This document shows positions 1 through 64,000 of a stretch of 64,000 nucleotides of DNA, in pieces. The notes under the pieces are model-generated. The model did no database searches, had not been told where the DNA came from, and saw only the letters and a list, made by a program, of their open reading frames with translations. The stretch is from Candidatus Heimdallarchaeota archaeon (GTDB lineage Archaea; Asgardarchaeota; Heimdallarchaeia; Heimdallarchaeales; Heimdallarchaeaceae). Numbering within the stretch: position 1 is the first letter of the stretch; every line of letters begins with the position of its first letter. The stretch spans positions 301,494-365,493 of the forward strand of contig JAUVXV010000003.1 of the NCBI GenBank assembly GCA_030603365.1, read 5' to 3'. Made by a program: the position numbers and the translations under genes.

Positions 1-141
1 GCTAAAACAAGATCCAAGTATGTTGAAAGAATGAATAATCTATTCGAAACGATGGAAGAAAAAAGAAAACTTCTAGAGGATCAACAGAATAGATTGGATA
101 AGATAGACGAAGAAATCTATAAATTGTTAGATGATCTTTAA
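1..141 (+). CDS. 3' end of a CDS entering the window (coiled-coil-like C-terminus)
   Basis: Frame 1 is open from base 1 (AKTRSKYVERMNNLFETMEEKRKLLEDQQNRLDKIDEEIYKLLDDL) to TAA at 139-141, followed by a T-rich tract. Confidence 0.7.
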   Translation, partial: AKTRSKYVERMNNLFETMEEKRKLLEDQQNRLDKIDEEIYKLLDDL

Positions 142-155
142 CTCTATTTTATTCC

Positions 156-893
156 TTATTTATTCAATTTTACTCTACTTTCTAACCAGTCATCAATTTC
201 GTTAAACAGCTGTTTTCTACCAGCATCTTTTGGAATTACATGTCCTCCTTTTAAGATTTTAACAATTTTTTTATCTTCTGAATTGACTCGATTAAAAATC
301 TTCTCAGCATGCTTGTAAGGAATGCTAGGATCTTTTTCTGCATATACTATTAAAATTGGGATTTCTATCTCCTTGATCTTTTGTTTGTTGATTTTAAAAA
401 GTTTAAACAGCTGTTGTACACTTTTGATTGGATAATATCCGTAGCTTTTATGGGTCTTTAATGAATTGACATCTTCCCATCCTTTTTCCTTATTCTTGTG
501 AAGAGGATAAATTAAGTGTACTATAGGAAAATAAGCTAATAAATTCATCCTCCAATCAGGTGAAAACGCAGGTGCTGCTAGAACTATTATGCCTTCAATG
601 TCAGGATTAGTAGCTCCAAGATATAACGTTATTGCGCCCCCTAAAGATAACCCACACACAAAGACTTTCTTGAATCTTTGTTTCAAACCATTTAATTTCT
701 CTTGAGCATAATCTGTAAATTCAAACCACTTTCGATTTTGTAAATCTTCTATAGAAGTTTCATGCCCTGGAAGAACAATATTTTCCACATAAAATTCTCT
801 ATTCCTTAGGTACTTGGCTAAAGGTTCCATTTCATAGTGGGTTCCAGTGAATCCATGAACCAGAAGAAATGCTCTATTCGAACCTTTTTCCAT
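156..893 (-). CDS. alpha/beta-hydrolase, carboxylesterase (YvaK/Est30-like)
   Basis: LVHGFTG oxyanion motif, GLSLGG nucleophile elbow, C-terminal Asp (KDP) and His (GGH). Confidence 0.9.
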   Translation of the reverse strand: MEKGSNRAFLLVHGFTGTHYEMEPLAKYLRNREFYVENIVLPGHETSIEDLQNRKWFEFTDYAQEKLNGLKQRFKKVFVCGLSLGGAITLYLGATNPDIEGIIVLAAPAFSPDWRMNLLAYFPIVHLIYPLHKNKEKGWEDVNSLKTHKSYGYYPIKSVQQLFKLFKINKQKIKEIEIPILIVYAEKDPSIPYKHAEKIFNRVNSEDKKIVKILKGGHVIPKDAGRKQLFNEIDDWLESRVKLNK

Positions 894-998
894 GTATGCG
901 TATCTCCTTGTTGCTTAATAAAAATATCTAGCAGAATAAAACAGAAAAAGTTTAGAGTTATTAGAAAAACTCAAAAAGAACAACACCTAAGGTATTTC

Positions 999-1616
999 GT
1001 GATAAACACTCCTACATTCTGGGTATTAATTGGAATCATGTCAACTGTGGTTCTTATCTGGTTAATTTTGGTAATTTATAGAAGAATAAGATATGAGGTC
1101 TTTTTAGTAATTGGATTTATGCTTATAATCCTCTCTCTAACTCTCACAGATGAGTATTCAGGGCTTTATGCCTTATCAAACCAAAATGAACTTATTTATC
1201 AAATTTTTGCATTGGTAATTTCTTCATTAGCCTTATCTTTAATAATTTTAGGCTTATTCTCATCAAATAAAAGATGGATCAAGAAAAGAGGAACTGACAA
1301 TCTTAATAGTTTTAGAAATTTAGCTTTTTTTGCATATGTACGCCATCCAATAACCTTCGGTTCTATGCTGATTTCAATTTCCATGATGCTATTAATACAT
1401 TCAATTCTTTCCAATGTTCTTGCAGGTTTAGCTCTAATAATCTTCACAATATCTTCTTTCGAAAAAGATGCTTTTTTGCAGAAGTTATATGGTTATCCTT
1501 ACAAGGTTTATTCTCGACAAGTCCCTCGATTTAACATCTTTCATGGACTATTACGATCTTTCATCGTTGGTGAAAAGAAGAAAGGTAAAAATGATGATGT
1601 TATAATCTATGATTAA
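999..1616 (+). CDS. isoprenylcysteine carboxyl methyltransferase / PEMT-family membrane protein
   Basis: Several TM segments, YVRHP motif, C-terminal Y..Y...VPRF. GTG at 999 preferred over 837, which overlaps the divergent esterase. Confidence 0.75.
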   Translation: MINTPTFWVLIGIMSTVVLIWLILVIYRRIRYEVFLVIGFMLIILSLTLTDEYSGLYALSNQNELIYQIFALVISSLALSLIILGLFSSNKRWIKKRGTDNLNSFRNLAFFAYVRHPITFGSMLISISMMLLIHSILSNVLAGLALIIFTISSFEKDAFLQKLYGYPYKVYSRQVPRFNIFHGLLRSFIVGEKKKGKNDDVIIYD

Positions 1617-1639
1617 AAATTGAAACCAATTCTCAATAA

Positions 1640-2092
1640 TTATTTTATTATTTCTTTTATTATTGCAGGGCAGATGTCTACTATGCCTTCAATGTTTTCA
1701 ATCTTCTCTATGAAAGAATTTAGTTCTTCATCATTTTTCATCCAGCATTCAAGCATAAGCATATGATCTCCACTTGACGAATATACTCTTAAAATCTCAT
1801 CTATTTTTTTTAGCTTTTGAATAATCGAAATATACGTTTGAGGTGTTGTATCAATACCTAATAGAACTCTCATACCAAAACCTAATTTTTTTGGATTAAC
1901 ATCGATGGAATATCTTTCAATTATACCCTCCTTTTCCATCCTTCTGACACGTTTTCTGACAGCTGTTTCTGTTACTTTAAGTTCCTTTGCTATATCAACA
2001 AAAGATTTTCTACTATTCTTTAGTAGCAACTGAATTATATCATAATCAGAAATTTTATTTTGTCTTGGTAAAGCGTCTGATATTCGAACCAC
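1640..2092 (-). CDS. lrpA: Lrp/AsnC transcriptional regulator, LrpA-type
   Basis: [29 protein letters not shown] and C-terminal CPAII closely match archaeal LrpA. Confidence 0.9.
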
Positions 2093-2152
2093 CTATTTTT
2101 GAAAATCGAAAAGATTTATAAAAGGATTCTCATTTTACAAATTAGTGATAAA

Positions 2153-2821
2153 ATGACTTTAAAAGAGTATGAAGAAACTGGTAAAATACCACTTATAGGA
2201 ACTGAATTTCCGAAGATGGTTGTTACTACAACTCATGGAATGAGAAAATTACCTGGTGATTACAAAGGAAAATGGTTGATTTTATTCAGTCATCCTGCTG
2301 ACTATACCCCTGTTTGTACAACAGAGTTTGTTTCTTTCCAGAAACACTATGATGAATTTCAAGAAATGAATACAGAATTACTTGGTTTAAGTATTGACCA
2401 AGTTTTCAGCCACATAAAATGGGTAGATTGGATTAAAGAAAAACTTGATGTTGAGATTAAGTTCCCAATTATTGCTGATCATGGCGAAATAGCTAGGAGA
2501 TTAGGCATGCTTCATGCTAAAGGTAGTAATACTGTGAGGGCTGTCTTTATTCTTGATCCTAAGGGCATCGTTAGAGCTATTCTCTATTATCCTTCAGAAT
2601 TAGGAAGGAATATGAAAGAAATAGTAAGAATGATTAAAGCATTAAGAATTGCTTCTCAGCATGATGTTGCAATGCCTGCAAATTGGCCTGAAAATGAATT
2701 GTTTGGTGATGATGTAATAGTTCCACCTGCTAGTGATGTTGAGACAGCTAAAGAGCGTCTTAAGGATGATTCTATTACCTGCCTTGATTGGTGGCTTTGC
2801 CACAAAAAGAGACCAGCTTAA
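2153..2821 (+). CDS. peroxiredoxin (Prx6/archaeal type)
   Basis: [15 protein letters not shown] active site and C-terminal CLDWWLC. ATG at 2153 follows a TTTATAAA box. Confidence 0.95.
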
Positions 2822-2853
2822 TTCTCTTTTTCTTTCTTTTTATTCTTGTTTTT
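2822..2853 (+). terminator. oligo-T archaeal terminator
   Basis: ttctcttttttctttcttttt-type tract directly after the prx stop. Confidence 0.6.
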
Positions 2854-2888
2854 GGAAAATAAATATAATCTAGTATATTTTACCCTAG

Positions 2889-3734
2889 TTGATGAGTTTC
2901 AAGATAGATTATGTTGTTACTAACGATGATCCCGAAGTAAAAATTCGTTTAGCTCTTTTTGATTCCAAGAATACTGATTATAAAAACAGAAACATAATAA
3001 TTATTCCTGGTTGGTTAAGTGCAATTGATAATTATACTCCGATGGCTGAAGCTCTGCAAGAATACGGGAATGCTATTATCTATGAACCAAGAGGTTTTGG
3101 AGAATCTATAACCCCACACAAAAAAGGTTTGTTTAGTCCAGAAGAGTATAATAAAGAACTGGGGAGAGTAATTGCGCATTTAAAGTTGAAAGATAAAGAA
3201 TTTTTTATTCTGGGGAGTTGTTCTGGTGCTTCTCAAATGTATAATTATTATCTCAATGGTGAAGGATCTAAACCTGCAGTACTAGCTGCTTTTAACTCAC
3301 AAGAAAAATACTCCATGCCATTTTTCATTCCAATACTGGGTGTGATACCCACATTTATCATGAAATTTATTCAAAAAATGATTATATTCATTTATAAATC
3401 AATCCTGAAATTGAGAAGAACAGGTGAATCACCGACTATTACTTGGGCATCTAATAGATTGAAGTTGAATGATGATTGGAGCTTGAGAAGACATGTAATA
3501 GAGTTTACCAGAAAATATAACATTGTAGGTAGACAAAAAGAAATTGATGTTCCTTTAATTACCTTTACAGCTGAAAAGGATTATTTTGTTAATCCTGAAA
3601 TCTCTAAAAAATACTTACATCACAAAGATTCAGCACTTATTATACTAAAAACTGAAATGCATAGAATACATGAAGGAAGAGAAAAGGAAATTGCTAATCA
3701 TATCCATGATTTTCTGATGAAATTAAAGAAGTAA
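2889..3734 (+). CDS. alpha/beta-hydrolase
   Basis: IIPGW, YEPRGFGES, GSCSG elbow, C-terminal Asp/His. Confidence 0.8.
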   Translation: MMSFKIDYVVTNDDPEVKIRLALFDSKNTDYKNRNIIIIPGWLSAIDNYTPMAEALQEYGNAIIYEPRGFGESITPHKKGLFSPEEYNKELGRVIAHLKLKDKEFFILGSCSGASQMYNYYLNGEGSKPAVLAAFNSQEKYSMPFFIPILGVIPTFIMKFIQKMIIFIYKSILKLRRTGESPTITWASNRLKLNDDWSLRRHVIEFTRKYNIVGRQKEIDVPLITFTAEKDYFVNPEISKKYLHHKDSALIILKTEMHRIHEGREKEIANHIHDFLMKLKK

Positions 3735-3738
3735 ATTA

Positions 3739-4605
3739 CTAAGAAATATTTGGTAGAAGAGATACTATTATTGTCCCCATTCCAGTGTTACTCCCTATAA
3801 TAGGTGTTGCTAGAGTAACAAAACTTCTGTTTATTTTCCTCTTTTTTTCAAGTTTTTTTATGATGATTTGAGCTCCTTTTAGATTATTTACATGACATAT
3901 TACCATATCATAAATGGTTGAACCATCAGTTCCTTTAATCGCTAATTTAGTTAATCTATTCAGCATTGAACGATTTGTAAAGAATCCCGGTAGCCTTGAT
4001 TCTAAAGATCCTGGTCTTTCCATTTCTGCTATTGGTTTAATCCCAATAAGTTTTGTCAAATTAAGTATTATTTTAGATTTCAATCTTCCTGATTTATAGA
4101 CATTGTCGAGAGTATGAAATCCAACATTAAGATAATATTTTTCTTTTGCTTTTTCAATTAACTCCTTGATTTCTTCTACTGTTTTACCCTGTTCTGCTAA
4201 TTCAGCAATTGCTAAAGCCACTAATCCTTGAACTCCAGAAGCTGATTCTGTATCAATGATGGTGACTTTATCTTTGTATTCCTTTGCTGCCACTCTAATA
4301 GACAGAAAAGTTGAACTACTTAGATTTTTAGCTACAGAAACACAGAAAACATGATTATAATTTAATTCATCAAGACTTGTTTTAATTTCATTTAGAAAAT
4401 CTAAAGGTTCCGGATTTGAGGATGATGGAAGAAAATCTGATTCTTTCAATCTGTCATAGAAATCATCAACTGAAATATCGACTCCCAGTTTCCAAGGTTT
4501 GTTCTCAAAAAAGACTATATGTGGAATTTTCACAATATTATATCTCTCAAGCAACTCCTCTGGCAAATCTGCAGCTGAATCTGTTATTACTCTTATTTTC
4601 AACAC
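3739..4605 (-). CDS. DegV family fatty-acid-binding protein
   Basis: ITDSAADLP start, IDTESAS, SGRL, IKPI, TPIIGSNTG. Confidence 0.9.
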   Translation of the reverse strand: MLKIRVITDSAADLPEELLERYNIVKIPHIVFFENKPWKLGVDISVDDFYDRLKESDFLPSSSNPEPLDFLNEIKTSLDELNYNHVFCVSVAKNLSSSTFLSIRVAAKEYKDKVTIIDTESASGVQGLVALAIAELAEQGKTVEEIKELIEKAKEKYYLNVGFHTLDNVYKSGRLKSKIILNLTKLIGIKPIAEMERPGSLESRLPGFFTNRSMLNRLTKLAIKGTDGSTIYDMVICHVNNLKGAQIIIKKLEKKRKINRSFVTLATPIIGSNTGMGTIIVSLLPNIS

Positions 4606-4706
4606 TAATCATACACATATTCTCACATTAAATAAAAAGGGTTTTGTGTCAATTAAGATTTTTCTCAAAACTTATAATCACTAATAGAATAGTATGATTG
4701 TTTAAT

Positions 4707-6464
4707 ATGAATACTAAGAAGATAATTGAATGTGCAATGGCTAATATTAAAGCTAATATAATTTTACGTGGGGGGAAATATGTTAATGTTTACACAAGAG
4801 AAATTCTGAATGGAGATATCGTCATTACTGAAGACAAAATAGTACATATTGGCGAAAAAACCAAGGAATTCGAAGGAGAAAATACTCAAGTTATAGAACT
4901 CAGTGAAGAGGTGATTTGCCCTGGTTTGATAGAATCACATGTCCATATAGAATCTTCTATGTTAACACTCTCAGAATTCACTAAGGCAGTGATTCCTCAT
5001 GGGACTACAACTGCTGTTATTGACCCTCATGAACTAGTTAATGTATCTGGCATTCCTGGATTGGATATTTTGATGGACGAAGCTAAAAGATTACCCATAA
5101 GATATTTGATTGAAGCTCCCTCTTGTGTACCTTCTCTGCCCGGCTTTGAAACCTCAGGAGCGGTTCTGGATAAATCAGATATTGAGAAACTAATGTCTAG
5201 AGAGGATATTTTTGCTTTAGCTGAAATGATGAATTATCCCGGTGTATTTTTAGGTTTTGAAGATGTGATTAGCAAATTAGATTCTGCAAAGAAATACGGA
5301 AAGATTGTAGAAGGTCATGCACCATTATTGCAAGGTAAAGAATTACAAGCTTATATTGCAGCAGGTATATCCTCAGATCATGAAGCAACTTCTAGTGAAG
5401 AAGCATTAGAGAAATTGAGATTAGGTATGAAGTTGCAGATTCGTCAAGGTTCTTTTGCAAAAGATCTTGAAAAAATACTAACTGGTTTAAAAAAATATCA
5501 AATTGATACTCGAAATATCATCATAGCAAGTGATGATAAAAATCCTGTAGATTTAATGGACGAAGGGCATCTAGACTCAACATATAGATTGATGTTAAAG
5601 TCAGGTATTGACCCTTTAGAAGCACTTCAGATGCTGACTCTCAATTCTGCTACTCATCTTGGATTGCAAGATCTAATAGGGGGAATTGCTCCTGGAAAAA
5701 ATGCTGACATAATAGTAGTAGATAATCTAGAAAGTTTCAATGTTAAATTAGTAATTTCCAACGGACAAATAGTTTTTGACCAAAATAAAGTTATTATGAA
5801 AGAGAAGTCAAAATCATATCCTAATTTCATTCTAGACACACTTTCAAATCTTCAAATTCCTACTATAGAAGACTTAAAGATTCACACACAGAAAGTAGGT
5901 AAAGTTAATGTTAAAGTTATTGGGGTGGAAGAACACTCTCTTGTTACACAGAAGTTGACAGCTAACCTGAAAGTTGAAAATGGAATTATTATTCCTGATA
6001 TAGAAAATGATATTCTTCCAATCGTGATTATTAATAGACATACACAAGAGAAGAAAATCGGCAAAGGATTTGTAAAAGGGCTTGGAATAAAAGGAGGCGC
6101 TTTGGCTAGCACAGTTGCTCATGATTGTCATCAATTAATATGCACTGGAACAGATTATACTCTTATGTTAAAAGCAATAGAAACAGTGAAGGAAATGAAC
6201 GGAGGACAAGTTGTAGCAACTAAAGATGGAGTAACTTCCTTACAACTTAATTTTGCTGGAATTATGAGCACTAAACCTTTGGAACAAGTAGTAGAAGAAA
6301 CAAAAACTTTACACAATGCTTTAGAACAATTAAATCCTAGGGTTTCAGAGCCTTTCATGGCTTTAGCTTTTATTGCACTACCAGTTATTCCACATCTGAA
6401 AATTACTGACTTTGGTTTAATTGATGCTGATAAATTTGAGATAGTTGAAGTAGAGAATGATTAA
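4707..6464 (+). CDS. ade: adenine deaminase
   Basis: HVHIESS, DPHE, LAEMMNYPG, GHAP, SDHE, STVAHDCH, ALPVIPHLKITDFG. Confidence 0.95.
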   Translation: MNTKKIIECAMANIKANIILRGGKYVNVYTREILNGDIVITEDKIVHIGEKTKEFEGENTQVIELSEEVICPGLIESHVHIESSMLTLSEFTKAVIPHGTTTAVIDPHELVNVSGIPGLDILMDEAKRLPIRYLIEAPSCVPSLPGFETSGAVLDKSDIEKLMSREDIFALAEMMNYPGVFLGFEDVISKLDSAKKYGKIVEGHAPLLQGKELQAYIAAGISSDHEATSSEEALEKLRLGMKLQIRQGSFAKDLEKILTGLKKYQIDTRNIIIASDDKNPVDLMDEGHLDSTYRLMLKSGIDPLEALQMLTLNSATHLGLQDLIGGIAPGKNADIIVVDNLESFNVKLVISNGQIVFDQNKVIMKEKSKSYPNFILDTLSNLQIPTIEDLKIHTQKVGKVNVKVIGVEEHSLVTQKLTANLKVENGIIIPDIENDILPIVIINRHTQEKKIGKGFVKGLGIKGGALASTVAHDCHQLICTGTDYTLMLKAIETVKEMNGGQVVATKDGVTSLQLNFAGIMSTKPLEQVVEETKTLHNALEQLNPRVSEPFMALAFIALPVIPHLKITDFGLIDADKFEIVEVEND

Positions 6465-6513
6465 TTAAATCTGATTCAAAAAACTTTTAATTTCTCCTAT
6501 ATTCTTCCAATAT

Positions 6514-7233
6514 ATGACTGAACTACTTTACCAAAAAGATTCGTACATTAGGGAATTCAAAGCTGTAATAACTGAAGTTGTTGATGATTTCGTTGTTTTA
6601 GATAGAACCGCATTTTCTCCAACTGGAGGTGGTTTAATGTGCGATACTGGAACATTGACTACAGCAAGTAGAGATGTATACAAGGTTGTAGAGGTTATAT
6701 CTAGAGGCGGCAAAGTGAAGCATAAATTATCGCCTATACCTGAAGCAGAAATTCAAGGTGGCAAAATTAAGGGTAAAATTGATTGGGAAAAGCGTTACAA
6801 ACAGATGAGACTTCATACAACTATACATTCAATTTCAGGAACATTGTATAAAAAATATGGAACTACAGTTACGGGTGGAAATATTACACCTGAGAAGAGT
6901 CGTGTCGAGTTTGATATTGATCATCTAAGACAAGAGAGGGTTCAAGAGATTGAAGAGGCAATGAGAGAAATAATCAATGGAAATCACATGGTAACTGTGT
7001 CTTTCTTAGAGAGAGAAGAAGCTCTGAAAGATCCAGATTTAATTCGAACAAAAGTCAACCTTATTCCTGAAAGTGTTAAGATATTAAGGATAGTTGAAAT
7101 AGAAACTGTAGATCGTCAAGCTGATGGTGGGGTTCATGTTAAGAGTACCAAAGAAATAGGTACATTTGTCCCTCTTAAAACCGAAAACAGAGGTAAGGAT
7201 AAGAAAAGATTGTATTTTACAGTGCGACCATGA
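6514..7233 (+). CDS. alaXM: alanyl-tRNA editing protein AlaX-M
   Basis: LDRTAFSPTGGG, MRLHTTIH (HxxxH), QADGGVHVKST. Confidence 0.9.
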   Translation: MTELLYQKDSYIREFKAVITEVVDDFVVLDRTAFSPTGGGLMCDTGTLTTASRDVYKVVEVISRGGKVKHKLSPIPEAEIQGGKIKGKIDWEKRYKQMRLHTTIHSISGTLYKKYGTTVTGGNITPEKSRVEFDIDHLRQERVQEIEEAMREIINGNHMVTVSFLEREEALKDPDLIRTKVNLIPESVKILRIVEIETVDRQADGGVHVKSTKEIGTFVPLKTENRGKDKKRLYFTVRP

Positions 7234-7334
7234 AACTACTTACTAATATTTTTTTCCATAGGTTTAACCGATAAGGTTAAAAACGTGTCTTATTCAACGA
7301 TAGAACAAGTAGATAACGTTATTAAGGGATATTC

Positions 7335-8321
7335 ATGAATAGACGCAGTTTCGTAGGATTATTTGCTATTCTCGTAATTCTAGGATCTTCTTCAGCAAAA
7401 ACTTGGGGTGCATCTGCATTAATGGATCAAATAGATGACAATACTCCCACATTTAACGCAGAAGGTGACGTTGAGCACTCAATAGTTGCACCAAATACAG
7501 TTAATATGTCTCAATTAGATCTTTATGATTACTATGGTAGTGTTAGTTCAGATAAAAGGTTCAAATGGAAAATTACTCATCTTGAAAGAACTGATAATTT
7601 TCATATTCAAGAAGGTGATAAGAAACTCAAACAAGGAGACAAAATAATTTTAATTATGGGAGGCGACCCTTGGCTACAGAGAACCGAACCACATTCTTGG
7701 TGCCAGATTTATGTTAATGATGTGATGGCAAGATACACAGATGACAACGCTCATGGAAGAGCAGTCTTCAAATTTATACAACCAGTTGCACTTAATCTTT
7801 TGGAGAATTTTACAAATATACTCTATTATAACACCTCATCTTTCATCAATTATTATAGTAATAATTTCAATTACACCCAAAACTTCTGGAATGACTATGG
7901 TGGCAATATTTACAACTATACAGATTTGGGTAATGAAGGATTCTTTTCATATATGGAAACTTCTCCATTTGTAAATAGAGAATACTGGACTTTTGACGAA
8001 GATTTAATAATTTATACAAACACCATAATATCAGAAGTCAATAATGTTACAGAAGTTACTCTAATCTATGACAGAGCAACAGGTTTCTTAAATGAAATGG
8101 AATATTCTACTTCCTTCATCAACGGATCAGGATTCTTTGCAGGTGCTAATCTATCATTGGTTAGACTTCATGGTTGGGGTTTACCTTACACTATCACAAC
8201 ATGGGTTGTTTGGATACCAATTATATTATTTATTGTAGGTTTAATCGTAGCAGTAAGATTGCACGCTTTCCAAAGGTTGAAATTATATCTTGAAGCAAGA
8301 AAAATAGCTAAGAGAGATTAG
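7335..8321 (+). CDS. secreted, C-terminally TM-anchored surface protein of unknown function
   Basis: Signal peptide, many N-x-S/T sequons, C-terminal TM helix plus basic tail. Confidence 0.8.
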   Translation: MNRRSFVGLFAILVILGSSSAKTWGASALMDQIDDNTPTFNAEGDVEHSIVAPNTVNMSQLDLYDYYGSVSSDKRFKWKITHLERTDNFHIQEGDKKLKQGDKIILIMGGDPWLQRTEPHSWCQIYVNDVMARYTDDNAHGRAVFKFIQPVALNLLENFTNILYYNTSSFINYYSNNFNYTQNFWNDYGGNIYNYTDLGNEGFFSYMETSPFVNREYWTFDEDLIIYTNTIISEVNNVTEVTLIYDRATGFLNEMEYSTSFINGSGFFAGANLSLVRLHGWGLPYTITTWVVWIPIILFIVGLIVAVRLHAFQRLKLYLEARKIAKRD

Positions 8322-8368
8322 ACTTTCTTCTATTTCCTTTTCTTTTCTTATAGTTTTACTTTATTTTC
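8322..8368 (+). terminator. oligo-T terminator
   Basis: Long T-rich tract after the stop codon. Confidence 0.55.
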
Positions 8369-8463
8369 CATAAATCGAAACTGTTATATGTCCTATTAAC
8401 AGAGTTATCCTCTCTGAAGAAAAGTAAATGAAAATAATTTTATTTATATTATGAGTTGATATT

Positions 8464-9987
8464 ATGACTACATTAAATGCTAAAAAAGTCAACTTTGAAA
8501 TTGAACGAAATATAGCAATATTAAATATTCAAACATTAAATGAACTTAAGATTAAACATTCCGCAAATATCAAAGTTAAAAGCGATTCTGGTGAAATCAT
8601 GTGCGAGGTTTTAAGCACAGATACATTAATCGAACCAGGATTTATTGGATTGAAAGAGAAATCAATCGAAGATTTAAAAATTACAGAAAATACCAAAATA
8701 AGTGTTTTTATCAGACGACGTCCTCAATCACTTGAATATGTTAAAAATAAAAGAGGAGGATCTGTTTGGAAAGAGGGAGAGATACGCTCAATTGTAAACG
8801 ATATCTGTAGCGGACAATATACAGAGTTAGAAATTTCCATGTTTACTTTGGCTCAATATTATTTGGGTTTAAACATGGATGAGATTGCAAACCTAACAAC
8901 TTTTATGGCTGAGTATGGTACAACATTGGATTTCGAAGAACCAGTTTATGACAAACATTCTATTGGTGGAATTCCAGGGAATAAAGTCAGTTTGATAATT
9001 GTTCCCACAGTCGCTGCAGCTGGCTTATTAATTCCAAAAACAAGTTCTAGGGCTATAACTTCACCTAGTGGAACAGCTGATACTATGGAAGTACTCTGTG
9101 ATGTGAATTTCTCTGCCGATGAAATATTAGAAATAGCTCCAAAAGTTAGAGGTATGCTAGTTTGGGGTGGAACACTAGATTTGTCACCTCTTGATGAAAT
9201 TGTTATTCATCAAATAGAACAACCATTAGGAATTGACCCTCATAGTCAAATGCTTGCCAGTATTTTTAGCAAAAAAGTTTCAACTGGTGTAAACCATATG
9301 GTATTAGATATTCCTACAGGTGAAGGTACAAAAATGCCAACTAAGGATGATGCAATTAATTATGCACATGAAGCTACAGAATTAGGTAGAAGACTAGGGA
9401 TTTCAATCGAAGCTGCATTGAGTTATGGCGAACAACCTCTGGGTAAAGCGGTAGGTCCAGCATTAGAAGCAAGAGAAGCTTTAGAAGTGATCAATGGGAA
9501 TGGACCTACAAGTGTCTTTGAGAAAAGTGCAGAACTTTCAGGTATTCTTTTTGAAATGGCAGGTCTTGCACAACCAGGTCAAGGGGCTCATTTAGCAGCA
9601 GATTTCATACTAAAAGGAAAAACAAAGGCTAAGATGGAAGAAATCATAGGTGTTCAAGGAGGAAACGCAACTGTTAATCCAGAAGATATTGTTATAGGTG
9701 ATAAAGTAGCAACTGTTGTAGCTCCAAAGGATGGATATATTGTTAAACTATCCAATTCTAATGTAAAGAAAATAGCTAAGGCAGCAGGTGCTCCTCGTCA
9801 CAAAGAAGCAGGTGTTTATCTTCACAAGAAAATTGGTGACTTCTGTAAAAAGGATGACAAATTATTGACTATTTATTCAAATAGTGAAGGAAGACTGACA
9901 GAAGCTCTCAACATATCAATGAATCTTCAACCATTTATACTAGAAGGAATGATAATAAAACGTATTTCTTCTGGAACTAAAATCTAA
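8464..9987 (+). CDS. deoA: AMP phosphorylase (archaeal thymidine-phosphorylase family)
   Basis: DKHSIGGIPGNK, KTSSRAITSPSGTADTME, GPALEAREAL, AAGAP, and an ~85-aa N-terminal extension typical of AMP phosphorylase. Confidence 0.93.
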   Translation: MTTLNAKKVNFEIERNIAILNIQTLNELKIKHSANIKVKSDSGEIMCEVLSTDTLIEPGFIGLKEKSIEDLKITENTKISVFIRRRPQSLEYVKNKRGGSVWKEGEIRSIVNDICSGQYTELEISMFTLAQYYLGLNMDEIANLTTFMAEYGTTLDFEEPVYDKHSIGGIPGNKVSLIIVPTVAAAGLLIPKTSSRAITSPSGTADTMEVLCDVNFSADEILEIAPKVRGMLVWGGTLDLSPLDEIVIHQIEQPLGIDPHSQMLASIFSKKVSTGVNHMVLDIPTGEGTKMPTKDDAINYAHEATELGRRLGISIEAALSYGEQPLGKAVGPALEAREALEVINGNGPTSVFEKSAELSGILFEMAGLAQPGQGAHLAADFILKGKTKAKMEEIIGVQGGNATVNPEDIVIGDKVATVVAPKDGYIVKLSNSNVKKIAKAAGAPRHKEAGVYLHKKIGDFCKKDDKLLTIYSNSEGRLTEALNISMNLQPFILEGMIIKRISSGTKI

Positions 9988-10465
9988 GAAATCTGGAATC
10001 TTCCTGTATTTCTTCTACATCCATTTTTTCACCCTCTTTTTTTAGAACCATTTTATGCATGTATAGAGATTGATCCAAAAATTGGATGTTGAAACCTACT
10101 TTTTGCCAAAAGGGAGTGACAAATGGAGAACAACAAAGTTGAATTGTATCCTCTTCTATGACCCTTTGTGTTAGTATTTGTGCACATCTCTGACCAATTC
10201 CTTTTTTTCTCAAATCCTCCCTAACTTCAAACACATAGATTATAGGACAGCCTACAGACATGAATCCTCCTTCATAGTCAGGTTCATCTGGAATAACAGC
10301 TGTAACAGCAACAATCTCTTCCTCCATCATAAATCCGTAGCATTTGATCTGTTCATCAAAAAACATTCGATATGAAGTGAAAAATGGAAATGAATGAGCT
10401 GGAACATCATCATAATCAACAATTTGGACGTTTATTTCCTTCTCTTGTAGATCTTCCTCATTCAT
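9977..10465 (-). CDS. GNAT N-acetyltransferase
   Basis: FEVREDLRKKGIG acetyl-CoA motif and FWQKVGF. Confidence 0.85.
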   Translation of the reverse strand: MNEEDLQEKEINVQIVDYDDVPAHSFPFFTSYRMFFDEQIKCYGFMMEEEIVAVTAVIPDEPDYEGGFMSVGCPIIYVFEVREDLRKKGIGQRCAQILTQRVIEEDTIQLCCSPFVTPFWQKVGFNIQFLDQSLYMHKMVLKKEGEKMDVEEIQEDSRFLRF

Positions 10466-10587
10466 TTTAGTACCCTGTACCTACTTTTTACGTTTAAATG
10501 TAAATAAAATTATACATGGTGCTAGTCTGCAAAGCGGAAGACTTTTTATTTCTGAAAATCTGCTTTACTTTGTTGAGGAGATAATTT

Positions 10588-11796
10588 ATGTCCAATTTTG
10601 ATTATGTAGAAGATGCTATGTTCGGAAAATCAATATTTAAAAATGAATCAACTCTTTATCCTGAATATGTTCCACCCGATCTTCCTACAAGAGAAGAGGA
10701 TATCGCTAGATTGGCTAGAAACTTCAGATCTCTCTTAGGAAAAGAAGGCTCATTTTCAGTCAATGTAGCAATAGTCGGGCATGCAGGTATAGGCAAGACA
10801 AATTTATGCAAATATACAATGAAACGTTTTGAAGAAGCAGCCAATGCAAGACATATCAATGTGAAATTCCTTTATTACAACTGCCACTCTTTCAGAAGTA
10901 AAACAGCTGTTCTTAGAAATGTTCTATCAGAGCATTTTAGGATACAATCAAGAGGTTTTAGTGATGAAGAGATATTAGACATGCTAGTTAAAAGATTGAT
11001 AAAAGAAAATATTAGGTTAATAATTGCCCTAGATGAGGCTAACATGCTCAATTCCGAGGATATCTTGAGTATATTTCATGCAGGGGAGTATTTTGGGTCT
11101 GAACAAAGTATGATCTCTACAATCATCATTTCGAGACCGATAGAATGGCGATCGCTTCTGAATGTACCTCTTTCTGGGCATATTCATGACCAAATTGATC
11201 TTGAGGGATACAACAGAGACCAGTTGCTTCAGATACTCAAATATCGAGCAGAGAAAGCACTCTATCCAACAGCTTATTCTGATGAAACACTTGATTTAAT
11301 TGCCGATATATGTTCTGCATCAAGAAACGCTAGACATGGTTTAGAAATTCTATATCGATCTGGTAAACTTGTTGATCTGAAAAAAGAAAATTCTATTCTA
11401 CCAGATTATATTAGAGCAGCTAAGGCTGATGTTTATCCTGAATTAAGACGAGATGTTTTAGAAGAACTACGTAGTCATGAATTATTAGCCGCTTTAGGTG
11501 TAGCTAAAAAATTAGCCAAACAAGGTATCACATCAACTTCTGTGGATGAAGCTTATGATAACTATGTATTGGCATGTGAAGAGTATGGAGAAGAAGTGAG
11601 AGGAAAATCAACATTTAGATCTGCACTAGATACTTTACATAAGGTAGGAATCATTGGGAAAAGTGTTGGCCCAATTGAGGAAGGCAAAAGAGGTAGAAGA
11701 GCGAAAATTACAACCTTTGATATCCCTGCAACAGTGTTAGTTGAACGAATAGAGAATATTTTATCTAAACCAAGAAATATACATGGACATAACTAG
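10588..11796 (+). CDS. cdc6: Cdc6/Orc1 replication initiator
   Basis: SIFKNESTLYPEYVP..LP.RE N-terminus, Walker A GHAGIGKT, YYNC, Walker B IALDE, C-terminal winged helix. Confidence 0.95.
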   Translation: MSNFDYVEDAMFGKSIFKNESTLYPEYVPPDLPTREEDIARLARNFRSLLGKEGSFSVNVAIVGHAGIGKTNLCKYTMKRFEEAANARHINVKFLYYNCHSFRSKTAVLRNVLSEHFRIQSRGFSDEEILDMLVKRLIKENIRLIIALDEANMLNSEDILSIFHAGEYFGSEQSMISTIIISRPIEWRSLLNVPLSGHIHDQIDLEGYNRDQLLQILKYRAEKALYPTAYSDETLDLIADICSASRNARHGLEILYRSGKLVDLKKENSILPDYIRAAKADVYPELRRDVLEELRSHELLAALGVAKKLAKQGITSTSVDEAYDNYVLACEEYGEEVRGKSTFRSALDTLHKVGIIGKSVGPIEEGKRGRRAKITTFDIPATVLVERIENILSKPRNIHGHN

Positions 11797-12026
11797 TTGA
11801 CACAAATCATTGTCATGGAATTTTTTACTCCTTCAACTATGATATTATTATTTAGTACTTGATTCTTGAGTTCATCCATAGTTTCATATACAATTTTAAC
11901 TATAAGATCATAAATTCCATATACTGCATAAACTTCAGTAACTTCTTTGATTTGCTTTAAACCCTCTTGAACGGCTTCGAGCATTCCAGGTTGAACATTT
12001 AGAAGAATATAAGCTGCTTGTGTCAT
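11793..12026 (-). CDS. stand-alone Lrp/AsnC ligand-binding (RAM) domain protein
   Basis: AYILLNV...EVYAVYGIYDLIVKI pattern, 77 aa, no HTH. Confidence 0.9.
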   Translation of the reverse strand: MTQAAYILLNVQPGMLEAVQEGLKQIKEVTEVYAVYGIYDLIVKIVYETMDELKNQVLNNNIIVEGVKNSMTMICVN

Positions 12027-12153
12027 TTTTAAACACTTTGTATTTTTGGGATGACAGATTCAAATCCATTTAAAAAAACTAACATTGGGACATGAGTAAA
12101 GAAAATTGTAATTTTTTATAAAAAGAATAAAAGAAAAAAGTAAAGCAAATAGG

Positions 12154-13473
12154 TTATTTTTGAGTTATTCGCAGTCTGGATTTACATGCGGGACAAGTCC
12201 CGTTTCCTACTATCCATTGGTAAAGATGATTTTTGTGGTATGCTATGTCACAAGAAGGACATCGAATTAGATTTTTATGATCGCCAATGATTTGCAAGCA
12301 AATCGAACATTTGACTTTACTTTTTTCTGAGGTTTTAAGGCTATAATCTTCTATTGCATCATTAAAATTAATTGCTACAGTTTCTTGAGGTTGATATGAA
12401 ACGGATTCATTTAAGTACTGAAATTTAGCAGAAGGTATATGTATCGAATCCATTACTGTTTTTTTTCTTCTCCTACGAACTACAACTCGGAAACAGATTG
12501 CTATAAAAGCGAATATAATCGCTCCATAGAGGAATAATCTAGCGAAATAAATAATAATGACCCAAAAGAAACTGGCATCTGAATTATAGTAATTATAGTA
12601 ATCAATATACCACATATAGTAGTAATCCGAATGAACCAAATCCAAAGGAATTTCCTCTAGATTATTATCTCCATAATTCAAAAATAATCTTGTAATATAG
12701 TTTTCTGCGATATGATCATAGTATAGTTTTGTAGAAATCCAACTAGTTGAGTTATAATCTTCAAATTTCAAACTTAAATTATACCACACATCAGGGACTA
12801 AGTAGTCATATGTCCATAGAGTGAAGCTTTTGTCTTCTTCATAATCTAAATTGCTATCCAAATGAGCCACAAAATCATCATTTTCATAATAGATTGTTAT
12901 AGAAAAATTATCACTATTAATGAAATTATCAACTATGCTAACTACCATTTTTTCAACTTCTTGATATTCAAATTCCGATCTTTCTATTCCAAAGTATACA
13001 TCCAAGTCAGGTTTAGTAATAAGTTCATAGGTCCAAAGTGTATAGTGGTTGTCAATACTTAGTGAATATCCTAATTCCTCAACATTTAGCGCAGTGAAGA
13101 CAATTTTTACAATCCCTGTTATTCGAGAATCAGTTATAAAATGATGATTTTCAACATCGCTAGAAGGTATAAGCCAACTCTTTATTTCAGTATCATTAAA
13201 ATCAAATACAAGACTTATTAATAATCCTTGATAAGGACCTTCAATATCTTCTCCCCAGTAGTTAACTATTGTCCTAAATTCCAAATATTCACTATCTAAC
13301 TGAACAAATAGTGTGGTTTCATTAAAAATCAAATTAGCATAGAAGTCATGACTTTGCACTGTGGAATTATAACTGAAATCAGCTTCAGTTTCCCCTATTG
13401 ATTGTATGTTACTCAACAATAATATTGCGAATAAAAGAAAAAAAATGAAAGGGAGGTTTTTAAATTTCTTCAC
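12154..13473 (-). CDS. single-pass membrane protein with C-terminal cytoplasmic RING-finger (putative E3 ligase)
   Basis: Signal peptide, ~270-aa acidic ectodomain, TM followed by RRRRKK, then CSIC-x12-CPSC-x4-HKNH-x3-W-x6-CPACK. Confidence 0.8.
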   Translation of the reverse strand: MKKFKNLPFIFFLLFAILLLSNIQSIGETEADFSYNSTVQSHDFYANLIFNETTLFVQLDSEYLEFRTIVNYWGEDIEGPYQGLLISLVFDFNDTEIKSWLIPSSDVENHHFITDSRITGIVKIVFTALNVEELGYSLSIDNHYTLWTYELITKPDLDVYFGIERSEFEYQEVEKMVVSIVDNFINSDNFSITIYYENDDFVAHLDSNLDYEEDKSFTLWTYDYLVPDVWYNLSLKFEDYNSTSWISTKLYYDHIAENYITRLFLNYGDNNLEEIPLDLVHSDYYYMWYIDYYNYYNSDASFFWVIIIYFARLFLYGAIIFAFIAICFRVVVRRRRKKTVMDSIHIPSAKFQYLNESVSYQPQETVAINFNDAIEDYSLKTSEKSKVKCSICLQIIGDHKNLIRCPSCDIAYHKNHLYQWIVGNGTCPACKSRLRITQK

Positions 13474-13478
13474 TTATT

Positions 13479-15587
13479 TCACCTTCTTTTTTTAATTATA
13501 ATTGCAATTACTGCTAGACACAATAATGGTAGGTAGATTGGCCAATAGTTTGTTGCCATTGGTTCTGTTGCTCCAGTCCAATAGTGACCATATGGTGTAT
13601 ACTGGTCTTCATAATCAAAGCTAATGAAAATCTCTCCAGTATGATATTCTGCATAAACAAGTATATACAAATCTTCTTCAGGTAAAATTACCTCTGAAGC
13701 CCCCTTACTAATAAATTCCCAATTACTTGCATTAAAAACTATAATACTTGTTTGAACTACTATAGAATCTGCAACTATGCTTCTATCATCTTCATCGCTA
13801 AACTTATTATCGATTCTAAAAAGCAGTGCATCTGTTTCGTCAATCTCTCTAGATATCTCTTGTTCAAAACTCAGGTTTTGAGGAATAACATTAGCTACTA
13901 TTACTCTTGCATTATTTTGTGATATTAAAGATACTTTGATTAAATGATCTTTCTCGACTACTACTGTTTGATAAGGTACATTTTTGTTATTTAGGATTAT
14001 TTCAGAATCATTTACATCAGCAGCAAGAACATCGAAATTATCAGAATATCTGGAAAATATTAAACCAAATGAATCAAAGTAGGCATGTCCTATAAGCTTG
14101 CATACAATAGCTTGATTTGGAAGTAAGATAAATTCTCTTCTCTTTCCAAGACTAACTAGTTGTTGGTTTTCTAGTTCTTCAAGATTAATTTCGAAAACTT
14201 CAGTCATAATTTCGTTTTCTAACCAATCTTCGGAATATACTTGATAGCGCAATATTTCAGATGTAAATACATAAGGTAGAGTTAGAACATATGAGTGGTT
14301 GAAAACTTGAGACGCGTTAGCAATTGTCCAAAATGGTATATCATCTATTTTGTAGTATATATCTACAAAAGCAGTTCCTGTGACATCTTTAACTTCACAC
14401 ATTACATTAATTAATTTCTCATCTGTGATGAAATCCTCGCTTATATAAACCCAGGAATCTATCTCTGGTGGTAGGTCATCTATAAGAATTACAAATGTTT
14501 TTTCCATAGATTTTCGAATATAGAATTCATTTAGGTGAGAAAGTGTTACTTTGATTTGAAAGTTTAATTCCACAGCATAATAAACTATTAGTTCTCCAAT
14601 AATTTCAGGGATATCACCAGTTTGAAGTTCTCCTTCTCCTAAGACTATGTAAGTACCTTCAGTATACTCAGCACCTGCTTCTAGTTGCACTTTTGTTAAA
14701 CTATCTGATCCACTAGCAGCTATAGAACACAAAACAAATCCTTCTTGAGCTAGGTTCTCAAACAAGTTATATAGTAATGGTCCATCATAATCTGAATCTG
14801 AACCACTACCAATTACAACACCACCATCACAAGGTTCGTCAGTAATCAGTATTATCAATTTAACAGTATCTTCTCTCCAATCTAAATTATTTTGTGCAAC
14901 CCAAAGCGCATCTCCCCAAGGTTCGTGACCTCCAGAAGCTGCAGTATTACCGAGAACAGTTACTATAGATTCTATATCATCAGTCAAAGGATAGACTAAA
15001 TTTGGATTAGTATAAGGATTTGAAGAAGTTCCTCCAAATAGAATTAAACTTAATCTAAAATCTGGTACTTCAGTACTTATTTCATCAATAACATCAATTA
15101 ACTCTGAAGTAAGTACTTGAATTTCATCATCCATCGATCCTGATTGATCTAATACAATTGCTAAATCAAGGGATTTTGATACACCTGTATTTAGCGTCCC
15201 AGTTTCAATAATATATTCCTGTGATATCCAAGATTCATTTAGATTCAAGTTATCTTTTGTTTCATTTAGTGGATTTAAAATGACACCATATTCATTAGTC
15301 TGAGAACTTAACTCTAACTGACTTACTTCCTCAGAGGAAAAGTTTGTAATATTGAATTGTACAGTAAATGTACTTTCAGGTAGAGTTGATGGAATCCCAT
15401 CAGTTCTGTGAGATGGTAGATTTGTTATCATTTCAATAGTTACATTTGACAGAGGACTCTCTACAGTAGAGAAATCTTTCTGTGGTTCTAAAATACGATC
15501 TTCTTGACCAAAAATGGTCAAAGAAGGAACTATTAAACTGCATATTAAAACTGCAGTAAATATCTTTTCTTTTCTATTCAATTTCAT
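13479..15587 (-). CDS. von Willebrand factor A domain cell-surface protein with C-terminal TM anchor
   Basis: Signal peptide, MIDAS DLAIVLDQSGSM, GGHEPWGDAL, LITDEP, beta-rich C-terminal domains, TM plus KKRR. Confidence 0.88.
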   Translation of the reverse strand: MKLNRKEKIFTAVLICSLIVPSLTIFGQEDRILEPQKDFSTVESPLSNVTIEMITNLPSHRTDGIPSTLPESTFTVQFNITNFSSEEVSQLELSSQTNEYGVILNPLNETKDNLNLNESWISQEYIIETGTLNTGVSKSLDLAIVLDQSGSMDDEIQVLTSELIDVIDEISTEVPDFRLSLILFGGTSSNPYTNPNLVYPLTDDIESIVTVLGNTAASGGHEPWGDALWVAQNNLDWREDTVKLIILITDEPCDGGVVIGSGSDSDYDGPLLYNLFENLAQEGFVLCSIAASGSDSLTKVQLEAGAEYTEGTYIVLGEGELQTGDIPEIIGELIVYYAVELNFQIKVTLSHLNEFYIRKSMEKTFVILIDDLPPEIDSWVYISEDFITDEKLINVMCEVKDVTGTAFVDIYYKIDDIPFWTIANASQVFNHSYVLTLPYVFTSEILRYQVYSEDWLENEIMTEVFEINLEELENQQLVSLGKRREFILLPNQAIVCKLIGHAYFDSFGLIFSRYSDNFDVLAADVNDSEIILNNKNVPYQTVVVEKDHLIKVSLISQNNARVIVANVIPQNLSFEQEISREIDETDALLFRIDNKFSDEDDRSIVADSIVVQTSIIVFNASNWEFISKGASEVILPEEDLYILVYAEYHTGEIFISFDYEDQYTPYGHYWTGATEPMATNYWPIYLPLLCLAVIAIIIKKRR

Positions 15588-15594
15588 ATTATCT

Positions 15595-15686
15595 CAATAT
15601 ATCGATATGTTGATTTCACTAATAAATATTGTGGATGGGGTAGATTTGGCCAACAATATCAATATTCCGATATATTTATATTGTGG
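15595..15686. promoter_or_regulatory. divergent promoter with two imperfect 18-bp palindromes and CAATAT repeats
   Basis: caatatatcgatatgttg (15595-15612) and caatattccgatatattt (15660-15677) are 14/18 identical. The second overlaps a TATA-like tatttata ~26 bp upstream of ATG 15706. Five exact CAATAT/ATATTG copies. Confidence 0.6.
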
Positions 15687-15705
15687 TTCTGTGTATGTTA
15701 TTTTA

Positions 15706-16065
15706 ATGACAGAGAAGTATTTCAAAAAAATGATTGCACTTCTAGAAGAGATGAATACGAGATTAAAAAATATAGAACAGTCTCTTGGATCAGAGATCTC
15801 TCCAATTTCATCTTTGGATTTACTAACGAAAATTCCTAAATCGCATTTAGAAACCTATTTTACGGTACAAAGGCTAGATGAAGCAACATGTAAAGAAGTT
15901 GCAGATGAAACAGGTAGGGCATTCAATTTAGAATCAAGGTACCTTGTCAGATTGAATGAATTAGGCTTTTTGGATAGAAAAAGAGTACCAATTTCCAAAC
16001 CTACTAAAGACAATCCCAATACAAGAGGCACAGAAGTTAAATACTTCTTGAAGGAGAGTAATTAA
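15706..16065 (+). CDS. winged helix-turn-helix DNA-binding protein
   Basis: N-terminal coiled coil, then ATCKEVADETGRAFNLESRYLVRLNELGFLDRKR...KYF. ATG 15706 chosen because 15514 overlaps the divergent vWA gene. Confidence 0.8.
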   Translation: MTEKYFKKMIALLEEMNTRLKNIEQSLGSEISPISSLDLLTKIPKSHLETYFTVQRLDEATCKEVADETGRAFNLESRYLVRLNELGFLDRKRVPISKPTKDNPNTRGTEVKYFLKESN

Positions 16066-16066
16066 G

Positions 16067-16831
16067 ATGAAGACAATTAGCGTTCATAGTTACAAAGGAG
16101 GAACTGGAAAGACTACTTTTCTGTTAAATCTTGCTGGTCTCTTAGCACAAGAAGGTAAGAAAGTATTAGCAATGGATTATGATTTAAGAGCTCCTTCTTT
16201 TCAATCATATTTCAGCACAAATAATCTTGTTTCTTTATCTAATTATCTTCTAGAGGATACACCAATATCAAAAATAATATTTCCATGTCAAGTTAATGAT
16301 GAAATTCATCTTGATATTGTGTTTTCATCCATGGAATTTTTACAGCAGCATTCCAAGCAAAGAGATAAATTGTCAAGAGATGATTCCAAATATCTGTCAA
16401 AACTTTTTAATCTCCAGAAGTTAATATCAAAAACTTATGATTATTTGTTGATTGATACAATTCCTGGATTCTTCTATAGATCAATTGATGCATTGATGGT
16501 TTCGAATATAATTCTTGTAGTCGCTAATCCTAGTATATCTAATATTCTTGGACTTGAAGAGTTGAGTGGTAATATCTACTCTATGCTGAGTAAAGAAACA
16601 AAGATGGTTTTATTGATAAACAAAATCGAAGAAGAAGGAATTCAAGCTGATAAAACTATCTTTGAGGAAAATCTTTCAAAACTTAAGAAAATTGGGGACC
16701 AAATGTTTACTCATACTTTGGAGGTTCCTTTCTTCAATATGCTTAGTGAGAGAATCTACGCATTTGAAAAGGATACAAATAAGGAATTTTTAGATGTAAT
16801 AACAAAGTTATCTAAAATAATTAGAGAATGA
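16067..16831 (+). CDS. MinD/ParA family ATPase
   Basis: Deviant Walker A KGGTGKTT, DYDLRAPS, YDYLLIDT.PG, LLINK. Confidence 0.92.
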   Translation: MKTISVHSYKGGTGKTTFLLNLAGLLAQEGKKVLAMDYDLRAPSFQSYFSTNNLVSLSNYLLEDTPISKIIFPCQVNDEIHLDIVFSSMEFLQQHSKQRDKLSRDDSKYLSKLFNLQKLISKTYDYLLIDTIPGFFYRSIDALMVSNIILVVANPSISNILGLEELSGNIYSMLSKETKMVLLINKIEEEGIQADKTIFEENLSKLKKIGDQMFTHTLEVPFFNMLSERIYAFEKDTNKEFLDVITKLSKIIRE

Positions 16832-18267
16832 GAAAAATGGATAGTAAAGAGAAAGTACAAAATGAAGATTTGCAAAAAATTAAGAACTATCTTCAAAATT
16901 CAAAGAAGAATATTGAAAGAATGAAAATAGGCAAAAAACCACGCCGAAAGTTCAAATTCATAATTAAAGAAAACAAATTTCTCTTTACTCTTGTTCTAAT
17001 TATCATCGTAACCACACCTTTACTCACAATTATTTTAAACAGAAATCCTCTCGCAACTAGTCCTTACAAAGATGCTATAACAAATACAATGGAAACTTTT
17101 GAATCAAACTTCACTGCAGTTAGTGGACTTCCAGTACATGAAGTAATTTCAGAAAACACTAGTTCAGAACTAATTATTTTGTCAACCTTAGCAAACTCAA
17201 TACTTATTGAAAGTGGGCTTTTCTCCAAAAAAGACAATTTAATGAAGCGAATTTCTTTTATTTTTGAAATTATTGTTGATGATTCTTTCAGAGATTACAA
17301 TAATAAAACACAGAAATTACCTGTTTTCAACCAATTTCTTGGGATCTATGCACTCTATCAAGCATTTTATGTATTAGAAGATACTGCATTTGCATTTAGT
17401 TTTACTAATATTAGCCGAATCGTTAATACTATGATTACTGACTTTTTGTACTACTCTACATGGCCTAATCTCTTTGCTGTTTCTGAAGATACTAGTACTT
17501 CATATTTAGTTGACCAAGCTCTTGCACTATCTGTTCTTACTACTCATATGTTCTTGACTGGAGAGCAGAAGGTTTTTGGTTGGGATCTCAAAGAAATAAC
17601 AGGAGGTATGTTAAGTCGCATTGAAAATCGTTTCTATATCTCTGCATCTCAATCCTTCTTTCATAAATATGATACAGTAACTCATGTAAGTTCAGGAATA
17701 TCGACTTCAGCTGATTTAATGTTTACTTCATTAGGATTATCAAGAACAGAGAAATTTTCTTCAGGTTACGCTTTTCCCCTAAGTAGCTATAATTTACATC
17801 AAAAAGTAATCAATGAATTAATAGATTCAAATTGGTTAGTTCATGAAGTTGATAAAATTGATGATTCTATTCAAATTAAGGATCAAGCATTTTTTACAAT
17901 GGTTTCTTATCTTTTGAACTTACAAAATGTCGGATTAGAGATTGAAAATTCAACATCTACTTTTCTGTATTCAGAAGATGGCTTTGTTAATAGCTTACAA
18001 AACCCGATTGTAACGGCAGAATCGTGTATGTATGGTTTAATTACTATGTCTTCGAAGAACTGGGCAAAAATTCAAAATGAAAGAGAATATGCACCTGAAC
18101 CCAGACCAACTCCTACAGGAACAGGAACAGAAACAGAATCCCCAGTACCTTCAGCAAGTTTTAGTTTTGTTGGAGTAATCTCTGCAATTGTTGTGATTGT
18201 AGCTCTTTCAAGGATGTCTATGAAATATAAGACGAGAAAGAAATTTGGTGACCAGGCCGAGATTTGA
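16828..18267 (+). CDS. membrane protein with N- and C-terminal TM helices and an extracellular helical (alpha/alpha-toroid-like) domain
   Basis: Basic N-tail plus TM, repeated Y/I-x-x-DQA helix starts, PT-rich linker, C-terminal TM plus basic tail. ATGA overlap with the ATPase gene. Confidence 0.7.
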   Translation: MRKMDSKEKVQNEDLQKIKNYLQNSKKNIERMKIGKKPRRKFKFIIKENKFLFTLVLIIIVTTPLLTIILNRNPLATSPYKDAITNTMETFESNFTAVSGLPVHEVISENTSSELIILSTLANSILIESGLFSKKDNLMKRISFIFEIIVDDSFRDYNNKTQKLPVFNQFLGIYALYQAFYVLEDTAFAFSFTNISRIVNTMITDFLYYSTWPNLFAVSEDTSTSYLVDQALALSVLTTHMFLTGEQKVFGWDLKEITGGMLSRIENRFYISASQSFFHKYDTVTHVSSGISTSADLMFTSLGLSRTEKFSSGYAFPLSSYNLHQKVINELIDSNWLVHEVDKIDDSIQIKDQAFFTMVSYLLNLQNVGLEIENSTSTFLYSEDGFVNSLQNPIVTAESCMYGLITMSSKNWAKIQNEREYAPEPRPTPTGTGTETESPVPSASFSFVGVISAIVVIVALSRMSMKYKTRKKFGDQAEI

Positions 18268-18352
18268 ACTCGGGATCACATGCATGATAGCTTGGAGGAC
18301 GCATCCTTGCAAGTCCCCAAGCATGTATCATACCAAGCTTGACTACCTGGTC
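18246..18352 (-). tRNA. tRNA-Pro(GGG) with a 30-nt intron at 37/38 (18285-18314) and encoded CCA
   Basis: Acceptor GACCAGG/CCTGGTC+ACCA, D arm GTCA/TGAT, anticodon stem CATGC/GCATG with loop TTGGGG^T, T arm CCGAG-TTCAAAT-CTCGG, relaxed bulge-helix-bulge. Confidence 0.92.
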
Positions 18353-18436
18353 TTTGTTTAGTTCTCTTCAAATGAAATGGATTTTAAGCTTTTCTATGTG
18401 CAAATCTTTAACTAATCTTGAAAATTAGAAAGATAA

Positions 18437-18964
18437 TTATTGATTCATTAAGATTAATTCAGCAACCTGTTTCAGTAATTCTAAATGTTCTTCTGTCCAT
18501 TTTTTTTCCTTTTTTACAGTTTCAAATCCAATGAACCCAATAGGATTATCTTCTCTAGATATTGGTATTGCTAAGATGCTTTTTACACCTTGAAATTCCA
18601 TTAATTCTTTCATTGGTTTAGCTTCATCTGTAAGCTCATTTATGCTATTTATACAAGCTACCTCAAGCTTATCATAAACTACATTTTTATAGAAAGGGAA
18701 AAGATCTATGGGGATGTTTTGTTGATCCTGCTTAACAGAATGAATACCCTTTTTGCAAAATTCATGAGTATTGTTGGTAATAATAAAACCATTTTTATCT
18801 TTTGAGAAAAAATAGACATAACCCCTATCTGAATTAGAATATTTGCCTATAATTTCTATCCATTTGATTATTTTCTTATCAAGATCAATCTCTTCTAAAT
18901 AGATATCTTTTAAGCTGTTGACTACCTTTACCAACTTCTTGTTTTTCAAAGTTTCAGAAGACAT
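18437..18964 (-). CDS. stand-alone GAF domain protein
   Basis: SDRGYVYFF, NTHEFC, GVKSILAIPI, IGFIGFE, WTEEHLELLKQVAE. Confidence 0.88.
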   Translation of the reverse strand: MSSETLKNKKLVKVVNSLKDIYLEEIDLDKKIIKWIEIIGKYSNSDRGYVYFFSKDKNGFIITNNTHEFCKKGIHSVKQDQQNIPIDLFPFYKNVVYDKLEVACINSINELTDEAKPMKELMEFQGVKSILAIPISREDNPIGFIGFETVKKEKKWTEEHLELLKQVAELILMNQ

Positions 18965-19064
18965 AAGGCAAATTGATTATAGTTACCATACAATTTAAAA
19001 ATTTTGGAAAACAAGAGAAAAATAGTAATTTTACAGTTAAAATTATAAATTAAAGACAAATATT

Positions 19065-19817
19065 ATGCATATGAACTCAGATTCTAGTTTGCTTCATGAA
19101 TTGTCATGGACAGATATTGAAAGATTAGACAAGAAAACCACAGTATTTCTATTCCCTGTAGGAAGTACTGAACAACATGGACCTCAAAATCCTTTAGGAA
19201 CAGATTTCTTGATCGCTGAACATGTCGCAAGGAAATCTGCAGAATTAGTAGAGAATGCTTATTGTTTACCAACACTTCCTGTAGGAGTCGCTCCACATCA
19301 TAGAAACTTTCCTGGTACTCTTTGGACATCTCGTTCTACATTTGAAACATTAGTTAAAGATGTGATACATTCAATACATTACCATGGTTTTGAGAAAGTT
19401 ATAGTTGTTAACGGTCATGGTGGGAATTCTTCTTCAGTACTTAATGCAATTACTGATTATAATGATATTCATGATATGGTTTGTTCAATGTTTGAATGGT
19501 GGAGAGATTCTGAGATAATATCTTCAGTGTTCAACGTTCCTTCAGCAATTCATGCAGATGTTGTGGAAACATCAACAGTTTGGGCAATACGTCCTGATTT
19601 AGCAAAAGAAGAAAGATTAGCAGGTCTAACTTCAGCTGATGTGTGGGGTAGATTAATTGGTTCTCTTTATATCCCTTCAAGAGCAGATCAGATTACAGAA
19701 ACAGGTATTGCTGGAACTTTAGAAGGAATATCCATTGACAAAGGTAATCAAGCTCTCGAAAAAATTATTAAAAAACTCGTTAAAGCGATTGAAGACCTTT
19801 CAAGCTATAGTAAATAA
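19065..19817 (+). CDS. creatininase / creatinine amidohydrolase family protein
   Basis: PVGSTEQHGPQNPLGTD, HHRNFPGT, NGHGGN, HADVVETS. Confidence 0.92.
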   Translation: MHMNSDSSLLHELSWTDIERLDKKTTVFLFPVGSTEQHGPQNPLGTDFLIAEHVARKSAELVENAYCLPTLPVGVAPHHRNFPGTLWTSRSTFETLVKDVIHSIHYHGFEKVIVVNGHGGNSSSVLNAITDYNDIHDMVCSMFEWWRDSEIISSVFNVPSAIHADVVETSTVWAIRPDLAKEERLAGLTSADVWGRLIGSLYIPSRADQITETGIAGTLEGISIDKGNQALEKIIKKLVKAIEDLSSYSK

Positions 19818-19873
19818 CATCATAGAACAGATGTAGAGAGAAACCCACTTGAAAGATGATGTGGAGACAATAC

Positions 19874-19928
19874 AGAGAAAATATTGTGATGAGTTATTTT
19901 CTCTTTGTTGTTTCAACAAAGTTGTTGA
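19874..19928. repeat. cluster of overlapping perfect inverted repeats
   Basis: AGAGAAAATA/TATTTTCTCT (19874-83/19895-904), CTTTGTTG/CAACAAAG (19903-21), TCAACAA/TTGTTGA (19913-28). Confidence 0.7.
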
Positions 19929-20044
19929 GTGACTTTTACTAGATAATTTGCTCGATTGTAGAGGTTTTTAATTTAATGACAAAGCTTACTTAAGGTTGAA
20001 TTGTAGTCAACTTTTATGCATTCAACACATAGAACTGTTGTCAT
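19913..20044 (-). pseudogene. tnpB: truncated N-terminal remnant of IS200/IS605-type TnpB
   Basis: Reads MTTVLCVECIKVDYNSTLSKLCH*IKNLYNRANYLVK. The LC..(S)KNLYN.ANY pattern is the typical TnpB N-terminus. Internal TAA at 19973-75; rest of gene absent. Confidence 0.6.
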
Positions 20045-20180
20045 CTCTTATTAACCGTAAATGATTCTAAAACTCCCTGTACTGTCCTTTTTAGAAGTTT
20101 CCTCAATCCGCTTTTTGAACCTTGATGACATGGGGACAAAAGATTTTATAAACACTTATGGGATTTACAAGTTGTTCATC

Positions 20181-21884
20181 ATGAAAACTTCAGATTCGGC
20201 AAGAGAAACTTTAATCAGTCAGAGGAAAAGATTTGATGCTTTGGGAGCTGCCCTTAGGCGGGCTTCAAGCATGAGTTCATGGTTTAAAGTTATGTTCGCA
20301 ACTACGCTCATATTTGGATTACCAACTCTTATATTGTTATCTAATCCTCTTAAAGATGGTACAACTTTTGGGATTCAGCTACTCATTTATGGTTTTCGGA
20401 TATTTATGATTGCACTTGCTTTTTATCTACTAGCAAGAATAACACCCCAGTTATATGCCGCTAAAAACGACCTAAACATTAAGTTAGAAGAAGTTGGATA
20501 TCAAGAAGCTGGTACCAACTCAGTAGCAGAAAAGAACTTGGTTGTTCGTAACATATTCTTCAGCATTCTTAAGATTCTTGTATTTATTTCCTCAGGTTTT
20601 GGATTGTTTCTAGTAAGTTCTAGAATAAATTATGGATATATAATAGGACTCCAAATTATCTATTTATCAGTTCTATTTATTTTAATAGTAACAATGAAAT
20701 TCTGGATATCAAGAAAACCTGATTACTCTCCAAGAATGGGTGGTAGGTTACTAGTACTTGCTTTCATTCCTGGATCGTTTTTCTGGGGTTTTGAAGTAAT
20801 AATAGGTTTCTTCAGTACAATTAGCAATCCAACATTTAGATATAATTATATACAAACATCATTTGGTTTTGTCTATCCTTTCGTGTTTCTTTTCTTATTG
20901 ATAGCTATATTTATAACTACAAAGAAAACAAAAAGAGAGAAGACTGCACTTCAGAAGGCTAGAGAAGCAGAATTCACTAGAAAATCTGGCTTTATTGATG
21001 AAAAAAGTGTTTTTTCAAGAATAAAATATAGATACCAAATTTGGTGGAATAAAGTAACCCAAACTCTTTCTATAAAGATAAAGAAGGATGATATAGATTC
21101 CAAGCCAAGTTTACTTCTAGTAAATAGCATCTGGATAACTTTAATTGTATCAGTACTTGGCTTTGCTTTCTTTGTTCCATGGAATATATTTCCACATGAT
21201 GCAACTTTCTTTGCCGCAGTTCTTATAATCTCTTATCAATATTCAATGATAAAATATGAAAGAGAAGAGATTGATGTACTTTCTGATCCTAAAAAGAACG
21301 AAGATATAACACCACCTTCAATTAGAACTAAAGAATTGCCTTCCATAACCCTAAGATTGATTCTTCTACCTACAATTATATTCGTTATAGCTCAATACGT
21401 CATGAATGGTATACTTACAGATGGGATTCTTAGCGCTGACAACCGAATGCTCATTCTAACATTTACTTGGATTGCTGCGTTAATAGTCGTTCCAATTGCA
21501 ATTCAATTGGTATATCTTATTTCAAGAGATTTGAAGAGCGAACGTGAATTTAAGAATTTTAAAATGTACTTCACAAGTCTTATTTACATATTAATTTTCC
21601 AACTAGTTCTCTTCACAGCATCAGTTGTTTCACTTTTCGTAGCTTTACAATTTGATTTTCAATTAATTGATCCAATGGCATTAGTTCTTCAAGCTATATT
21701 CGTTGTAACTATTGTTGTTCTTCCCATAGTATATCTGTTGATTGCTATGAAAGTTGATGATGCAGGATATAAAATTCTACGAATTTGTACATGGGTTTTA
21801 GTTGGAATAATTGGTGTGGTAATTATTGAAGAATTCTTGCACTTTGTTTTACATGGGTATTTTAAAGTTCCATGGCCCTGGTAA
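20181..21884 (+). CDS. polytopic membrane protein of unknown function
   Basis: About 12-13 hydrophobic segments with charged loops. ATG 20181 lies downstream of TTTATAAA. Confidence 0.8.
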   Translation: MKTSDSARETLISQRKRFDALGAALRRASSMSSWFKVMFATTLIFGLPTLILLSNPLKDGTTFGIQLLIYGFRIFMIALAFYLLARITPQLYAAKNDLNIKLEEVGYQEAGTNSVAEKNLVVRNIFFSILKILVFISSGFGLFLVSSRINYGYIIGLQIIYLSVLFILIVTMKFWISRKPDYSPRMGGRLLVLAFIPGSFFWGFEVIIGFFSTISNPTFRYNYIQTSFGFVYPFVFLFLLIAIFITTKKTKREKTALQKAREAEFTRKSGFIDEKSVFSRIKYRYQIWWNKVTQTLSIKIKKDDIDSKPSLLLVNSIWITLIVSVLGFAFFVPWNIFPHDATFFAAVLIISYQYSMIKYEREEIDVLSDPKKNEDITPPSIRTKELPSITLRLILLPTIIFVIAQYVMNGILTDGILSADNRMLILTFTWIAALIVVPIAIQLVYLISRDLKSEREFKNFKMYFTSLIYILIFQLVLFTASVVSLFVALQFDFQLIDPMALVLQAIFVVTIVVLPIVYLLIAMKVDDAGYKILRICTWVLVGIIGVVIIEEFLHFVLHGYFKVPWPW

Positions 21885-21906
21885 GTTTTTACCATTTCTT
21901 TTCTTT

Positions 21907-22881
21907 TTATTTTGTTAAATCAACAAAATTACTTTGTCTTTTCTCAGGATTTTTCATATGTGAATTTGCATAGAAATGAAATATTCCATCTTTGTTTGTA
22001 AAAGCTCTACAAAAGCCCCTATTATCCATTGAAAGAATGTGTAAAACTCCTTTTTCATTAATCTTCTTTAGATCTGAAATACCCATTTTAGTAGATTCTT
22101 CAAGAGACAAATTTCTCTCATATCTATCAACAACTAATCTTGCCGTTGATAGTCTTATTGCTAATTCTCCTGTACCAGTACAGGCTGCACCAGCTACTTC
22201 TGAACAGTAAATACCTGCTCCAAAAATTGGTGAATCACCAACTCTGCCAGGAAATTTCATGGCTAATCCTGAAGTTGAAACCCCTACTGCTAGATTTCCT
22301 TCTCTGTCTAAAGCAATTACATTAGTAGTCCCATGTTTATCAAAACTCAGTTTCCTATACCATTCTCGAACAGAGTATTTTTCCATGACATCCTTTAGAT
22401 GATCGTCAAATTTCATGAAAAGCTCTCTCACTAAAGTTTGTGCCTCTTGAGGCATCTCTAAGCTTTTACCTTCCATGACCTTATAATAATTTCGCATACC
22501 AAGCTCATCAATTATTTCCTCTTCAACAAACCCCAAGGCTCTAGCGAATTTTTCTGCTCCTTCACCAACAAGCATAACATGAGGAGAAAGTTCCATAACT
22601 TTTCGAGCAATACTGATGGGATGTCGAAAGTTTCTAACAGCTGCAATTGAGCCAGCTTGTCTCGTTTTACCGTCCATAATAGAAGCATCAAGCTCAACTA
22701 TACCTTGAAGATTAGGAAACCCATTGAATCCGACAGTTATGTCATATGGATTATTTTCAATAAGCTTAATACTTTCTTCAACAGCATCGAGAGCACTACC
22801 ACCTTCACTAAGAATCTTTGAGCCAGTAGGTAATCCAACATTGGCATTACGTGTTCCACAGATTGCATAATCCAAAGTCAT
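21907..22881 (-). CDS. isoaspartyl peptidase / glycosylasparaginase (type 2 asparaginase, Ntn hydrolase)
   Basis: VELDASIMDG, HVMLVGEGA, HG|TTNVIALD autocleavage site, STSG, GRVGDSPIFGAG, TGTGE. Confidence 0.92.
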   Translation of the reverse strand: MTLDYAICGTRNANVGLPTGSKILSEGGSALDAVEESIKLIENNPYDITVGFNGFPNLQGIVELDASIMDGKTRQAGSIAAVRNFRHPISIARKVMELSPHVMLVGEGAEKFARALGFVEEEIIDELGMRNYYKVMEGKSLEMPQEAQTLVRELFMKFDDHLKDVMEKYSVREWYRKLSFDKHGTTNVIALDREGNLAVGVSTSGLAMKFPGRVGDSPIFGAGIYCSEVAGAACTGTGELAIRLSTARLVVDRYERNLSLEESTKMGISDLKKINEKGVLHILSMDNRGFCRAFTNKDGIFHFYANSHMKNPEKRQSNFVDLTK

Positions 22882-22968
22882 TAGGTAAGAAGAGAACAAG
22901 AGTATAAAAAATATGCTCCCGGAAGATATTAGAAAAATAGCTTTAAGAATACATCTGATAAAACTATC

Positions 22969-23751
22969 ATGATGTCAGAATTGATGGTGGAATCTAATCA
23001 GCTAACAAAATATTTCAATTCACTATTGGCTGTAGACAAAATAAACTTAGAGATACCAAAAGGTAAAATTTATGCGCTGTTAGGACCTAATGGGGCTGGT
23101 AAAACAACTACAATTCGAATGTTGTTGGGTCTTCTAAAACCTTCATCGGGAAGTGTGATGGTAAATGGAAAAAGTGTTTCTGATGATCCTAAATCAATCA
23201 GAGGAGAAATAGGTATTCTTCCTCAGTTTTCAGCAGCTTATTATGATCTGACTCCTATGCAGAATATTCATTTCATTCTCGAATTGAATAATATATCTTA
23301 TGACGACGTGAGTGCTTCTTTAGCAGAATATTTTCGAACTCTAGATATTTCCTATGAATTACTTAACAAACCATTTTCCAAATTATCTGGAGGTGAGCAA
23401 AGATCTATTAGTTTTATAATGGCAGCTATTACAAATAAAGAATTTCTGATACTTGATGAACCTACCTCAGGATTAGATATTGCTCGAGCTAAATACATTC
23501 GTTCTATCATTAAGTACCTTGTTGAACAACAAGGAAAAACTATCCTGTTGTCATCACACATTGTATCTGATTTAGAAGAGTTAGCTGATTATTGTGGAAT
23601 CTTAAAAAAAGGAAAGCTGATTTTTCAAGGTAGAAAAGAGGAAATTATTGAGCTTTATGCTCCAGATACACAAGATTTTGAAGATGCTATTGTAAATGCA
23701 TTTGGAGTCAAAACTACTAATTCTCAGACTTTTATGGGGGGAAACAAATGA
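22969..23751 (+). CDS. ABC transporter ATP-binding protein
   Basis: GPNGAGKTT, LSGGE, ILDEPTSGLD, SSH. Confidence 0.95.
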   Translation: MMSELMVESNQLTKYFNSLLAVDKINLEIPKGKIYALLGPNGAGKTTTIRMLLGLLKPSSGSVMVNGKSVSDDPKSIRGEIGILPQFSAAYYDLTPMQNIHFILELNNISYDDVSASLAEYFRTLDISYELLNKPFSKLSGGEQRSISFIMAAITNKEFLILDEPTSGLDIARAKYIRSIIKYLVEQQGKTILLSSHIVSDLEELADYCGILKKGKLIFQGRKEEIIELYAPDTQDFEDAIVNAFGVKTTNSQTFMGGNK

Positions 23752-24953
23752 GTAAAGAAGAGAAAAGACCCAAACAACTAAAAGCACTATTGAAAAAAGA
23801 TTTGAAACTTCTTTTACGTAAGAGAGTAGCTATTTTTGTTTTTGGTGGTCCATTCATTCTTATGTTTCTTCTAATTGGTCTTCCTTCACTCTTCAGTTCT
23901 CAACAAACTATGGTTTTGTTAATTTATAGTGATGATAGCGATTACAATGGTATAAACATCGGTGCATCAGTTTTAGATAATATCACATATTATTTCTCGT
24001 TTGATCCAAGCATAGAAGTAGTCCAAAATGTTACTAGTTTTTCAGAGGTTAAAGCGACAGATAATTTTGGCGTATACCTGCCGTCTAACTTCTCATTACT
24101 AACGTTTACTGGATCTCCAATCTACTTTACTGTAGATGCTACTCAATCATTGTTTTCTGAGAGTATATTTAATACAATTCATGCAATTACTCAAAATGTA
24201 ATTGCTACAGTTTTAGCAAATAGGACCCTTCCAGTTATTCAAACAATTGAAGAACCTCCAACTTCATTACCTGAAGAACAATTATTGGGACCTAAAGCAG
24301 CAGCGGTTGCCATGCCTTTAAGCTATATGATATTTCTTCTAATAGCTTTAAATTCAGGTTCTTATTCAAATATAGGTTTTGCTAGAGAAAAAAGAATGCG
24401 AACTATGGAGATTTTATTATCTTACACCAAGAAGCACAGTCATTTAGTTATTTCAAAAACAATTACTTCTTTAGTAGCTTCTCTCGGTTCAACTCTATCC
24501 TATATTCTCGGAATAATCGCAGCCACTAGCCTAACAGGAGCAGGAACAGAAGGTATTTTCGAAATCTTTGGTTTGAATATGCAACTTCTCAATGCTGGAG
24601 ATATAATTATTATTTTTATCTTTGCAGTTACTGCACTATTGATATCTACTCTGATAACGATGGCAATAGATTGCAATATAACACGAGAAGCATCTGAGAG
24701 GTTAAGTCCATTACTATCTATTGGCCTTGCAATGTTTTTCTACTTTGTAGCTTTATCTAATCCATTGAGTGCATCTACAACCCTCGTGATAAACCCCTTC
24801 TACTGGTGTTACAGGCTAGCATTGTTATTGATATCTGGAAAGTTCAGTATTGAGATAATTATTTATCTTAGTCTTATCATTGGTTTAGGAGGACTACTGA
24901 TTTTCTTTGCTACTCGAGGAATTCAAAAAGAGAAAAGTTTGTATCTAGAATAA
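23748..24953 (+). CDS. ABC-2 type permease
   Basis: N-terminal TM, extracellular loop, REK..RTMEILLS, several C-terminal TMs. ATGA overlap with the ATPase. Confidence 0.9.
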   Translation: MSKEEKRPKQLKALLKKDLKLLLRKRVAIFVFGGPFILMFLLIGLPSLFSSQQTMVLLIYSDDSDYNGINIGASVLDNITYYFSFDPSIEVVQNVTSFSEVKATDNFGVYLPSNFSLLTFTGSPIYFTVDATQSLFSESIFNTIHAITQNVIATVLANRTLPVIQTIEEPPTSLPEEQLLGPKAAAVAMPLSYMIFLLIALNSGSYSNIGFAREKRMRTMEILLSYTKKHSHLVISKTITSLVASLGSTLSYILGIIAATSLTGAGTEGIFEIFGLNMQLLNAGDIIIIFIFAVTALLISTLITMAIDCNITREASERLSPLLSIGLAMFFYFVALSNPLSASTTLVINPFYWCYRLALLLISGKFSIEIIIYLSLIIGLGGLLIFFATRGIQKEKSLYLE

Positions 24954-25003
24954 ACTTTTCTTCCTTTTTTTACTATGAAAGTAATTGTGGAACCCCTTAA
25001 TAT

Positions 25004-25496
25004 TTAGCTTTTAACTATTGCAGTTTCTATTCCTTTCCAGATGAAAAATATGATTACATCTACTGTAAAAGCAAAAATAAAACCTAAAAATGAAAACAAA
25101 ATAATCCATAAATTTTACTTTTTTAGCACCTTCAATTCTTCTATTGATTTTATTGTATTTTGAGGAACTTTAGATTTTTTCTTGAATCTCATACCATTTA
25201 CTACAGTTGCTACAGCAGTTAATACATTAATTATCATGATGAATATATCAACAGGTCTTATTGGACCAATAATTGATGTACATAGTCCATAAATTGCAGA
25301 AGCTGCAAAAAAAGGAGTTCCTACTAAATAAGGAATTTTATTTTTATTACTAAATTTCTTCCAGTAGGAAATTACGTCATTTTGACATCGGGGACACTTG
25401 TAATCTCTTTGTAACGACTTCTCATTTACAAAATTTAAGAAATAAACGTTTTTTTTCACATTTAGGACAAAAATGAGTTCTTTGGAGAAATTTCAT
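25004..25496 (-). pseudogene. disrupted zinc-ribbon membrane protein
   Basis: ATG 25496 MKFLQRTHFCPKCE, then one extra A in an A8 run (25449-56), CPRC and 2 TMs, in-frame TAA 25115-17, then 36 further codons encoding another TM. Confidence 0.7.
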
Positions 25497-25546
25497 TGAA
25501 CCAATTTTAATAAGATTATTTTAACTGTTTCTACTATTGAAAGATG

Positions 25547-26824
25547 CTATTGTTTTCGCTTCTTTAAGGCATATATCAATATAGGAATTGAAGCTAGTAT
25601 TCGTACAATTGTGATTCCTATCAGAAATATTCGAAGAACTATATAGAATTCATTGTCTGAATAAACATACCCATCTGTGAAAAATTCGAATATGACCCCA
25701 CAAAGAAATGAACCACAAAAAGTTGCAATTCCCAGCATCAAATTGAAAGCTCCTGAATATGCACCTTTTGCTTCAGGACCTGCTAGATCCAAGATTTCAG
25801 CACTTATAGAAACCATGATTGCTCCATTTCCTAATCCTCCAAAGATATTTGCAATTATTACTAGGTACCATTCTGTACTAAATACAAGAACGAGTGGTAC
25901 CATACACAGTGAAATAATTCCCACAAACATGGTCATCCTTCTTCCAATCTTATCAGCAATTTTTCTTATAGATATCTGACTTAGGGCCATGGACGCAGAG
26001 AAAACTGCTGACAGAATTGCTATCTGTGCATTGGTGGGGTCTATTATTTTTAGCACATAAGGAAATAAGGGCCAAAGAAAACTCATAACAAACCACCAAG
26101 CTAGAGTAACAGTAATAAGAACGGCAAATGGCTTGTCTTTAGTTATTTCTCTTATTGATTTCAATTTATTCTTCTTTTTTAAAAGATTAGTTTCAGTTAA
26201 TGTAACTACAACAATAGCTGCAAATGCAAAAATAAATGAACCACAGAAAATCATGAACCGATAATTATAATCGGTCAGTTTATCTGAAAAAATAAGAAAA
26301 TTTTCAGGAAAAGGTAAATAATCTGTTAGAAAACCTAAAACTAATAGGATTACTGAAGCTGAGATTGTTCCTACCATTCCTAATTGTCCTATTACCTTAA
26401 CTCTAGTCTTCTTCGTAGAAATATCCCCCAACAGAGCATTCCAACTAGGAATGACCATGCTAATTCCTAATGAGTATAAAGCAATAATGATCATGAAAAC
26501 TATTGTTGAGGAATTGAAAGCTAAAAATGCTGTTGTTATTGTAGCAATGATAAAACCCAGAATTAGAACAATTTTCCTTCCTAGCCTATCCGATAATCGA
26601 CCAAAAAAACCTTGAAATAGATTTGTTCCTAGATTTTGAATACCTGTTATAATGGATATCTGTATAGGTGTAGCACTCATACCAACAGCAACTAAATTCG
26701 CATAGTTGAAGTAAAACTCCTGACCTGCACTGTTAGCTGCAGATATGATCATAGCTTTGATTTTTTCTTTTCTGGATATAGCATTGGTGGGGTGCTGTTC
26801 AACTTCAGTTTTCAAAACAACCAC
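25547..26824 (-). CDS. MFS transporter
   Basis: GRLSDRLGRK and IADKIGRR motif A copies, ~12 TMs. Confidence 0.93.
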   Translation of the reverse strand: MVVLKTEVEQHPTNAISRKEKIKAMIISAANSAGQEFYFNYANLVAVGMSATPIQISIITGIQNLGTNLFQGFFGRLSDRLGRKIVLILGFIIATITTAFLAFNSSTIVFMIIIALYSLGISMVIPSWNALLGDISTKKTRVKVIGQLGMVGTISASVILLVLGFLTDYLPFPENFLIFSDKLTDYNYRFMIFCGSFIFAFAAIVVVTLTETNLLKKKNKLKSIREITKDKPFAVLITVTLAWWFVMSFLWPLFPYVLKIIDPTNAQIAILSAVFSASMALSQISIRKIADKIGRRMTMFVGIISLCMVPLVLVFSTEWYLVIIANIFGGLGNGAIMVSISAEILDLAGPEAKGAYSGAFNLMLGIATFCGSFLCGVIFEFFTDGYVYSDNEFYIVLRIFLIGITIVRILASIPILIYALKKRKQ

Positions 26825-27005
26825 TCTTGCAGTGAATTGTCTTTTAAAAAATATTCTTATACTACTCCAATTGGAATGTTTTGATGATTGTTAAAAGCTT
26901 CAATAATAAACTGTTTTTATCTTTAAAACACAGTGCTTACAGAAACTTTAAAAATGTCCATTCGTCACGATTGAATAAATTAAGACTAACTTCGAGGTTA
27001 ATTAG

Positions 27006-29720
27006 ATGAAGGTTTCTAAGAAAAATTTTTCTCTGTTCACAGTTACATTTGTTTTAGGTCTACTACTTGGTACAACAATAGTGAATGCAATTGGGGTAAA
27101 CACTGATCCATTACCTCAAAATGGTTTCCAATGGGATATAACAGACCTACAAACAATTGATAGTACTGACTATTATTTAAATGAAAATATAAATATTGAA
27201 ACTGGTGGAGAATTAAGAATTCTAAATTCGAATTTTTACATTAATGCAAGTGGTTTAAGGATAGATGTTCAACAAGGTGGTATTTTGTATGTTGACAATA
27301 GTAATATCACTGTATCAAATCTTGCATATACTTATACAATAAGTTCATTTGCTAATATAGATCTCCTAAGTAGTGGTTCAAATTATACATTTATTGATAG
27401 CAAAGTTGAAAATGTAAAAATTTCAATTTCTCAGTACCAATTAAAATTCTGTGAGTTTATCTCAACAAGAACAACTTTTGATAATTTTGATATTTTTCTG
27501 CTTCAAAATATAAGATATGTCAATCTTCAAGATAGCACTTTCTTCAATAGTACTGAGGGTGTTGAGCTTGTTAACATTGAAAGCATAACAGTCTTTCAAA
27601 ATACTTTTCAACTGTTGGATTTTGGACTCGATATCGATGATTCGGCTGGAGGGGCTGTAGAATATAACAATTTCTTGAATATTACTACAACTGGTTTAAT
27701 CGTTGACGATTTCTCACGAACAAATGTTGCAGGTTTACCACGAGTGGATATAGCATGGAATACTTTTGAAAACATAACAACTGGAGCTAAACTAGAAGAT
27801 TCTAGAATGCATTTCGTTAATAATGACTTAATGAATTTACAAACAGGTTTAGTTCTAGATAATTCCGATTTCGGAATCTATGAATTCAATAATTTTACTG
27901 CTATCACAGAGTTTTGTATCACAGCAGTAGATACCAGAGCAACTTTTGTAAGAAATAACTATTTTGCTGACAGTCCTATAGCATTAGACTTACTTATCTC
28001 TCCTGTTATAATTTATGGAAATCAATTTAAGAACTTAACAACCGGTGTGTTAGCATACGATTCAGATGGCCTTAAATTATATGAAAATGAGTTTAATGAC
28101 ATCTCTTATTATGCTGCAGAAATTGATGAAACAAGAGACGTACAGGCTTATTTAAATATAATTTCAAACTCCTTAGGAGGAATTAGTCTTACCAATGGTA
28201 GAAGTTGCTTGATTCAAGAAAATAATCTTGATAATGTACAAGATGGTATATCTGTCGTTTATGGTAAAGATATTAGTGTTCTTGGTAATACAGTAAATAA
28301 CACAATCAGTGGTTATTATATAGAATCTACAAATGATATTATTCTTACAGCAAATGGAGCAATAAATGCAGAGTATGGTATATCCTTGTGGTCTGTTTCT
28401 GATGCAGTTCTTGCAAGCAATGGTGTATTTGATTCTGTCTATGGAATAAGTATCTGGTTCTCTGATTACATTGAAATGTCAGGAAATGAGGTAAGTACCT
28501 CAGACATTGGAATAGTTGGAAGAAATACATATGGTTTAACCATCAAAGATGGATCTTACACTGAATTGACAAAAGGTATACAACTATTGGGATGTTATGC
28601 ATCAAGAATTTTTGGGAATACCTTTGACATTATTATTGAGGATGCTATTACATTAAGTGATAGTACCAATTTCCTTGTTTACAATAATAACTTCCTAACT
28701 GTAGGTAACTATGGAAACATAGACAATAGTTTTGGAACATTCTACAAACAAATAGATAATGAAACCTTTATAGGTAATTTCTATGAAGGGGGAGATGGTT
28801 CTCCTGTTCTTATTGATGAATTTATCGTGAGCAGTGTTACATTTAATATAACAGATTATTATCCTTTGGCAACAAAATATAATGTCATACCTTCTGTTGA
28901 ATATCTCACAAGAGATATACTAGAACCTACTGATTTGGAATCCGTTGTTATTACAACTCAGATATTCATTCCTGAAGATACTGAAGATGTCGTGATTTTT
29001 CTACTATATAATCTGATTAATGAAACAACCTGGAGAATGGTAGACATTACTTCTTCTGAAACTCCGATTGGTTCAATTGGTGCTATCAACCAATATCAAG
29101 TAATTTTAGCGCCTTTACCATATGACTATGTTGTAACATATAGAATCATGGTTAATTACACAATTGATCTTGTAGAACAATCAGCCTATTCTGAAAATGG
29201 AACATATACTGTTCAAGTTTCAGAAGAAACTCCTATAATTATTAACAAACCAGAAGTAAAAGTGGAAACTTACTCAGAAGCTGATGATAAAGACATTACT
29301 GTAATTACTAATTCTTTCTACGAAGATACTGAATACTATATATTTGTTAAAATTACAAATAGAACAGATATTCAAATTCTAGCAGGAAAGAGGCACGTAA
29401 ACCTTTCATGGTATGAAATAGATCCAACCACAAACGAAACACAATTCTTTACAGGAATTATGGATTACAATTCAACTACCTATGATTATTATGCAGTCTT
29501 TGGTAGAGGTTATGCTATTGGAATGATACTTGAATACTATATTACAGTTGTGGATTCAAACGGAACTTTCTACAGAACAGTACTCAATTATACTATAATT
29601 ATAGAACCTCCTGTAATACCGACGGGATTTGATACGATTACGCTTTTAACGTTAGGTGGAACACTTTTAGTTATCCAGGTAATTGTTGTGTATCGAAGAA
29701 GAAAATCAAAAGAGGAATAG
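27006..29720 (+). CDS. large surface protein with right-handed parallel beta-helix (NosD/CASH-like) repeats and C-terminal TM anchor
   Basis: Signal peptide, ~22-aa repeats (GI.l....n..i..N.f), Ig-like C-terminal part, PTGF-TM-RRRK. Confidence 0.85.
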   Translation: MKVSKKNFSLFTVTFVLGLLLGTTIVNAIGVNTDPLPQNGFQWDITDLQTIDSTDYYLNENINIETGGELRILNSNFYINASGLRIDVQQGGILYVDNSNITVSNLAYTYTISSFANIDLLSSGSNYTFIDSKVENVKISISQYQLKFCEFISTRTTFDNFDIFLLQNIRYVNLQDSTFFNSTEGVELVNIESITVFQNTFQLLDFGLDIDDSAGGAVEYNNFLNITTTGLIVDDFSRTNVAGLPRVDIAWNTFENITTGAKLEDSRMHFVNNDLMNLQTGLVLDNSDFGIYEFNNFTAITEFCITAVDTRATFVRNNYFADSPIALDLLISPVIIYGNQFKNLTTGVLAYDSDGLKLYENEFNDISYYAAEIDETRDVQAYLNIISNSLGGISLTNGRSCLIQENNLDNVQDGISVVYGKDISVLGNTVNNTISGYYIESTNDIILTANGAINAEYGISLWSVSDAVLASNGVFDSVYGISIWFSDYIEMSGNEVSTSDIGIVGRNTYGLTIKDGSYTELTKGIQLLGCYASRIFGNTFDIIIEDAITLSDSTNFLVYNNNFLTVGNYGNIDNSFGTFYKQIDNETFIGNFYEGGDGSPVLIDEFIVSSVTFNITDYYPLATKYNVIPSVEYLTRDILEPTDLESVVITTQIFIPEDTEDVVIFLLYNLINETTWRMVDITSSETPIGSIGAINQYQVILAPLPYDYVVTYRIMVNYTIDLVEQSAYSENGTYTVQVSEETPIIINKPEVKVETYSEADDKDITVITNSFYEDTEYYIFVKITNRTDIQILAGKRHVNLSWYEIDPTTNETQFFTGIMDYNSTTYDYYAVFGRGYAIGMILEYYITVVDSNGTFYRTVLNYTIIIEPPVIPTGFDTITLLTLGGTLLVIQVIVVYRRRKSKEE

Positions 29721-29752
29721 TTTTTTCCTTTTTATTCTTTCATTTTTTTATT
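29721..29752 (+). terminator. oligo-T terminator
   Basis: ttttttcctttttattcttttcattttttt after the stop. Confidence 0.6.
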
Positions 29753-29836
29753 CTAGTTTGTTTGCTTCAAAATTACATTGGTTTTGCTTGCATAGTAAGA
29801 TAAATAAACATATATTGATGAGTTGAAGTGAGATTT

Positions 29837-30565
29837 ATGCACGGTTTACCAGAAGGAAAAAGGAAAGTTTTCAATAAAGAGGATTTTATACAACAATTTA
29901 TCCTTGGAGCAATTATAATCGCATGTGTTGTATTTGCATTTGTCCTTGATATTAAATTACTTAAAGTTCTATCAATTATAGCAATTTCAATTGTTGGTGT
30001 AGTTATCATTACTTACTATACAATCGAGTTAATGACTGGAACTGGATATGTTATCGCAAGTGCAATTAATGAGTTTATTTACCTTGTTCTGGGTCTTCCA
30101 ATCCTAGTGGTAGCCGCAGGATTTCTACCTGCAAGTTTGTTCATAGCTTTCTTTAAACCCTCTGGAGAATTTGTTGCCTTAACTATATATGTAATTCTAG
30201 GAGCTTTGGAATTTTTTGCAATACTCTTCCTTATCACTAGATATTTACGTGATAAAAAAATGAATCTCTTCCAATATATCAGATATTTATTTGATTTTGA
30301 AAGAAGAAAAGAAGAAAACAGAAGATTTCGCGAACGAAATGAACAAATAGATGGATTCTACTCTGACTTGCAAAAAGTTGAAGCTAGGATTGCTGAAAAA
30401 ATTCAGGAGAAGGCAACAGGATTTGATGAATTTGACTGGAAGGAAAGAGTGCAGCAAATTTCTGGGACAAAAAAGAAAGAAGTAAAATGCTGGAATTGCA
30501 GTAGAATGAACGATGAAGATGCTATCTTCTGTACAAATTGTAGTGCTCCTTTAAAAAGAGAGTAA
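29837..30565 (+). CDS. membrane protein with C-terminal zinc ribbon
   Basis: 4 TMs, coiled coil, CWNC-x10-CTNC. Confidence 0.8.
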   Translation: MHGLPEGKRKVFNKEDFIQQFILGAIIIACVVFAFVLDIKLLKVLSIIAISIVGVVIITYYTIELMTGTGYVIASAINEFIYLVLGLPILVVAAGFLPASLFIAFFKPSGEFVALTIYVILGALEFFAILFLITRYLRDKKMNLFQYIRYLFDFERRKEENRRFRERNEQIDGFYSDLQKVEARIAEKIQEKATGFDEFDWKERVQQISGTKKKEVKCWNCSRMNDEDAIFCTNCSAPLKRE

Positions 30566-30621
30566 AGTTAAGTTTATTCTCTTTTTTGTAACTACTCACT
30601 CACAACATATGGTTGTATCAA

Positions 30622-31287
30622 ATGAACAGCAGAAAAACAGAAAACTGTCTTTTAATAGTCTTTGATTTTGATGGAGTACTTGCAGATTCAAAAGACGCAT
30701 TTGCTCTCCAAATGCAAGATACTATTAAGTTTTTCACAAATAAATTGATACCTGAAGAAATTTTTAAGGAACGTGTAGGTAATACTGATCAAGGTCAAGA
30801 TTTTGTTGAATTTTTAGGTTCTAATGATCCGCAACTAATTGATAAAGCAATCATTCAATATGTTTCTTTAACCGAGAAATATGCCTATCTTCGTAAGTTG
30901 TATCCTAATGTTCGAGAAACACTAGAAACTCTTAAAAAAGATCATATTATTGGTATAGTTTCAAGAAAATCACAAGAGCGTATGGAAAAGTGGTTACATC
31001 ATTTTAAAATTACTCATTTGTTTGACAGACCTATTGGGACACTCGAAAATTCTAAATCTAATGCTATTTTACAGATCATGAAAGAATTCAATATACCTCC
31101 TGAAAGAACAATCATGGTAGGAGATACAGAATTTGATGTTTTAGGAGCAAAAGATGCAGGCGTGCATTCTGTAATTGCACTCTATGGTGCTGCTAATCCT
31201 GAAGAAGTATTTGCTTTATCCCCAACATACTCAATCAATTCCATAGAGGAAATAATAAAGATTGTAGAACAACATCTAGACAAATAG
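30622..31287 (+). CDS. HAD-family phosphatase (phosphoglycolate phosphatase-like)
   Basis: FDFDGVLADS, VSRK, K, MVGDTEFD. Confidence 0.92.
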   Translation: MNSRKTENCLLIVFDFDGVLADSKDAFALQMQDTIKFFTNKLIPEEIFKERVGNTDQGQDFVEFLGSNDPQLIDKAIIQYVSLTEKYAYLRKLYPNVRETLETLKKDHIIGIVSRKSQERMEKWLHHFKITHLFDRPIGTLENSKSNAILQIMKEFNIPPERTIMVGDTEFDVLGAKDAGVHSVIALYGAANPEEVFALSPTYSINSIEEIIKIVEQHLDK

Positions 31288-31332
31288 ATAAATGCCTTGC
31301 ACAAATTTAAATAGATGAAATCAATTCCTCGA

Positions 31333-32142
31333 ATGATGAAAGTAGGTTTTCTCCAGTTTGGTCCAATCCTTAAGCAAGTTGAAGAAAATATTGATAAAAT
31401 CTCAAAAATTATTTCCACAACTGGAAACTTCGATTTATTAGTAATTCCTGAATTAGCTAATTCTGGATATGTTTTTGTTAATAGGAGTGAACTTGCTGAA
31501 GTAGCAGAGGAAATACCAAATGGTTATTTTGTTGAGAAATTGACAGAACTAGCTAAAGAAAAGGACGGTTACATAGTTAGTGGAATTTGTGAAAAAAAAG
31601 GAGAAACTTTCTTTAATTCATCAGTATTAGTCGGTCCAGAAGGATATATTGGAAAATATAGAAAAATTCATCTCTTTGATAGAGAGGAATTGTTTTTCCA
31701 ACCTGGAGACGGTGAGTTTCGATTATTCAATGTAAGGGGAATGAATGTTGGTCTCTTAATCTGCTGGGATTGGATTTTTCCAGAAGCAACAAGAAGTTTA
31801 GCATTACAAGGAATGGATATTCTCGCTCATTCTACTAATTTGGTTCTATCATACTGTCAGAGTGCAATGATTACTAGATCAATTGAAAATCGAATATTTA
31901 CTATAACATCAAATCGTACAGGTTTTGAAAAGAATGGAGAATTTGAACTCCATTTCAAAGGACAAAGTCAAATTACATCTCCAGATGCAAAAAGATTGGC
32001 TCAAGCTGGGACTGATACAGAAGAGCTTCAATTAGCTGAAATCGATGTAGAGAAAGCAAGAAATAAATGGTTAAGTGATAGAAATCATATTTTTGAAGAT
32101 AGAAGACCTGAAAAGTATAACAAATTAATAGGAAAAAAATAA
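31333..32142 (+). CDS. carbon-nitrogen hydrolase (nitrilase superfamily)
   Basis: Catalytic triad motifs IPEL, YRKIHL, ICWDWIFPE. Confidence 0.93.
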   Translation: MMKVGFLQFGPILKQVEENIDKISKIISTTGNFDLLVIPELANSGYVFVNRSELAEVAEEIPNGYFVEKLTELAKEKDGYIVSGICEKKGETFFNSSVLVGPEGYIGKYRKIHLFDREELFFQPGDGEFRLFNVRGMNVGLLICWDWIFPEATRSLALQGMDILAHSTNLVLSYCQSAMITRSIENRIFTITSNRTGFEKNGEFELHFKGQSQITSPDAKRLAQAGTDTEELQLAEIDVEKARNKWLSDRNHIFEDRRPEKYNKLIGKK

Positions 32143-32175
32143 ATTTAAACAATAATAATAATCTGAGTTGAACTC

Positions 32176-33078
32176 ATGAAAACTACTCAACCAAAAGAAA
32201 GCAAAGGAACATATATTCCGCATAAGGCAGCTGCTGAATTTAAACCTACAAAGGATTGGACCATTGAGGAAGCAGCTAGTTTGTATGATGATAGGATTTT
32301 TACTTTCGAAGTTGATAGGATTCATTTTGAAGATTGCATAAAAGGTATGAGCGAACTTCCTTCCGAATGTATTGATATGTTGATTGCAGATCCTCCTTTT
32401 GGTCTCAATTTCGGAGGTATGGAACCTCTTTATAACAGAGATAGTAACTTTGTTGCTGAAGGTTACAAAGATGTTCAACTAGAAAATTATTCATCTTTTA
32501 CTGAAAAATGGATTAGTGAAATACCTAGACTACTCAAAGATGATGCTGGAGTGTGGATTTTTAGTGGTTGGACCAACCTAGTCGATATTTTAAATTCACT
32601 TAAAGATAACAATCTGAAACTGATTAACCATATTATATGGAAATATCAATTTGGAGTCTTTACTAGAAAAAAGTTTGTTACGAGTCACTATCACGTTCTC
32701 TTTGCAGTAAGAAATGAGAAAAACTACTTTTTCAATAAGATTGAACATTATCCTGAAGATGTATGGAACTTTAAAAGAGAGTATGAAAGAGGAGTAAAGA
32801 AAAACGCAACCAAACTACCAATAGATTTAGTCCTAAGATGTGTAGATTTTGGCAGCAAACCAGGAGATGTTATCATAGATCCATTTATGGGAAATGGAAC
32901 TACTGCTATTGCAGCAAAAGGTTCTTTCAGACATTATATAGGTTTTGAGATAAATAATGCTTTAGAAGATATTATTAACAAAGGACTGAACAAAACAGAA
33001 TTAGGACAACACTATATTCCTTATTCAGAGAGACCAGATGATCTCGTTCTCAAAGCAAGAAGAAAATTTAAGTCCTAA
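32176..33078 (+). CDS. beta-class N6-adenine/N4-cytosine DNA methyltransferase (orphan)
   Basis: ADPPF catalytic motif precedes the DPFMGNGTT SAM-binding motif. Confidence 0.9.
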   Translation: MKTTQPKESKGTYIPHKAAAEFKPTKDWTIEEAASLYDDRIFTFEVDRIHFEDCIKGMSELPSECIDMLIADPPFGLNFGGMEPLYNRDSNFVAEGYKDVQLENYSSFTEKWISEIPRLLKDDAGVWIFSGWTNLVDILNSLKDNNLKLINHIIWKYQFGVFTRKKFVTSHYHVLFAVRNEKNYFFNKIEHYPEDVWNFKREYERGVKKNATKLPIDLVLRCVDFGSKPGDVIIDPFMGNGTTAIAAKGSFRHYIGFEINNALEDIINKGLNKTELGQHYIPYSERPDDLVLKARRKFKS

Positions 33079-33098
33079 GGTCTATTATCATTCATGGT

Positions 33099-33314
33099 TT
33101 ATTCTTTGGAGTATTTGAAACTAAGTTTAACTCTAGCTCTATATGCAATAATCAAACCATCTTTTATCCTTGCGTCTAGTTTATCTACTTCTACAATTCT
33201 TAAATCTCTAAGACTTTTCGAAGCTTGGGCAACAGCTGCTTGAACAGCTTCTTCCCAATTGTTTGGTGATGAACCTACAAGTTCTATTATTTTGTATACT
33301 TTATCCTCTTCCAT
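33099..33314 (-). CDS. dodecin (flavin-binding)
   Basis: VYKIIELVGSSPNNWEEAVQAAV...YRARVKLSF. Confidence 0.93.
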   Translation of the reverse strand: MEEDKVYKIIELVGSSPNNWEEAVQAAVAQASKSLRDLRIVEVDKLDARIKDGLIIAYRARVKLSFKYSKE

Positions 33315-33529
33315 TTTTTTCACTTTCTAAGTTCTCTAGATTATGAAAGAGTTTGAAGATTTATTTAAACATTTGTTACTTTTTTACTTGAAATATCAAA
33401 AGTTATAGTCCTGCATAAATTTACTAAATGGAAAGGTCAATTCTAGAACTAGGGCTATCTTAAAATAATAGATTTTACAGAAGGTGTCTAAAAATTTATA
33501 AGAGTTAAGAGTTTATGCACAGTGAACAT

Positions 33530-34225
33530 ATGAAGAAGAATCGAATAATCATAATTTTTTTGTTGATAATCCTCTTTACAAATACTCTAGGGGTAGTATC
33601 AGCAGATTCACAGATATTAAATGTTATTCGAAATTTGTCACCAGATACTTACAGCCAGAATTTTTTTTCTATAGTAAATAAATCAAAAGTGACTATAGAA
33701 ATAACTGCTTCGCTACCTGTTAACTTGAGAATATGTGATTATGGAAGGTACTCTCTTTATGATAGTGGATTAATTCTTGAACCCCAGTGGTATTCTGAGA
33801 AAAATGGAATTACTTCAGATACAATAAAAATAAATCTTGATGAAGGAATTTATGAAGTTATAATAATAAACGAAAATCCTGATAATTGTCCCATTCTTTT
33901 GATTTTATCATCAGCTGAAATTTCTGGATTATTTGGATCAAATATAGTATATGGTGTTATTGGAGTAGCAGTCCTTGCATTCATTATCATAGCTTCTAGT
34001 TTCTATACAAGATCAAAAAAGAGAGATGTATCACTTTATCAGGATTTAGATAAAAAAATTCTTCAGACAGAAGATCAGCAGCTTTTGACACCACAGGATG
34101 GTACGGGTTTAATAATAGTTGAAGAACATCCGAAAACTGCTCTTTCTGTTATCGAATGTGTTGTATGTGGAGAGATAAATGAGCCAGATTCTGCATTCTG
34201 TGAAAAATGTGGAAATAAAATCTAG
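33530..34225 (+). CDS. single-pass membrane protein with cytoplasmic C-terminal zinc ribbon
   Basis: Signal peptide, beta-sandwich-like ectodomain, TM, CVVC-x10-CEKCG. Confidence 0.8.
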   Translation: MKKNRIIIIFLLIILFTNTLGVVSADSQILNVIRNLSPDTYSQNFFSIVNKSKVTIEITASLPVNLRICDYGRYSLYDSGLILEPQWYSEKNGITSDTIKINLDEGIYEVIIINENPDNCPILLILSSAEISGLFGSNIVYGVIGVAVLAFIIIASSFYTRSKKRDVSLYQDLDKKILQTEDQQLLTPQDGTGLIIVEEHPKTALSVIECVVCGEINEPDSAFCEKCGNKI

Positions 34226-34249
34226 AACTGAAGGAAGCATAGTTAGACT

Positions 34250-35629
34250 CTAGAGAAATTCCTTCACTAAATTGTAATATACATTAAGTGATAGTTCTAA
34301 TGATTTTAGATCTATTCTCTCATCTATTCCATGTACTAGATTCACAAAGTGTTCCATTGGCATATCAGGATTGTATAGAGCAAACCCGTAAGTATCTATA
34401 TACTGTCCTCTAAGATATCTTCCATCTGTAGCTCCCATAGCTATTAAAGGAACAAGTTTAGCATTAGGGATTTCGTGTTCTATTGCTTTTTCCATTGCAT
34501 CAACAAATATAGACTGAACTGGGCTTTCAGTTCCTAGAGACTTAATCCCTTCTTCAGTTGAAGCATCAACTATTTCAGTTTCATCAGCAAGTTTACCAAG
34601 TGCTTTTCTGAGGTGGAAAAGAACATAATCGTCATCTTGTCCTGGTAATGTTCGAATATCTAATTCTACCTCTGCATTTGCTGCAATAATATTAGTTTTA
34701 GTACCTCCTGAGACGATATTAGGTGAGATAGTCATACGACTCAAACTATGAATGAACTTAGCCATATGTTGATTCTTTTTGTTTAACAATTTCAATGCAA
34801 TTGGTAAGAATTTCTTATTAGTAATTATTAATCTTACCAGAAAATTCATGTTTAATCCTTTAACAAGATTCCCTATATATTCCGCATTTACTGGCATTTT
34901 CTTATCACAATAATTGGTCAGAAGCAATGCTGCTCTAGATGCTTTAAGAACGGCATTATCTGCAGAAAAAGGCATACTACCATGTCCTGGTGTTCCTTTG
35001 AAGATTAGTTTTTTCCATATAGCTCCTTTTTCTCCATTAATGAAAATGAGTTTACCTTGAGCTATTGATATACCGCCAGATTCAGTTACAGCATACATTT
35101 TTTTCTTATTGATATTTAACATCTCTGGGTGTTTATCTATTACCCATTTTGCTCCATAATCACCTCCGCATTCTTCATCTGCAACAATAAACAGAATTAG
35201 ATCTCTTTTTGGTTTAAATCCCTCATGATGAAGTTTGCAGAAAGCTTGGACTTGGGTAGCTACCATAAATAGCATATCTAGAGTTCCTCTTCCCCACACA
35301 TATCCGTCTTTAATTTCCGCACTAAATGGTTCAACTGTCCATTTTTCTGGTATTGTAACTGGAACAACATCAACATGACTAGGACCAAAGATTAATCCTG
35401 GATGATTTTCATCCTTCCCTTCAATCCTTGCCACTAAATTACCTCTATTGGGTGCAGATTCAAAAACTTCACATTTAATTCCTTTGTTGTTAAGAAATTT
35501 CTCAATCGTTTTGATTGATTTCATCTCATTTCCTGGTGGATTAACACATTTGTTTTTGACTAGTTCTTGAAGAAGAGCAATAGTTTCATTTAATTCTACA
35601 GAATCCTTGGAGACATTCATTGATTTCAT
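34250..35629 (-). CDS. M20/M25/M40 metallopeptidase
   Basis: SHVDVVP, GRGTLDM, ADEE, TES, ATDGR, HGIDE. Confidence 0.92.
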   Translation of the reverse strand: MKSMNVSKDSVELNETIALLQELVKNKCVNPPGNEMKSIKTIEKFLNNKGIKCEVFESAPNRGNLVARIEGKDENHPGLIFGPSHVDVVPVTIPEKWTVEPFSAEIKDGYVWGRGTLDMLFMVATQVQAFCKLHHEGFKPKRDLILFIVADEECGGDYGAKWVIDKHPEMLNINKKKMYAVTESGGISIAQGKLIFINGEKGAIWKKLIFKGTPGHGSMPFSADNAVLKASRAALLLTNYCDKKMPVNAEYIGNLVKGLNMNFLVRLIITNKKFLPIALKLLNKKNQHMAKFIHSLSRMTISPNIVSGGTKTNIIAANAEVELDIRTLPGQDDDYVLFHLRKALGKLADETEIVDASTEEGIKSLGTESPVQSIFVDAMEKAIEHEIPNAKLVPLIAMGATDGRYLRGQYIDTYGFALYNPDMPMEHFVNLVHGIDERIDLKSLELSLNVYYNLVKEFL

Positions 35630-35717
35630 GGATAAAAGGCTATAATTAAAGTTAACGGGATATATATTCTGTTTAATAGCAACATTGATATGAAAATATC
35701 CAGAATAAATCAAAAGG

Positions 35718-36476
35718 GTGGAAAAAATTACATCTTTAGAAAATCAAGTTGAACAAGTAGCTAAGTTAGTATTTGAATCAAAATATCTGGTTGTTTTTAC
35801 AGGTGCTGGAATAAGTACAGAATCAGGACTAGCTGATTTTCGTGGAAAAGATGGATTATGGACTAGAAGGGATAAAGGTCTTCCTCCACCTAAATCTAAA
35901 CATTTCGATGAAGTTGAACCTAATGCTGGCCATCGTGCAATAGTTGATTTACAAGAAATGGGTTTACTTAAGTTTCTTCTCTCTCAAAATGTTGATAATC
36001 TCCATCTTAAGTCAGGAATAAAACCAGAGCTTATTGCCGAATTGCATGGTAACTATATGCTGATGAAGTGTATAGATTGTGATACGAGATATACTAAAGA
36101 AAAGATTGGATGGGATAGGGATGTTCATGGTAGAGGTTTTAGAACTGAACAACATGAACCTAATCAACCTCTATGTCCAGAGTGCCAAGGACGAATAATC
36201 ACTTCTGTTGTGAATTTTAATGACCCAATGCCTGAAAAAGAAATGACTATTTCAAAAGAACATACACTGAAGTGCGATTTAATGATTGTTGTAGGTTCTA
36301 GCCTAGCTGTTCAACCCGCTGCTGGTTTTCCTCTCAAAGCCAAGAGAAATGGTGCAAAATTAGTAATAATCAACATCGATTCAACACCTCTTGATAACAA
36401 AGCTGACATAAAATTAGATGTTGAAGCAGGAGAGTTTCTCACAGAAATTGTGGCAACAGTCAAAAAAATGTTTTAA
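35718..36476 (+). CDS. Sir2-family NAD-dependent deacylase, SIRT6/7 (class IV)-like
   Basis: GAGISTESGLADFRG, SQNVDNLH, AELHGN, CxxC/CxxC zinc domain, VGSSL, IIN. Confidence 0.93.
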   Translation: MEKITSLENQVEQVAKLVFESKYLVVFTGAGISTESGLADFRGKDGLWTRRDKGLPPPKSKHFDEVEPNAGHRAIVDLQEMGLLKFLLSQNVDNLHLKSGIKPELIAELHGNYMLMKCIDCDTRYTKEKIGWDRDVHGRGFRTEQHEPNQPLCPECQGRIITSVVNFNDPMPEKEMTISKEHTLKCDLMIVVGSSLAVQPAAGFPLKAKRNGAKLVIINIDSTPLDNKADIKLDVEAGEFLTEIVATVKKMF

Positions 36477-36540
36477 TCTACTTTCTTCCTTTTTAATGAG
36501 TGACAAATGCTTATATATTGGTGTTATTTAGCTTCATTGA

Positions 36541-36556
36541 TTCACAAATTTGTGAA
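36541..36556. promoter_or_regulatory. perfect 16-bp palindrome (candidate operator)
   Basis: TTCACAAATTTGTGAA between the ttatata box (36511) and the downstream start codon. Confidence 0.5.
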
Positions 36557-36576
36557 AAATGAAGGAAGTTGAAAAA

Positions 36577-38166
36577 ATGAAAGCAAAAAAAACACTATTT
36601 CCATTATCAGTACTGTTAATACTTATAATGATTATTCCAACTGAAGGTGTAAATGCAGATATTATTATCATTTCTGACCCAGATGATCTTGCTCCCCCTG
36701 ATTTAGCTTATTTGGATATAACTCCAGATACAGTTGACACTGGTTCTTCATCAGGATTGGTAACATTTACCTTACAGATTACTGACGAGATGTCAGGATT
36801 CAGTTATTTGATAATGTATCTTAAAAGCCCCTCACTACAGCAATCTTATTCTATTCAAGTCAACTGGCAATATCCTGTTTCAGGAGACGAATTTGATGGA
36901 ATTTATCAACGTGCTTTTGCATTTCCACAGTATACAGAATCAGGTACTTGGAAGATAACTCAAATATATATTAGAGACACAGTAAGTAACACCCGAATTA
37001 TAAATACCCAAGATATAATAGATCGAGGTTTTAGTCCTTACATCTTCATAACAGGAGGACCTGATTTAGCTGCACCAATGTTACTAGATTTACAAATCGA
37101 TCCTGACACAATCGATGTTAGTCAATATGCAAAAAGAGTGAATTTCACATTCCGTGTTACTGATGACATTGCTGGATTTTATTATTTAATTGTTTATGTC
37201 AGAAGTCCATCAAATAAGCAATATAGATCTTTCCAGGTACAAGAAAGGTACTATCGGATATCAGGAGATAAATTTGATGGAATATATAATCGTACATTTC
37301 AATTTAATGAACACCATGAAGCAGGAACGTGGCGAATAACTCAAATCGTTCTCTATGATTATGTTAGGAACTATCGATACATTACAGAGCAACAAATGAT
37401 AGATGCAGGTTTTGAGACTAGAATTGAATTCATTTCTGATCCTCATGATATCTTAGGTCCAGTTTTGGAAGATTTAGAAATAGACCCAAGAGTAGTAGAT
37501 ACTAGCGCTGGTCCCCAGATAATTTGGTTTACATTAAATGTATCTGATCACCTTGCAGGACTCTATAATACAATGTTACGGATTGTGAGCCCATCAGGAG
37601 CTCAACAATGGAGTAAATCACGTTTGGCTAGATATTCCATATTTTCTGGTGATATCTTCTTGGGACTTAATAAACTAGGCATTATATTACCTCAATATTC
37701 AGAAACGGGAACATGGAAAATAACATCAATTTGTCTCTATGATAATGTCACGAACCGACGGTGTTATGGCTACCAAACCTTAATTGATCTAGGATTCAAT
37801 CCAGACGTAGAAATAGTTGATACAGCAGAAGCGATAGTTGACTTTGATCCTAACACTTTGAATCTACTAAGTGAAGGAGTGCCAGTTACAGTTTATATAG
37901 AACTACCAGTTGATTCTGACTATACTGTACAAGATATTGACATAAGGACTATTCTACTGAATGGATTAATATCGATACTATATTACCCATATTCTATAGG
38001 TGACTATGACCAAGATGGAATACCTGATTTAATGGTTAAATTTGACAGATCCGAGGTACAGAATATTTTGGATGTAGGTAAAGAAATCGAAATAACTGTA
38101 TCGGGACAATTTACGAACGGTGCGAGTTTTGAAGGAATAGATATAATAAAAGTTATGAGTAAATAA
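36577..38166 (+). CDS. secreted protein with three tandem ~125-130-aa Ig-like repeats
   Basis: Signal peptide; 3x D..P.L..L.I.P..VD...F...V/ITD..G...SPS...E.GTW.IT.I...D...N; C-terminal DGIPDLMVKFDR domain. Confidence 0.85.
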   Translation: MKAKKTLFPLSVLLILIMIIPTEGVNADIIIISDPDDLAPPDLAYLDITPDTVDTGSSSGLVTFTLQITDEMSGFSYLIMYLKSPSLQQSYSIQVNWQYPVSGDEFDGIYQRAFAFPQYTESGTWKITQIYIRDTVSNTRIINTQDIIDRGFSPYIFITGGPDLAAPMLLDLQIDPDTIDVSQYAKRVNFTFRVTDDIAGFYYLIVYVRSPSNKQYRSFQVQERYYRISGDKFDGIYNRTFQFNEHHEAGTWRITQIVLYDYVRNYRYITEQQMIDAGFETRIEFISDPHDILGPVLEDLEIDPRVVDTSAGPQIIWFTLNVSDHLAGLYNTMLRIVSPSGAQQWSKSRLARYSIFSGDIFLGLNKLGIILPQYSETGTWKITSICLYDNVTNRRCYGYQTLIDLGFNPDVEIVDTAEAIVDFDPNTLNLLSEGVPVTVYIELPVDSDYTVQDIDIRTILLNGLISILYYPYSIGDYDQDGIPDLMVKFDRSEVQNILDVGKEIEITVSGQFTNGASFEGIDIIKVMSK

Positions 38167-38239
38167 CTTTTCTTTTTCTTTTTTTTGGAAATCTATAAAT
38201 ATCATTATTGACTAATTACTTGATTAGGGGTTTAAACCA

Positions 38240-39199
38240 ATGAAAAGAAAAAATGTTTTATTACTAGTATTATTGTTAACAAGTTTAATTCTTATATTTC
38301 AAGTGAAGAGTGTTTTAAGTGCTTCTTTCACAGAATCTGTGATTGCTAATCATTCAACCGTAAATATTGTTCGTTATAATCAAATTCCTGATTCTGTCAT
38401 AATTAACGCAAAGAATACTCTTCATATTGCATATCAGCATACAAGTCATGGATCTCAGATAACAGATGCCATGAGTGCTCTTCCAGCTTTCAAAGAAGGT
38501 AATGGAGGAACAGCAGGGTTGTATGCTTATAATAGTTCTTTTCTTCACGATTATGCAATGCCTTCAGTAGGTGATGTTGGTTATCCTGGATGGGATGATG
38601 CAACTAGAGATTATCTAGATGATTCAGCAAATTCTGATTGTAATGTTATTATGTGGAGCTGGTGTGGTCAAGCTAGTTCCCAAACAGAACAGAGCATGAT
38701 TGATTATTATTTGGCACCTATGACTCTATTAGAATCAGAGTATCCTGATGTAATGTTTGTGTATATGACAGGTCATGTTGATGGAACAGGATTGGAAGGA
38801 AATTTACATCTGAGGAATGAGCAGATCAGAGATTACTGTACAGATAATAACAAGATACTATTCGATTTCGCAGATATTGAATCCTATGACCCTGATGGAA
38901 ATTATTATGGAGATAAATATGTCACTGATAACTGTGGCTGGAATGATGGTGTTGATTCTGGAAACTGGGCATTAGATTGGCAAGCTTCGCATACAGAAAA
39001 TGTAGATTGGTACAGCTGCAGTTGTGCTCACAGTCAAGCTTTAAATGGAAATCAAAAAGCATATGCTATTTGGTGGCTATGGGCTAAACTTTCTGGATGG
39101 GAAGTCACAATTACCGAAGGACTTGCTTCATTGTCTCTTGCTGGATTTCTAGTGATTTCCTTAATCTCTATATCAGCAAAAAAGAAACATAAAAAGTAG
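38240..39199 (+). CDS. secreted, TM-anchored protein (uncharacterised HTSHGSQ / MWSWCG family, possibly SGNH-like)
   Basis: Signal peptide, HTSHGSQI, MWSWCGQ, YMTGH, FDFADIES, CAHS, C-terminal TM plus KKKHKK. Confidence 0.75.
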   Translation: MKRKNVLLLVLLLTSLILIFQVKSVLSASFTESVIANHSTVNIVRYNQIPDSVIINAKNTLHIAYQHTSHGSQITDAMSALPAFKEGNGGTAGLYAYNSSFLHDYAMPSVGDVGYPGWDDATRDYLDDSANSDCNVIMWSWCGQASSQTEQSMIDYYLAPMTLLESEYPDVMFVYMTGHVDGTGLEGNLHLRNEQIRDYCTDNNKILFDFADIESYDPDGNYYGDKYVTDNCGWNDGVDSGNWALDWQASHTENVDWYSCSCAHSQALNGNQKAYAIWWLWAKLSGWEVTITEGLASLSLAGFLVISLISISAKKKHKK

Positions 39200-39219
39200 C
39201 TTTTACTTACTTTTTCTTC

Positions 39220-39238
39220 TTGATGGTAAAACCATCAA
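39220..39238. promoter_or_regulatory. perfect 8-bp inverted repeat (operator or hairpin terminator)
   Basis: TTGATGGT-aaa-ACCATCAA followed by a T-run, between the upstream stop and the TPR gene promoter. Confidence 0.45.
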
Positions 39239-39299
39239 CTTTTTTATTATATTATTCAACTTACTATTAAGAGAAGGGTAATAAAATAAGTAGACATAA

Positions 39300-41495
39300 G
39301 TGAGGTTTTCGTGGTTGCAGAACAATATTGAGCAAGAACTAATACTTATTCGAAATATGATCCATAAAGGATCTTATTCGGATGCGTTCATAGGTCTTGA
39401 TAATATTGAAAAATGGGAAAATGTAACAGCTGAGAATATTATAAATATCAACTTTCTAAGAGCAACAATCTCTTTTGAACTAGGCAAATACCAGGAAGCT
39501 CTTCGTATTGTTACTCAATTAGAGCAACAATGCCAACATCAATCAAATAACAGACGACATCTGGAGTGTTTCATTTTAAAAGCTAATATTCTACTTCATA
39601 TTGGATCATTCAAAGATTCTCTAAATATGGTCATTGAATTAGAAAAAAAATTAGAAGATATTTATGATGATAATTCTATTGAGTATAAGAAGAATAAAAC
39701 GACTCTGTTGAAATTGAAAGGAGTATGTTTTAGAGCAACGGGAGAATTAGATTTAGTTGAAGAGACTCTCTTAAAAGGATTGGAAATTGGCAAGAACATT
39801 GATGACAAATTCGAAATTGCTGATATTCTAGATCGTTTAGCAATGTTCTTGAGCAACAAAGAGAATGAATTTGAACGGGCTCTTGAATATGCTAATGAAA
39901 GTATGTTATTGAGAAGAGAAATTGGAAATGATAATTTTACAGCTCAGACTCTCAATAGACTAGGAATTCTTCATAGATATGGTGGAAAATATGATGAAGC
40001 ATTGACATTCTACCAAGAAGCTTTAGATTTAGTTGCTAAATTTAACAACAAAGATCTTATAGCAATACTTAGAAACAATATAGGTGGGATTAAAGACTCT
40101 TTTGGTAATCTGAATGAAGCACTCGATCATTACGCTGTTGCTTTGAAACTTAGTGAAGAAACTAATAACAAGAATATGATTGCAATTGGATATCATAATA
40201 TTGCTTCTGTTTATAGGAGTAGAGGAGAACTCGATCCAGCTTTAGATAATTTTAAACAAGCTTTAGAATATCTACAGGAACAAGGATACCAGGCTCCAAT
40301 TTCTTCTTGTTTGAATAATATAGGACTAGTTTATTACAATAAAGGAGATTTGAAGAAAGCATCAGAATTCATCGAAAAAAGCATTAAATATTCGGAGGAA
40401 GAAAGTCGGTTCACTGCAGTTGGTTCAAGTCTCTATAATTTAATTAGAATCTCACTTGATGATAATCAATTTGATAAAGCAAAAACATATTTCGATAAAC
40501 TTGAAAAAATAAAGAACCAACTAAATCTGAAAGTTGTCAACCATAGAATGAATATCTCTGAAGCTCTAATCCTTATGATTAGTACTCGATTTCAAAATAG
40601 AGCTAAAGCTGAAACCCTGTTGAAAGAAGTGATAAACGATGAAGTTGTTGATCATGAAGTCACTGAAACTGCATTATTGACACTCTGTGATTTATTGTTA
40701 GATGAGTTAAAAATTACTGGTAGTAAAGAAGTATTAGATGAGCTACATGTCTATGTGACAAAACTTGAAAATATAGCTCGTACTCAGCACTCCTATTTGC
40801 TATTAACCCAAACATATTGGTTGCACTCTCAGCTAGCATTAATTTCAATAAATATGCCTAAAGCTAAGAGTTTACTAACCCAAGCGCAGCTAATCGCAGA
40901 AGAAAAAGAATTACATCGACTAGTGCTTAAAATAAGTAATGAGTATGAAAACTTGTTAACCCAAGCAAAACAATGGTCAAGGCTTAAAGATGAAAATGCA
41001 TCCTTAGACCAACGAATGTCAATGATTCAGATTGATGATCTCATCCAGAGTATGACAAAGAAAAGAGAGATTGAACTAATAGATTTTACACAGGAAGATC
41101 CAATTTATCTAATACTCTTGAGTAAAGATGGTAAATCCATTTTTACAAGAAAATTCCATGCTCTTTCTACTCTAGATGATGCATTGATTGGCGGATTCAT
41201 TGCAGCTGTTAATTCTTTTGCAAAAGAAATTTTTGAAACAACTGGTCATATTGAAAGAATTAAACATCAAGATTATACTCTTATTATCAAAGTAGAAGGA
41301 GATATTCTTTTTACATATGTCTATAAAGGTCAATCATTTGCAGCTCTGAGTAAGTTAACTGATTATGTAGAGAAAGTTTCATCAGTAAAATATCTCTGGA
41401 ATTCTATAACTGAAATATCTAGGTCACCAATAAATCTTGAGCCAGGTTTTAAACTAGAATTAGAACGTAAAGCAGATTCAATTTTCGTTTCATAA
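39300..41495 (+). CDS. TPR-repeat protein with C-terminal longin-like domain
   Basis: ~40-aa TPR repeats (A..LNNIG..Y...G....AL); C-terminal LIGGFIAAVNSFAKEIF...IERIKHQDYTLII. Confidence 0.85.
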   Translation: MRFSWLQNNIEQELILIRNMIHKGSYSDAFIGLDNIEKWENVTAENIININFLRATISFELGKYQEALRIVTQLEQQCQHQSNNRRHLECFILKANILLHIGSFKDSLNMVIELEKKLEDIYDDNSIEYKKNKTTLLKLKGVCFRATGELDLVEETLLKGLEIGKNIDDKFEIADILDRLAMFLSNKENEFERALEYANESMLLRREIGNDNFTAQTLNRLGILHRYGGKYDEALTFYQEALDLVAKFNNKDLIAILRNNIGGIKDSFGNLNEALDHYAVALKLSEETNNKNMIAIGYHNIASVYRSRGELDPALDNFKQALEYLQEQGYQAPISSCLNNIGLVYYNKGDLKKASEFIEKSIKYSEEESRFTAVGSSLYNLIRISLDDNQFDKAKTYFDKLEKIKNQLNLKVVNHRMNISEALILMISTRFQNRAKAETLLKEVINDEVVDHEVTETALLTLCDLLLDELKITGSKEVLDELHVYVTKLENIARTQHSYLLLTQTYWLHSQLALISINMPKAKSLLTQAQLIAEEKELHRLVLKISNEYENLLTQAKQWSRLKDENASLDQRMSMIQIDDLIQSMTKKREIELIDFTQEDPIYLILLSKDGKSIFTRKFHALSTLDDALIGGFIAAVNSFAKEIFETTGHIERIKHQDYTLIIKVEGDILFTYVYKGQSFAALSKLTDYVEKVSSVKYLWNSITEISRSPINLEPGFKLELERKADSIFVS

Positions 41496-41583
41496 GCTAA
41501 AACCTTCAAATATAGATCAATCATTTTGAAAAATCAACAATAATTCGAATAAAACTTATTATTACTAAGAAAATACTATATAT

Positions 41584-43152
41584 ATGATTCCCCAACCTTT
41601 CAATTTAAAAATTGAAGATGGAAAATTCATCTTGAATGTGGAAACTAAGATATTTGCTCCTGATGACTTAATTGCTGTCTCCCAATATTTGAAGACTTTT
41701 ATCAAACTACCAACTGGTTTTGATCTACAAGATACTCAAACAAAATCCGAACAAAACTCAATCAATTTAGAATTAGATGACACTTTAAAAGGTCTTAATC
41801 CAGAGGGTTATGAACTTCGGATTACTCCAAAACTTGTTCTTCTTAGAGCTCCTCAACCTGCTGGAATTTTTTATGGTATTCAAACGTTACGTCAGTTGTT
41901 ACCAGCAGAGATTGAATCTCAAACAAAAGTTCAAGGTTTAGAGTGGGATATACATTGTTTGATTATTGAAGATTCTCCCCGGTTCAAGTGGAGAGGGTTA
42001 ATGTTTGATTCTGGAAGACATTTCTTTAGTGTAGATGTTATAAAAAAATATCTAGATTTGCTTGCTTTATTGAAAATGAATACATTTCATTGGCATCTAA
42101 CTGAGGATCAAGGTTGGAGAATTGAAATCAAGAAATATCCTAAACTAACTGAAATTGGCTCTAAAAGAGAAGATAGTAGGATAGGTGGCTGGATCAGTAA
42201 GAAGACTAGAGGAGAACCACATGAAGGATTTTACACTCAAGATGAAATCAGAGAAGTAATCCAATATGCAGAAGAACGTTTCATTAGAGTTATACCTGAA
42301 ATAGATGTACCAGGACACTCTTCAGCTGCAATTGCAGCTTATCCTGAACTAAGTTGTACAAAAGAGGAAATCAATGTACCAACTAAGTTCGGAATTTTCG
42401 AAGATATCTATTGTGCAGGGCATGATTTCACATATGAATTTATGGAAAATGTTCTGGATGAAGTATTGTCTCTCTTTCCTTCAGAAATAATTCATATTGG
42501 TGGTGATGAGGTTCCAAAAAAGAACTGGAAAAAATGTGAAGTTTGTAAGAAGAAAATGAAGGATGAAAATCTACGAAATCTAGATGAATTACATGATTAC
42601 TTTACAGAACGGATTTCAAAATATATTGTATCAAAGGGTAGACGAGTAATAGGATGGAATGAGATTCTGGATGAAAAGACTGACAAAAACACAATTGGGC
42701 AACATTGGTTGTTAACAGGTAAAAAACAAGTTAGAAAGCATCTAGAAAAGGGCGGGGATATAGTTGTTTCTAATATGTTCAGATATTATCTTGATTATAG
42801 TTATATAATGACTCCGTTAAGAAAAACATACAAATTTGAGCCTATCTCAAGAACAGTAAAAACTGAGAATCAGCAACAGATACTAGGGATAGAATCACCT
42901 ATTTGGACAGAGTGGGTTCCTAATACTGAAAGGTTGGATTGGCAAGTTTTACCTAGATTAGTAGCTGTAGCTGAAACTGGATGGACACAGAAGAGATTAA
43001 AGAATTTCAAGAATTTCAGAAAAAGGATAGAGAATTTTGAAGAAAGACTTAACTCTCTTGAATTTCAATCTGCTTCTTTCAAGGAAGCAAATCCTGGAAA
43101 TCTAAAGAGACTATTCTTCTTAGCAAGAGCTTTCAAATGGCCTGCAATATAG
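41584..43152 (+). CDS. beta-N-acetylhexosaminidase (GH20)
   Basis: DSPRFKWRGLMFDSGRHF, HWHLTEDQGWR, PEIDVPGH, HIGGDE, WTEW. Confidence 0.95.
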   Translation: MIPQPFNLKIEDGKFILNVETKIFAPDDLIAVSQYLKTFIKLPTGFDLQDTQTKSEQNSINLELDDTLKGLNPEGYELRITPKLVLLRAPQPAGIFYGIQTLRQLLPAEIESQTKVQGLEWDIHCLIIEDSPRFKWRGLMFDSGRHFFSVDVIKKYLDLLALLKMNTFHWHLTEDQGWRIEIKKYPKLTEIGSKREDSRIGGWISKKTRGEPHEGFYTQDEIREVIQYAEERFIRVIPEIDVPGHSSAAIAAYPELSCTKEEINVPTKFGIFEDIYCAGHDFTYEFMENVLDEVLSLFPSEIIHIGGDEVPKKNWKKCEVCKKKMKDENLRNLDELHDYFTERISKYIVSKGRRVIGWNEILDEKTDKNTIGQHWLLTGKKQVRKHLEKGGDIVVSNMFRYYLDYSYIMTPLRKTYKFEPISRTVKTENQQQILGIESPIWTEWVPNTERLDWQVLPRLVAVAETGWTQKRLKNFKNFRKRIENFEERLNSLEFQSASFKEANPGNLKRLFFLARAFKWPAI

Positions 43153-43155
43153 TTT

Positions 43156-43323
43156 TATGAAAAAGAAAAATCCGCTACTAAATGATAATTCAATTTTCCT
43201 GAATTCCTTTACAATATCCTCTAAAGTACATGGTTTTTACCCAATTGTAGAGATGGTTAGCCAAGTTTGATTCTTGATTACTTTATCCCATCTTACTTGA
43301 GATGAAGATTTCTTTTCTTTCAT
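43156..43323 (-). pseudogene. short degraded gene fragment
   Basis: ATG 43323 MKEKKSSSQVRWDKVIKNQTWLTISTIG*KPCTLEDIVKEFRKIEL...; protein-like but has an internal TAA and no clear end. Confidence 0.3.
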
Positions 43324-43498
43324 TATTGGAACCATCGGTTAGAAGTGGTAATTTTGTTATTGAATATTTAGCATTTACTCCCAAGACTCTTAAGATACAA
43401 GGAAGGATTGAGGTTATTACAATGATTGGAATGACTAGATAATCCTTATAATAGTTTATGTGTCTAATTATGTGAATAAAAGAAGAGAACGTGATTTG

Positions 43499-45667
43499 AT
43501 GAAAATAAAATACTCAATAATTATACCTACTCTCAGCATATTGCTTATTACTGCAATTGTCGTACCTCTGGTGGTTTTTCTCCCAGACAAAGATTCAAAT
43601 GGATATGTGTCGTCTTATGGAGTATATGATAATTCAGCAGCAAGTCAGTATGTTGGTGAAAACATTTCAACGTATTTCGGTACATATTCACCACAAGATT
43701 TGGATTATAATCCATCAATAATTCCTTCAAAAATCGAATCAGATCTAAGTAATGTTGATTTTCAAGGCTTAAGTATAGATTCAAGTTTGTATGAAACATT
43801 AGCAAACTATGGGTTTGCAATAGTTGATGAAGGATATACTAGCATCTATAAAATATATGAGTGGTTTAAGGCAGATCCCTATTTCATAACAACTGATCTA
43901 TGTCTTCATACATTTCATTGGCTCTATGATGACAGTTTGAAATTATTGGAATTGATGTACCTTTATGAATTATATAAGGATTTAATAACAAATTTAAGAG
44001 CTGACCAGATTAGCTTAAACTCAACAATTACTGAACCTATTGTTCAAGAAGCGCTCAAAAAGAATATTGCATATTTGACAGTCGTACTCTATCTTCTAGA
44101 TAACACCACATCAATACCAAGTGAAGTAGAAAGCATGGTAAATACAGAATTGGCTAACATTGTTGCAGAAACACAAGCTTCTTCAGCAATACTAGAATAT
44201 CAAGAGAATTTTGCCCAGTATAAAGTAAGAGGACATTATACAGGTAATGAGACATTGGAAAGCTATTTTCAAGCATTAATGTATTCAGGAAGAATGGGAT
44301 ATTTAATCTCTGAATCTGCAGTTGAACAAACCCTTATGACACTACTATTATGTTCATCATTTGATAATTCTTCTTTGCAGGATTTATGGTTTCAAATATA
44401 CGAACCAACCACATTCTATGTTGGTCAAACCTTAGATCTTACACCTTTCGAGATGTATAATATTTGGGTAAGTTTTGGGTCTCCACAAAGTGATCAACTA
44501 GCAAATAATACCTTAGTTGAAGAGACAATTTCATTTGCAAGAAATTATGCAATTGAGCGAGAAAATATCCTCAATGTGGAAAGCATTTTTCCCTCTCCAG
44601 AAAGACCAATTACGTTTAAAATTATGGGTCAAAGATTAACACCTGACTATTATACTTTCCAAAATCTTCTTCATCCTATCGTCGATTCTAGAAACTTTCC
44701 GCAAACATTAGATTTCTTTTCAGTATTAGGAAGCATTCGCGCAGAAGGTTTACTACAATCAGAAAATGATACCTATCCTTACTATGGGGAACAAATACTT
44801 AACTTAAGAGATGAATTTGGTAGTCTAGATTCAGAGGTTTGGGTGCAAAATCTGTACTGGATGTGGATTTATACACTATTTCCACTATTACAGACTCCAA
44901 GTGAGGGATATCCTGGATTTATGTTGAATCATGCCTGGATAAATAAAGAGCTCATGACTACCTTGGGTTCTTTTGCTGAACTTAAACATGATAGCTTACT
45001 CTATGGTTATAGTGGATATGTTAGTCCTGCTGTTTTTCCAGATTATGGGTATGTGGAACCTTATCCAGAGATTTATGGACGATTAGTAAGTATGCTAGAG
45101 ATGTTAAAGGATGGTCTTGATGCTAGAGGATTAATTTCTGCTAGATTGAAAGATAGGATTGAAAGGTGTTTAGAAGTCTTTGAATATTTAACAGATATTT
45201 CCATAAAAATTCTTAACAATGAAGAGCTTACTTCAGATGATCTTCAGGATATCCTTTATACAGGGAAAAGATTGTATGAAATTGTCGTTGATATGATTCC
45301 TGGTTCATCATATGTGGATTCTAGCTTGACTCCCATGGCAGTAATTGCTGATATCTCGACTGACGATTTAGTTACTGGACACACTAAGGAAATTGCAGTA
45401 GGAAATCCTTTGGTTATTTACGTCATTGTTCAAGATTATGACGGTAATCTTTACCTAACAAAAGGTGGAACTTACTCATATTACGAATTCACTGTACCAA
45501 AAAATGAAATAATGAATGATGAAGAATGGAGGATGCTTTTAGAGTCTGATCCTCCTGAAATGCCTGATTGGATTCTGGATATAGAAACTGTGCTGATTGA
45601 ATCAAGTAATATATTGTTAACTGTAATCATAAGATCTAAAGAAAAACTTCTCAGATTTTATTCATAA
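43499..45667 (+). CDS. DUF3160-like membrane-anchored protein
   Basis: N-terminal TM; FITTDL.LH.FH, F.QYKVRGHYT, MGQR.TPD, ELKHD.LLY, GYVEPYP, GGTYSYYEF, DEEWR. Confidence 0.85.
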   Translation: MKIKYSIIIPTLSILLITAIVVPLVVFLPDKDSNGYVSSYGVYDNSAASQYVGENISTYFGTYSPQDLDYNPSIIPSKIESDLSNVDFQGLSIDSSLYETLANYGFAIVDEGYTSIYKIYEWFKADPYFITTDLCLHTFHWLYDDSLKLLELMYLYELYKDLITNLRADQISLNSTITEPIVQEALKKNIAYLTVVLYLLDNTTSIPSEVESMVNTELANIVAETQASSAILEYQENFAQYKVRGHYTGNETLESYFQALMYSGRMGYLISESAVEQTLMTLLLCSSFDNSSLQDLWFQIYEPTTFYVGQTLDLTPFEMYNIWVSFGSPQSDQLANNTLVEETISFARNYAIERENILNVESIFPSPERPITFKIMGQRLTPDYYTFQNLLHPIVDSRNFPQTLDFFSVLGSIRAEGLLQSENDTYPYYGEQILNLRDEFGSLDSEVWVQNLYWMWIYTLFPLLQTPSEGYPGFMLNHAWINKELMTTLGSFAELKHDSLLYGYSGYVSPAVFPDYGYVEPYPEIYGRLVSMLEMLKDGLDARGLISARLKDRIERCLEVFEYLTDISIKILNNEELTSDDLQDILYTGKRLYEIVVDMIPGSSYVDSSLTPMAVIADISTDDLVTGHTKEIAVGNPLVIYVIVQDYDGNLYLTKGGTYSYYEFTVPKNEIMNDEEWRMLLESDPPEMPDWILDIETVLIESSNILLTVIIRSKEKLLRFYS

Positions 45668-46215
45668 TTATGTTTATTTTCTTTCCACCAGAGAATCCAA
45701 TTTTTTCTCAATTCATCTCTCTGTTTTTTATCTATTCCACCTACAAATGCCCACAAAGGATTATCAAACATTCTTCTTAGAATTACAATCTGACCAGTAT
45801 GTCCCATAATGTGCAAAGTAATCCGTTTTAACAAATCTGAAAGTTTTTCTTCTATTTCATCATGCGGGATTTCGTCAAATTTCTCCTTTGGAAGTGATTC
45901 TAGTTTCTTGAAAAATGAATCAGAAATCTGCAAGTGTTTATCAATTAAATCTGAAAAAGAGTAAGGGTAAGTTACAACTTTGTTTTTTTCAACCCCGTAA
46001 GCATAATATTCCGATTCTTCCTTTGATAGCGATTTATTTCCAGTATATATCTATAAATACAAATCAAAGTGTGAAACACAATGCCCTATTATCCAAGCAA
46101 TGTGATTTGTGTCTTTTTGGATTTGTATAGTAATTAATTCAGGTAGTATCTCTTTGAATGACATTAAGAAATTTATTTCTGCAGTTTTAAAGGTAGAAAT
46201 TAGAATATCCTTCAT
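45658..46215 (-). pseudogene. DinB/DUF664-like protein interrupted by a single in-frame TAG
   Basis: ATG 46215, NHIAWIIGH, TAG at codon 55 (46051-53), frame continues to HIMGHTGQI and TAA 45658. 185 codons, no frameshift. Confidence 0.8.
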
Positions 46216-46229
46216 GTTCGATCACCTCA

Positions 46230-47324
46230 TTATCTCCAGTCAAAGTAAAATGATTCCACTTTTTCGGGAAATTTTACATCTCTCATGTTGAAAACATCTA
46301 AATTAATTTTCTTCCCGTAGAAAAAGAACTTTGCTTTTTTCAAAGGCTTCATATCAAAATAAGGAAAATATGGGGTTTGTAGACCATACCAACCTCTTTC
46401 ATTAGATGTTTGGCACAAATAGTGTGCTAAATTACTTGCTTCTTTAGTATTCAAACGATGAATATGCACCATATCAAGCCAACCATAAGGAATTTTATTT
46501 CCCATTCCTGCGAGAAGGAATTCCCAAGCAAGCATAAATCCATTTATTCTGCCTTCTTCATCCTCATGAACAACACAATTAACATTTGGATTCTTAAGCA
46601 TCCATTTGAGATCTTCCAATTCAGGAACAATAGACAACTGATTTCTCTTTACTTGCTCTTGGATGATTTCAAACATATCTGGTATATCTTTCTCTTGGAA
46701 TATCCTGATTTGTTCCGAGTTGATAGTTTTAAATTTCTGAAATAATCTGAATACTAGTTTCTCATACCATCTTAATCTAACCACGGTTGCAACTTTATCT
46801 ACATCAAAAGCTTTGATTACAAATTTAGTTAGAGTAATAATTCTTTGGAATGGAATACTCTTCTCTCTAGATACTGCTGTGGATACATCTAATCCATGTT
46901 GTTCAGGCTCATGAAGTGAAAAAGCTCCATCGTAACCTTTTGCATCCCCAATTTCAAATAATTTCTTTCCCATTCCTTTAGCTAAACCCTTTTTCTGATG
47001 ATGAGAATGAACACATAACCACGAAGGGACTGCGAATTTGTATATTTTATCTTCAATAGATAATTTTCGAGGAATTGCACCAATAAAGCCTACAATTTTT
47101 CCAGAAGGCTTGTGAATTGCTCTGACAAATAGATCTCTATCAATAGAAGGCGCTCCATAAATTGTGTGGAAAGTTTCCTCTGAAAAGGTAATTGATGCTC
47201 CCTCTTCTAAAGCAGTCTCGTCGGCAAGAAAAGCACTTGTAATGAGTTTAGCAAGGCTGTCAAAATATTCTTCTTCTAATTTGAATTGTTCAATTAAATA
47301 CTCTGAATCTTCATTATTTGGCAT
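46230..47324 (-). CDS. tandem-GNAT acyltransferase, N-myristoyltransferase-like
   Basis: KIVGFIGAIP...WLCVH..HQKKGLA; second GNAT IR.FQEKDIP...EDLKWML...EDEEGRINGF; KF..G.....FN. Confidence 0.75.
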   Translation of the reverse strand: MPNNEDSEYLIEQFKLEEEYFDSLAKLITSAFLADETALEEGASITFSEETFHTIYGAPSIDRDLFVRAIHKPSGKIVGFIGAIPRKLSIEDKIYKFAVPSWLCVHSHHQKKGLAKGMGKKLFEIGDAKGYDGAFSLHEPEQHGLDVSTAVSREKSIPFQRIITLTKFVIKAFDVDKVATVVRLRWYEKLVFRLFQKFKTINSEQIRIFQEKDIPDMFEIIQEQVKRNQLSIVPELEDLKWMLKNPNVNCVVHEDEEGRINGFMLAWEFLLAGMGNKIPYGWLDMVHIHRLNTKEASNLAHYLCQTSNERGWYGLQTPYFPYFDMKPLKKAKFFFYGKKINLDVFNMRDVKFPEKVESFYFDWR

Positions 47325-47440
47325 TTTTAAACTACCTTTTTTGTATCTCTACTTCTATTAGTGGTTTTTTAGAAATATATAAACTTCATGGGAAGGGAAT
47401 TTGCAAAAGTTAATAATCGGTTGCTACAAAAATTCTAATA

Positions 47441-48583
47441 ATGATAAAAATCAATAAAGTTGTTCTTTTAAGTCGGTGTGTCTTGGTTTTGTTCCTAATA
47501 TTTTCCTTATATGACAATCTGTTCATAGTTTCATCGTTAACACCTTCTGACAGTAATGGTAGTGTATATCTGCAAGAGAATGCACTTCTCTTTAACGAAA
47601 CTGCAGCATATAATCATATTGAATCACAGCTTGATTTCGGATTTCGTGTTCCTGGAACTTCAGATCACTTCAACTGTTCTAAGTGGATAAACGATCAAAT
47701 ATCTATACATGTTGATGAAACAATTCAACATAATTTTACAATCCAAAAAGAAAATCAATCTAGTTACAGTTGTCAAAACATCCTTGGGAAACTGAACACT
47801 GAGAAGGACAACATAGTTATTCTAGCATCTCACTGGGATTCAAGAAACGTTGCAGAGAAAGATTACTTCAATCAAAGTCTCCCAATTCCTGGGGCTAATG
47901 ATGGTGCGTCAGGGGTAGGGGTGTTAATAGAGCTAGCTAGAGTTTTGAAATTGTATCAGGAGTATCTTGATTGTGAAGTTTGGTTTCTTTTCCTAGATGC
48001 AGAGGATCAAGGATATTCTGGAGGAATGTATGGTTTAGAAGGTTGGAACTGGGCTGAAGGAGCAATGAATTTTACAGAGAATATCGATGATTTTTATAAC
48101 TCTCAACAAGAAGAAATTGAATGTTTTATTTTATTGGATATGGTAGGTGGTTTTGATTTAGAGTTCATTCAAGAAAGTAGAACAAATAATGATTTACATA
48201 AAGCTATTTTTGGTCTAGGTCAAAATCTAGGATATTCAGTTGCCTTTCCAGAAAATCCGAAGAAAATGTCTATTACAGATGACCATGTTGCTTTTGATGA
48301 GATTGGGATACCAGTAATCGATTTGACTATTGATTTTATTGCAGGTAATTGGACATTCCATCATACTCATTCAGATAATCTAAGTAATATCGACACTAAA
48401 AACCTTAAAATTACAGGTCAGACTATTGAAGCTTTTATTAAAACATATTATGCAGAAGGAGATAATCTTCAGTGGAATGAAGGATTCTTTTCAAATACGT
48501 TTATTGTTATGTCTGTGATAGTTTTTGTTTTAGTAGCTGTTTTCACAGTAAATTTCTTGAGAACTAAAAGAAGAAAATCCTAG
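47441..48583 (+). CDS. M28 family peptidase / glutaminyl cyclase-like, membrane-anchored
   Basis: SHWDSR, GANDGASG, FLDAED, LLDMVG, DDH, HHTHSD; signal peptide and C-terminal TM. Confidence 0.88.
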   Translation: MIKINKVVLLSRCVLVLFLIFSLYDNLFIVSSLTPSDSNGSVYLQENALLFNETAAYNHIESQLDFGFRVPGTSDHFNCSKWINDQISIHVDETIQHNFTIQKENQSSYSCQNILGKLNTEKDNIVILASHWDSRNVAEKDYFNQSLPIPGANDGASGVGVLIELARVLKLYQEYLDCEVWFLFLDAEDQGYSGGMYGLEGWNWAEGAMNFTENIDDFYNSQQEEIECFILLDMVGGFDLEFIQESRTNNDLHKAIFGLGQNLGYSVAFPENPKKMSITDDHVAFDEIGIPVIDLTIDFIAGNWTFHHTHSDNLSNIDTKNLKITGQTIEAFIKTYYAEGDNLQWNEGFFSNTFIVMSVIVFVLVAVFTVNFLRTKRRKS

Positions 48584-48645
48584 TTGTGTGGAACAACTCA
48601 AATATGATCTGAGTTAGATGACGAACAAATGTGATAATACAACAT

Positions 48646-49800
48646 CTAACTATAGACAGACCAATTATATGCTTTTGATACTGCAAACAAAATTTCAATG
48701 TGTAATAACTCTGCCATTATACCATTAGACATTATCACAAGCCCTTGACCAGTTTTTGGATTTCCTATCATCATACATACTGCTCCAGGTGAGTTGGTTC
48801 CGGGATGTGTAAAGAATAAATCATCCTCTTCTTCAATTAGAAATACTCCTAACCCTTGTCCTGTCCAACCAAAGAATTTTGAAGGGTCTAATTCAGGTTG
48901 AGCTTTAAACATTTCCTTAAGATTTGATTGAGAAATAATTTTACTTGATTTTCCTTGATAGGTTTTCATTATTTCTATAATAAATTTCGCAATGTCTTCT
49001 GGAGTAGATATTAATCCTGCACAACCAAAAGTGCCTTTGACATAACCTGTTTCTTTTACATTTCCATCTTTATCATGTGGTAGAATAATGTCCGTTTCTG
49101 TTGAAACTAAAGGATATTCAGCTAGGCTATTCTTCATTTCTACAGGATTGAAAATGAGTTCCTTCATTATTTCTGATGTTTCTTTCTGCAGAATATCTTG
49201 TAATATTTTTTCAATAACAATGAAAGCAATATTAGAATATTGATGCTCTGAGCCTGGAACTTTATCAATTATAGCAGCATCATTCAAAGCTGGAGCTTCT
49301 CCAGTAAGGACTTGGAGTATGTTTGCAGTTTTTCCTTCTTCGACACCAAACATTGAATCAGGACGATTCATACCAGACATGTGTGTTAGTAGTTGTCTTA
49401 GTGTTACTGGTTTTTCTGTTGTAAATTCGTTATCCGGAATCTTCCAGGATTTTAGATAATTATTAACTGGTTCATCAAGATCTATCAAGTTTTTTTCAAC
49501 TAAGGATAATGCTGCTAAAGCTGTAAACATCTTTGAAGTTGAGCCTGCTTCAAACAAAGTCTTTTTAGTGATTTTTTCCTTTGATTCTTTATCTCTAATG
49601 CCATAGAATTTACTCCATTCTATTTCAAAGTTATTTACGACAGCAATACTAACTCCAGGGACATTATATTTTTCCATCTTTTGCCCAATAATCCCTGTTT
49701 CTTCCCAATTTGGAGTAGGAATACCTTCAACTATACCTGCTCCTGGAAGGTTGTTTACAATTTGTTTTATTCTATCTTGAATATTTTGTTCATCTGGCAA
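48646..49800 (-). CDS. serine hydrolase (class C beta-lactamase / PBP family)
   Basis: FEAGSTSK (SxxK), LLTHMSG, YSN, HPG. Confidence 0.92.
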   Translation of the reverse strand: MPDEQNIQDRIKQIVNNLPGAGIVEGIPTPNWEETGIIGQKMEKYNVPGVSIAVVNNFEIEWSKFYGIRDKESKEKITKKTLFEAGSTSKMFTALAALSLVEKNLIDLDEPVNNYLKSWKIPDNEFTTEKPVTLRQLLTHMSGMNRPDSMFGVEEGKTANILQVLTGEAPALNDAAIIDKVPGSEHQYSNIAFIVIEKILQDILQKETSEIMKELIFNPVEMKNSLAEYPLVSTETDIILPHDKDGNVKETGYVKGTFGCAGLISTPEDIAKFIIEIMKTYQGKSSKIISQSNLKEMFKAQPELDPSKFFGWTGQGLGVFLIEEEDDLFFTHPGTNSPGAVCMMIGNPKTGQGLVIMSNGIMAELLHIEILFAVSKAYNWSVYS

Positions 49801-49869
49801 TACAATTCACTTTGCCAAAGCTTGAGTACTATTTGAACTGTTCCTTTTACTTTGAAGTGCAGCTTGGTT

Positions 49870-51339
49870 CTAAGCTTCAAGATATCGATAGGCAACGAGT
49901 AAATACAGTTTTGTAATGTCTTTTAGTGTGCTAATATCTGCGTACTCATTTGCATTATGAGCACCTGTTCCACCTGGACCGATAATGAAAATATCTTTCA
50001 TTCCTGCTTCTCTCATATTCCCCCCATCAGAAAATCCTGTACTATAAGAGTAGATGGGACTAACTTCATAGATTGCTTCAAAAGAATTTCGAAGAACTTT
50101 TCCAAATTCAGAATCAGGATTAGTTGCAGATCCTTCTCCAATAGTTATTATTGACATAGTTATATCAGTAGGTTCATCTTTATACTTGGATTTGCTGTGT
50201 TGAATGTTATTGAATTTCTCGGGAAGTTCGATTTTATATCCAAGTTTAGAACAATATTTTACTATAACATCAATTAACTCCTGAGATTTCAAACCAGGCA
50301 TAGTACGAAAATCTGCTTCTAACTCACAAGTGTCAGGAATAACGTTAGTTTTGACACCAGCTTTGATCTGATTGAAGCTGAAAGTAGTTTTGTAAAGATT
50401 TTTTGAGTTTCTCTTATCTTTGTCAAGCGGAAGTATTGGTGGAACATAATTCTTGAATTCCTTAAGTCCTGAAACACCTATACGATTTTTCAGCATATTC
50501 AAAGATTGTTTCTTTGTAACAGGAGGTTTAAGCTTTGGAATTTTCAATTTCTTATTTGCTTTAGATATAAATCTAACTGCTTTGTTAATTGCATTACTTT
50601 TCCACTTTGGCCAACTACCATGACCAGCCACACCATGAAAAGTGAACTTAAACCAATGAGGACCTTTTTCTCCAATACCAATTCCAGGACTCTGTAGAGG
50701 TTTCATGATTCTTGGTTCAGAGATTATGGTAGCATCAGCATTAACTACATCAAAGTGATTCTTTGGCATAAATTTAGAACCATATGCACCGTGGGTCTCT
50801 TCATCAGGAGTAAACCACATCTGGAGCTTTCCTTTAATTTTCTCTCCAGATTCTTTTAACAATTTCATTGCCATCATCTGACAGGCAACTCCTGCTTTCA
50901 TATCAATTGAACCCCTACCATAGAGCTTACCTTCTTTGATAACGCCACCTAAAGGAGGTGTATCTTCATCCCAATTCTCAGGATTATAAGGTACAATATC
51001 GAGATGACCATTGAACTGTAAAGCTTTTCCTGGCGATTCTCCTTCAAGTAATGCTATTAGATTGTAGTAAAATTCATCTTTTTTATCACTTGGAAACTGG
51101 GATTTGTAGTATTCTGTTTTAAATCCAGCCTTGTCCATGAAATCTTTGGTAAACTCAAAAATTTCTGTTTTATCTACATAAATACCTTCAGATAAATTCA
51201 TTGAATCTAGTTGTACTAGTTTCTGTAGGAGCTCAGTGATATCATTTTCATTATCATCAACCAGAGATAAAAGCTGTTTTTCATCCTTAGTTAATGGAAA
51301 CTTAGGAGATACTTTTATTTCTTCAATTAAATCAGACAT
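49870..51339 (-). CDS. M20 ArgE/DapE-family deacylase
   Basis: NGHLDIVP, GRGSIDMKAG, PDEE, SEP, HGS, SDG, AHNANE. Confidence 0.92.
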   Translation of the reverse strand: MSDLIEEIKVSPKFPLTKDEKQLLSLVDDNENDITELLQKLVQLDSMNLSEGIYVDKTEIFEFTKDFMDKAGFKTEYYKSQFPSDKKDEFYYNLIALLEGESPGKALQFNGHLDIVPYNPENWDEDTPPLGGVIKEGKLYGRGSIDMKAGVACQMMAMKLLKESGEKIKGKLQMWFTPDEETHGAYGSKFMPKNHFDVVNADATIISEPRIMKPLQSPGIGIGEKGPHWFKFTFHGVAGHGSWPKWKSNAINKAVRFISKANKKLKIPKLKPPVTKKQSLNMLKNRIGVSGLKEFKNYVPPILPLDKDKRNSKNLYKTTFSFNQIKAGVKTNVIPDTCELEADFRTMPGLKSQELIDVIVKYCSKLGYKIELPEKFNNIQHSKSKYKDEPTDITMSIITIGEGSATNPDSEFGKVLRNSFEAIYEVSPIYSYSTGFSDGGNMREAGMKDIFIIGPGGTGAHNANEYADISTLKDITKLYLLVAYRYLEA

Positions 51340-51440
51340 AACAAATTAGAGAAAATTTTGCTGTTTATTTACTTTACTCAATATATTATCGATAGTGTTA
51401 TAAGAAAACCTAAGGTTAAACGAGCAATAAGTGATCTACT

Positions 51441-52043
51441 ATGAAGAAAGAGGATCTTGTAAAAAAAGGGTATGATAAGGTAGCACCTTACTTCAAGATG
51501 TTCAGAAACCTATTCCATAATGAACAAGAATTGAAGTATCTAGTTGAACTTCTTCCTGAAAATGCTCAAGTTCTAGATGTGGGGTGTGGGATGGGAATAC
51601 CAGTTGCAAGATATCTTGTTCAACAAGGTTATTCTGTTACAGGGGTTGATATATCAGAGAAAATGCTTGAACTTGCTAAGCAGAATGTTCCAGAAGCAGA
51701 TTTCCATCTATATGATATGAATGATCTTGATTTTCCTGATACTTCTTTTAATGGAATAACAGCTATATACTCACTATTTCATGTACCTAAAGAGAAGCAT
51801 TTCAAAATTTTTCAGAACTTTCATAGGATGCTAAGAACTAAAGGCATTCTATTCTTTTGTGTAGGACCAGAAGGAGGAGATGATGTCTCTGTATTCCTCG
51901 ATAAAGCAGAAATGTTTTGGAGTAATTATCCACCTGAAAAAACACTTTCCCTGATTAAAAGTGCAGGATTTGAGATAATTTTTGATGAAATTCTTGATAG
52001 GGGCGATGAATTACAATATTGGGTTTTTGCTAGAAAACCATAA
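51441..52043 (+). CDS. class I SAM-dependent methyltransferase
   Basis: VLDVGCGMG, GVDISEKML, YSLFH. Confidence 0.93.
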   Translation: MKKEDLVKKGYDKVAPYFKMFRNLFHNEQELKYLVELLPENAQVLDVGCGMGIPVARYLVQQGYSVTGVDISEKMLELAKQNVPEADFHLYDMNDLDFPDTSFNGITAIYSLFHVPKEKHFKIFQNFHRMLRTKGILFFCVGPEGGDDVSVFLDKAEMFWSNYPPEKTLSLIKSAGFEIIFDEILDRGDELQYWVFARKP

Positions 52044-52064
52044 TTTTTGTTCTCTTGAGAATCA

Positions 52065-53699
52065 TTATTTTTTTATTTTAAGTAACCCTTTAGCTCTTAG
52101 AAATACTAAGGTAGTAATTGCAACTAACACTAGTCCTCCACTTATTGATCCAATAACTATCCAGATACTATAGTCAGTTCCAATAATCTCAACATCCAAT
52201 ATTATAGAGTTTGCATAGATATTCATTTTAGTTTCATTTGATGTAACATTGTATCCAGCACGAAGAAGTTCTTCTTCAGTATGATCCAACCAAACTCCAA
52301 AAGCTTCCTCTAAACCAGAACTATCTGTACTATTTGGATCTAAAGAGTAAGTATCGGTATAACCAATTACTTCAGATGTTTTTAGAAGAACATTTTTTGC
52401 TGCCCAATAATCAAGGGCTACAGGATCTTGGCTTGCCAATATCATATTGACTCTTGTTGCTTCTTTATAATCAGTACTTGGTCCTTCTGAAGATGAAGTT
52501 TCAGGATTAGCATTAATCCATATCGCATCCAAGATGTTTAATGTAGGGAGACCTAATTCAACCATTAAAGTTCCCATTCCCCCTGTATCTATCTTATCAT
52601 GCCCTTGACCAAGGGGTTGAGATTGAACTCCCATATAATGCTTTAAAGCAGCTGTTACACCATATCCAGAATGGGATTTCAAAATAGGCATATTGATGAC
52701 TTTTAATCTTTGTTCATAGTGAGAACCATTCCAAATTCCATGTTTGAAGCTAATTTTAGTACCATAATCTGTTTCGAATTTTGGATAAGTAACAGTTATT
52801 TCTGTTTCTGCATCAGTAGTGGAATTCAGAACATACCCATCATCCATGTCTCCTACTGAATATTCATCAACTTGGATACTCATAATATCATCCCAGAGAT
52901 AAGTTGAAACCTGGTTTTCAGCTGAAAAAGCATCTACTGCAACTTGGGTAGATTGAGAATGATCTTCTGCGTTACTCTCCCCCCAGTCCATACTCCCTCT
53001 TCCCTGACCATTGTCTGCAACAACAATTTCTCCTGTAAAGCCATCAGGATGATCGATAATGGCTTGAATAAGTTCCTTCAAAAGATCTGTGTTTGTTCCC
53101 CCACGTTTACCCCATTGACAATTATTCTTTATTAGAACTACATCAGTTGATGCAATAAGACCATCTGGACCTGTGTTATTTTCTACTATTGAAGACTGAT
53201 AAAAATTCAAACTATTATTCCCCATTAGATTGATTAGATCTGTAATATGAGCAACATCTCGACCATTTACAATATATATGTCTGAACTAGGTTGTTCAGA
53301 AGCAATCTGGGAATCTATTGGTATACCAATTTCAATACTGGATGCGGTTGTTTGCAGAATAATAACGGTAGTAATGGGAGTTAAAATGAGCAACCCTAAT
53401 GCAGCTATTTTTCCAAAACTAGAAAGTTTTCTTAATTTGACTAGTATAACAGAAAATGATAGTGTTGCTAACACAGAACTTGCACTCGCAGAAACATTGT
53501 TTAAGGCTACTTGCTGACATGGATATGCAAATCTAGTAGGTTTCTTACCAGTTCTAAGTAAGAACCATATAAGATTGAGAATTCCGAAAATAATTACATT
53601 CTCCCTAATTCTTTTCCATAAAGGTCTATTATGATGAAAATCCATGTACTTCTTGATATCTTTTGATTGTTTCAATGAGTCTGAAGAATGCTCTTTCAT
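52065..53699 (-). CDS. DUF362-domain membrane protein
   Basis: N-terminal TMs with RTG.KP.R..YPCQ; VLIKNN, ADNGQG, INMPILKSH..YGVTAALKHYMG, DPVALD; C-terminal TM. Confidence 0.8.
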   Translation of the reverse strand: MKEHSSDSLKQSKDIKKYMDFHHNRPLWKRIRENVIIFGILNLIWFLLRTGKKPTRFAYPCQQVALNNVSASASSVLATLSFSVILVKLRKLSSFGKIAALGLLILTPITTVIILQTTASSIEIGIPIDSQIASEQPSSDIYIVNGRDVAHITDLINLMGNNSLNFYQSSIVENNTGPDGLIASTDVVLIKNNCQWGKRGGTNTDLLKELIQAIIDHPDGFTGEIVVADNGQGRGSMDWGESNAEDHSQSTQVAVDAFSAENQVSTYLWDDIMSIQVDEYSVGDMDDGYVLNSTTDAETEITVTYPKFETDYGTKISFKHGIWNGSHYEQRLKVINMPILKSHSGYGVTAALKHYMGVQSQPLGQGHDKIDTGGMGTLMVELGLPTLNILDAIWINANPETSSSEGPSTDYKEATRVNMILASQDPVALDYWAAKNVLLKTSEVIGYTDTYSLDPNSTDSSGLEEAFGVWLDHTEEELLRAGYNVTSNETKMNIYANSIILDVEIIGTDYSIWIVIGSISGGLVLVAITTLVFLRAKGLLKIKK

Positions 53700-53953
53700 T
53701 AAATAGTTTTAAACGCTATCTTACTAAAATCTTTTTTGTGTAAGAACCCCGCACATATTAATAAAATTCAATTAAACTCTGGAAAAGTTTATAGTTTTTT
53801 CATTATATTCTTTTTTAATAAAAGAGGAAGAAGATGGGAAAGACAAGAAGAAGAATCCTTAAACAATCTTAGCTTTCAACGCAATTTTATCATATTTCAG
53901 CTTTTTATAGGTATTTCTTTTAAGTGTCTTAACGAAAAGAAATGTGTGGTAAA

Positions 53954-54952
53954 ATGGAAGATTTAGAACTTTTTAAACAAAGACTAATAGATAAAGAAAA
54001 TACTCCAGAAAATATCGACGAAGCAATGAAAGTGCTTACAGATTATTATAACTTCATGGAAAACAAAAACAAGAAAGTTTCTGATACAAATTCAGATGAT
54101 TTCTATGATTTTTCTAAGTTACTAATAGATCAAGGGAGAAACACAGGACTTACCTTTGGAGTATTCGCAGCTTATGGTCAATTTATTAACAATCGTAACT
54201 TAATCAAGTTGGGAAGAGAAGTTACTGATGGCAGTGAAGTTATGTCAAATCTCTATAAACGTTTAGAGGAAGAGTTTGGTAAGGACTTTAGAAATGAGGT
54301 TTTTGAGGATATGGAAGTTCCTCCTTTAGGAATAGACCCCAAGTTGAAACCAGACTATACAAAGAAATTAATTTCACGATTTGAATCTAAAGTAGATGCT
54401 AAAACCTGTGAGAATTTTCTAGCCAAAGGTTTAAGAGATCCTTATTATGAGTGGAGAAAACCTGATAGAGAAAAGTTTCTTAATTCAAAGAACATTGATG
54501 AGTTCTTAGAACAAAAGCGAGAAAGATTCATTGAAAATCTAGAGAAACATAGAGACGAAGGTACACTATTCTTCACTCAAGAGATAAACAATGAAGTCGT
54601 AGAATTTGCAAAAAATACAGCAAGTATTGAAGGAGGAGTTAGAAAAGGAAATATTCTAACAGTTGAAAAAATTCCTCATGAAACTATAGAATATCTACAT
54701 GCAAAAGATGAGAAAATGAAAGCCTACCATTATTGTCATTGTCCTTGGGTCAAGGAAGCAATCCTTGATGGCACTGTAGATGAAATACCTAATGTTTTCT
54801 GTAATTGTAGTGGTGGTTATTACAAGAACTATTGGGAAATAGTTTTGGATCAACCAATAGATGTGAAAACTGTGAAAACTGTGCTTAATGGAGATTCTAT
54901 CTGCGAATTTGATGTTTACTTACCAGAAGAAGTAGTAAAGGATTTAAACTAA
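53954..54952 (+). CDS. hypothetical protein with Cys-rich C-terminal domain (DUF6144/V4R-like)
   Basis: YCHCPW, FCNCSGGY, GDSICEF. Confidence 0.7.
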   Translation: MEDLELFKQRLIDKENTPENIDEAMKVLTDYYNFMENKNKKVSDTNSDDFYDFSKLLIDQGRNTGLTFGVFAAYGQFINNRNLIKLGREVTDGSEVMSNLYKRLEEEFGKDFRNEVFEDMEVPPLGIDPKLKPDYTKKLISRFESKVDAKTCENFLAKGLRDPYYEWRKPDREKFLNSKNIDEFLEQKRERFIENLEKHRDEGTLFFTQEINNEVVEFAKNTASIEGGVRKGNILTVEKIPHETIEYLHAKDEKMKAYHYCHCPWVKEAILDGTVDEIPNVFCNCSGGYYKNYWEIVLDQPIDVKTVKTVLNGDSICEFDVYLPEEVVKDLN

Positions 54953-55056
54953 TTCTGGAATTAAATTTTTTCTTCTTCAAACAGCTTGGTAGCCTATCCA
55001 AAATTAGACTAATTAAAGACAAAAACACACATATAACAGACTAAAAATTCCATAGC

Positions 55057-55920
55057 ATGGTTCATCGTCCTGAGAATGAATATTACCTTGAAAACGAAGC
55101 AGAAAAGAAGTTCATAGAGTTATCAAATGGTGCAAAATTACGTGTATTGTTTCTTTCTGCTGAAAAACCAACCAAAGATACCAAGAATATTGTCTACTAC
55201 TCAGGTTATATATCATACATTTTTCTTTGGAGAGAATCAATTAAAATCCTAAGAAAAAACCACAATATAATATTTATAGAAACAAGAGAAAAGGAGTTTT
55301 CTTCATTCCCTCCTAACAAAGTAATCTATGATATAGAGACTTTAGGAGAAGATTTTATCTTAGCTTTTGAAGAATTAAAACTGGATTTGAAGAAATGCGT
55401 TATTGCTGGTTCATCTATTGCTTCAGTAGGTGTGCTTGAAGCTATGAATAACCACGATTTTCGACCTTTTCTTTCAGTTCACTCCTCTCCGCAAATCTCA
55501 TATAAGGAAAATAAGAAACCTAAAATTCTTTCAACAATTTTCCCTCACTGGATGGTGATTTCGTTGAAACCATTCATTTATCTTATTTACATGTATAAGT
55601 TTAGAAGAGATAAAGAATCAGGAAGAAGCAGAATTCATACATTAAGTAGAATGTTTCAAAAGAGCTCTCTGAAATGGATGAGGAAATTAGAATCATTTAT
55701 GCCAGATTATGAGATGACAAAGGAATCAGTCAACAAAATAAACTCTCCAGTGATTATTGTTGGTGCTCAAGATGATCCTGAACATGATACTGAATCAATA
55801 AAAAAGATTGTGAAATTTATCCCAGGATCTAAATATAGACCTGTTCCATTCAAAGATGACACTCATAGTGAAGCTTTTGGTAGAATTATTCTTGAAGAAA
55901 TAGATAATGTCTTTAGTTGA
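55057..55920 (+). CDS. alpha/beta-hydrolase
   Basis: GSSIA elbow, GAQDD, DTH. Confidence 0.75.
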   Translation: MVHRPENEYYLENEAEKKFIELSNGAKLRVLFLSAEKPTKDTKNIVYYSGYISYIFLWRESIKILRKNHNIIFIETREKEFSSFPPNKVIYDIETLGEDFILAFEELKLDLKKCVIAGSSIASVGVLEAMNNHDFRPFLSVHSSPQISYKENKKPKILSTIFPHWMVISLKPFIYLIYMYKFRRDKESGRSRIHTLSRMFQKSSLKWMRKLESFMPDYEMTKESVNKINSPVIIVGAQDDPEHDTESIKKIVKFIPGSKYRPVPFKDDTHSEAFGRIILEEIDNVFS

Positions 55921-56278
55921 TTTTTTTCTCATAAAATTAGATGAAATTAAAATACAAGTTTCTATAATTTTTATTTCAAATAATAAGAAATACCGTACTC
56001 TAAAATCTTTTATAGATGTGATTTTTTATTATGTCCTAGCTGTCAAACTGAGAATTTCCATATGTGAGGAAAACGATTGATAAATATGATATCTATTACA
56101 TCTATAAATCAAGATTTCTTAAAGACTGCTAAAGGATGTTAATTATATGACTAAACCACAACTTCCAGAAACTCCTTATGACTATTGGAAATTTAATCCA
56201 ATACCTACTGATACATCTTCATGAAATGGCATACTCACTAAAAAATTTACATCCACAAGAAAATCTAAAGTGATTCAA

Positions 56279-56944
56279 ATGACTGATCAAGAAAAAAAAG
56301 GATTTAAATGGCCTTGGGACTATTTCCATTTTCAAACAAAAGGACGAGGATCTATCTTTGCAAACGGTGCAAAAGGTAAGTTTATGGCTAATACCTATTT
56401 TGCTGAATGGTTAGTATTCTGGTTCGCCTTTCTAATGACCGCAATTGTTACCGCTATAACTTTTGCCATAAGGGGTATTTGGGCTGATCCTAATGCAGCT
56501 GGATTATACTTCCAATATCTAGGATGGGGCTTTTTAGTCTCATTTATCATTGCATGGTTCTGTTTTGTTTTCATAATAGGACCTGTAACAATGAGTATGG
56601 TACAATATGATTTTAGAGCAGATTTCAGAGCATCAACTCCAAGAGAACTTATGTTTTCAAAGAAATCATTGAAGTTCTGGATTTGGGGTTTCTTAGTAGA
56701 CACAATGATTGTCGCTCCTATATCATTATTAGTGCCATTCTTTAATCTCCTAGTTTTAACTCCTGCAACTGCTGAACAGGCGTGGGCAGCTTCATGGAAT
56801 TTGGTAGAATTTTGGGGTGCTTACTGGAAAGCATGGATATTAGCAATAATCATCATTGTATTTTTGCTAATATTCCTAAAACTATTCCTTGGACCTAACA
56901 AGAAATTCCTAGAAAGAATGAAAGCACAAGGACCTCCAAAATAA
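56279..56944 (+). CDS. membrane protein of unknown function (4 TM)
   Basis: Four Trp/Phe-rich hydrophobic segments; T-rich terminator after the stop. Confidence 0.75.
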   Translation: MTDQEKKGFKWPWDYFHFQTKGRGSIFANGAKGKFMANTYFAEWLVFWFAFLMTAIVTAITFAIRGIWADPNAAGLYFQYLGWGFLVSFIIAWFCFVFIIGPVTMSMVQYDFRADFRASTPRELMFSKKSLKFWIWGFLVDTMIVAPISLLVPFFNLLVLTPATAEQAWAASWNLVEFWGAYWKAWILAIIIIVFLLIFLKLFLGPNKKFLERMKAQGPPK

Positions 56945-57013
56945 TAAATCCAAAAGGACAAGCGGAAACAACTAAAGATTTCCTGCTTTTTTTTATTTTT
57001 TTAATATAAATTA

Positions 57014-57916
57014 TTAGCACTTGCTAATTGCTTCCCCAAATACTTCTTCGAAATGTGTGAAATTCTTTGTGTCTTTAAAAGCTGTAAAAGAATCCATATT
57101 TGCTTGAAGCTCATCTACATTTTTAACTCCGAAAACAACACTATCAACTCCAAGATTCAAAGCATAATTGATACAATCGGCTGGAGTAGCTGCTTTCTCA
57201 AGTTTCAATGAGATTTTATTACCATCACAGTAGTAAGGTGAATAGTTGGTTTTGTTGGTTGTGAATACTTTACCCTTCATTAGATTTTTAATTGCTATTA
57301 CAACTATTCCTGCTTTTTTGCATACATCTAGAAGTTTTCTTGTTGACGGAAGAACCCCTGTGGCAAAATTAATGGGGAGCATGATGACATCTAAGTCACA
57401 TTTGTCTATTATCTTCAGAAGAAGGTCAGGTTTGTGCGCACTAAGCCCTACAGCTTTTGTTTTACCTTCATTTTTTAACTTTTGAGCATAGTCTAAAACT
57501 CCATTTTTAACCATCTTTTCATAATCTTCATAGTGAGTTACAAATTGGACAAGTGCTATATCTGCATAATCAACATCTAATCTTTCTAGCATGTCCTCAT
57601 ATGTAAACTGAATTTTCTTTAAAGAACGAGTTTTGACATGACCATTTTTCTTTTCATCATAATAACTTCCAAGATGAGTTGTAAAAGTTACTTTTTCTCG
57701 TTTATTCTTTAAGAATTGTTTGAAAACTTCGAAGAAATAAGGAAGATTAAACACAAGGTCATAGTGAGTTATACCCCTTTTGAAAGCTTCTTTGATTATC
57801 ATTTCAGAGTTTTCATCTCTAGAAATGCCTGGCTGTCTTGAACCACGGGCAAAATGCTCAATACCTAATCCTAACTTATTTATTTTAACTCCAGCAGATT
57901 CTAATCTAGTTCCCAT
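57014..57916 (-). CDS. aldo/keto reductase family protein
   Basis: LGLG, GITHYD, LERLDVDYAD, GKTKAVGLSAH, GVKNVDELQAN. Confidence 0.85.
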   Translation of the reverse strand: MGTRLESAGVKINKLGLGIEHFARGSRQPGISRDENSEMIIKEAFKRGITHYDLVFNLPYFFEVFKQFLKNKREKVTFTTHLGSYYDEKKNGHVKTRSLKKIQFTYEDMLERLDVDYADIALVQFVTHYEDYEKMVKNGVLDYAQKLKNEGKTKAVGLSAHKPDLLLKIIDKCDLDVIMLPINFATGVLPSTRKLLDVCKKAGIVVIAIKNLMKGKVFTTNKTNYSPYYCDGNKISLKLEKAATPADCINYALNLGVDSVVFGVKNVDELQANMDSFTAFKDTKNFTHFEEVFGEAISKC

Positions 57917-58002
57917 AACAAACTCGTTTAATGATTTAAGTATAAAAATATGTCATCATTTCAGAAGAAATCTTTAAACAATATACCGAATTGGAACAAA
58001 GA

Positions 58003-58386
58003 TTAAAAACCAAGTACTGATAATTCTTGGTATGAGAAATCTTCTTGATTCTCTTTTCGAAAATTATCAAGAAAATCATCGATCCATCTAGTTTTCAGAA
58101 TTTCTTCTATTATCTCCAAAACTGGTTTTGCAGCAATTATCTAACAATCTTCAAATGCTTGGTTTCCTAAGATATGGTCTGAGTGGTGATGAGTAGTAAA
58201 CAAATATTTTACTGGCAATCCTGTCATTTCTTCTGCGTTCTTTCTTGCTATTTCAATAAGCTTAGGAAAATAACCTGAATCAATAAAAGCTAAATATTTC
58301 TCAAGTTTGACAAATGATACATGTCAGAAAGTTTTTCCTTCAGTATGTGCCCAAACGGAATCAGAAATTTGTTCAAAACTTACCAT
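58003..58386 (-). pseudogene. truncated MBL-fold hydrolase pseudogene
   Basis: ATG 58386 MVSFEQISDSVWAH..., TGA 58324-26, FIDSG, THHHSDHILGN, TAG 58141-43, ends at 58003. Paralogous to 60186 and 62115. Confidence 0.85.
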
Positions 58387-58521
58387 TATAATCAATTTCG
58401 CTAGTTTAACACACTTAATAGATTTTCTACTCTGCTCTGAAGTCTATTATTTGTCCTTATCAATCTCAAGAATAGATGAAAAGATTTTTTATACAAAAAA
58501 TATTGTAAATCATGTGGTAAA

Positions 58522-58908
58522 ATGACAGAGCTAGCAGAAACCATTTACAATGAAGTGATGGAAGAGATTGAAGAGGAGATTTTCGATGGATTAGGAGAAT
58601 TAATCGTCGAAGAAAAACTAAAGTCAATAGTGGAGCAGATACAGAATTCAGTTAATGAAAAAATAAAAGACTTGATACCTGAAGATATATCAGAAGAAAT
58701 CACAGAAGTCCAGAAGTTCATCATAGGTGAAAAAATAGCAAGAGTTGTGACAAAAGATGCTAAAACAAAACTCGCTGATTTAGTTTCTGAAATAGTTGAG
58801 AAAACCTACGAAGTTATGTATCAACTAAGAAACGAAATTATTGAAGAATTATTCGAAGAAACTGAAATTGAAGAGGAAGAAGAGGAAGATAAAGCAGTAG
58901 CTTCATGA
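58522..58908 (+). CDS. very acidic helical hypothetical protein
   Basis: 128-aa ORF, E/I-rich, poly-Glu tail, TATA-like ttttatac upstream. Confidence 0.75.
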   Translation: MTELAETIYNEVMEEIEEEIFDGLGELIVEEKLKSIVEQIQNSVNEKIKDLIPEDISEEITEVQKFIIGEKIARVVTKDAKTKLADLVSEIVEKTYEVMYQLRNEIIEELFEETEIEEEEEEDKAVAS

Positions 58909-59181
58909 TGAGCTGTTATTTCATGATTTTCAAGAAGATTTCTAGATGTACTTGTATTACTACCACCACCAAAGTAGAGAAAATTATCTAACCATATTCC
59001 CCAAACTGGTCTAGCATGAGGTTTAGAAATCAGATTTTGTGGTACTGATCCAATAATTCCTTGATTCCTCCAATCATTCATCTACAATATCCCAACTTAA
59101 TAGCCCTTCATTCTTTTCAGAAATTCCGTATCCTGGTATATGAGGTCTAAAAGGTTTAGATGTCTTCAAGTTTCTTTTCAT
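58903..59181 (-). pseudogene. pyridoxamine 5'-phosphate oxidase-like (split-barrel) pseudogene
   Basis: RPHIPGYG...LLSWDIVDE*LEESRNYWISTT, frameshift, then KPHARPVWGIW.D..LYFGGG...RNL..N, truncated. Confidence 0.8.
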
Positions 59182-59328
59182 TGCTTTAAACATTGAGCGA
59201 TATTTTTTAAAAAATTCCCCTTCCCCTATTGATTCAGACTCAAGCAGAACCATCAAATTACTTAGTTAATTGAAATGTGTTCAAAAATACACAATGACTT
59301 TCTTTAGTGTTTGAAACCTAAGGTTGGC

Positions 59329-60168
59329 ATGAAGAATGAAACACAAAGTAAAATGTCAAAAGTTATTGAAATCATTCTGTTAATTCCAACATTAGTATGG
59401 CTATATTCCCCCATTATTGCAGGGATTTTATTTGCAATGGTATGGATGTTTCCTGCTGCATTTACCTCATGGTGGATCTTTGCATATTTAGGTCAGAAAG
59501 ATTGGTTGTTAGGTGTTATTTCAACAAATGATACCATGATTACTCTTATTGTTATTGAATTCTTAATTTTCGGAATTGGATTGTATTTGTTTTTATGGGG
59601 AGTTATCCTAATAGCTAAAGCTAGATTGAACAAAACTGGTTTAGTACAAACTGGTCCGTATAAATACATGAGACATCCACAACATTTAGGATTAATTCTA
59701 ATGTCACTATGTATCTCTCTCTATATACCATGGTCCATAGATGAATTTATCAGAATTGGAGAAATTGTATCTTGGTCATTCTTTTCACTTGTTTTAATCA
59801 TTTTGTCAGATTTTGAGGATAAGAAACTTGCAAAAAAATTTGGGGAGAAATTCCACCAATACAGATCATCCACAGGATTTTTCTTTCCTAGAATTATCAA
59901 TAAGGATAAAGAAAGAAGGAAAATTAATGAGATAAAATATTGGAAAAGATATCTACTATTAGGAATTGGTTATATAGCTTTTGTATCACTAATCAGTTTA
60001 GGTAGTTATATCTTAAGATTACCTAAAGTAGGGATAGTAGGTCTATTATTTGACTTTTTATCAAAAGAGTTTTGGTACTTTAATCTAATATGTTTAATCT
60101 GTTTTATAGTATTTATAATTTTAAAAAAATATAGAGAAAAGAATAGGAACTGTACAGGTAATACTTAA
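59329..60168 (+). CDS. ICMT/PEMT-family membrane methyltransferase
   Basis: LVQTGPYKYMRHPQHLG, ED..L.KKFGE.F..Y....GFFFP, multiple TMs. Confidence 0.85.
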   Translation: MKNETQSKMSKVIEIILLIPTLVWLYSPIIAGILFAMVWMFPAAFTSWWIFAYLGQKDWLLGVISTNDTMITLIVIEFLIFGIGLYLFLWGVILIAKARLNKTGLVQTGPYKYMRHPQHLGLILMSLCISLYIPWSIDEFIRIGEIVSWSFFSLVLIILSDFEDKKLAKKFGEKFHQYRSSTGFFFPRIINKDKERRKINEIKYWKRYLLLGIGYIAFVSLISLGSYILRLPKVGIVGLLFDFLSKEFWYFNLICLICFIVFIILKKYREKNRNCTGNT

Positions 60169-60185
60169 TCTTAACCTAACATTCT

Positions 60186-60974
60186 TTATTTTTCTTCTAC
60201 AACTTTATAGAATGCTTCAACCGTCATCTTAAGCCATCCTTCAAATGCTTCTTTGGTGAAATCAGGTAAATCATCAGATTGCAGTATCTCCTTTACAGAA
60301 CAATTCTGTTCAACCTTACCTTCAATAAATTCCAGCATTTCTTTTATTAGTTTTTGACCTTCTTTTAACCCAACTATTGAACTTATAGGACCATGACCTG
60401 GAATTACCATATTTGGTTTCAAATCAATCATCTGTTGGAAAGCTTCTATCCACAAGTAAGGGTTGACAGAAGGATCACCAGCAAAAGGAAACATGTCAGC
60501 AAAGAGTAAGTCTCCAGTGAGTACAACATTTTCATCAGGAAGATAAACAAAAGAACTTCCTTGAGTGTGTCCATTAGTTTCAATAAACTTCACTATTCTA
60601 GACCCATCTACTATTTCGTATTCTCCCTCAAATGTAATATTAGGTAGAACTATCTCTTTATCTTTATAATCTCCTTGAACCTTCTTTTCTAGTATTTTTT
60701 TTGCACTTTTTGAAGAAATTATATCACAGTCTTTGAATATATTCGTTCCGAAAGTGTGATCTCCATGATGATGAGTGATAAGAACATACTTGAAATTCTT
60801 TCCTGTCTTAGTTTCAGCAAATTCTCTCATTATTTTCGTCTTTGCTGGATCCATTCCTGTGTCTACCATAATAAGAAATGTATCAAGTTCTATGAAAGAC
60901 ATATGAGATGATGTTTCACTTGGTGAATAATCCCAAACAGAATGAGTGAGTTGAAGAATATTCTTTGTTTTCAT
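60186..60974 (-). CDS. MBL-fold metallo-hydrolase (cyclase-like)
   Basis: VDTG, THHHGDH, GHT, TGD, PGHG. Confidence 0.93.
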   Translation of the reverse strand: MKTKNILQLTHSVWDYSPSETSSHMSFIELDTFLIMVDTGMDPAKTKIMREFAETKTGKNFKYVLITHHHGDHTFGTNIFKDCDIISSKSAKKILEKKVQGDYKDKEIVLPNITFEGEYEIVDGSRIVKFIETNGHTQGSSFVYLPDENVVLTGDLLFADMFPFAGDPSVNPYLWIEAFQQMIDLKPNMVIPGHGPISSIVGLKEGQKLIKEMLEFIEGKVEQNCSVKEILQSDDLPDFTKEAFEGWLKMTVEAFYKVVEEK

Positions 60975-61054
60975 AGTATGATTGGTAACTTTGAACAATT
61001 ATAAAGCTAATGTTGAAAGATTATAACGTACTCAGAAGGTCCAATTATCTGTTA

Positions 61055-61966
61055 TTATCTAGCCAAAATGTGATAAGGTGATTCTCTCATTTGAGCAGAT
61101 AATTTCTTCAGGGTAAGTACTTTTTCAACATTTTTCTGACCATAAACATCATAAAGCTCCGATACTGGTTGTCCGTTTTCGCTAGCTACTAGAACTTGAT
61201 CAACTAGTGTAAAACTTCCTAGAAGCTCTTCTTTATTGTCTATTCCTGGAATTATATCAGGATCGGCATATTTTAATCTTATACAATCAGGAATTTCAAG
61301 ATACTCTGCTATTTGTTCCAGTTGACTTCGATAGATATGTAATAAAGGCATCATGTCAGAACAATGGTCTATTCCCCATTTAGTAAAAGTGCCAGTAAGC
61401 CATTCTGTTCGGTTAGCTGCACCTACAACCATTAGATTGTTAACATCTGCATATTGATATAATACTATCATTCTTGTTCTATGTTTTGTGACAAGATATG
61501 CATTACCTCTGGCTATCCATGAGCCCGCTTTAGGTTGCAACCTGTTTTCAAGTAGATTGCTTTCTTCTTTGGAAATCAGCTTAGACCTTCCATACTTTAC
61601 TAACAAACCTCTCAACCTCCTACTAGGAATAAATCTGATAGGAAGTAATTTGTAACCTTTGACAGCTCTTACGATAGGTGTAATAGATTTTTTTCTTAAT
61701 TTTACTCCAAGAAAATTAGCTAATTCTTTTGCATGTCTTTTGTGAATAGGTTTACTATCTCTTTCAGGCATGTTAAATAAGTGTACATTTTCTTTCCCTA
61801 GGCTTCGAACAGTTAGAGTTGCTGTTACAGCTGAATCTAATCCTCCGCTTACACCAACAACTGCCCCGTCTTTATTCATCTTCTGCAGTATTTTTCTAAT
61901 GAAATCCTCAATATCCATGCAGGCTTTGGGTAGATCTAATTGAAGTTCTTTGATAACTTCTTGCAT
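61055..61966 (-). CDS. nadE: NH3-dependent NAD+ synthetase
   Basis: VGVSGGLDS, R.RM..LY, ANRTE...G.FTKWG. Confidence 0.9.
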   Translation of the reverse strand: MQEVIKELQLDLPKACMDIEDFIRKILQKMNKDGAVVGVSGGLDSAVTATLTVRSLGKENVHLFNMPERDSKPIHKRHAKELANFLGVKLRKKSITPIVRAVKGYKLLPIRFIPSRRLRGLLVKYGRSKLISKEESNLLENRLQPKAGSWIARGNAYLVTKHRTRMIVLYQYADVNNLMVVGAANRTEWLTGTFTKWGIDHCSDMMPLLHIYRSQLEQIAEYLEIPDCIRLKYADPDIIPGIDNKEELLGSFTLVDQVLVASENGQPVSELYDVYGQKNVEKVLTLKKLSAQMRESPYHILAR

Positions 61967-62114
61967 CTTGGTACCTCTAGCATTTATTCGAAGCTTACAA
62001 CTTCATAGATAATCAGATATTTAAAGAATTTAAAACTTTAGAATTATATCTTTTTATTATCTAAATTACGAAAAACACAATCATAGAATTTTCAAATTGA
62101 TATTATAAGCGAAG

Positions 62115-62924
62115 CTAGATTTCCTTTAGCAGATTGTATTTCTCTTCAACTACATTATAAAATGCTTCAATAGTCATCTTAAGCCAACTATCATTTGCAT
62201 CTTTTGTGAAGTCAGGTAATTGCTTTGAATTCATCATTTCCTCTTTTGTTAACTTTTGCTTGTATGAAGTCTCAATAAATTTTATCATTTCTGAAATCTT
62301 TTCTTGTCCTTCTATTAAATTTTTAATTGATCCAATATGACCATGACCTGGAATTACGATATTTGGATTTAAATCAATCATCTTCTGAAATGCATCAACC
62401 CAGAGATAAGGATTAACTGTTTCATCTCCAGCAAAAGGAAACATATCAGCAAATAATAGATTACCTGTGAAAATAACATTTTCTTCGGGAATATGAACAA
62501 ACGCGCTACCTTGAGTATGTCCGTGTGTTTCTATGATTTTTACTGTTTTGAACTCTCCCTTTATTTCATACTGACCATCAAAGGTGATGTTAGGTAGAAC
62601 AATTTCTTTATCTTTATAATCCCCCTCAATTTTTTGTTCAAGAATTTTTTTAGTACTTCTTGTTGAAATGATATCACAATCTTTGAACACATTTGTTCCA
62701 AAAGTGTGATCTCCATGATAATGAGTAATGATTACATACTTAAATTTCAAACCAGTTTCTGATTCAGCAAACTCTCTTATTTTCTTAGTTGTAGAGGGAT
62801 CCATTCCAGTATCTACCATTATAAGGTATTTATCCATTTTAATGAAAGAAGTGTGAGAAGAAGTTTCACTTGGAGTATAATCCCATACTGATTCTGTAAA
62901 TTTAATGATGTTCTTCTTCTTCAT
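62115..62924 (-). CDS. MBL-fold metallo-hydrolase, paralog of 60186-60974
   Basis: VDTG, THYHGDH, GHT, TGN, PGHG; long stretches near-identical to the 60186 protein. Confidence 0.92.
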   Translation of the reverse strand: MKKKNIIKFTESVWDYTPSETSSHTSFIKMDKYLIMVDTGMDPSTTKKIREFAESETGLKFKYVIITHYHGDHTFGTNVFKDCDIISTRSTKKILEQKIEGDYKDKEIVLPNITFDGQYEIKGEFKTVKIIETHGHTQGSAFVHIPEENVIFTGNLLFADMFPFAGDETVNPYLWVDAFQKMIDLNPNIVIPGHGHIGSIKNLIEGQEKISEMIKFIETSYKQKLTKEEMMNSKQLPDFTKDANDSWLKMTIEAFYNVVEEKYNLLKEI

Positions 62925-63054
62925 AACTTTTTTTGAGAAAAGAGACTATTAAAATTTATTGATTTTATGTAGGTTATCATGGAATAATTATTTATATGTG
63001 TTTACATAACTTCCTACATCCTAAATTCACATCACTAAAAAGGAGATTGTAAAA

Positions 63055-63939
63055 GTGACGAATAAACAGACAATACTGATTGCTGGAGCAACTGGAAACA
63101 TTGGGGGAGGTGCTGCAGTTGCTTTAGCAAAACGTGGTGCTAGAGTTGTTTTGCTTGGGCGTTATCCTGACACATTAAAAGCCAAGGTGGATCGTATCCG
63201 TATTGCTTTATCTGAAGCACAGATCGATTATCAGGATACAGACATTACCATACTGGTGGTCGATTTCTCTGATATGGAATCTGTGAAACACGCTGCAGCT
63301 GAGGCTTTGAACCGATTCCCGATAATAGATGGTCTGATACTCTCTGTTGGAGCCCTTATCCAAAATGGTCCGAACATCCTGCCTAGCGGTCATGAGATGA
63401 TGTTTGCTATAAACGTGATGGGGCCGTTTTTGTTCACCCATCTGTTGTTAAAGAGGATGCAGCAATCAAACGGATTGGTCCTTCATGTGGTTGCACCATT
63501 CTATAAAGAAATCGACTGGGATGATCTTGAAAGCATCAGAATTCACAAGACAGAAATTGCATACCACAGGACCAAGACATGCAACCGGGTAATCGCTGCG
63601 GAGTTGACTCGACGATATGCTGGAAGGATCTCCTCTGTAGCATTCAAACCTACGTTCATCATCGATAAATCAGATCCGGAGTTGGCAAAAAGGTGGCCAT
63701 CCGGACTTTTGGGTCTTTTCTGGCGGATAATGACAGTACTCCTTGCAAAGCCACCTTCAGTCGCGGGTGAACCTATTGCAGATCTGATGCTTTCGTATCG
63801 AGATCGTAGTACAATCAATGGAGCCTTGTTCAAACTGGATAAACGCGTCAAAAAACCTGATAAGGCAATGAATGACGAGGTATTAGGAAAAAGGTTGTGG
63901 GATGAGTTGGTTCTACTAACAGGACTAAAGGCTGAATGA
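63055..63939 (+). CDS. short-chain dehydrogenase/reductase (retinol dehydrogenase/WWOX-like)
   Basis: AGATGNIGG, VDFSDMESV, FAINVMGPFL, YHRTK, LWDEL..LTG. Confidence 0.9.
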   Translation: MTNKQTILIAGATGNIGGGAAVALAKRGARVVLLGRYPDTLKAKVDRIRIALSEAQIDYQDTDITILVVDFSDMESVKHAAAEALNRFPIIDGLILSVGALIQNGPNILPSGHEMMFAINVMGPFLFTHLLLKRMQQSNGLVLHVVAPFYKEIDWDDLESIRIHKTEIAYHRTKTCNRVIAAELTRRYAGRISSVAFKPTFIIDKSDPELAKRWPSGLLGLFWRIMTVLLAKPPSVAGEPIADLMLSYRDRSTINGALFKLDKRVKKPDKAMNDEVLGKRLWDELVLLTGLKAE

Positions 63940-64000
63940 ATCCTGAGCACTTGTCTTCAACCTCATATTTCATTTTCAGCTGACATCTCCGTCATCGTTC

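What the first reader, a model, noticed from the sequence alone, without database searches (positions are those of the whole stretch)
12154..18267. Candidate new system: TM-RING protein + vWA surface protein divergently coupled to wHTH + MinD/ParA ATPase + membrane protein
Seen: two tight operons point away from a 118-bp spacer. Left arm: vWA then TM-RING, 5-bp gap. Right arm: wHTH, ATPase and membrane protein, with a 1-bp gap and an ATGA overlap. The spacer holds two related palindromes, one at each promoter. Established: MinD/ParA ATPases position cargo in the cell, vWA MIDAS domains mediate adhesion, and RING domains act as ubiquitin E3s. Inference: an autoregulated module that places adhesion/receptor proteins at the cell surface and couples an external ligand to ubiquitin-like modification. 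I know of no described system with this gene combination.
Basis: partly seen in the sequence, partly recalled or inferred. Interest (0 to 1): 0.85.

Follow-up and report, generated by a model that had tools for sequence, protein, structure and literature searches.

The report
Asgard surface-receptor regulon with MinD relay
In Asgard archaea close to the ancestry of eukaryotes, a small DNA-binding protein, a MinD-like ATPase and a membrane protein appear to form a switch that controls genes for cell-surface proteins, including an integrin-like adhesin and a membrane ubiquitin ligase; the shared control sites are well supported by genome comparison, but the signalling steps are inferred.

Summary
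The five genes, gaps and two spacer sites are real. The five-gene cluster is a feature of one family (Heimdallarchaeaceae, 22 of 30 other genomes), whose flanking genes are equally syntenic, so co-location alone proves little. The deeper units are two modules: wHTH–MinD–membrane toroid (also in 13 of 22 Hodarchaeales) and vWA plus a membrane RING protein (three families, three unrelated ectodomains). A shared operator ties them together. Where insertions split the arms, each arm keeps a site. In Hodarchaeales a different operator sits at the wHTH operon and at five unlinked vWA genes; the strict pattern has no match in five genomes where the trio was not found. Best reading: a transcriptional regulon for surface proteins, with the MinD ATPase relaying from the membrane protein's cytoplasmic helix to the wHTH, as FleN does for FleQ. 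The relay is inferred; the complex prediction gave only weak support (0.37 against a best control of 0.17). Cargo positioning and DNA partition are less likely. First-stage readers noted the trio and motif in other genomes; I found no paper describing it.

The parts
12154..13473 (-). Type-I membrane RING protein, 439 aa: signal segment, two GOLD/PPC-like jelly-roll ectodomains (39-266), TM helix (~305-335), cytoplasmic RING with C4H2C2 ligand order (C389, C392, C405, C408, H413, H416, C427, C430)
13479..15587 (-). Surface vWA protein, 702 aa: signal segment, Ig-like strands, integrin-beta-I-type vWA (D147, S149, S151, E155, E222, D250, E251 invariant in 39 homologues), further beta domains, C-terminal TM and short basic tail
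15592..15615 (.). Operator site 1: three 8-bp units lying between the vWA start codon and its TATA-like box, so over the likely transcription start
15619..15626 (-). TATA-like box for the left arm (inferred from position and conservation)
15657..15680 (.). Operator site 2, ending in the TTTATA box (15675-15680) 25 nt before the wHTH ATG; overlaps BRE/TATA of the right arm
15706..16065 (+). Coiled-coil + winged-helix protein, 119 aa, TrmB-like, LESRYL recognition helix; candidate regulator
16067..16831 (+). MinD/ParA-family ATPase, 254 aa: deviant Walker A with signature Lys10, D37/D39, D130, N185; acidic (pI 5.9); no C-terminal extension
16828..18267 (+). Doubly anchored membrane protein, 479 aa: conserved basic cytoplasmic helix (6-33), TM, extracellular (alpha/alpha)6 toroid of GH76/AGE/YyaL type with no acid invariant across families, Pro/Thr linker, second TM

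Best explanation
A transcriptional regulon for cell-surface proteins with a membrane-to-DNA relay. (1) The wHTH binds the tandem-octamer sites and controls, most likely represses, its own operon and the vWA-RING operon. Strongly inferred from comparative genomics, ~85%; binding not shown. (2) The MinD ATPase is the wHTH's co-regulator, switching it by ATP-dependent dimerisation as FleN/FlhG does for FleQ/FlrA, or as a split Type Ia ParA would. Inferred, ~60%. (3) The doubly anchored toroid protein is the input: its outer domain binds a glycan or surface ligand and its cytoplasmic helix binds or stimulates MinD. Inferred, ~45%. (4) The outputs are surface proteins, chiefly a metal-dependent vWA adhesin and a co-expressed membrane RING ligase that would ubiquitylate membrane clients. 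Architecture shown; activity inferred.
For: Sites conserved in 21 other family genomes at promoter positions. Natural experiments: a ~5-kb insertion (L042) and a sirtuin insertion (L052) split the arms and each arm keeps one site, 22-25 bits; where 258 bp separate the membrane gene from MinD (L051) it has its own site, 23.1 bits. Hodarchaeales use a different operator, with a changed start of the recognition helix. A strict 15-mer gave 9 matches in 5 genomes, all at the trio or at unlinked vWA promoters, control 0, and 0 matches in 5 genomes where the trio was not found. A looser pattern over 22 genomes gave 21 matches at trio promoters, 5 at unlinked vWA promoters, 1 at an unlinked surface-protein operon that elsewhere sits divergent from the trio, and 12 others, against 7 control matches. 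Operator-bearing vWAs fall in two separate Hodarchaeales clades, one branching first under a midpoint root. wHTH-MinD pairing recurs in other Asgard classes, and a paralogous MinD-wHTH fusion exists. Trio MinDs form one clade, SH-aLRT 98 on a quick tree. Y21 and G35 of the cytoplasmic helix are invariant although the two families' proteins share only 13-18% identity. Complex prediction of MinD dimer + ATP/Mg with residues 3-50: weak support, 0.37 against a best control of 0.17; the mark was reached by 58 of 80 solved and 2 of 110 mismatched pairs, but at 0.60 or under by only 7 of the 80 and by both mismatches; runs agree in at least 81% of contacts; partner pLDDT at least 54. The cassette is deleted with flanks retained in two genomes.
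Against: Eight Hodarchaeales vWAs with an intact 5' end have no operator, four of them in genomes that do have the trio. Two trio promoters carry only a weak or variant site (L057, L149). One wHTH orthologue (L148) stands without MinD or the membrane protein, and family f6 has wHTH-MinD without the membrane protein, so the relay is not obligatory. Hodarchaeales MinDs and one family member have Arg for the signature Lys. Another transcription factor could be the one that binds the sites.
Confidence: 0.55

Rival explanations
1. Protein-cargo positioning: the wHTH regulates the regulon, but MinD acts separately, binding the membrane protein's tail to place surface proteins, including the vWA and RING proteins, at a site or in a pattern.
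For: ParA/MinD ATPases commonly position cargo (established). The conserved basic helix could be an ATPase-stimulating peptide, and the weak complex score fits this equally well. The operator evidence is compatible with it.
Against: MinD stays with the wHTH where the membrane protein is not found (f6, other classes, a paralogue) and is fused to it in one paralogue. vWA-RING occurs in family f7 with no wHTH or membrane protein detected. The ATPase is acidic and has no membrane-targeting extension, so it lacks an obvious matrix. The vWA tail is only about four basic residues.
Confidence: 0.2
2. DNA partition or chromosome tethering: the wHTH is a centromere-binding protein, MinD a ParA motor, and the membrane protein a tether, as in AspA-ParB-ParA or SegAB.
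For: wHTH plus ParA with upstream palindromes resembles aspA and segAB (PMC5120986). cdc6 lies about 360 bp from the RING gene in this family.
Against: No ParB or SegB in the loci. Sites overlap promoters and follow surface-protein genes when these move away. cdc6 is not adjacent in the Hodarchaeales loci. The ATPase is net acidic, pI 4.9-7.0 in 31 of 32. The cassette is deleted from a one-contig genome (G007) and from G009.
Confidence: 0.1
3. Simple one-component regulon: the wHTH senses a small ligand itself; MinD and the toroid protein are only regulated outputs, for example an envelope glycan-modifying enzyme with an accessory ATPase.
For: The toroid folds like GH76/GH105/epimerases. BcsQ-like MinDs serve polysaccharide systems (TIGR03371 hit below cut-off).
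Against: The 119-aa wHTH has no ligand-binding domain. No Asp or Glu is invariant across both families in the toroid. wHTH-MinD coupling and fusion recur.
Confidence: 0.15

Closest known systems
FleN/FlhG - FleQ/FlrA (Pseudomonas, Shewanella, Vibrio)
   Same: A MinD-type ATPase binds a transcription regulator that controls surface structures, including adhesin and exopolysaccharide operons with more than one binding box (PMC10723142, PMC12826062).
   Different: The regulator here is a 119-aa coiled-coil wHTH, not an AAA+ sigma54 activator. There is no FlhF. A dedicated membrane toroid protein is co-encoded. The promoters are archaeal TATA promoters.
Type Ia ParA (P1 ParA, F SopA)
   Same: An N-terminal HTH region on a deviant-Walker-A ATPase represses its own operon (PMC9178275); here the two parts are abutting genes, and a paralogue is fused.
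   Different: Separate polypeptides; the fused paralogue has the wHTH at the C-terminus; no ParB or parS; the regulon extends to other operons.
AspA-ParB-ParA and SegAB archaeal partition systems
   Same: Site-specific DNA binder (a wHTH in AspA), ParA-like ATPase, palindromic sites upstream of overlapping genes (PMC5120986).
   Different: No ParB or SegB; the third gene is a membrane protein; the sites track surface-protein promoters.
Eukaryotic single-pass RING E3 ligases (RNF43/ZNRF3, RMR type) and the archaeal srfp E3
   Same: Signal peptide, ectodomain, one TM and a cytoplasmic RING; the best PDB hits of the RING are RING-H2 E3s such as Arkadia, RNF38 and ZNRF3. Archaeal E1/E2/RING cascades work in vitro (PMC5654768).
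   Different: Ectodomain is GOLD/PPC-like, not a PA domain; ligand order is C4H2C2 rather than C3H2C3; shared ancestry of the architecture was not tested.
Integrin beta subunit (beta-I domain)
   Same: DxSxSMxxE and E-x3-D metal motifs; the profile's best PDB hits are integrin beta-6/3/1, including the strand before the vWA (best E 5e-4); 21 of 39 members hit Pfam Integrin_beta weakly.
   Different: All hits are below the family cut-off; no PSI or I-EGF domains and no signalling tail; similar vWA domains are common in prokaryotes; the partner in this window has no beta-propeller.

Membership tests
MinD/ParA (SIMIBI) ATPases | Deviant Walker A with signature Lys, switch I Asp, Walker B | tested here: met
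   K10, G14-K15-T16, D37, D39, D130, N185; Pfam AAA_31 over cut-off
Cell-division MinD (MinCDE) | Equivalog score, C-terminal membrane-targeting helix, MinC/MinE neighbours | tested here: not met
   TIGR01968 49.7 vs cut-off 212.9; TIGR01969 54.5 vs 201.75; sequence ends at the last core helix; no such neighbours
AspA-ParB-ParA | ParB adaptor gene in the operon | tested here: not met
   Third gene is a membrane toroid protein in all loci
AspA-ParB-ParA | wHTH binds an upstream palindrome and spreads | not testable with these tools
   Sites exist; binding and spreading need EMSA or footprinting
SegAB | segB homologue downstream of segA | tested here: not met
   The DNA binder is a TrmB-like wHTH upstream of the ATPase; the downstream gene is a membrane protein
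FleQ-FleN | AAA+ enhancer-binding regulator | tested here: not met
   119-aa protein with no AAA+ domain
FleQ-FleN | ATPase binds and modulates the regulator | not tested
   The single complex job went to MinD with the membrane protein's tail; only indirect evidence from gene coupling and fusion
RING E3 ligases | Eight cross-brace zinc ligands plus the Trp of the central helix | tested here: met
   All eight ligands and W420 invariant in 22 orthologues; PDB RING-H2 hits to E 2e-9
RING E3 ligases | Cognate ubiquitin and E2 in the genome | tested here: met
   Two ubiquitin and four UQ_con matches over cut-off; E1 not searched
RING E3 ligases | E2-dependent ubiquitin transfer | not testable with these tools
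   Needs in vitro reconstitution
Integrin beta | beta-I-type MIDAS/ADMIDAS residues | tested here: met
   D147, S149, S151, E155, E222, D250 invariant in 39; aligned to beta-6
Integrin beta | vWA inserted in an Ig hybrid domain | tested here: inconclusive
Integrin beta | PSI and I-EGF leg, cytoplasmic signalling tail, alpha-subunit propeller partner | tested here: not met
   No such domains in Pfam; tail of about four residues; window partner is jelly-roll. Family f7's partner does look like FG-GAP + Ig (lead only)
GH76 / GH105 / AGE six-hairpin enzymes | (alpha/alpha)6 toroid fold | tested here: met
   Foldseek E 4e-8 to 1e-5, TM by target up to 0.71; Atlas TM 0.62/0.71
GH76 / GH105 / AGE six-hairpin enzymes | Conserved catalytic Asp/Glu/His | tested here: inconclusive
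   No acid invariant across both families; D229 is conserved in the own family but only 7 of 11 Hodarchaeales; catalytic positions were not mapped structurally

The most novel reading that the evidence does not exclude
A previously undescribed three-component transmembrane signalling system (surface toroid sensor, MinD ATPase switch, wHTH) that predates the split of Heimdallarchaeaceae and Hodarchaeales. It controls a receptor pair made of an integrin-beta-like adhesin and a single-pass RING ubiquitin ligase. In a sister family the partner has an FG-GAP propeller + Ig ectodomain, so the pair would be an integrin alpha/beta-like heterodimer wired to ubiquitin.
Probability: 0.3. Interest if true: 0.92.

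Novelty: new variant of a known kind. Interest (0 to 1): 0.76.

Why it matters
It gives a concrete regulator, operator sequence and target list for cell-surface genes in the Asgard class closest to eukaryotes, testable with purified proteins. It names candidate membrane E3 ligases for the Asgard ubiquitin-ESCRT pathway (PMC9192718 describes the pathway and has no text match for RING outside the references). If the relay holds, it is a new way to signal across an archaeal membrane, using a MinD ATPase instead of a kinase. The recurring vWA + membrane-RING pairing, with propeller ectodomains in two families, bears on where integrin-like adhesion and receptor ubiquitylation came from.

Tried and rejected
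Within-family synteny rejected as evidence, because the flanks are equally conserved. Joined-flank test for an Ig insertion: no result; no detectable homology between the RING ectodomains and the vWA's distal domains, or between the three partner ectodomains. The first Atlas search of the membrane protein gave only scores under 0.9. The sigma-70 scan is at chance level and irrelevant to archaeal promoters. My guess that the site at C15:296851 precedes a tubulin-like gene was wrong; it is a multi-TM protein. The third site in this genome (C15:283550, before beta-helix surface proteins) scores 23.2, a level reached by 3 of 30 shuffled matrices, and only 1 of 64 such paralogues has it: tentative. 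Five Loki-type vWA loci have no RING-hit neighbour and no operator match. Paper searches for Asgard + integrin/vWA/FG-GAP, MinD/wHTH and TM-RING found no description; the integrin-beta-4-like family of PMC9258230 lies next to tubulin/FtsZ and appears to be a different family. Liu et al. 2021 was not held, and most subscription papers are not searchable.
Full report
OBSERVATION. All five ORFs, the 5-bp and 1-bp gaps, the ATGA overlap and the 118-bp spacer are as described. Named relatives of the proteins are Heimdallarchaeaceae and Hodarchaeales. I therefore read the window's family (f1) as Heimdallarchaeaceae and f5 as Hodarchaeales; a third family of the class (f7) could not be named. The genome encodes ubiquitin and E2 enzymes and at least seven proteins with a RING pattern.

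THE PROTEINS. 12154-13473: signal segment, two beta-sandwich domains that match GOLD, PPC and collagen-binding domains (Z 9-10; model pLDDT 77.5), one TM helix and a cytoplasmic RING with eight invariant ligands. 13479-15587: a surface protein with a vWA domain of integrin-beta-I type. Its metal residues are invariant in 39 homologues and its best PDB hits are integrin beta chains, but only at E 5e-4 or weaker. 15706-16065: coiled coil plus TrmB-like wHTH. 16067-16831: an acidic MinD/ParA ATPase below the cut-off of every NCBIfam model; its best hit is the KGGVGR-variant ATPase. 16828-18267: a cytoplasmic basic helix, a TM, an extracellular six-hairpin toroid (model pLDDT 84) and a second TM. 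No acid is invariant in the toroid, whereas Y21 and G35 of the cytoplasmic helix are.

CONSERVATION. The cassette is present in 22 of 30 other f1 genomes: 17 contiguous, 3 broken by contig ends, 2 with insertions in the spacer. The flanking cdc6, AsnC-like and other genes are just as syntenic, so this alone is weak evidence. Two observations mark the boundaries: G009 has lost the block except for a 3' remnant of the membrane gene, and the one-contig genome G007 keeps only remnants of the two outer genes, with flanks intact. Outside f1 the unit splits. wHTH-MinD-membrane protein occurs in 13 of 22 Hodarchaeales, next to a divergent vWA in only one (L125). The vWA is followed by a single-pass protein with a cytoplasmic RING or RING-like finger in three families, with unrelated ectodomains. 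In f1 it has two jelly-rolls. In f7 it is a ~1005-aa protein with FG-GAP/Ig-like features, a TM and a zinc ribbon-RING, in tandem at 9 loci. In f5 it is WD40 + Asp-rich repeats + TM + zinc finger, at 10 of 15 loci, 4 tandem and 6 convergent. Neither the wHTH nor the membrane protein was found in the f7 genomes searched.

THE OPERATOR. The spacer holds two 24-bp sites of three 8-bp units, one over the likely left-arm start and one ending in the right-arm TATA box. They are the top two hits in the genome with a matrix trained on more distant relatives. When insertions separate the arms (L042, L052), each arm keeps a site, and a membrane gene displaced from MinD (L051) has its own. Hodarchaeales have a different operator (core CAACGTTGCGCAA) and a different start of the recognition helix. 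It lies at 11 trio promoters, at five unlinked vWA promoters, and at an unlinked three-gene surface operon that in four other genomes is the trio's divergent neighbour. Among 333 other upstream regions in these loci only two scored above 3 bits, and both share a vWA's site. Five genomes where the trio was not found have no match to the strict pattern (completeness 70-94%). On the vWA tree the operator-bearing genes form two separate groups, which fits an old link later lost in one clade (midpoint root, not a formal test). These genomes are kin, so the counts are not independent; the argument rests on the specificity of the matches and on two different motifs showing the same pairing.

MECHANISM. 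Shown: architecture, sites and their co-variation with the wHTH. Inferred: the wHTH binds the sites and most likely represses. MinD is placed on the wHTH because the pair recurs in f6, in other Asgard classes and in a second Hodarchaeales paralogue, and because a third paralogue fuses a MinD-like domain to this wHTH family (weak profile hits, E 1e-5 to 7e-8). The membrane protein is placed upstream of MinD because its cytoplasmic helix is the best-conserved part. A predicted MinD dimer with that helix scored 0.37 against a best control of 0.17, which is weak support: at 0.60 or under, only 7 of 80 solved complexes and both passing mismatches reached the mark; contacts agree at 81% or more; partner pLDDT is 54 or more. 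The closest working model is FleN-FleQ, where a MinD-type ATPase modulates a regulator of adhesin and polysaccharide operons (PMC10723142, PMC12826062). Partition (PMC5120986) fits poorly: no ParB or SegB, an acidic ATPase, sites that follow surface genes, and clean loss. Cargo positioning cannot be excluded.

VERDICT. A real, conserved and apparently undescribed surface-protein regulon of Heimdallarchaeia. First-stage readers of this scan noted the trio and the motif in other genomes; those notes are unchecked and were seen after my reading was formed.

Noticed in passing
window 11793-12026 (-): Small Lrp/AsnC ligand-binding-domain gene (77 aa, E 2e-12) downstream of the RING gene and convergent with cdc6; retained where the cassette is deleted.
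   Followed up: partly
window 10588-11796 (+): Cdc6/Orc1 gene about 360 bp from the cassette; a replication origin was not looked for.
   Followed up: no
window 18437-18964 (-): Stand-alone GAF-domain protein convergent with the membrane gene, present in about 9 family loci and kept in G009, which lacks the cassette.
   Followed up: partly
L128:2529-7680, also L117, L118, L124, L126, L127, L129, L213, L222: Family f7 operon: beta-I-type vWA protein followed by a ~1005-aa protein with FG-GAP/Ig-like ectodomain (Atlas 0.88, lead only), TM, helical repeats and zinc ribbon-RING. Looks like an integrin beta/alpha pair tied to ubiquitin; deserves its own study.
   Followed up: partly
L115:7985-10321 and L116, L119, L130, L131, L133: Hodarchaeales protein with extracellular WD40 propeller, Asp-rich calcium-type repeats, TM and a RING-like finger beside the vWA gene.
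   Followed up: partly
L228:5870-9724, also L230, L236, L239, L240: Hodarchaeales locus with two Roadblock-like genes, a wHTH of this family, a small GTPase and a 567-aa fusion of a degenerate MinD-like domain with a C-terminal wHTH.
   Followed up: partly
L223:3463-5762, L224, L231, L232: In another Asgard class: zinc-finger-like wHTH, MinD, and in some a 320-aa protein with a C-terminal wHTH of the same family; no Pfam hit.
   Followed up: partly
L207:5937-12001 and L058:8816-14866: Operator-bearing three-gene surface operon of Hodarchaeales: ~300-aa anchored protein, ~580-aa anchored protein that by eye resembles another toroid, and a ~1150-aa zinc-ribbon protein with about 30 TM segments; no Pfam hits beyond the zinc ribbon.
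   Followed up: partly
G000:C15:283550 and L218:1327: Operator-like sites just upstream of membrane-anchored beta-helix (NosD-like) genes in two genomes; this genome has about 64 such paralogues.
   Followed up: partly
L247:1501 and L248:1501: Operator-like site directly upstream of homologous ~470-aa genes (by eye B12-binding radical SAM) in two family genomes; may belong to this or another regulator.
   Followed up: partly
L039:5340-6650 and L052:12773-14048: RING gene split into two frames in two genomes (frameshift or assembly error).
   Followed up: no
L050:9696 and Hodarchaeales trio MinDs: Signature Lys of the deviant Walker A is replaced by Arg, as in BcsQ.
   Followed up: no
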